Below, piece after piece: positions 1-64,000 of a stretch of 64,000 nt of DNA (the first letter of the stretch is position 1; every line of letters begins with the position of its first letter). The stretch comes from Caerostris darwini (Eukaryota), in NCBI GenBank assembly GCA_021605075.1, contig BPLQ01015363.1:899513-963512 (forward strand), in the 5' to 3' direction. A model generated the notes under the pieces. The model was not told the origin of the DNA, ran no database searches, and saw only the letters and a list, made by a program, of their open reading frames with translations. A program made the position numbers and the translations under genes.

Positions 1-132
1 TTATTCATGGATCTACTTTTTTTATGTCATTATATAATTAAAACTTCTTACACTGAGTTAACAACAGCAAAATAAATAAATAATATAATGAATGAATAAA
101 ATGATTTTTAATGTATACAATTTTCTTATGTG

Positions 133-138
<6 letters not shown>

Positions 139-166
<28 letters not shown>
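139..166. repeat. (TTA)n microsatellite
   Basis: ttattattattattattattattatt. Confidence 0.9.
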
Positions 167-371
167 TAAATCCATGAATATGAAACATTTCACATTGATG
201 AAAATTCTTTAAATTGTCAAAATTCTGTTCTATAAATTTTGCTTAAAGCACTCTTTTAATGTCTTAAAGATATCAATGCATTTTTCTTCAAATAATTGAT
301 TATTTTTTTAAATACTGTAAGCTAAGTATTTTATATAAAATCCTTTTCTTTTCTACTGAATATTTCTTAAG

Positions 372-529
372 ATATCCAGAAACAGCTGAAGCTTTCAGAA
401 AAAGTAGATTGCCTGGGATTTGGGATTCTAGAAGAGTTGGAGAACGAATGAAATTGCCTATACCTGAAACATGGGAAACACAGATATCATCTCAAGGAAA
501 CAAACCTGAAGTTTGGGAAAAATTGATAG
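372..529 (+). CDS. TEP1: TEP1-like exon (TROVE domain part; ...NKPEVWEKLI)
   Basis: Acceptor cttaag|A, donor ATAG|gtagaa. Joins in phase to next exon giving EVWEKLIDNGKLPYMAMLRNL, matching Ro60 '[23 protein letters not shown]'. Confidence 0.5.
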
Positions 530-1994
530 GTAGAATCATTTATGTTATGACCTAAATGCAAATTTATATCAAATTTCTGCGAAGTTCCTACTCATAAAGG
601 AAACTAAACAAATATTTTTTCTTACAAAAGTAAAATTAGGGCTTATAACAAATTCTTAAATTTCAGTTATTTCATCTAATATTTGAAATCAATTGAAAAT
701 TCTGAGAAATTTGTTTTATAGTCCATTTTTTTCAACTGTTATTCATGATATGAATTATAAACAAAAAGTAAAACTATGAATAAATAAATAACTGTTCATA
801 TGTATAGAATTAGGTTTTGTTGGCTAACTGAGCTTATTTGTTTATATGTATTTTTTTATTTCTAGAATTTATGATTCATATTTTCAGTTGGTGTACAAGG
901 TACTTCAATGAAGTGTTTCTTCTGAAATCTTTATTTATTTATTTTGCTAATTTAAACATTTCTTAATAAATATTAATTTTAAAACATAATAGCTAATTAG
1001 TTTATTTAGGTTAGTTTGATTTCAGGAGATGGAAATAAAATTTCTCCTCTCATTCCTATATTAAACATTTGTTATTATTATAACATTTGTAATTATTAAA
1101 TATTAAATTGTTTTATTATATTATCATTTATTATATTCCTTTTTTAGTAATAATGTTTTTAAAATTAATAATATTCTTATCCATTAATATCCTAAATTAT
1201 ATTTTTTCATTGGGAAAAAATTAAAAAAAAATATATATTAATTACATAGCATTAATAGAATATAATAGAAGCTATCAACGTCTTGTTACTCGGTGTATAA
1301 TTTATCACTGCTTTAAAAACCATATTTTAACCTTTTCTACAAGTGTTTTTCTGACATAATAAAATCAATAAAAACAAGAAATAATGTCGATTATTAAAAT
1401 AATTTATTTTGGAAAAATTTCTGTTTTTGCATTTCTATTATTTAAAACAAATATTTTTAATATTTTGGTAAGAAAAAGCCAGAGTATAAACTTTTACACT
1501 TATGAAATTATTTAGTGTTCTACTGAATATTGTAATTTCAATACTAATATTTATCTTAAATTTGTGACATTTTTCTGAAATTGATAATTTATTAGTGAAT
1601 GAATTGTGAATTTTTAATAAGTTTTTTTTAATGACTTTATTTTGGTTTTCATTTATTATTTATTATCAATATGTATAAATTTATTGTATTTTATAATATG
1701 AAAAAGAAAAAATCAGAATTCTTGTGTTATTGGAATTTTGATTAGCATCCAGTGCATTACAGCATACACCAGCATATTACAATAAAATTCAAATTAAATT
1801 TTTTGTTATTATTAAATTCATTATTATGAATTATTATTATTATTAAATTATTTTTTTGTTATTAAAAACTATTAATTTATACTTATTCTCTCACATAGGT
1901 TATTTTTGAAGTAATTTTTAAAGTTATATTAAATAAGATACACTTTCATGGAGTATTTTACCTACATTTTTTTTAAATGTATATATATATATAT

Positions 1995-2227
1995 GGGTCT
2001 GATGGCCGAGTGGCTAGCGCTCGGTGCCATGGATGTTTGCAGTTGTTCGCAATCCACTTCAGATCCCATTCTAATATCGTAGAGCGTTGTGGGGGTAGTG
2101 TTACTCGCGTCTGTAGCATATCTTCACGCTACACGTGCTCTCTGGGTAATTCTAAATTAGCAATAGCGGTGCAGCCCTTGCTTATGGCATAATGACAACT
2201 GTGTTTGTATTGCCAGCTGCATTAGAA
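1995..2227 (+). mobile_element. tRNA-headed SINE copy (family A), flanked on both sides by (TA)n
   Basis: Head GGTCTGATGGCCGAGTGGCTAGCGCTC (tRNA A-box-like), body TGTTTGCAGTTGTTCGCAATCCACTT..., tail ...GCCAGCTGCATTAGAA, shared with copies at 29964-30262 and 58230-58414. Confidence 0.75.
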
Positions 2228-2348
2228 TTTATATATATATATATATGAACAAACATCATCTTCTACATGTTTTTTTGTTTTGTTTTTTTGTTAAAACTTT
2301 TCATTATGATTTATTTAATCAATTGTATGATTTTCTGTCTTAACTTAG

Positions 2349-2458
2349 ATAATGGCAAACTTCCATACATGGCGATGTTGCGCAATCTGAAGAATTTAAT
2401 ATTATCAGGAATATCTCAAAAACATCATGATAAAATACTGAAGCAACTTCAAAATAAA
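2349..2458 (+). CDS. TEP1: TEP1-like exon (TROVE; LPYMAMLRNLKNL)
   Basis: Acceptor ttag|AT, donor AAA|gttagt. Conserved TROVE ALLRNL motif; ORF track 2267..2494. Confidence 0.7.
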
Positions 2459-3059
2459 GTTAGTCAAACATATTTTCTTGTTCTTATTTCATAACATCGG
2501 AATTTTTAGTATTTAAAATTTGTTTCAACAATTAGTGATCAATTTACCTTATTTAAAAAGAGCTCAATTTTTACTTTTATTCATTTTTACGTTTTATTTT
2601 AGGAAGAATTAATATCAAAATTAAAAAATTATAAGATATACAGAGAAGCTAACTGAAGGAAAAATTTTAAGCTATTTCCATTAATTGTGTACAACTTTCT
2701 AGGAAAATTGCTTGATTGCTAATAGCTTTTTCCTAAAGTAAATACTCATATTTAAAATCTTACTATCTGAACACACACAAAAAAGTATTTCCTCATTAGA
2801 TTAATTAATTAAAAAATGTATAGTACTATATTTGTTTAAAGCAAGAACATTTATAATTATCCGTTGTGTGGATCATTTTAAAATACCTAGTACTATTTTA
2901 CTGAATTTTACTATTTTAAATGGGATTTTTTTTGTGTAACAGAAAATAAAAATAATAGGTATCTTCTTTTTTTTCCAAAACAAAAGCTTTTATCAATTAC
3001 TAGCTAAATATTGTTATCTTAAGTCAGCAAACATGTTATAGAAAGCCATTATTTTTTTT

Positions 3060-3500
3060 TATACAAAGTGATCGAAAAGTCACACAATGCACATTGCCAA
3101 ACGTTTTGCAGATTCCAAAATATACATTACTGGGAAATTGTTTCAATAAATGGCATCACTACCATGTTATAAGTAATATCTTACTTGAAATTTTTGTGCT
3201 GTTAGCTTCAAAAGCTGTTTATTTGGTACCTGATCAAGATGAGTTTTTACTGGAGCAAAATATTTTACAATTGACATCACTACAAAATGCATTTTTTTCC
3301 ATAGAAATTGTTGATACATTTAAAGAGATCTTTCTAAATGTTCAAAAAATGGACATGGCATTAGTATTTAGATTTGTTTGTGTCCATCCACTTGATCATT
3401 TTAAGCAGTCATGCTATTGGCACAGAGTCTCTTGCACCAATGAACTAGAAAAACTGGATTCTGTATGTTTTACAGAAGAAGATTATTTTACGTAAGGAAA
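3060..3500 (+). mobile_element. Possible mariner transposase C-terminal fragment
   Basis: ORF 3094..3495 ends ...HFKQSCYWHRVSCTNELEKLDSVCFTEEDYF, resembling the mariner C-terminus (FYWRGIHKLPERWEKCVASDGKYFE). No TIRs identified. Confidence 0.3.
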
Positions 3501-3735
3501 TAATGTCAACAGCTAAGCACATGAATATGGAACACAGAAAATATGCATATGTTCACGAGAGCTCTCTACGTTCCTCTAAAATTGAAGTCTGATGCACTTT
3601 GTCCTGCTGTTGGATAGTAATCTCATTTCTTTTAATCAGTCAGTTTATGGAACTGTGTATACTGACATCGTTATTGCTTAACTTAAAGAAGATGAGTGCT
3701 TTTGCTGGTTTTAGCTGGATGAAATAACTTATATA

Positions 3736-5282
3736 CACTGGTGTGCAAAACTTAAGCAACAGGTGGGTTTTTTTCCATAACTCCACGAGAAATCATCTGA
3801 GAGACATGACATTCAGAAATGAGGGAGAGTATTGTGTACGTAAAGGATGACGAAAGCATCGGCGCTGAAAGAGGAATACAATGCATACGGTATGGAATCG
3901 AACAAAAACAAGCTTTATTGAACGCATAGTATCGATGTATGATTGTCTATCCAAGAGGAAGAACAACAAGCAGATGTTCTTTAATATGGGATATGCCCTC
4001 CCCTCACTGCAATGGTTGCTTCGCACCGCCTCCGCATACTGAGAACTAGCTGGTGCAACATTTCTTGCGGTTGGAGTGCCCATTCCTCAATCAGCATCGG
4101 TTTGAGTTGTTGGGTGTTCTCCGGAGGATGTAAGCGTGTTGCAATGCGTCTCCCCAAAGCATCCCACACATGTTCGATGGGATTTAAATCTGGGGAGTAC
4201 GCTGGCCAATCCATTCGAGTGATATCTTCGCTTTCCAGTAGCTCCTCAACAGCAAGAGTCGGATGTGGCCGTGCATTGTCATCCATAAAAATGAAGTCTG
4301 GGCCAATGGCACCTCGGAACAGACGCACATGGAGAAGGAGTACCTCCTCACAATAGCGATCCCCGGTTACAGACCCTCTGTCGAAAACGTGGAGCTCAGT
4401 TCGCCGTTCAGCAAAATGCCTCACCAGACAAGAACTCCAAAACCACCATAACGGTGTCTTTCCTTGAGGTTACTAGGATAAAACCGGGTCTCGACCTCTC
4501 TCCAAATCAAAACGCGTCGAGAATCGCTTCTGGTACAGAACCGACTCTCATCCGTAAAGAGGACACGACTCCATTGATCAGTTGTCCAATTTTTGTGCTC
4601 TCTGCACCACTGTAAACGGTGGCGTCGATAGCCAGCTTTCAACGGGAGGCAGCGTTCAGGACGGCGGGCCAATAGGCCCACTTTGTGAAGGCGTCTGGAA
4701 ACAGTAAACCGCGACACTTGTCGCCCCGTTGCTGTACAGAGTTGCTGAGCAATGGCGCTTGCTGACTGCTGTCGGCCTCTTTTCGCCTGCAGGACGGTAT
4801 ATCGTCCATCCCCTGCAGTTGTCTTCCTCTGGCAGCCACCACCAACCTTTCTAACAGCTGTACCTGTGGTTTGGAACGCTTTCCAAGCGCACGAAACGAC
4901 ACTTTTGTTGATTCCGAACTCTGCAGCTACACTGGTGACAGTACGCCCCTCCTCCAGCTTTCCGATCATTCTTCCACGTGTGAAGTCGTCCAGGTGATTT
5001 CTTTTAGCCATATTTCACGAACTGACTCACTGGCACTTGCAGCGAATATGTTGAATTGCGCCTCCGTCCTTCCTTTTATTCTACTGTTGAGCTGCGCGCT
5101 CCGACATCACGCGTTTTGCGTACGCTCACGTCGCCTCCGACGTTTCGTTCCTAATATTTGCATACGCATGACGTTTATACTGACTTACGTGTTCATTGTA
5201 CTGATCTCCAGACCTCCTTTTCTGCAATTTCATGGCTATCTGCTAAATTTTTACATTGTTGCTTAAGTTTTGCACACCAGTG
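3736..5282 (-). mobile_element. Tc1-like DNA transposon (about 1.55 kb) with 27-bp TIRs CACTGGTGTGCAAAACTTAAGCAAC, TA TSD; frameshifted transposase
   Basis: TIR at 3736-3762 and its reverse complement at 5256-5282, flanked by TA. Transposase split over ORFs 4421..5011 and 3981..4424 (HTH ...DDNARPH...PDLNPIEHVWD). Confidence 0.85.
3981..5011 (-). pseudogene. Tc1 transposase, one frameshift (two ORFs 4421..5011 and 3981..4424)
   Basis: DD34E-type motifs FTDESRF, FMDDNARPH, YSPDLNPIEHVWD split across two frames. Confidence 0.8.
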
Positions 5283-6118
5283 TATTTAATGAGACAATGC
5301 CATTTCTCACAGGCTTTTTTTGCTAACCACCTCATTTGAAAGGATTCTGGCCTCCATTGAGAAGGTCTCTTGGTATTCCTATTTATTACCCCTGAATTTT
5401 TTTAATGGGATCACTTAAAAGCACACTTTTATACGAGTAAACCACGTTACTTTAATGAACTCAAAGCACTCATTTAAAATAATTCGTACATTAGAAACAT
5501 TGACTCAAATTTGAAAACATACATTCGTACATGTATACTAGAAAAAAAGTCTTCTTTTTGAAAATGTATTGTGAGGATGTTAATTAATTATTAACTCTGA
5601 TACTGTTCAAGATAGACCTTTCTGTAGTAAATGCAAAGATAAAAATTCGTTTAAGTTTTTATCAGAAGTTATTAAATGAATATCTTTTTTCCGGTTAACA
5701 CTATCTTATATTTATAACATAATTTTTTTAACCCCCTTTAAAACCAAAAGAAAAAAATCGCCCACGTATTATATTCTGTTGTGTGTTATACAAGTTCTTT
5801 TATTTTTTCAAGTCAAAAATTATGACTTGGATATTTTAAACAGAAAATTAAGATTTTTTTTCTCTCTTTAGAAATCGAAATTTTATATTCGGGACAGTAT
5901 GTGTACAACAAATTTTTTATGATCTAGTAAGTAGGTTTTAGCATAGAAAGTAGCTAAACATCTCCTGTTGATTTTGGACCATCTTGTGTGTTAAATTAAA
6001 ATATTTTTTGTCGTTTGAAAAATAATTCTTAATTTTCATAAAGATTTTTTTACTTCTTAATAATAGGGACATGGACTTTATTGTTTCACATAAATTATTT
6101 TTACTTTAAAAAAAATAG

Positions 6119-6279
6119 ATCGCAGTTGTAAACAGCCGGCAGACTCCCCTTCAGTTCTATGAAGCATTCAAAGCTCTTATTGACATGGAAGATGCTTTCT
6201 ATTCAAGAAATGTTTATGCAAATGAAACTTTTAAGGGAAAACCATGGCAAAAAAACAGAAAGATTAAATTTAAGGAAAG
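6119..6279 (+). CDS. TEP1: TEP1-like exon (TROVE; IAVVNSRQTPLQFYEAFKAL...KGKPWQKN)
   Basis: tag|ATCGCA acceptor, AAAG|gtaaca donor; phase 0 in. Resembles Ro60 HPFHILIALETY..RGKLKWRPD region. Confidence 0.6.
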
Positions 6280-6545
6280 GTAACAAATTTGTTTATATAT
6301 TTGTTTAAGTGTTTGCATGCGTTAGTTCGGCGTAGTGTTAATTTCATGTCATTGAACTTTCATAAAATTTTAAAATATGACTTTACTAAAGACAGGCAGA
6401 TTATATAAAAGTGACATCTTGAATTATGCGTTTCATTATTAGAAGTCTTACATAGTTGAATTTGTGCTGCATAAGGGATTTAATTATCATATTAAAATGT
6501 ATTTAGGAGATGTTTAGTTATTGAATTTGTCACTGAAAAAGTCTA

Positions 6546-7943
6546 CACTACTGGCCATTAAAATTGCTACACCAGGAAGAAATGCAGATAAAATGATATT
6601 TATTGGACAAATATATTATACTGGAAATAACAAGTGATTAAATTTTCAAGAAATTTGTATGCATATATCCTGAGAAATCAGTATCCATAACAACCACCTC
6701 TGTCAGTAATAGCAGCACTTATACACTTGGGCATTGAGGCAAACAGAGATTGGATGACATGTACAGGTAGAAATACCCATCAGCTTCAACACCATGCCAC
6801 AGCTCATTAACCATAGTGATTGGCGTATGGTGACGAACCAGTCGCTCAGCAACCATGGATCAGACGTTTTCTATTGGCGAGAGATCTGGTGAATGTGTAG
6901 GCCAGGGCAACAACCGAACATTTTTCCGTATCAAGGAAGATCCGTACAATACCTGCCACATGCGATCGTGCATTATCCTGCTGAAACATAGGGTTTCACA
7001 GGGCTCGAATAAAGGGTAAAGCCACGGGTCGTAACACACCAGATATGTAACGTGCACTGTTCAAAGTATCGTCAATGAGAACAAGAGGTACACCGAGACA
7101 ATAGTATCCAATAGCACCCCATACCATCACGCCAGGTGATGGGCCAGTATAACGATGACGAATGCACGCTGCCAATGTGCGTTCACTACGATGCCGCCAA
7201 ACACGGTTGCGACCATTTTGATGCTGTAAACAGAAACTGAATTTATTTGAAAAAATGACGTCTCGCCAGTCGTGCGCCCAGGTTCGTCGTTGATCACATT
7301 GAAGACGCTGCTGTCTGTGATGCTGCGTCAAGGGTCCACAGCCATGGTCTCCGAGCTGGGAGTCCATGCTGCTGCAAACGTCGTCGAACTATTCGTGCTG
7401 ACACTTGTTGTCTTAACGACCCCAATTCTTGACTCAGGGCTCGTGACGGGGCTGCAAGATCCATTAAGGCCGTGCGGGTAACATGCCTGTCTTCTCGGCT
7501 GCTAGTGGTAGGGGGCCGCTGAGATCCAACACGACGTTCCGTATTACCGTCCTGAATCCATCGATTCCATATTCTGCTAACAGTCATTGGATCTCGACCG
7601 TAGCGAGCAGCAGTACTGCGATACGATAAATGCAATCGCGGTATGCTACAATTCGACCTTTATCAAAGTCAGAAACGTGCTGGTACGCATTTCTGCTTCT
7701 AACAAGAGGCATCACAACAACTTTTCAGCAGACAACAACGTTCAAATGCAATCTGTGTATGAGAAACAGGCTAAACAATTTTCTCATTTAAACACATTGT
7801 AGGTGTCGCTACCGGCGCCTGCTTTGTCTGAATGCGCTGAAAAGCTAATCATTTGCATATCACAGCACCTTCTTCCTGTTGTTTAAATTTCACGTCTGTA
7901 GCATGTCGTCTTCTTGGTGTAGCAATTTTTATGGTGAGTAGTG
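6546..7943 (-). mobile_element. Degraded Tc1-like transposon (about 1.4 kb), TIR CACTACTGGCCATTAAAATTGCTACACCA, TA TSD
   Basis: Imperfect TIRs at 6546-6580 and 7910-7943. Multiple frameshifted minus-strand ORFs (7294..7635 HTH region, 6996..7367, 6860..7057 with PTHSPDLSPIENV). Confidence 0.75.
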
Positions 7944-8412
7944 TAATTCTTGTTTAATTTTTTAAAAATGTTGAAATATTAATATACGTATAAAAAAATT
8001 GATACTACCTCAAACTGCTAACTTTTCATTGTGGTAACTGTAATTTTTTTTACACTGAAACGACTAACTCTTCAGAGTACCAAACTGTGACGTTTCAACA
8101 GGAGATCATGAGATACTGAAGATCCCCTGTGATTCATCGAGATGTTTCATGGTGACAGAACACTTTCAATCGAATATATAGCATGTCTCCTTCTATCAAT
8201 ACAGTGAGATTTATAAAGAATGACTGTAGTATACATAGTGTTTATGCGACACATAACTACATTCTTAATAATTAATTAATGCTTTTAACTATTATAAATG
8301 TAAATTAAGAAAAATTAACTTATTGTGGAAGAAACTAGCCTGAATGCTAATATATTATAATACCTAAAAAAATCGTAATGTTAAAATTTTAATATGATGT
8401 TTTCATTTTTAG

Positions 8413-8575
8413 CGTTCAGAAAATTTCTATCTCTCTTGTGGGAAACTACCAGAAAGCTGTGAGTAATGCTCTTGAGATATCTGCACTTCATAATTTGCAA
8501 CCTATTCCAGGAAAAACTTTAGTTATCTGTGATATTTTGCTTCCACCATCTTTTATTGAGAGTAAGCAAAAAAAG
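8413..8575 (+). CDS. TEP1: TEP1-like exon (TROVE vWA-like part; IPGKTLVICDIL)
   Basis: ttttag|CG acceptor, AAAAAG|gtgaga donor (alternative GAGAG|gtaagc). Resembles Ro60 PTGKRFLLAVDVS. Confidence 0.6.
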
Positions 8576-10124
8576 GTGAGAAGCTGTAAATAGAAAAAAT
8601 AATTTCACATTTTTACAATCTTTTACCAGATGTTCCTTTACATGTATTTTTTTTTTCTTTTAGTATTGTTAAATTTGTAAACTTGAACAAGAAAAAAAAA
8701 CCTTTGCTTATATGTAATATTTCAAAGAACAATAGAAAATATTTATTTTATTATTAAATAATTAAACATCAGTCAAGAAAATAATTATAATATTATATGT
8801 AGATTCTAAAAATACATTTTGCTAAAAAAAATTATCAAAAATAAATCTACTTTAAAATTTCTAATTATTTTCCCATCATTTAGATATGTAGTTAATTTTA
8901 TTTATGATTATTATGATATTTATGCAGTATAATGTAATTATCTGTTACCATGTTAACTTTTTTGTAAAGCTACAAATATGCAACAAGGAAAAAGAAATTG
9001 TTGCTTTTGTATACCAAGGAAAAATATTTAATGCTGGTATATATAAATTTGGTAATGATATTACAAGAAATAAGGTGATACTTGCCTGTTTAGTTAATAA
9101 TATGAAGGATTTTTTTGTTTCATATTTGGAGATATTTATTGTATAAATTGAGTAATTAATAACTATATAATTAGTGCTTATAATTCATCATTATTAGAGA
9201 TATCTAATGACACTTTTTTCAATAAAATGTTCCAAAAGCAAATTAATTTTCCTTTCTATTGATGTCTTGCATTTAGAAATTTAAATTTTCATAACAAGGA
9301 TTTAATAAAATAAATTTTAAAGGAAATATTTATGTTTAAGGAGATTATTTCTAAAAACATTTACATTTAGGTGCATAGTATATTTATGAACATCTATAAC
9401 ATTATCTCATAGGTTGATTTTCAATTTTATTCTAGTTGTACCAATTAAGTATAATGATGGGATTGATGTGTTTAAAAGCCTGTGAAGATTGCAAAATGAA
9501 TTTAATTTGTGGTGATTTCTCAGAAACAATTTTTATAAAGGAAGATATTCCTTTTTTTCAATCTATGAAGGATGTATGTTCAGAGCATGAAGTAAGTTTT
9601 AAAATGCTGTTTCTGTAGATTGTTGAACTACTTATTGCTATTTTTTTTTTAATTGGGCAATTTAATTTATTTTTCAGTGTTATATGTTAATATAATTTTC
9701 TGTAGCAGTTTCAATTTAACTTATATTAAAAAGAATTTCTATTTAAATGCATTTCTAAAATTCCTAATTCAAGCTCTTATTTAAAATTTCTAAATGTTGT
9801 TAGTAAAATTAGAATCATATTTTTTTTCTAAATGTTGCATTCATTAATATTAAAAAAAATTTGCCTTGAGCTCATAAAAAATTTAATTCTAAACATTTTT
9901 GTTGCTTATCAATAATCTCAAAGTAGATTTTTATGAAACCAATGAAATAAATGTCCGTATTCTGTATCCTTCAAAATTAATCATATTAATTTTTTATTTC
10001 AACCTTTTTTCATCTTCTGATTAACAAATTACTTGGGTAGGCCTCATTTTATGGTTTCTATTGGTTTCTCTACTAAATATACATCAAGGATAAGTTATGT
10101 AGAATTGTGAAACATCAAAGAATA

Positions 10125-11233
10125 CACTTAAGAGCCAAAACATTATGACCACCTGTCAATAACGAGTTGGCCCAACTTTGGCGCGCAACACAGTTTCCAC
10201 CCGCCTTGGCATGGATGCCACAAGTCCTTGGTAGATGGCCGGAGACAGATTGTACCAGATGTTTAAGCAACGGTCACTCAAATCCGAGATATTGCGAATT
10301 GGTGGTCTTTGAACTCTGAGCTGCCGTCCCAGGACATCCCAAATGTGTTCTATCGGATTGCGATCCGGTGAGTTAGACGGCCAGGACATTTACTGGAATT
10401 CAGCATCATGTTCCTGGAACCACTCCAACACAATTTTAGCCTTGTGACAAGGGGCGTTGTCCTGTTGTAACATTCCATTTCCAGCTGGAAAAACAGAGGC
10501 CATGTAAGGGTGCAACTGGTCCGCAATGATGTTCAGATACCCTGTAGCATTCATGGTCTGCTCTACCACAACCACGGATCCCAGAGACGCCCAAGAGAAC
10601 GTCCCCCAAAGCATAATACCGCCACCACCGGCCTGTGTATGACCTACTGTACATTGAGGGAGCAATTGTTCGCCTGGAAGACGGCGTATCCTGACACGGC
10701 CATCGGCGTGATGAATGACAAACCGTGATTCATCATTTGCTGCGTAGCCCCATATCCAACAGTGTCCTCTGAACAGTGTGCTCCAATACTATTCTACTTG
10801 GCCCTGCATTGTATTGGGCTGTCAGCTGAGCCACTGTCTGGCTCCGGCTTTGCTTCACCATGCGAGACAGTCTCCGACGACCTTTTTCTTTGATAGCGTG
10901 AGGATGTCCAACACCATGTCGTCTACTGCTGGTTTCACCGTCATTCATCCACTTTGCATAAGTACTAACAACTGTAGATCGCGAACAACCCACGAGTCGT
11001 GCAGTTTCGGAAATACTTGTTCCGAGCCTTCGAGCCCTTACAATCTGCCCTCTATCAAAGTCGCTTAGATCCGCAGCCTTTCCGATCACACACAGAAGTA
11101 AGTGAAAGAATGATTCTTCAGACTCTCCAGCAGCAATTAAATACCACTTCCACCTGATCACGTGCCTTCCACGTCATCCAGGCGAGTTCATTGCAAAATG
11201 TAGGGGTGGTCATAATGTTTTGGCTCTTGAGTG
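10125..11233 (-). mobile_element. Internally deleted Tc1-like transposon (about 1.1 kb), TIR CACTTAAGAGCCAAAACATTATGACCACC, TA TSD
   Basis: TIRs at 10125-10153 and 11205-11233 with 1 mismatch. ORFs 10733..11161 (HTH), 10390..10665 (MLWG..QQDNAPCHKAK) and 10156..10389 (SPDRNPIEHIWD) in three frames. Confidence 0.85.
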
Positions 11234-11892
11234 TAAAATGATTCTCCACTGATCTCTGGTTCAAACTTGATGCACTCTTTAGAATGTTAAATAGTCTTTA
11301 CTGTGTACAAAAGAGAGTGGAGTCTTATATTTACCATAATAGAGAGATATTTTCCTTCTAGATTGTAACATTTATATATGGTGCCAGTCATTTAAAAATA
11401 ACATGTCTATGTGATTATGCCATTAGCTTAGCTTTTGTAAGAAAATATGATAGAAATTATTTCTGTTTTGATTGTATTAGTTTTAAATTTACTATAAAAA
11501 TAAACAATATTATAGCCTTTAAAAAATGCATAAAAGTTGTAATGGAAAGTTATTGAAAAGTCTTTAATAAGAAAAATTGCTGTATTTAGTAAATTTATAT
11601 TATTAAACATCTGAAATCGTTTATTCTGTACCCATGCATTTACCTTATAGAATTTACTTAAACTAAATAACAGTGGGTCATATTGGTTAGTTAATTTTAA
11701 AAAAAGCAAAAAAAAAAATTTTTTTTAATTGTTATAATTAGAATCGCATATAAAAAAAATTACTTTTTAAAATAAACATGTATTTTATTTTTCAATCAAA
11801 AATTTTTCACAATAATTGTTTTTTTTTTTTTTCATTATACCTCAACTTTTTGGTAATCATGAATGATTTAGAATTTTTATATTTTTTTTCAG

Positions 11893-11988
11893 AGATTACA
11901 TCAAAATGTAACATCTTTTCGTTCCAGTCGAGCTCTAAAGAAAATTTTTGAATTCTACCTGAAACAGCATGTAGTATTAAGAGAAAAA
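11893..11988 (+). CDS. TEP1: TEP1-like exon (RLHQNVTSFRSSRALKKIFEFYLKQHVVLREK)
   Basis: tttttttcag|AGATTA acceptor, AAA|gtaagt donor; open frame in phase with neighbours. Confidence 0.45.
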
Positions 11989-13256
11989 GTAAGTGATTTG
12001 TAAAAGCAATCTTTTTTTCTTAGACAATTTAGCTTTATATATATATATATTTACAAACTAAATATAAATTATAGGTTTTTGCATCTCCTAGTTCTTCAAT
12101 AAATACTTTTTACAAATTTTTTATGTCTGTAAATTTTATCATTGCATTTTAATATACACATGGGAACAACTTACTGGTCTCATGACAGAAAATTATTTTC
12201 TTATGAACCATAAATGAAGCCAATTTTATTAAATGAATTTTTTTGAATAGAAATTTAAATTAGAAGTGTTTTATTATTTTTTTATTGGTTTCCTCCCTCC
12301 CCCGCTAAAACGTTTATATTTTAAATAAAAATATATAGTTATATTTGTCTAAATAAAATATCTTTTGAAACATCCTTTACAGCCTTCTTTATATTAAAAA
12401 AAAAATTTAATTCAAATTTTTCAATCTTTATTACTATTACTTACCACTACATAGAGAATAGATAAATGTTTTTTCTTATTTATTTATTAAAGACTAATTC
12501 TAAACAAATATTTTTAAAATATGAAGTGATTTAATAAATAAGGGTAATTAAGATTTTGTGTCTTGTTTTCTTAAATGTGCCCTATATCTAAGAGCTACTT
12601 TACTATCCTTGCAGACAAAAATGTTAGCGAATGACGTATTTATGAAAATTTCGTAGTTGCTTTGTTTAAGAGTTTCAATAATGTCTTGATCATAATTAAT
12701 GTCTGAACCGTTAAATTATTTGCTGAATCATTTTCGGGTCTCAAAAACGATTCTTTGATAGCTCATTCACAGAAAAGAGCGGGTGTTGTTAAATGTATTG
12801 AAAAAAATTTTTGATGGAGCCTGACTGTGCTAGAAACTAATTTTTAATGTTTTTTGTTATTACGAAGTAAAATAAATAAACTTTTTAAAGTTGCAGAAAT
12901 ATTAACAAATCCTTGGGAAGAAATTCATGAATGATTACTTTAAGACTTAAGTTCAACAATATAAGAAAGTTAAATTATTTAAAGATCAAAGTTGGAGATC
13001 TTTTGTTTAGGAAAAGAGAACAATAATTTTTAGCCAAATATCCACAGTTTATATGCTAAAAAACTTCAAAATTTCGGTGTGTATTATAGACTGTTGCATA
13101 CAATCTGTGTACATTATTTTTAAGTTTTATAAAAATCAATTCTGTAAAACACTCCTCTAAAATCCTTTTTTTCCAGCCAGAGTTAACATATGAGAGAAAA
13201 CATAAAAAAAGTTATGTGTGTTATAATAAGTAAAAATAAGTTATGTGAGAGAAAAC

Positions 13257-13296
13257 ATAAAAAAAAAAAAAAAAAAAGAAAGAAAGAAAGAAACAT
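13257..13296. repeat. poly-A / (AAAG)n microsatellite
   Basis: aaaaaaaaaaaaaaaaaagaaagaaagaaagaaa. Confidence 0.85.
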
Positions 13297-25699: not shown

Positions 25700-28500
25700 T
25701 GGCTCATAAGGCCCTCAGATTATTGCGCCATCTCAGCTGCAGTAGATCTTACTTCTGACCAGCTATTCCACCCCCGTGTGGTTCCTCTCATTTTCTACCA
25801 TTCGCCTCCATGTTAACATGAGTCTTCATCTTTTCCTTTTTCCTTCCGCCCATGTTAACGCTATTACTAGGATTTTAGCTGAAGACATTTTTAGTATGTG
25901 GCTAATCCATTTACACCTTCTTTCGATGTTGTTTGTGAGCTGTTCTTGTTTTGTTTGAATATCAAAATCTAGGTTTGATACTGTTTGTAGCCAAATAAAA
26001 TATAAAATTAAACAGTTGGCAAAATAGATGCTTTATAAAAATTTTTTAAATTTTTGTAAAGCATCTGCCAACTGTTTAATTTTATATTTTATTTGGTTAA
26101 TTTCCATGTTTCGGTTCCATATAAAAGGATGCCTTTTACTATTGAATTTAATATGTTGATTTTTATGTTTAACATTAGCCTGTTTGAACGCCAGGGGTTA
26201 GTTAATTTTTTAAAAAATTATGACACCTATCTCAGCATCAGTTTCCCCTTTTATATCTACTATTGTTCCAAGATATGTAAATCTATCAATATCTTCTATT
26301 TGGCCATTTTCCGATTTCACTGCACATTTAGTTTTCTCATTTATTCTCATTGTTTTGATTTTGTTAGTATTTATTTTCAATCCTACAATTTCTGATTACT
26401 TTTCAAAAATATTTATCCTGTGTTGCAGATCTTCAGATTTGCTGGTAAATAAAGCAATATAATCTAAATAACACACCCTTGCTTTACCTCTGTCTAGATG
26501 CTAATGGGCTCTGTCAGGTTTCCATTAACTTCTACCCAGCATTTTTAATCCCTGTCAAGTTCGTTAATGATATTTATAAATTTTCTGGGAATGTCATATA
26601 ATTTAAAAATCCTCCATGACATATCTCTATTAATAGAGTCGAAGGTTTTCTAAAAGTCAATAAAATTCATATACAATGATGTGCTAAATTCATGACTTTG
26701 TTCAATTATATTCTTTAAAGTAAATATTTGTTCGATTGTTCCTACTCCGCTTCTGAAACCGGCTTCAACTTGTTGATTATCACTCCTCCAAACACTTTGG
26801 CTGAAATAACAGGCATAATTCCTTTGTAGTTACCACAGATGGAAAGATCTCTCGTTTTGGAAATTTTTACGATTATAGATTCCCTCCAATTGTCATCTTT
26901 TCTGTTTTCCAAATTAAATTGAAAAGGGACTGTATTCGTTTAATTGTTCCATCAGTATCAATTATTAGCATTTCTGCAACGATTTGATCGCTGCCGCAGG
27001 TTTTTCCATAATCATTCTTAATTTCTATCAACGAAATTTCAGCCGTGTCAACAGAAAGGTTCGATGATATGCTAGCTGTTACCACATGATGTATAGCTTG
27101 ATCTTAATGCTTAACATTGAGTGTCTCCTTAAAATGTTCTCCCCATCTATCTTGAATTTCTTTTTCATTACTGAAGAATTTACCTTGTTCGTCTTTCATA
27201 TTTAGTTTTTGTTTGCTTGCACTTAAACTAATCTGTTTAATCGTTTGGTAAACTGCCCTACTTTTTCCTCGTTTAGCAGCTCTTTGTGCTTCAGAAGCAA
27301 GTGCTTCATAGAATTCTCTCATCCTTTCTCATTTCTTTTCACATTTCTATCAGCTTCTCTATAATTTTCCTTGTACTGCTGAAGTTGTTTTTCTAACTTA
27401 ATACTTTCTGATATATGCTTAATCTTCTTCCTTTATTCAATTAGTTTCCTGATTTTTTACCCGTAATACACTCTTTATTTGCTTTCTGTCTTTTTTCCCA
27501 TTAAATTTTGTAAAGGTTTTCTTTATTCTTTGTCCAGTTGTTCAACATTTTATGTATCATACCCCATTTCAACATCCAGTTCCTCAAACTTTTTTTTTGA
27601 GTTCAATGGCAAATGTGTGCTTTATATTTTTGTTCTTAAATTTAGCAATGTCAAAACCAAGTGGTCTCCTAATTTTATTTTTACGGCGTTTTTGAAGTTT
27701 GTTTCACATGCATCACCACTAAGTAGTGCTCGCTTCCTACATCTGTTCCCCTCCTTACTTTCACATGTCTCATAACTTTATAAATTTTCCATTAATAGCC
27801 ATGTGATCAGTTTAATTTTTTGTTTTCCCATTCGTTGACTTCCAATTCACCTTGTGAATTTGTGTCACCGGATGAATTTGTGTCAATATAGTTCCACCGA
27901 TGACTAGGACCGATTCGCAAAAGACCACAAACAATTCTCCGTGCTCATTCATTTGTCCTAGAGCTTCATTTTCCATCGATCGTTCATCGTCGCGTGCTTT
28001 TCAACTTTGTCCACGACTTTCTGTAGCTGGTCGTAGAAATCCTTTTCATCCTCTTATGCGTCGTTTGTTGGAGCGTAGACCTGTATAATTGTCATTTTGA
28101 TATACTTAAAAAAAAATCTTGCTTTAATTATTCTTTCATTGACTAATTCCCATCCAATCAAGTTGCTCCTTGCCTTCTCGTTAAGAATGAGGGCCACTTC
28201 TCCTTCATGTCTGTAATTACTTCCTGAATATAGTATTGTTTTGTCAACAACTGTTTTGATGTTTCCAAAACAGTTGATGACTAAACAATACTATGTTCAT
28301 GAAGTAGCTAGCTTCACGCATCCAAGAATATCAAGCTTATAGTTACTCATCTCATTTGTTAATTGCCTGGTCTTTCCAATTTGATACATGGTTCTCACAT
28401 TCCATGTTCCAATTTGAAACATTTGTTTTGGCTTGGGCATTGACTCCTTTCGCCTCAGAGGTTCTCGTGGACTTTCCCCCCTTCTCATCGTATGCGTATC
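25700..28500 (-). mobile_element. Degraded non-LTR retrotransposon (LINE) ORF2: AP-endonuclease N-terminus, linker, reverse transcriptase
   Basis: Minus-strand ORFs 28297..28488 (IGTWNVRTM...KLDILG), 27104..27322 (...RWGEHFKETLN) and 26873..27085 (DGTIKRIQSLFNLIWKTEKM). By-eye translation of 26400-26870 shows RT motifs NYKGI, FIDFRKAFDS, KQGCVL. Confidence 0.7.
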
Positions 28501-28970
28501 ATTCTCAGTAGTCTAGGCAATTTATGTGTATCTTATCAAAGTATTGCAGCTGAAGTCTTAAATAAGATTTCGCTTTAAATAAATAAACACACACGATAAA
28601 TTACGTCAGAATTCAAATTTATCCAAATTGAATATTTATTTAGTTCCTCTTTACGATATGGATATTATATTATTATGAAAAATTAATAAATAAAGTAAAG
28701 TAAAAGCTATATGAAGTAAGCACATAATAAAATTATAAATATAATTTTCCGTACATTTTGTGTAATCGTTATGTTCTGGTAAAAAAAAAAATCACATTTT
28801 TTTCCTGCTTAAAAAAAATTGCGGCGTGTTGGTACTAGGTTTTAGCTTATTCAACTTCGTTGAACTGTCAGTGTGGATATATACCAAGAAGTTAGGCGAC
28901 TCCTGGTTTGCAATAAACTCTTTATGATCCGCGTGTTGGGATTTATAGAAAAATCATGATATAATCGACA

Positions 28971-29244
28971 GGAGCATGATGGCCGAGTGACTAGCACTCT
29001 GGCGCTCAGTACCACAGGTTTCGAATTCGAATTCCGGCGGTGCCATGGATGTTTGTAGTGGTTCGGATACCTCTTTAAGCCGTAGATCCCGGTCTCACGT
29101 GACCGTAGAGAGTCACAGAGCCCAATCAGACTCTTCTCACTCGCGTCATTCCCAAAATTTAAATAGGCAACTCAGCTCTATTCACAGTGAGGTGATGCGA
29201 TGTGGCGTGGTGTGGTGTAGTGTAGTGTAGTGTAGCAGTAGTAG
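28971..29244 (+). mobile_element. tRNA-headed SINE copy with GT-rich minisatellite tail (gtgtag)n
   Basis: Head ATGATGGCCGAGTGACTAGCACTCTGGCGCTC...GGTTTCGAATTCGAATTCCGGCGGTGCCATGGATGTTTGTAGTGGTTCGGA, shared with the other copies. Confidence 0.7.
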
Positions 29245-29963
29245 ATATGATAAATCTTTATCAAGTTTCTAATGTTAAATTTTTAACAATGGTAACTTCG
29301 ATTTATAAAATTGTATTAAATGTGAATGTAAGAAATAATCTTTTAATTAAAATTACAAATAGAGAATTATCCTTAGCTGTTGTACATTAGTTTTTACATT
29401 TTTTAGCATTTATGACATCAAAGAAGTTCCACCTATTTTTCCCATCCAATTTGGTGTGACCTTGCCGTGGTGGATGGGCTTTCCACGAACAGTGTCACAA
29501 CTGTTGATAACATGGAAGCAATTTTTTCTGTCAAAACACCGAAACAATCAAGCATATTGAATACTGCAGTTGATTTAATGTACAACTCATGCCAAATACA
29601 TTGTAATTTTGTATCAAAGTATCACTAGCAGCCGAATTCACTTTCTTTATGTCGCTCACAGCGCCATCTATTAATACACTTTGGAACCTTTTTTTATGCC
29701 ATATCGTTTCCCCCTTCTTCAAGTATCGTAGGTTCAAATTTGAACTCATTGTGACGAGTGTTTCTTTTTTTTTTTTACATCATTTTGAAAGTGGTAATTT
29801 AATTATAATCACCCTGTAAATTCAACGCTTATCGCATGCTATGTACTGCATTAAGGCACATCTATTACACCGTAGTTTTGTGTTGTGTATGTGTGATATG
29901 AAATGCAGAAGGTGTTCAAAAATTTTGATAACGATTTTGATTTTCTCCATGAATTAATTTTTT

Positions 29964-30262
29964 TTTTTTTTTTTTTTTGGTTCTAATGCAGCTAGCAACC
30001 ATTTAGACAATTGCCTTTGATGCAAGTGCTGCATAGACATTACTCACTTTGCATTACCCAGGGGGCGCGTGTAACTTGATGGTAAGCCACGGACGCGGAG
30101 TAACAATGCCCCCGCAACGCTCTACGATCCTATTAGGACCGGGACCTACGGTTTAAAGTGGATTCCGAACCACTACAAACACCCATGGGGAAGCCGGGAT
30201 TTGAACCCGATACCTAAGGTATCGAGAGCCAGAGCGCTAGCCACTCGGCCATAAGGCCCCCC
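29964..30262 (-). mobile_element. tRNA-headed SINE copy (family A, full length) with poly-A tail (poly-T on + strand)
   Basis: Reverse complement reads GGGGCCTTATGGCCGAGTGGCTAGCGCTCTGGCTCTCGATACC..GGTTCAAATCCCGGC..TGTTTGTAGTGGTTCGGAATCCACTTTAAACCGTAGGTCCCGGTCCTAATAGG...GCTAGCTGCATTAGAA(A)n. Confidence 0.8.
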
Positions 30263-30570
30263 TTCCCCCATCAATTAAATTCAAATGAAAAAAAAAAGTC
30301 TTAAATAGCATCTATTCGGAACAGAGTTTGTCGTTTGTAAAAAAAAAAAAATATATTAAAATTATTTTTTGCTTTAATATGTCTCTGGAAAATAAACAAA
30401 AGATCGAAGTATATATTTTTGCTTTTTCCGAAGTGAAATACTTTTATACGATTATTAAAGAATGATGTGAAAAGCATGTTTTTAATATTTCTACACATAA
30501 AATAATGACATATAAAAGAGTAAAGAAACGTCAAAAATTACATTTGACTGCGAAAAACATGTACATATCT

Positions 30571-30845
30571 GTTGTTGTTACTAATAACCCCTGGTATAGA
30601 AAAGCCTACACCAGGTCCAGAAGACCCCGTCGCAGGCGACGGTGCGATGGCTAAGGGTAATATGCAGCTTCGCTGTATCGAGCTTCTCTGTTGACTAAAC
30701 CTCGACAACACTCCACGAGAGTATTAGACCGGGATCTACGGTTTAAAGTGGACTCCAAACCACTGCAAACATTCATAGCACCGCCGGGATTCGAACCCGA
30801 AATCTTTGATACAGAGCGTTAGCCACTCGACCATCAGCCTATCAG
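30571..30845 (-). mobile_element. tRNA-headed SINE copy with (AAC)n tail
   Basis: Reverse complement reads TGATGGTCGAGTGGCTAACGCTCTGTATC..GGTTCGAATCCCGGCGGTGCTATGAATGTTTGCAGTGGTTTGGAGTCCACTTTAAACCGTAGATCCCGGTCTAATACT... Confidence 0.75.
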
Positions 30846-31842
30846 AGTGAACATTTTAGAAAATGAAATTATATATATATATACTAAATACTATGTATTC
30901 AAAATTGTTACAAAAATGCGGGAAAACCCTTTGTATATTGATACGATAATATTCCGTTTACATACTCATGGGCATACGTCCAAATGCGTATTCTTACAAT
31001 GTGTTTGCTTTTAAACAATATTAAAGCAACAAAAATCGCATAACTTTTTAATTCAATATCATAAAAAAAATTTTATAAAGGTAAAATGGTATTTAATGAA
31101 TGGCTTTTAATGTGGTTTTTAAAATGGCTTTTATAAAGGTATGAAATAAAATTCCTGTAGGATAAGTTTTCTTAATTATTCACTATCAAACATAGTTATC
31201 AAACGTGTGTGTTTCTTTCATATTATGTACAACACTTTTTATACCCCCTTCTTGTCGTTTAGAATTATGCTTGCTGTAGTTCAAATGTTATTTTTAGTTT
31301 ACTTAGTTGTTAAAATACTATATCCAAACATTTTGACTCTTTACTTAGTCTTATTACTTTTGTATTCAGAAAATTATGTTTTGAACCGTAAAAGAAATTA
31401 GTTTTGATCACTTTATTAAAATTAGAGTAATTACTATACCTTTTTATTAAAATATTTTTATACAGCTTCATTATTAATTAATTTGTTAATTCATTATTTC
31501 ATTGGTGCATAGCTTTTAAGTTATTCTGATTCAATTTATATATATATATATATGGTTTTTTTTAATCCACATCTATTTATTGTGAGAATTGCATTTCTCT
31601 GTTAACAAAATATATTTTATGTTGAACTTTCTTTCCAAAAACTCAATTTTATTTTATAAAACCTGATCTTTATTTATTAATTAAAGATTTATTATTAAGA
31701 TTTTATAAAATTTATATCTAACATATTATTCATCTTAAATTGTTATAATCACTATTGGATATATACAAATATGTATACATATTTTCTGTATATTTAAAAA
31801 TAATTCTGAAATGAAATTTTTTGTTGTTGTTGTTGTTGTTAG

Positions 31843-31991
31843 CTGGATCATGTGGTGATTTTGAGAACTTCTAGTCAGAGTGGTGATGAAGAAGTCAAAG
31901 ATGCAATCAAATCATTCCTTCATAAATATCGGCAGGTGGTTAATCCTGAGTTATTATATACTGAAGTTGATTTTGAAAGGAGTAGCTCTAG
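31843..31991 (+). CDS. TEP1: TEP1-like exon (LDHVVILRTSSQSGDEEVKDAIKSFLHKYRQ...)
   Basis: (GTT)n-ag|CTGGAT acceptor, TCTAG|gtatgt donor; ORF track 31852..32037. Confidence 0.55.
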
Positions 31992-32780
31992 GTATGTTAT
32001 GTTAAACAATGTATTTCTGAAGTTATTTAATAACTAATTTATATATTTGACAGTTTCATTTGAAAAATAATTATACTATTATTGTTTATATAAAATATAT
32101 TATTTCAACCGAACAATTTTTCAAAATAAACTTAAAATACATGTTAATTTAACTGAATTTAAAAAATATTTAATTAAAAGAAAGTTCACCGAAGTAAACA
32201 ATATCGAAAATAGTTCGAGAAAAACAATATCAGAGTAGAATTGCAAGTGATGAAAAAGAATTATAGCAGTATGTAATTTTATCATAGCAATTTTTTTTTT
32301 TTTAAATTTTCAATATCATTTTATTCTGTATATGAAAGTAAAAGTAAATGTTTGAAATGGAATTTTGGTTTTTAAAAATTTCTTTTTATTGGAAAAAAAC
32401 CCCATAAAATGTTTTATTGAAAGTATAAAAATAAATGTCACTTTTAATGAAGAAAAAAAATTAGATAAATCTGACTTTGAAAAATAAGTTTAAAAATTTT
32501 TAAAAACTATATTTCTGAAATTGAAATGTGCTTCTTTAATTTCTCTCTTATAGCATCTCGTTTTTATTTGTGTGCTGCATAGTACGAAAGAAATTGAAAA
32601 AAAAAAATGTTTTGATAATTTTCATGCTTTATATATGGAGAGAAATTTATATTATAGAATATTTTTGATACAGACTAGTTAAAATAAATCTTGCTCTATT
32701 TAAACCGAATTAAACATCTAAATTTTTTCATACTCTAGGTTTACTAAGATATAATGCAAATTTTTGTTTCCTAATTGTTT

Positions 32781-33033
32781 CTGTTGTTGTTGTTTCTTAT
32801 CCCACTTGGCTGGCCAAGCCCACGAGCACATATGGACTCATGATTGAAGGGTAAGGAAGCAGCTTCTGTTGTGATGGAGCACCCGTAGGTAGAAGCCTGA
32901 CTTTTGCTCCGTGACGCTCTTACAGTCATAGAAGGCCAGGACCTACGGCTTAAAGTGGATTCCGAACCACTACAAACATCCATGGCACCGCCGGGATTCG
33001 AACCCGAAACCTGTGGAACCGAGCGCCAGAGCA
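32781..33033 (-). mobile_element. 5'-truncated SINE copy with (AAC)n tail
   Basis: Reverse complement reads ...GGTTCGAATCCCGGCGGTGCCATGGATGTTTGTAGTGGTTCGGAATCCACTTTAAGCCGTAGGTCCTGGCC...CTTCTACCTACGGGTGC...(AAC)n. Its 3' core is shared with the copy at 37934-38290. Confidence 0.7.
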
Positions 33034-33386
33034 ATAATTTTTTCTAATAGACATATATTTCATATTATGAAATATAGCGTTTTTTATATTTGGCGTACAG
33101 ATTTTTTAAAAAAAATATTATAATTTTTGAAAACAAGAATTACTGAATAAAAAAAGTAGCATTTTAAAAGAAGTTCTATTCGATATAAATATCTAAAAAT
33201 ATTCGTCTGCTCTGGGGAAAAAAAATATTATTATAATAATAAATAAAAAATTTCTCCCCAAAAAAATATTTATAAAAGTTTGATTTTCCTATATATAGCG
33301 TTCAAATTTCATCATCAAGAAAGAGAGAGAGTTTTATTTTTTTTTTTAATATATCTTCTCAACTAAAGGATTGATATAATCATATA

Positions 33387-34603
33387 CACTGAAGTGACAA
33401 AAGTCATGGGATACCTCTTAATATCGTGTCGGCCCTCCTTTCGCCCGGCGAAGTGCAGCAACTCGACGTGGCATGGACTCAACAAGTCGTTGGAAGTCTT
33501 CTGCAGGAATATTGAGCCATGCTGTCTCGATAGACGTCCATAATTGTGAAAGCGTTGATGGTGCAGGATTTTGGACACGAACAGACCACTCGATGATGTC
33601 CCATAAATGCTCGATGGGATTCATGTCGGGCGATCTAGGTGGCCAGATCATTAGTTGGAATTGTCCAGAATGTTCTTCAAACCAATCGCGAGCAGTTGTG
33701 GCCCGGTGACATGGGGCATTGTCATCCATAAAAATCCCATCGTTATTTGGGTACATGAAGTCCATGAATGGCTGCAAGTGATCTCCAAGTAGCTGAACAT
33801 AAGCATTTCCAGTCAATGTTCGGTCCAGTCGCACCAGAGGACCAAGTCCATGCCATGAAAAAACAGCCCACACCATTACGGAGCCACAACCAGCTTGAAC
33901 AGTGCCTTGCTGACAGTTTGGGTCCATGGCTTCGTGGGGTCTGCGCCACACTCGAACCCTACCATCAGCTCTTACCAACTGAAATCGTGACTCATCGGAC
34001 CAGGCCACGGTTTTCCATTCATCTAGGGACCAACCGATATGCTCACGTGCCCACGAGAGTCGCTGCAAGCGATGTCGTTCTGTCAGTAAAGGCACTCGAG
34101 TCGGTCATCTGCTGGAATAGCCCAAGAAAGCCAAATTTCTCCACACAGTTCTAACAGACAAGTCCCTTGTACGTCCCACATTGATTTCTGCGGTTATTTG
34201 ACGCAGTGTTGCTTGTCTGTTAGAATTTACGACTCTTTGCAGACGTCGCCGGTCTCGGTCGTTAAGCGCAGGCGGTCGACCACTGCGCTGTCCATGGTGG
34301 GATGTTATGCCTGAAATTTCATACTCTCGGCACACTCTTGACACAGTGGATCTGGGAATGTTGAATTCCCTAACGATTTCCGAAATGGCATGACCCATGC
34401 GTCTAGCTCCAACTAACATTCCGCGTTCAAAGTCTGTTAATTCCCGTCGTGCGGTCATCATCACGTCAAAACCTCTTCACATGAATAACTTGAACGAAAT
34501 GAAAGCTCTGCGAAAGCACTGCGCATTTATACCTGTTCTACGCGATGCTACTGCCATCTGAAAATTTGCACATTGCTATCCCATGACTTTTGTCACTTCA
34601 GTG
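33387..34603 (-). mobile_element. Tc1-like transposon (about 1.2 kb) with perfect 29-bp TIRs CACTGAAGTGACAAAAGTCATGGGATA, TA TSD; transposase interrupted once
   Basis: TIRs at 33387-33413 and 34575-34603. Minus-strand ORFs 34105..34464 (HTH) and 33418..34095 (WSDESRF..FMDDNAPCHRA..SPDMNPIEHLWD) are contiguous apart from one stop at about 34096-34104. Confidence 0.85.
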
Positions 34604-35563
34604 TACAATACTATAAAAAAAAGTTAAAAAGGCGAAAAAAAGCTTCAGTCTGTTATAAAAACTGATTTTGTTGACTTTAGTCTTTTTGTCTTGTACTTTT
34701 GATGTCCTGTAATCCAATATTCTATTTATCACTGTATCTGTTTTTTATTTCAGCTCTTGTAGAATTTTTCTTCTTATTCATTAAAAGCTGTTCCCACATT
34801 ATCCAGGAAAAAAGTTAAAGTGTGAATATAGGAACTTAAATTTTGTGGACATTTTAAAACTTTTAATTTTCCAAAAAGTCTTCAAAAGCATCCCAAGCTG
34901 CTTTCTCTGCAGCATTTAGTTTGTTTCTGAAATTTGGAGTTTGAAATAGTTGCTTTACTTAACTTTTATTTTGACCTTTACATATAAATTTGTCTTTTAA
35001 ATCAACAAATTCCACAACTTTCATATTCGCCGCTTTAACAAATTAATTGCTTATCTAGTCCCAAGTGTTATGTGTGACTTAACAAATGCACATGCGTATT
35101 TTATTTATTTACTTTAGCAACTTTACGCAAGTTCTCTCTGAAAATTGATTACACAATCTCATTTAAAGTTGCACATACTCGACTTCAGATTGATGATTTT
35201 TTAAATTGGGCAGACAGATTTTTTTAATGCAAAGTGCAAAAATAAAACTATCATATGCTTTCTGTGCAAATGTTTTAGCAAGATCTATATTAGTTGGAAA
35301 ATCGCAGTTTAAGGACTACTGTAGTTTTGGTGTCCCATTCCTTGCATTGGACAAAAACACAAGAGAAGCACAGTCGTAAAGAGGAAGCTTTTATTTTTCA
35401 CAAAGTCTCTTATTTAAGGACAAGGAAAAGTTTCTAAATTTCAAGGTCCCCTAAACTAAGATCTATCCATACAACTTTAACTTTAAAACAATCACTACCG
35501 TAGATTAAATGCACATGATAGAATAATTTAATTACAATATTTGAATTTGTTAGTATAAAATAC

Positions 35564-36340
35564 TACTGTGTCCAAAAAGTAAGACCAGTTTTAAATTTAA
35601 ATTTTTTGATGTTAAAACTGATTCCGCCGATTTTTGAAGTGTCTGAATTAATTGAGCAAGAACTTGCGTTAAATTTTGTTTGCAGAAACGCATAGAATGT
35701 TGCAGAAGACATTCGGTGAGCATTCCTATATCGGAAAATTTTTTTTTAGAAGTGGTATAAACAGTTAAAAGAAGGCAGAGAACGCGTTGAAGACGAAGAG
35801 CCCTCTGTTTGACCATCAACCTCAACCGACGAAGCTCACGTCCAAAAATTAAAGATTTGGTGCTTGCAAACCGTCAATTTACAATTGGAGACCTTGCTGA
35901 TGATGTTGGAATTTCAAAATTCCATTTTAAAAGATGTTTTGGGCAACAAACGCTTCAAATCTTGATTGGTACCGAAAACACTGAATGCGCCAGCTCACTG
36001 CATTGGTTCTTCGTGATTTTTTCGCCAAAAATGAAACCCATATCGTTCCATAACCACCGTATTCACCTGATTTAGCTTCGTACTACTTCTGGCTATTCCC
36101 TAAACTCAAAAGACCACTTCAGAAACACCGTTTTGAGTCAATTGAAGAGACATTTCAAAAATCGCCGGAATCAGTTTTAGCATCTCAGAAATCTCAAGCA
36201 CTAATGAATATTTTGACGTAAAATTTCACACAGATGTCAAGGACAGTGCCAACAACCTAAAAAAGAAAAAAAAAAGAAATGAAATACCATATGCCTGGGA
36301 AATTTAAATTGAAAATTGATCTTACTTATTGGGCGCAGTA
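35564..36340 (+). mobile_element. Internally deleted mariner (Mos1-like) element, about 0.78 kb
   Basis: Imperfect TIRs TACTGTGTCCAAAAAGTAAGACC and GATCTTACTTATTGGGCGCAGTA. Internal remnants ETHRMLQKTFGE (like the Mos1 N-terminus) and PYSPDLASYYFWLFPKLK (like Mos1 YSPDLAPSDYHLF); ORF 35809..36075. Confidence 0.6.
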
Positions 36341-36630
36341 ATATATAAGAACCAATAATTATTTTTAGAGAGAAAAAATTTGATGGCTTACAGTGCTATT
36401 CAAGAAAATGAACAGAAGTTTAATTTTAAGTTTTTTAATATCTTTTCCTGCAAAATATTTATATTTTAACAGAATATTCCTTAAAGTTTTAAATTTTTTA
36501 GAGACCACATTACACTGATTAATGTTAGTGAACATTTGAATAATGCTACTAATTCCATTAATATTTGTTTTTGCTTGTTATGCTATACCTAAAGCGTTTT
36601 ATCAGTCTTAATTATTATCTTATCTTACAG

Positions 36631-36699
36631 TTGTTTAGATTCTGATTCTGAAGATGGTAAAAATGTTTTTCTTGGTGGAAACCCTAGTCAGCTAGTCAA
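36631..36699 (+). CDS. TEP1: TEP1-like exon (SCLDSDSEDGKNVFLGGNPSQLVK)
   Basis: tcttacag|T acceptor, AA|gtaagt donor; phase links exon 6 to exon 8 without stops. Confidence 0.5.
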
Positions 36700-37689
36700 G
36701 TAAGTTATTCATTTCCTGCCTTTCAAGTTGTATATTTTTTCTGTTTATGTGAAAGTCAATGAATTATAGTGAAAATTCTATTTTTCCTATCTATGAATTA
36801 TTACCTGCTGTAATTAAATACGAGTATTATTGAGACGATCGGTCAAAAAGAAACCTTTTTTAGAAATAATGTATTGAGTGAACGAGAATACTTGTGCATC
36901 ATTTCTTTTACAATATCTCCTTCATGCTCAATACAAGCCTTTCAGTGCTTACATAATATTCAGTGTTGGCTGCACGTCTAGTCATTCACCATTTAGTTTA
37001 CCTCTTCATAAGATGGCAAATGCATATTTCACTTCCATCACCATATTTTGCTTCCATTCTTTGATGTATGAGGAATTTCGAGTTTTGCACTTTCATATTG
37101 TCGAACATCTGACGCTACTGATCTTAGATGAAAGTATCCAATGACCATTTATAGTCTGTTTTTATAACAATACTCATTTCTCTGCATTTTTCTGCTACCC
37201 ACTTGATATTTTTTACATTCCTACAATAATATTGCCAACTTATATGTCAGTGACATTACATTTCAAAATGCTTTTAAACATTTAAGGTTTTCATTTGACT
37301 CATCCATGTACATTTGTTACTTGACTTTTTTGTTTAGAATAATAGTTATTTGTTATTTTCTTTTCTTTCAATGTTTTTTGAAAAATATATTTTTATTTTT
37401 CATAAATTTTTATTACAATGTTAATGAATTTTTTTAAAAATATGTTTACCTACATCTTTTGTTAAAAAGCCTTTAAAATCATAGTGATATATTTAGAATT
37501 ATTTTAGTATAGCCTAACAACATAATTTACATTTGTCTAATCTTTCATTTTTACATGTTACATATTTTTTGTTTGTCATTAAATATTTGAATTTTTTAAT
37601 GAAATATAATTAGATGTGCTTATTTTCTTTTAAAATTTATTGGAATCAAATGATTAAATAATCATAAATTCTTCTGTTTCCAACAATAG

Positions 37690-37845
37690 GTTTATTGCTG
37701 AACGGTGTAATGGAGGGCAACTTACATATGTTGACAACATTGATCATAAATATGATCTTAAAACTAATGTGAATTCTGAAAAATTTAAAAAACTTGATTT
37801 GTTACCTAAACAAGAAAAGTTACCTGTGCTTACAAAAGTTCCTAA
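37690..37845 (+). CDS. TEP1: TEP1-like exon (FIAERCNGGQLTYVDNIDHKYDL...)
   Basis: caatag|G acceptor, CCTAA|gtaagt donor. Carry-over AA+A gives K then WHTVRVFISS in the next exon. Confidence 0.55.
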
Positions 37846-37933
37846 GTAAGTTTTTAAGTCATTTCTTGCTATTTTTTAAATTAATTTGAGTTCTGCCTTA
37901 TATGCATTTACTATAGTAAATGAATAATATCAT

Positions 37934-38290
37934 GCCCCATTCGTGGCTCAGCGGTAATGTGCGCTACTGGTGAGCATTAGGCTTGAGGTTCAATCCACTG
38001 GCGACATTGTTTCAAAAACGAGGAAACTCCTCATTGGCGTTTATGATGTTCAGCATATTACCTCGTTACGCAAATTGCCGGGTGGGAGTTTTCCGGGTTT
38101 TCTTTCATACGGTGTGCAAATGCGGTTTAGTTCTTCTAAAGGTCTCTCCGGAAGGCACTGCCCGTCTTCAGCGTCACAGAACGAAATCAGACTTCTACCT
38201 GCGGGTGCAACACACAGAATATTTCACAACTGAAGCTCCCCTTTACCTCCATCCATGAGTATTATACGTGGGATGTCTGTCCAGAAAACA
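37934..38290 (+). mobile_element. SINE copy with a different tRNA-like head (GGCTCAGCGGTAATG..GGTTCAATCC) but the shared 3' core
   Basis: Core AGCGTCACAGAACGAAATCAGACTTCTACCTGCGGGTGC...CCATCCATGAGT is homologous to 32781-33033 (CTTCTACCTACGGGTGC...CAATCATGAGT). The 3' end is uncertain and may extend to about 38540. Confidence 0.55.
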
Positions 38291-38689
38291 CTGAGGATGA
38301 GTCACAACCACATATCGTTCATTAAATAGTAGGCGCTCTTTAATTTTGGCATTCGATAGTTCGGCACATTCTATAATCCGGCACGGATCAACCGCTCGAT
38401 TTCAGAGTATTTTTATGTGGATTCAAGCATTTGTTGACCTTGACCACTACATCACGGCACAAAGCTGCTTGCGTTTTCTCCTGTTTATCGTAACTATCAA
38501 TTTTCATTTCAATACAGTGTGCACTGTATAATAAAATGTTCTCAAAGCTCAGAAAAGGTTTTTCGAGTTTTAATAAGCATGATCATGTAACTTACACAAC
38601 AAAACTTTCGATAATTAATCTTCTGGAAAGCTAAACTTTCATAACGAGTGACTTTAATATTGGTTCTTCGATAATGTATGATAAAAAAA

Positions 38690-39850
38690 AAAAAAAATAA
38701 TGGAAGAAATTAAGAACTTTGCTGCTCAAGCTGTAAAATCAACGAAAAGAAATCAAGACACATATTGAAGAAACCTTAACATGAGTTTCTTGATAGTGCC
38801 TTGTTCACTTGATTTTGTGCAAAAGAGTACGAGCTAAAACATGTAAGGTGCCTATGTTGATTGAAAAAGCTATACAATTTCATCGTATTCTAAATATAGA
38901 ATTGCTTTTATGTTTTCCTGTAGTTGACTTTAAAATTCGTCACGGACTTTAAAGATGGAATGTGGCTGAAAACAGCAGATCAACCAATGAAAATTCCCCT
39001 GAAAAATATAATAATACTTTTCGCAAACTCGTTGAACTGTGGGAACTAATCTGGGGTCAAGTTTACGATTCCAATGAAACTAGCCTTTTATGGGGTGTTT
39101 ACCAACTTTTACTGTGGCAAGTGGGGTGAAAATGTGCAAAGGGATTAACGAAAAATAAAGATGTATTGATCGTTTTGTTGTGTGTAAATGCTTCTGATGA
39201 CTAATCTGACAACTGTGCTGATTAGTAAATATAAAAAACCTATAGCTTTAAGAGGAATTTAAACTTGCCTATACATTAAGATGGACAGAGCAATTTATGG
39301 ATAACATCTGATTTGTTTTATGGACTGGTTTTTTCACCATTTTGTACCAGAAGTATAGGAAATCTTTAAGAAACGTGGAATGCCAGAAGACAACAATGAT
39401 TTTATTGTTAACAACTGTAGCTTGTAGCTATTCAGCTTGGTTTTCGGCTGTATTTTTGTAGATTACCTTTCACCAAATGTCACTCCCTTCATTTAGCCGA
39501 TGAATCAAGGCATGATTCAAAATGTATATTCTTTTTATAGAATATCTTTTGTACAAGGCCTTTTGGATTCTTACTAAGATGTATAAGACTTCCAAAGACA
39601 TTTTAATGTCAAAGATGCAATTTTTGCAATTGCCTTAACATAAAATTTAGGGAAAGAAGTGATGCTGATGCAAATTTTGATCTGATGATGAAGATGCGGA
39701 TCAACATCAAAGTATTATCTGTTTGATGTTATTAAAACTTTATTAACCTTCTATAATCTAGCATGTCAGTGCGCCCAAATATGTTGAACTTAAAATAGCT
39801 TGTACCGTGGTAAATACAAGACTCTACAATTTATCCATCATATTTTTACT
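38690..39850 (+). mobile_element. Degraded pogo/Tigger-like transposase fragment (DDE_1 region)
   Basis: By-eye multi-frame translation shows ...IWGQVYDSNETSLLWG..., ...KDVLIVLLCVNASDD..., ...PNMLNLK*LVPW.IQDSTIYP (like PnTTs.LQPlDqgiI), interrupted by stops. Confidence 0.4.
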
Positions 39851-40060
39851 CTGTACAAAATTAAATTCAGTTTTAAGTCTTCTGATGACTATTTTTTTTT
39901 TTTTTTTTTATGATTTATTATACATTGAATTATATGTTTAATTTTTACAGGAAAACTGTTAAGGCTTAAAAAACATTCTTGCTGCTAATTCACGAGAATA
40001 TAGAATGTAACATAATTTAAGAAATTATATTAAAAAATAATAAATATAATTAATAAATTA

Positions 40061-41557
40061 CACTCATGTCCATAAATTAAGGATAATTCAGAATCACACA
40101 GAAATTGAACTCTAAAATAAAAATTTCACCTGTAGAATTATCACACACATCTTGAAGAAGAATATGCAAATTACAGGAAATCACCAGATGGCGCGGATAG
40201 TACGTCACAATGACGAGAGTGTAAGAGAGGGGTATATAAGGAATGGTGGCAAAGAAGTAAAATTGTTCACAAGCGCTTTAAGTGCAATAACCGCATAATT
40301 ATGGCACAAAGGAAGCATTTGGATGATTTTTTACGTGGTAGAATTATCGGACGAGTGGAATGTGGACGTACCCAGCTGGAACTATCCCAGGAACTTGGAA
40401 TCGCCCAGAGTCCCATCTCCAGGCTTTGGCAACGATTAAAAGATGATGGTAATGCGAGTAGATGTTACAGCACAGGTCGCCCCCGAGTTACAACGCCGAA
40501 TGAGGACCGGTATTTAGCAGTTACTGCCAAAAGAAACAGACGGAGCACAGCATCTGACCTGTCTCGTCAGCTCTCTTCAGCTACCGGTACGACAGTTTCA
40601 AAGCAGACCGTGTACAGACGCTTAGGGCACATTGATCTATATGGTCGTAGGCCTGTCAGATGTGTTCCACTTACCGCAACTCACTGTCGCCTGCGATTAA
40701 CCTGGAGTAGAGAGCATGCATTGTGGACACCGCAACAGTGGTCTGGTGTGATGTTTTCCGACGAGTCCAGGTTCAGTTTGCAGTCTGATTCTCGCCGGAC
40801 TTTCATATGGAGATTGCCAGGTACCCGTTACCACCAAGAGAACACCATTGAACGACACCGTTACGGTGGTGCAGGATGGCTCGTTTGGGGAGGAATTATT
40901 CTTGGTTCCAGAACTGACCTGCATGTTCAGAGTGTAACGATGACAGGCCACATCTATCGGGATTTCATTCTGGAACAACATATACGTTTGTTTCGGGGCG
41001 CTATGGGTGCTGAATTGCTGTTTATGGATGACAACGCCCGTCCTCATCGTGCAAACATTGTAGACGAATGCCTTCAATTGGAGGATATCACCCCTATGGA
41101 TTGGCCAGCGTACTCACCGGACTTGAATCCAATAGAGCATGTGCGGGATATGCTTGGCCGACGAATTGCAGCCCGTCAACCCCCTCCCACCTGTCAACCG
41201 GAACTTCGGAGGGCATTGCTTGATGAGTGGTGTAATATTCCCCAAGATCAGATTGATAATTTGATACTCAGCATGCGTAGGCGTTGTAAGGCCTGTATTG
41301 CATCCTCCGGGAGACATACTCCATATTAACCATCATACTAACCATGTTATACTGTTTTTTGTAAATAGGTTCTTTTTTTAAATTTGCTCCAGGGAGTAAA
41401 AATCGCAATTTTTATTAATTATGTCAAACATATAGCATCTTTTTTGCTCTTTACCTTTTGACCTTTACCTATAGACTTTACAAATAAGTCAAATTTGTTT
41501 TGCTTCTGTCTCTTTCTTTGCCTGAACTTCATTATCTTTAATTTATGGACATGAGTG
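40061..41557 (+). mobile_element. Apparently intact Tc1-family transposon (1497 bp), TIR CACTCATGTCCATAAATTAAGGATAAT, TA TSD, single 342-aa transposase ORF
   Basis: TIRs at 40061-40090 and 41528-41557 flanked by TA. One uninterrupted ORF with HTH and DD34E motifs (FSDESRF, FMDDNARPH, YSPDLNPIEHVRD). Confidence 0.9.
40301..41329 (+). CDS. Tc1 transposase (DD34E), 342 aa, intact
   Basis: ORF track 40301..41329: MAQRKHLDDFLRGRIIGRVECGRTQ...WSDESRF..LFMDDNARPHRA..YSPDLNPIEHVRDMLGRRI. Confidence 0.9.
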   Translation: MAQRKHLDDFLRGRIIGRVECGRTQLELSQELGIAQSPISRLWQRLKDDGNASRCYSTGRPRVTTPNEDRYLAVTAKRNRRSTASDLSRQLSSATGTTVSKQTVYRRLGHIDLYGRRPVRCVPLTATHCRLRLTWSREHALWTPQQWSGVMFSDESRFSLQSDSRRTFIWRLPGTRYHQENTIERHRYGGAGWLVWGGIILGSRTDLHVQSVTMTGHIYRDFILEQHIRLFRGAMGAELLFMDDNARPHRANIVDECLQLEDITPMDWPAYSPDLNPIEHVRDMLGRRIAARQPPPTCQPELRRALLDEWCNIPQDQIDNLILSMRRRCKACIASSGRHTPY

Positions 41558-41599
41558 TATTATAAAATCTATAAATTTATATACACTGGTGGAAAATGA

Positions 41600-42200
41600 A
41601 ATCCCAACACCAAGAATTTAGTATAGTGGAATAAATGCACTTGTTCTTCGGACCTTCACTTCTGCTGTAAGTCCACTGTACCTACGACGTAGACAGATTG
41701 GCTCCAAACACTCACCTGGCCTCCTTCTAATCAACGTACGACATTAATACGAAAACTGCTCTCATTTGAGTACAAAACTGACCTTCCGCCCTCCAATGAG
41801 CTCTAGTTTGGCATCAACGAAGTAGCTGGTGATGGTAGGAGCATGGACACTACATGGCATCTGGCTTAGACTTGTCCCTCAAGTAATTGATATGTTATCG
41901 TTTGTTGCGTACTCTATGACCAATGCAAGCTCGAATTTCTGGTGCAGAAAGATGCGCTACATCCATGCGGAAAATATGGCATGCGGCATTGGTGACGTGT
42001 GTGCAGCCATACCCCTGTGTTCTTGAGATAGTACCTTTCCATGAGCATTGCTGCATACAATCATGCACAGGGAATACATACCTGCCAAATCTTTCTGCAA
42101 TATCACGGAAAGTTCATCTTCTTGCAGCTATATTAGATGGCCATGTTATCTCAATAATCTAATGATACTGCTTTTTTCATCTCCTGAAAGAGATTTCATT
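41600..42200 (-). mobile_element. Old Tc1-like transposase remnant abutting the intact Tc1 copy
   Basis: Minus-strand translation gives ...TFRDIAERFGRYVFPVHDCM..GHRVRNKR.HINYLRDKSKPDAM.CP.., resembling the Tc1 HTH-linker region, with stops. Confidence 0.35.
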
Positions 42201-43632
42201 ATTATTCTTACTTGCACAGTAAATATTCTTTAAAATTTCAATTTACATAATTACATTCACTATGCCATACAAACTAAACTTATTTTTTTTAATGCAGTAT
42301 CAATTTTATATAAAAAAAAATTTGCTGAAAATTGTGAAATATCCCTATTTTTTGCTGTCAAATATAGACAAATATTTAAATTTTTTTAAGGACACTATCC
42401 CATTTTGTCTATAAAAAGTGAAAAGCCATGGAACACTCAGAATATTATTCTTGAATGCATACCATAAAATTTCAAAGTAAATTAGTCCTGTACAATAAAA
42501 CGAAAAACATTTTGCAATATACACACACTTAATATAGGCACCATTGTAATGTAATTGCAAGTAATGTAAACACTAGCCAAGCAAAACAAAAATTTGAAAT
42601 CTTCATCAGTTTGTTGCTGGACTTTTCGTTTTGATAAATTACAGATGGTTTGCAAGCTACATAAGCAGAATAGTCTATATAACAAACATTGATGCAATAT
42701 AATTTATTGATGCAGTTAATAATTAACATGTTATTTATGTGTTATAAATATAATAAAATTCAAGAGGAAAAATATATTTGTTGTTATTGCATTATATAAA
42801 TTCAGTGATCCCTGATTAAAATTAACAGGTGAAATACTTTCACCGGTCGCAGAACATTGTCAAAAACATTCTAGAGTAAGGCATTATTAAACAGTATTGT
42901 GAATTCATATTAACTATACTGTCTCCTATTAAATGTTTTATGTGTGTTACTCCTCAGAATTTAAAACGTTGCTAAAAAATGCTAATTTAAATGTAGGTAA
43001 TAAAGATTAGGTTTACACAGCAAAATCTTGATTTTCATTACGATTAACTTTATTTCAATAACAAACATATTTTAACACCTCTGAAAAATATAAATTTTCT
43101 TATTTTATGATAGAGAATTATTGTTTCTAAGCAAATATTTTACTGAAGAGATATTTTTTAAACTTTGTTTTATAACTCTTTTGTTTTTTTTTCCGATGTA
43201 TTGTAATTTCAATGTTGAAATCAGTTTTAATAATACTTATCTTATTAAATATATTTAGTTGATATTTAATATGTTGTGTATAAGATCATTCTAGAAAAAG
43301 ACTTTTGCAGATTGTAATATTTCACATCTGATACTAATAATTTAAAATGCAAAATATTCTGCAAATTAAAAATGTTTATCTAGATATTTATGGAACATTA
43401 TCATTTTTAATCTACTTGTAATTTGTTTCAAAATTTTAATAGTCATGTATGTGACAGATTTAGATTTAAATGACAATGTAATAATTTTTATTCTAGTGGT
43501 TTTTATTGTTGTATATCTACTTCCTATAGAAATAGACCATTTAAAATATGCATTATATAATTCAAAGAGTATTGATGAAACCTGATTTTTTTTATTTAAT
43601 TATTTTAGTTTAAATGATCACATACAATTATT

Positions 43633-43953
43633 TACTTTTGTAGAAAAACAGCTATTCTCAATACTTTTTTATTGCAGGAATATAGTGCACCTTATTTTCC
43701 ATACATTAAAAAACCATTCAAGTGATTTCATTGCCACGATTATTAACGTCAAATGCAATATTTTGATTATAATTATCACATACAGCATACATGAAATATG
43801 CTGTATGTGATAATTATAATCAAAATATTGCATTTGACGTTAATAATCGTGGCAATGAAATCACTTGAATGGTTTTTTATTGTATGGAAAATAAGGTGCA
43901 CTATATTCCTGCAATAAAAAAGTATTGTGAATAGCTGTTTTTCTACAAAAGTA
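43633..43953. repeat. Long near-perfect palindrome (arms about 157 bp at 43633-43790 and 43798-43955, 7-bp spacer CATGAAA)
   Basis: Right arm is the reverse complement of the left arm with 2-3 mismatches (TACTTTTGTAGAAAAACAGCTATTC...CACATACAGCATA | TATGCTGTATGTG...). The centre motif CAGCATACATGAAATATGC recurs at 43982-44000. Confidence 0.9.
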
Positions 43954-44199
43954 ACTCCTTACTTACTCCTTACTTTTGCCAGCATACATGAAATATGCAC
44001 TATACAAACTTCACATTCGTTTTTGTTTAATATATATGACTTTTTGTATGAAAGGATTTAATTCATTAATCATATTTCTTAGCTGATTTGAATATTTTTC
44101 TGTAGTTTATGTTTATATCAAAAGCATGTGTACAGCTATCTTTTGTAATTTATATTTAAACCAGATTAATAATAAATTGCTCACTGTATTATCTTTTAG

Positions 44200-44376
44200 A
44201 TGGCACACTGTTCGCGTCTTTATCTCATCTACATTTAAGGACATGCATTGTGAAAGAGACTCACTAATCCGATATGTGATGCCAGAGTTAAAGAAAAGAG
44301 CTGCATCTGTATTTGTAAAAGTCAACGAAGTAGATCTTAGATGGGGTATCACAGAAACTGATTGCTGCTCTAAACG
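44200..44376 (+). CDS. TEP1: TEP1-like exon (DUF4062 N-terminal half: WHTVRVFISSTFKDMHCERDSLIRYVMPELKK...DLRWG)
   Basis: ttttag|A acceptor, AAACG|gtttgt donor. Classic DUF4062 motif as in NWD1/TEP1; ORF track 44126..44395. Confidence 0.8.
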
Positions 44377-47300
44377 GTTTGTACTATTTTTTTAAATTTG
44401 ACTTTTTAAAAGACATTCAATTACTATATATATATATATATATATATGTATAGTAATTAATGTGGTACAAATTAAAGTGGATTATGTGAAAGAAAATAAT
44501 TGGTCTTGATTTTTTACTAAATGTGTACTTGGTCGATTAATCTTTTTAATTTTGAGTTCATTCACACAAGTTTTGGAAAATCATCTTTAGATTTTGTTTG
44601 TCAATAATGTTGGATATTATTAGCTAGAAATGTTATCTGGAAGTTAATTTTCATCGATTAACAGCAATTCAGTTTCACTGTTTCATTCAAGAATGTATAA
44701 AACTCGATTAACATCTTTACAGTTTCTGAAACATAAATGGAATTCATTTAATGCAGTAAAAAAAATGTTTGATTCTATTATTTGAAATAAAAAACCGTAA
44801 AACTTCAACGTTTACAAATAGATTATTAAAAAATGTTAACAATTGAATTTTATGAATTAAAGAATGTTAACAACTGAATTATATGAATTAATGAATGTTA
44901 GCAATTGAATTATATGAATTTTAATATTTATTTACTGTTAACTTGAAGTTTCATTTTATTATAAATTATAAACATCTTGTTAAAAAAAAATTGTATTTAT
45001 ATACAAATAGTTTGCATAGTTAAAGAAGCATATTTTAAGGTAACTTGCCTCTAAATCAAAAGTTAGACAAAATTTGAATAAATTTTTTGCTGTGTAATAT
45101 ATTAAATATTGTTAAAAAAATTTATTTTGAGAGCTTTTTTTTATTACAATAAACTGTATTGCATAGTGTTTTGCATTTATTCTATGACAATAAAAGTTTA
45201 TCTTCGACTACTAATATATCTAAATAAAAACAAAAATCTATATTTTTAACATAATAAAGATAAATTTGAATATTTTAATTGCATGTTTTTATTTGCATAC
45301 CTTCATTTTTCTTTCATTGTACATTCTTATAACAAAAAATAATTACTGACAAAATGTGTTTTATATTAATTTATTGGCTTCATGACTTCCGTTATTTAAC
45401 AATACTCTGTAATTTTCATTATATTTGAATAAAATATTTAATAATAACATTTTTTCATTAAGTAAAATATTTTGAGTAATAATGATGGCAAGATTTGTTT
45501 AATAGTACGATTATTGGCATGTACAATATATTCTATCAAACGATTTTTAATTCAGTTTCAAATACTAATTTATTGTATGCTGAAAAAGAAGTAATTTTAA
45601 GGTTTCTTCAGAAAAATTTGTCAGGTATGAGCAAAGCGGAAACAAATCTTTTTTAATTTTAAGTGAGGAAAATATAATTTAAAGAAGTCAAAAGTACAGT
45701 GTGTTATATTTCACTCTTTCCTATTGGAGAAGAGTAGCTCCATTACACTATAAAACAGGCTTTTTTTTTTTAGTACTTCTTTATTAGTAAGGTGCCTGTT
45801 AGGATTCTGTCCTGGAACTTGGAACTACTTCAAAGTAAATAAAATTAAGTTTATTATTATCAACCAGGTGCTGCATTAAATGATTAAATAAAAAAATTAT
45901 ACATAAAAGAAATATATGCATACAAGACAGATAGCAATGGTAAGCAATGTAGTCATTTGATAAACAAAGTGGGAATACTTGACTTCATATGTAGCTGAAT
46001 GACTGCTGATTCAACATGTAACTAACTACTGATTTAGCAACTTATGCAGCATAATAGTTCATATCCAATATGCCTGCATTTTAGTACTGTTATACTGATG
46101 CTTATAACCTGCATGTTCGAAGTACTTCTGAAAGAAAGCAGCTCTTCTAAATATGCAGTAATTGTAATATATGAACCTATGTGTTAATGGTTTTAAATAT
46201 ATTTATGGTTTTATAATTCATCTATGATCTCTATAATATTTTTAACTTTATTATTTTATACAATATTAATCAAAAGTGTATATCAAAATTGCTGCAATTA
46301 TAATATTTTGTTATTGTTTATTTTCTTCTGATAATTTATATTAAAACCTGAAAACGTTTGTATGTATGCTTATTTTCTGCATAATTAATTGGAAAAGTTG
46401 ATAGTCACAAAATATGCAAAATATTCTTGGTGAAACAAGAAGGAAAATCACTCATTATTTAGATTTTTCAAACTCTTCAGGTTTTAAAATCTAAAAAAAA
46501 AAAAGATTAATTATCGTAAAAAAACTGATTTGCAATTTCCTTTTCCTAATCACATGGACTGATGAGTTTTCTCTTGAACAGAGGAATTAAAAATTGAATT
46601 ATTGAGTTCGAAAAATTATGCTTATTTAAAATTATGGCATTCGATTAGTTTATCAACCAACTTATTTAGTTCCTGTACTATTTCAAAGTATAAGCATATA
46701 GCTTGGAAGTAAAAATATTTTAACTTATATAAAATATTTATGTGTAAAAATCTCTCAAGTTATGTTTTCATGATCAGAAAATGTTACATTTTAAAATTCT
46801 TGCATCTGTGTAGTTTATTACCACTTTAAAATATTATCATCTAGCTTTTAAATAATGTCCATTTGGTAAAAAAAACTATCTACTTAAAAAGTAAAGTGAA
46901 TTTGTCGTGCAATGAACAATTTTTTTTTTTTGTCTAAATTTCAGCATTAGTGAACCACTATTGAAATTTTAGTAATCGTTAATCAATTTAAAAAATTTCC
47001 GACTATTTCAAAAATACTTCAATTTTAATTAATCAAAAAAATTAAATCGATTTTCTGGTTATTTCAAGCACAAAAAATTATATTACTCTTCTTTAATATA
47101 TTTATCTCAGAATTATATCATAAACAGATTTTTATTAGTTTTTATTGATGACGAAATTCCATTGCCTTATCTTCATTAAGTAGGTCGTTATCTCAAATTT
47201 CTTTCCACTGTCATCTCCAAAGCAGCTGAATTAGTCTTTCTTCCAAAAAGCTTTCCATGATTTTATTTTTTCATTTAATTCTTCAGATTTCTTTGATTTA

Positions 47301-47816
47301 TTGTTTAAAATTCTGTATTAACTTTCAGATTATTTATTTCTAATTGACTTACTAAAATCTCTAAAACTTTATTATTAAATTCTTTGTAAATGTGCAAAAT
47401 ATATTTAAATGTAATTTATTCATTTTGAGGAATAAGTTATTTTTTAAATTCATTTAAAGTCTGTAGAATTTAGCAGCATGTATACATTTTGTTGAATAAT
47501 AAAAATAATTTTAGTATTCTATTTTTTTATTTATTTAATGTATATTTAGTTTATTAGCATTACATATGTCCATTTGCGTGAAAAATTATTACTTTATTAG
47601 AAATGAGTTATATTTGGTGTTATGCCTTTTTTTGCATACAAGATGGATTTGTCAGAACACAATCCTTAAAAATACATTTATTCTAAACATATTTGCAAAA
47701 TTGTAATAGAGCTAATAAATTTATACTTTTTGAAAAAAACAACTCATCTATTTAAGTTTTTATAATTTAAATCCCATTTATATATTTTTTCATTGTTTCT
47801 ATATGTATATTTTCAG

Positions 47817-48053
47817 AGCTGCTGAACTTTGTCTACTAGAAGCTCAAAAATCGGATTTATTTATTGGAATTTTGGGTGATAGATATGGCACAATTTATAA
47901 TTTTGACCCTCCAGATTCCCCAGATCTTCAATGGGTGAAGGAATATCCTCATGGTTTGTCAATAACAGAACTTGAAATGTATGCTGGGGCTCTAAAAGAA
48001 AAGTCAATAAAGAAAAAGGCATTCTTTTACATCCGAAATAATTCATTCCTTAG
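47817..48053 (+). CDS. TEP1: TEP1-like exon (DUF4062 C-terminal half: AAELCLLEAQKSDLFIGILGDRYG...SITELEMYAG)
   Basis: ttttcag|AGCT acceptor, CTTAG|gtaggc donor. CG carry + A gives R, in phase with the previous exon; ORF track 47803..48057. Confidence 0.8.
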
Positions 48054-49084
48054 GTAGGCTTTTGATGTTTTATCCTTCACTATGTTATTTTTATTTTATT
48101 AATTCAATGTTTGTTCTTTTCCTATTGTTTTTTTCCAGACAGTTAATGTTTTTATTAGGTTGTACTTTGAAAGAGAATTCAGATGTCAAATTTTTGATTT
48201 TCTCATGCAATTTATTTTTTAATTCTTATTTTACCAATGAAGTATATTTAAATCTTTCTCCAGTTATTTGAAAGCTTTTATTTGGTATTTTTTAATATTA
48301 TTTACTTTTATTTTATCTTTATTGATTTAGCTTCATAGTTCTTTTTCTTATAAGTTTGTTTCAATATTTTTGCAGTTGTTTTTAGAAAATTTAAAAAGTC
48401 TTCAGAGATAATTTACTTTATTTTAAAAGATTACTTTAGATTCAAACGGTAGAACCAGATTTATTTATTTTATTTTTACCAAGAGTTTTTTTTATTTAAA
48501 AAATTAAATAAATTAAAGTTGTTTAATTTCATTGAAATTCTTCATTCTTAATTGAAAAATTGTAATTGATAATTATTTTAAATTCAATATACATTCATAA
48601 TTGATTTTATAATTTATAATTTTTCAATTTGTTAAGATGAAAGCAATACTTAATATCTTTTTTATATAATATTATCATCCTATAAATACTTGTTAATATA
48701 TTTTTAAAGTGCTGACAAATCTAACTTTTATCAGTTTTTACCAACTTAATGGTTTGTAGCATCATGATTAATTGGTTTATTATTACCAAACAAAGACATT
48801 TTCGCAGCATGTTTTTGCAACAAAACATATAAGCTATAAATAATTAAAAATTACTAAATTATTAAAACCAAGTTATACTTACAAATTATTTTAAAAAACG
48901 ATATATTGATATGCATTTAAAGAATTTGAGCAAAAATTGATAAAAGACAAGTGATCATTCATTTTTTTTTTTTCATGGTCTTTGTCTATTTGTTAGTTTT
49001 TTCTTTTTGCTTAATATATTTTCTATATTCTATACCTTTGCATTAAATGAAGTTCTGTGCATTATGTTTTCATTTCTTTCCTAG

Positions 49085-49198
49085 TCAAATGCCTGAAAAA
49101 TGGAGAAAGGATTTTGATTCTGAAGATCCAGAATCAAAACAAAAAGTTGAATCTTTGAAAGCAAAAATTCGATCAAGTGGATTTACAGTTTGTGATGG
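49085..49198 (+). CDS. TEP1: TEP1-like exon (SQMPEKWRKDFDSEDPESKQKVESLKAKIRSSGFTVCDG)
   Basis: cctag|TCAAAT acceptor, GATGG|gtatgt donor; phases consistent. Confidence 0.55.
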
Positions 49199-49673
49199 GT
49201 ATGTAGTTATAACTAAATAACTTAAAACTTAAATAACATTACTTACTTAACTAAATAAGTTAAATAACATAATGGTTTTATCTTTAAATTCGTGTTTTAG
49301 GCATGATTTCTGAATTATTAAATATTTATTTCACAGATATTTGGCTACTTATTGCTTGCACCTGTCTAACGGAAAAGTATCTAAGTTTTTTTGCAAGATT
49401 AGTGAATATTTATATAAATCGACCTCCATAATTTAGCTTTAGAAAAAATTTGAAAAATTTTCAGCTTATACACAAAATATGTTATATCTATTTTTCTTTT
49501 GGAACAGCATATTTATATAACTTTATATTATGAAAGTTATCAAAGACAAGAAATTTTCGTTATTTTGCAATTATTGGGCACTCATCATTATTGTACAGTA
49601 AATATGGTAACTTTTTTTTGCCATTTTTCATAAAAAATATACTTACATGATTTTTTTCTTTTGACATAGTAAT

Positions 49674-49783
49674 TAGGGATTGCAATATCGGACCAAAAGT
49701 TCAATACCGGTATTCGGTATTTTTCAGATCTTGATACCGGTTTTAACACCGGTAGTAGAAATTTTAGAAAAAGAAAGAAAACA

Positions 49784-49819
<36 letters not shown>

Positions 49820-50529
49820 TTTACTTATAAATTATAACAGTATATAAAGAATCGCAAAAAAGTAAAGGAACATCTTATTTATTTAAACCACAAAAAAGTG
49901 TAAATATCACTATTCAGTCTGTGGTACTATTACAAATTTTTGAAATGTGATCTTAAAAAAACATAATGTATCAATTGTTCTGTCATTAAGACTGGAACGT
50001 AATTTTGTGAAAAAATTGCCAACTGTCGAAAACGCTCTTTCAGCATCTACGCTAGTTGGTGATACTGCTAACAGTGCGCGATATACTTTTTACAAGTATT
50101 TATCTCTAAATCCCTCATCTTCAAATAAATCTATTTCTCGTCGGATTGTTTTGAATATAGCTGATTTCTTCGAAATTTTTTTAGTTATCGCCAATTCTAA
50201 TTTTTGTTCAAGAGGTAATTCCTTTTCACTATCGACGTTAGTGTCATCATAATCTTCGGTAACTGTACCGAATTCTTCTGAATGCGGATAGGTTTGTAGG
50301 TAAAAAAATTTTAAGAAAATTTACTATAAACTTGATCAAATTTGAATTGGTTAGTCTCTTTTCTAGAATTCACAGATAAGAATAAATATTTCACAGATAA
50401 GAATTCCAAATTTCTAGTAAATACTGAAGAAACGGTATTTAAACTTGTGAATACCGGTATTACAAAATTGTACAAATAGCTCAAAATACCGGTATTCGGT
50501 ATCCCAGTATACCTTTATTGCAATCCCTA
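49674..50529 (-). mobile_element. Non-autonomous hAT element/MITE (856 bp), TIR TAGGGATTGCAAT, 8-bp TSD ATAGTAAT, subterminal CCGGTATTCGGTAT repeats
   Basis: TIRs at 49674-49686 and 50517-50529. Identical 8-mer ATAGTAAT at 49666-49673 and 50530-50537. Minus-strand translation of about 49990-50070 gives ...SVDAERAFSTVGNFF, the hAT C-terminal dimerisation motif. Internal 41-nt poly-T at 49788-49828. Confidence 0.8.
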
Positions 50530-63592: not shown

Positions 63593-63779
63593 GTTTAGAT
63601 GACAATGATTTATACATTCTTCTAAGTTTAGTTTTACTTGATAAGGAAAACAGAACATTTCTCACATTTAATGAAGTTATTAAACAAACAACAAAACTGG
63701 GACCTGATAATATGATGTCTCAAACTACCTATTGTTCCTTAGTGCATACAATTTGTTCTTTTGCATATGGCCATAGCAG
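63593..63779 (+). CDS. TEP1: TEP1-like exon (GLDDNDLYILLSLVLLDKENRTFLTFNEVIKQ...)
   Basis: gcttatag|GTTTAG acceptor, AGCAG|gtatga donor. G carry gives G-LDDNDL; TEP1/NWD1-type 'GLsExEL..lLsl' helix; ORF track 63583..63789. Confidence 0.65.
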
Positions 63780-64000
63780 GTATGATTAAACAGTTTTTTT
63801 TTTTTCAAAAATTTATAAATGAATGCAACATATTGACCTCTAGTTAATAAAAGTATTTCCATGTTTAAATATAAATATATTAAAGAAATAATTTAATTTT
63901 ATTTAACATATAGGTTTTATTAAATGTATACAGAAATAATCTTCATACATTCTTTGTCTAAATTGTTATTTATATCTGACTTTTTTCTTTTTTTTTGCTT

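Follow-up and report, generated by a model that had tools for sequence, protein, structure and literature searches.

The window, by which we mean the whole 64-kb stretch of DNA that was analysed, had a G+C content of 29% and carried a split TEP1-like DUF4062/NACHT gene on its plus strand. When the first three exons of this DUF4062 gene were searched against proteins, the best matches came from two orb-weaving spiders, Caerostris extrusa (78% identity) and Trichonephila clavipes, and were named 'telomerase protein component 1'. No match in two protein searches came near 100% identity, and exact look-ups with a Tc1 transposase ORF, an 89-aa ORF that overlaps the DUF4062 exon and a 54-aa ORF within the palindrome gave no entry. 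A leucine-rich-repeat gene was located on the minus strand. Several Tc1/mariner copies were also present, two of which were 96-99% identical to each other and contained intact transposase ORFs (341 and 342 aa). No tRNA genes were found in the window with ARAGORN. The structure described here is a near-perfect palindrome in an intron of the TEP1-like gene, on its sense strand, between the exons at 37688-37846 and 44200-44377 (Table 1). The intron has its AG acceptor at 44198-44199, directly before the DUF4062 exon, which marks the 3' end of the intron. The right arm of the palindrome ends 245 nt upstream of the acceptor and exon start, so the distance of about 250 bp given in an earlier interpretation of this DNA from its letters (hereafter the sequence-only reading) was right.

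A repeat scan and a direct comparison of the arms gave the palindrome a length of 323 bp. The sequence-only reading had described it as about 320 bp long with few mismatches and a 7-nt spacer; it is real, with arms of 158 nt that are 99% complementary and differ at two positions. At both mismatches (43658 and 43706), the left arm has T and the complement of the right arm has A. The inverted match ends abruptly at the outer ends of the arms, the left boundary reading ...ACAATTAT followed by TTAC... and the right boundary ...GTAA followed by CTCCTTAC.... Folding of the pre-mRNA segment, which had been recommended as a check, returned one uninterrupted hairpin with a 158-bp stem (RNA: -250.1 kcal/mol, compared with -63.8 ± 4.6 for shuffled sequences; z = -40). 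The fold of the palindrome as DNA was similarly extreme (-175.7 kcal/mol; z = -42), and because of these two z values a chance origin of the palindrome is excluded. The C. extrusa version of the segment showed nothing unusual (-23.4 kcal/mol; z = -0.8). The window contained precisely two occurrences of the 19-mer CAGCATACATGAAATATGC, one in the palindrome centre (43783-43801) and one downstream of it (43980-43998), with 0.01 occurrences expected by chance. A downstream repetition of the core motif had been noticed before and is indeed present, but it was placed 2 nt off (43982-44000) and counted as a third copy, whereas it is the second direct copy.

Table 1. Parts of the palindrome, exons of the host gene and segments aligned with C. 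extrusa.
Feature	Window position	Strand or orientation	C. extrusa position (L001)	Description
Host-gene exons	36623-36700, 37688-37846, 44198-44377, 47815-47979, 49086-49217			C. extrusa protein mapping (tblastn)
Upstream exon, TEP1-like host gene	37688-37846	+		tblastn with C. extrusa P0001, residues 73-125, 94% identity; 5' end of the intron
Aligned segment	43318-43801	forward	21041-21518	BLAST
Left arm	43632-43789	+		158 nt; ancestral intron sequence, putative template of the copy
Mini-hairpin GCATA-CATGAAA-TATGC	43785-43801	+	21502-21518	5-bp stem, 7-nt loop; identical in C. extrusa
Spacer CATGAAA	43790-43796			7 nt, between the arms
Right arm	43797-43954			158 nt; ancestral TATGC (43797-43801) plus new 153-nt copy
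Aligned segment (right arm)	43797-43954	reverse	21506-21351	BLAST; same C. extrusa bases as the left arm
New copy	43802-43954	+		153-nt reverse complement of 43632-43784, 2 differences
Filler CTCCTTACTTACTCCTTACTTTTGC	43955-43979	+		25 nt; return junction; stuttered, partly templated; absent from C. extrusa
19-nt direct duplicate CAGCATACATGAAATATGC	43980-43998	+	21500-21518 (single copy)	Repeats 43783-43801
Aligned segment	43980-44422	forward	21500-21940	BLAST
DUF4062 exon, TEP1-like host gene	44200-44377	+		Pfam PF13271, E = 1.2e-5; tblastn with P0001, residues 125-184, 95% identity

The orthologous locus of C. extrusa (GCA_021605095.1, BPLR01003961.1; L001) served as the reference. Window positions 24578-59340 were collinear with positions 3-36456 of this locus at 91-96% nucleotide identity, and the substitution divergence amounted to 3.7% over 25,382 aligned columns. 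These values point to the source spider being a very close relative of C. extrusa. The left arm was orthologous to L001 21351-21506, which in C. extrusa is ordinary single-copy sequence, contiguous with both flanks. There the sequence reads ...TTGTCACATACAGCATACATGAAATATGCACTATACAAACTTCAC..., that is, left arm, spacer and TATGC, followed directly by ACTATAC, and the interval 21351-21530 contains one arm, one 19-mer and no filler. Deletion of 43802-43998 from the window gave the C. extrusa arrangement exactly (...TTGTCACATACAGCATACATGAAATATGCACTATACAAAC...). In a pairwise global alignment, the difference appeared as one clean 197-nt gap with flanks that were 95-96% identical. The palindrome is a locus-specific hairpin, probably produced by a kind of mutation that is already known, of which it is an unusually long and clean example. 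The sequence-only reading had included a locus-specific hairpin as an alternative, and this was upheld by the orthologous C. extrusa site, which has no right arm, filler or 19-nt duplicate.

The alignment of 25 kb between the two spiders contained 21 indels of at least 12 nt. A long nearby reverse-complement match was found only for the palindrome indel (76 nt exact), in contrast to 10 nt or less for all others. The event is singular in the region and is not a regional habit. A window-specific insertion of 62 nt (43256-43317) was considered as a second template switch; its best nearby reverse-complement match was 10 nt, no better than for the other indels. Nor did a 26-nt similarity between 43601-43626 and 43759-43784 (81%, spacing 158) belong to the event, since it is also present in C. 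extrusa and is therefore older; it is probably due to chance in AT-rich DNA.

The 197 extra bases of the window consist of the 153-nt inverted copy, the 25-nt filler and a 19-nt re-copy of the junction. The inverted copy has no separate counterpart in C. extrusa. The mini-hairpin shared by both species sits exactly at the palindrome centre, so that the loop of this small hairpin serves as the spacer of the large palindrome. Extension from TATGC paired to GCATA would yield TGTATGTGATAATT..., which is the exact start of the new arm. Within and around the filler, ACTCCTTACTT occurs twice in tandem (43954-43964 and 43965-43975), and TTACTTTTG (43970-43978) is identical to the 9 nt that open the left arm and reverse-complementary to the 9 nt that close the right arm. 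The single 19-mer of C. extrusa was aligned by BLAST to both copies in the window. We propose that the 19-nt duplicate would have arisen either by resumption of synthesis 19 nt behind the point of departure or by fill-in of a staggered break. The downstream motif, to which the sequence-only reading had drawn attention, is the key junction signature of the proposed fold-back event.

In our view, a single complex mutation in this spider's lineage is the likely cause of the palindrome, namely an inverted duplication by fold-back (snap-back) template switching. A 3' end reading ...GCATACATGAAATATGC-3', whether growing or broken, would have left its template at the equivalent of 43801, and its last five nucleotides (TATGC) would have paired with the GCATA located 7 nt upstream, in the same strand or at the corresponding site of the opposite one. 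The polymerase would then have copied 153 nt of the upstream intron backwards, from 43784 to 43632. A second dissociation, with one or two abortive mini snap-backs or slippages, could have produced the 25-nt filler, and re-entry onto the original template 19 nt before the departure point could have duplicated these 19 nt. The inverted copy, the pre-existing 5-bp microhomology, the filler and the 19-nt duplication can be observed directly, as can the sister-species sequence that lacks them all (except the microhomology, which is itself present in C. extrusa). The locus thus displays the features by which a template switch is recognized, namely an adjacent inverted copy, a copy-free relative, microhomology at the switch point and a return close to the departure. 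The return is more complex than a single switch-and-return, and the filler is only partly explained by the proposed event. We infer that the insertion took place in this lineage by an intra- or inter-strand switch, with replication-fork template switching, MMBIR or Pol-theta-type synthesis-dependent end joining as candidate pathways. The same outcome can be described as staggered-break repair by SD-MMEJ or Pol-theta snap-back synthesis. A fold-back template-switch origin was not among the candidates named in the sequence-only reading.

The timing of the event was approached through the differences between the arms and C. extrusa. Nine differences from C. extrusa were common to both arms (seven substitutions and two indels). 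At the two positions where the arms differ from each other, the right arm retains the C. extrusa base A, while the left arm has T, which suggests that the left arm mutated at 43658 and 43706 after the event. The arms diverge by 1.27%, roughly one third of the regional species divergence of 3.7%, and such a low value suggests an event younger than the species split. If the arms were as old as the split, the Poisson probability of two or fewer differences would be approximately 0.03-0.07, or 0.006 when all nine shared differences are counted, indels included. With two differences, this argument from divergence is statistically weak and only suggestive of the age. The T. clavipes locus (L002) was compared as an outgroup; its exons and a Tc1 element aligned, while the intron did not. 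Because the T. clavipes intron is unalignable, the polarity rests on parsimony (one event rather than two) together with the low arm divergence.

The reverse polarity, in which palindrome, filler and 19-nt repeat are ancestral, C. extrusa has deleted exactly the 197 bp between the 19-nt repeats and the arms have been kept alike by conversion, appears unlikely. A deletion between the repeats at 43783-43801 and 43980-43998 would give exactly the C. extrusa sequence, and long palindromes are prone to deletion. The arm age estimated from two differences has a wide error, and the 10-mer TTACTTTTGC in the filler contains the C. extrusa base C where both arms of the window have T, which could hint at a later conversion from arm to arm. 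However, this scenario needs two events plus ongoing gene conversion in place of a single event, the arms diverge by 1.27% as opposed to 3.7% between the species, and the unalignable T. clavipes intron provides no outgroup support. If the palindrome were ancestral, its fold-back origin would still hold, and only the timing and the lineage would change. An origin outside the organism is very unlikely in our estimation. Strand-displacing polymerases and long-read library preparation are known to generate snap-back chimeras, so that the palindrome might represent a fold-back chimeric read or a library snap-back that became fixed in the consensus; alternatively, a genuine palindrome might have been collapsed in the C. 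extrusa assembly. The structure is situated mid-contig, however, and collinearity with C. extrusa extends for kilobases to either side of it. A chimera at the level of reads should not survive consensus, the arm differences are not of the homopolymer type, and at the two arm substitutions it is the copy that has the ancestral base and the template that has the derived one, which is not expected of a single molecule copied in vitro. Against a collapse in C. extrusa, the site itself contains no N bases. That the palindrome is real in the organism is indicated by the arm substitutions, together with the complexity of the junction and the undisturbed collinearity of the flanks.

Two further explanations invoke mobile elements, directly or through their enzymes. 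The inverted copy might have been templated by RNA, if a nicked or broken 3' end ...TATGC had annealed to GCAUA in the pre-mRNA of the intron and a reverse transcriptase, for example a LINE-encoded enzyme, had copied the RNA; the 19-nt duplication would then be a target-site duplication (TSD) from staggered nicks. The template is located in an intron of the host gene on the sense strand, and the TSDs of target-primed reverse transcription span a size range that covers the 19-nt direct repeats flanking the insert. Retrocopies typically have messy 5' ends, which the return junction resembles. We nevertheless rate this route as highly improbable, for neither end of the insert has a poly(A) tract, no reverse-transcriptase gene was seen among the large ORFs of the window, and the exact register of the copy at the mini-hairpin follows from a DNA fold-back, with no second molecule required. 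The products of the DNA- and RNA-templated routes are indistinguishable by sequence. A MITE or foldback insertion, a candidate of the sequence-only reading, has an almost negligible chance of being the source of the palindrome. The shape of the palindrome, with long terminal inverted repeats and a tiny loop, fits such an element, the window contains Tc1/mariner copies with intact transposase reading frames and differs from C. extrusa by the presence or absence of many transposable elements, and the TA at the outer end of each arm could be mistaken for a TA target-site duplication. Against this, the 'empty site' of C. extrusa holds the complete left arm, which means that at most half of the unit was inserted and that this half copies its neighbour. 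The 19-nt junction duplicate and the filler are no transposon features, and the flanks of the arms (ATTAT and CTCCT) form no direct repeat, i.e. no target-site duplication surrounds the arms. The ends of the palindrome were also compared with the Tc1 terminal repeats (TACACTCATGTCC...), and the local alignment scores of 10-21 did not stand out from the background (median 15, 95th percentile 21). A search for other copies, as recommended in the sequence-only reading, found none in the 64-kb window, in 36 kb of C. extrusa or in 23 kb of T. clavipes (59 kb for the two related loci together). Exact 27-mer scans of metagenome and viral contigs gave zero matches, an uninformative result given that these collections contain no spider genomes. 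Hairpin-opening footprints of hAT/RAG-type excision (P-nucleotides) were rejected as a source of the inverted copy; such footprints are far shorter than 153 nt.

The palindrome most likely has no function and is a young, lineage-specific mutational scar left by the fold-back template switch. Transcription of the intron, if it occurs, could give a pre-mRNA with a near-perfect dsRNA of 158 bp, which would be a plausible Dicer substrate. The DNA may extrude a hairpin or cruciform and constitute a fragile site, as palindromes of more than 150 bp with a 7-nt spacer are in the range generally regarded as unstable. Palindrome instability has been the subject of a review (available excerpts of PMC7999016). 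An effect on splicing, which had been proposed in the sequence-only reading, is not borne out: 245 nt separate the end of the hairpin from the acceptor, which puts it well beyond the usual branch-point and polypyrimidine zone, and C. extrusa, with no hairpin, has an identical exon boundary. It is barely plausible that selection maintains the palindrome as a functional gene for a hairpin RNA, endo-siRNA or miRNA. The predicted fold would supply the long dsRNA, the intronic position on the sense strand implies that it would be transcribed together with the host gene, and template switches are a documented source of new intronic miRNA hairpins (PMC10710096). Yet the hairpin is absent from the sister species and hence not conserved, and its arms are already gaining mismatches. 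No complementary target was found elsewhere in the window. The best scores of the palindrome against Rfam 15 were 31-45 bits, compared with gathering scores of 53-100, and involved several unrelated miRNA families; these sub-threshold matches, mostly on both strands with nearly equal scores, are a generic response to a perfect hairpin. There is a small chance that the palindrome is a newborn small-RNA locus, in which one switch made a 158-bp hairpin, several times the length of the miRNA-sized hairpins attributed so far to such switches, that is transcribed together with the TEP1-like gene and diced into species-specific endo-siRNAs, or else a fragile site that has been tolerated for the time of two substitutions.

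The palindrome points to no new biological system. Its value lies in being a textbook-quality natural case in which a long perfect hairpin would have formed in one step from unstructured DNA, with the copy-free sequence surviving in the sister species, the priming microhomology still visible and a junction that records the stutter and return of the polymerase. It suggests that inverted copies of about 150 nt can arise by short-range template switching in an animal germline, well above the sizes that are usually screened, and that such copies resemble MITEs when only one genome is read. As a dated, lineage-specific substrate, the locus could serve to study the persistence in an arthropod genome of a palindrome that exceeds 150 bp and has a 7-nt spacer, and the possible entry of new intronic hairpins into the siRNA pathway.

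MITEs and Foldback transposons share with the palindrome two long inverted arms, a short loop, AT-richness and a lack of coding capacity. The palindrome differs from them in being single-copy in the loci searched, in having no TSD and in consisting half of resident orthologous sequence and half of a local copy. Known hpRNA loci produce 21-nt RNAs that depend on Dicer-2 and AGO2, and they derive from the complementary genes that they target. Such endo-siRNA loci were reportedly described in Drosophila in 2008 by Okamura et al. and by Czech et al. The palindrome resembles the Drosophila loci in being a long near-perfect inverted repeat that would give long dsRNA if transcribed. Unlike in those loci, its arms derive from the intron itself.

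Templated inserts made by Pol-theta or SD-MMEJ usually comprise a few to a few tens of nucleotides. By comparison, the 153 nt observed here would be exceptionally processive. Available excerpts of studies on Pol-theta snap-back synthesis and SD-MMEJ templated insertions (PMC4912351, PMC5068794, PMC5728401, PMC2943611) describe a similar priming on very short, hairpin-forming microhomology, which measures 5 bp in our case. Repeated rounds of synthesis, dissociation and re-annealing, stuttered filler of local origin and inverted insertions beside the junction are likewise shared, as far as those excerpts go.

Template-switch mutations (TSMs) are described by the quasi-palindrome model of Ripley and the four-point model of Loytynoja & Goldman (PMC5453318). 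Single template switches make de novo perfect hairpins in the introns of primates and rodents (PMC10710096), and hairpins and miRNAs born from TSMs have been reported (PMC10710096, PMC8794818). As in those cases, one event would have written an adjacent inverted copy and turned unstructured intronic sequence into a perfect hairpin, the sister lineage retains the copy-free state, and mismatches accumulate after the event. In terms of the four-point model, the switch points would be 43801 (point 1), 43784 (point 2), 43632 (point 3) and 43783 (point 4). The 25-nt filler and the return 19 nt upstream need more than one switch, which is explicitly outside that model. The tract of 153 nt and the stem of 158 bp are also several times longer than the stems of 30-55 nt that were selected in the miRNA study (PMC10710096), by a factor of three to five in the case of the stem.

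Break-induced palindromes from short inverted repeats, fold-back inversions and small de novo palindromes at amplicon junctions form a further group of related structures, according to available excerpts of PMC3734650, PMC3834830 and PMC7999016. In fold-back inversions, the first step of breakage-fusion-bridge amplification, these excerpts likewise have a pre-existing short inverted repeat at which a resected 3' end folds back and primes synthesis, and which becomes, together with its spacer, the centre of the palindrome. The products that they describe are usually hairpin-capped or dicentric chromosomes with palindromes of kilobases to megabases, in tumours or yeast. In the spider, by contrast, synthesis would have ended at 153 nt with a return to the original chromosome, and the product would be a small insertion in the germline.

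The final 10 nt of the filler that follows the right arm of the palindrome (43970-43979), TTACTTTTGC, were identical to the C. extrusa form of the left-arm start (TTACTTTTGC-AG). The left-arm start in the window itself (43632-43641) was different, with a T in both arms (TTACTTTTGT-AG). This may be a single-base chance effect, or the T may have arisen after the event and been spread between the arms by gene conversion. A direct similarity of 26 nt (81%) was found between 43601-43626 and 43759-43784, with ATCACATACA at the end of both copies and a spacing of 158 nt, exactly one arm length. Since this similarity was also present in C. extrusa, it is older than the palindrome; it is probably due to chance in AT-rich DNA.

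The intron with the palindrome contained another insertion specific to the window, 62 nt long (43256-43317) and 315 bp upstream of the palindrome. At its start, this insertion matched the neighbouring sequence weakly in inverted orientation (20 nt at 80%); it also contained ACTTTTGC, which is present in the filler of the palindrome as well. An origin by template switching was considered for this insertion as well and was not called, the evidence being too weak with 10 nt of exact inverted match. On the other side of the palindrome, the DUF4062 exon was directly followed by a (TA)n microsatellite (44419-44486) in which small palindromic matches occurred, and a 65-nt stretch including this microsatellite was missing from C. 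extrusa. A large gene with leucine-rich repeats (LRR) was found upstream of the TEP1-like host gene; the C. extrusa annotation has this neighbour too.

Repeats, the LRR gene and the compared host-gene region in the window and at the related loci of C. extrusa (L001) and Trichonephila clavipes (L002).
Feature	Locus	Coordinates	Strand	Remarks
Large LRR gene	window	18438-22444	-	long ORFs dense in leucine-rich repeats; LRR_8 E = 1.7e-70
SINE-like repeat copy	window	28971-29107
SINE-like repeat copy	window	30118-30260
SINE-like repeat copy	window	30726-30825
SINE-like repeat copy	window	32921-33036
SINE-like repeat copy	window	58229-58370
Tc1/mariner copy	window	40047-41560	+	intact transposase ORF
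Tc1/mariner copy	window	60265-61772	-	intact transposase ORF
Tc1/mariner copy	L001	1434-2912
Tc1/mariner copy	L002	18075-19591
Region compared	window vs L001	50532-52647 vs 27728-30017

Two exons of the host gene, one at 52099-52275 and one with the P-loop motif GTPGCGKTS at 52472-52640, lay in a window segment of ~2.1 kb that had no counterpart in C. extrusa, in which 2.3 kb of unrelated sequence was found instead. This unrelated sequence contained 0 N bases and included an ORF (...KLCSKWVPRELTIDQKQQRLD...) that, judged by eye, looks like a fragment of a putative mariner transposase. In the C. extrusa annotation, the host gene is split into two separate genes flanking the unrelated sequence. 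Possible explanations are replacement of the segment, an ortholog that has been disrupted or has become a pseudogene, or an assembly error.

The window also contained a repeat family of ~100-140 nt per copy with a tRNA-like GGGTTCGAATCCCGG box. The family looks SINE-like, and ARAGORN made no tRNA call for any of its copies. One copy, at 58229-58424, was a 196-nt insertion specific to the window in the comparison with C. extrusa.

Presence and absence of Tc1/mariner copies differed both ways between the window and C. extrusa. C. extrusa lacked a 4.1-kb block (38225-42331) containing the plus-strand copy, the corresponding site in its version of the palindrome-bearing intron being L001 20114/20115. 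The C. extrusa copy had no counterpart at the matching window point (25996). The two window copies, whose TIR starts with TACACTCATGTCCATAAATTAAGGATAAT, shared 96-99% identity and encoded transposases of 342 and 341 aa. The identity of the window element with the C. extrusa and T. clavipes copies was ~93%. In contrast, the host exons of the window and T. clavipes were only 76-84% identical and their introns were unalignable. The element has thus diverged much less than the host DNA, which makes it a candidate for horizontal transfer or very recent shared activity.
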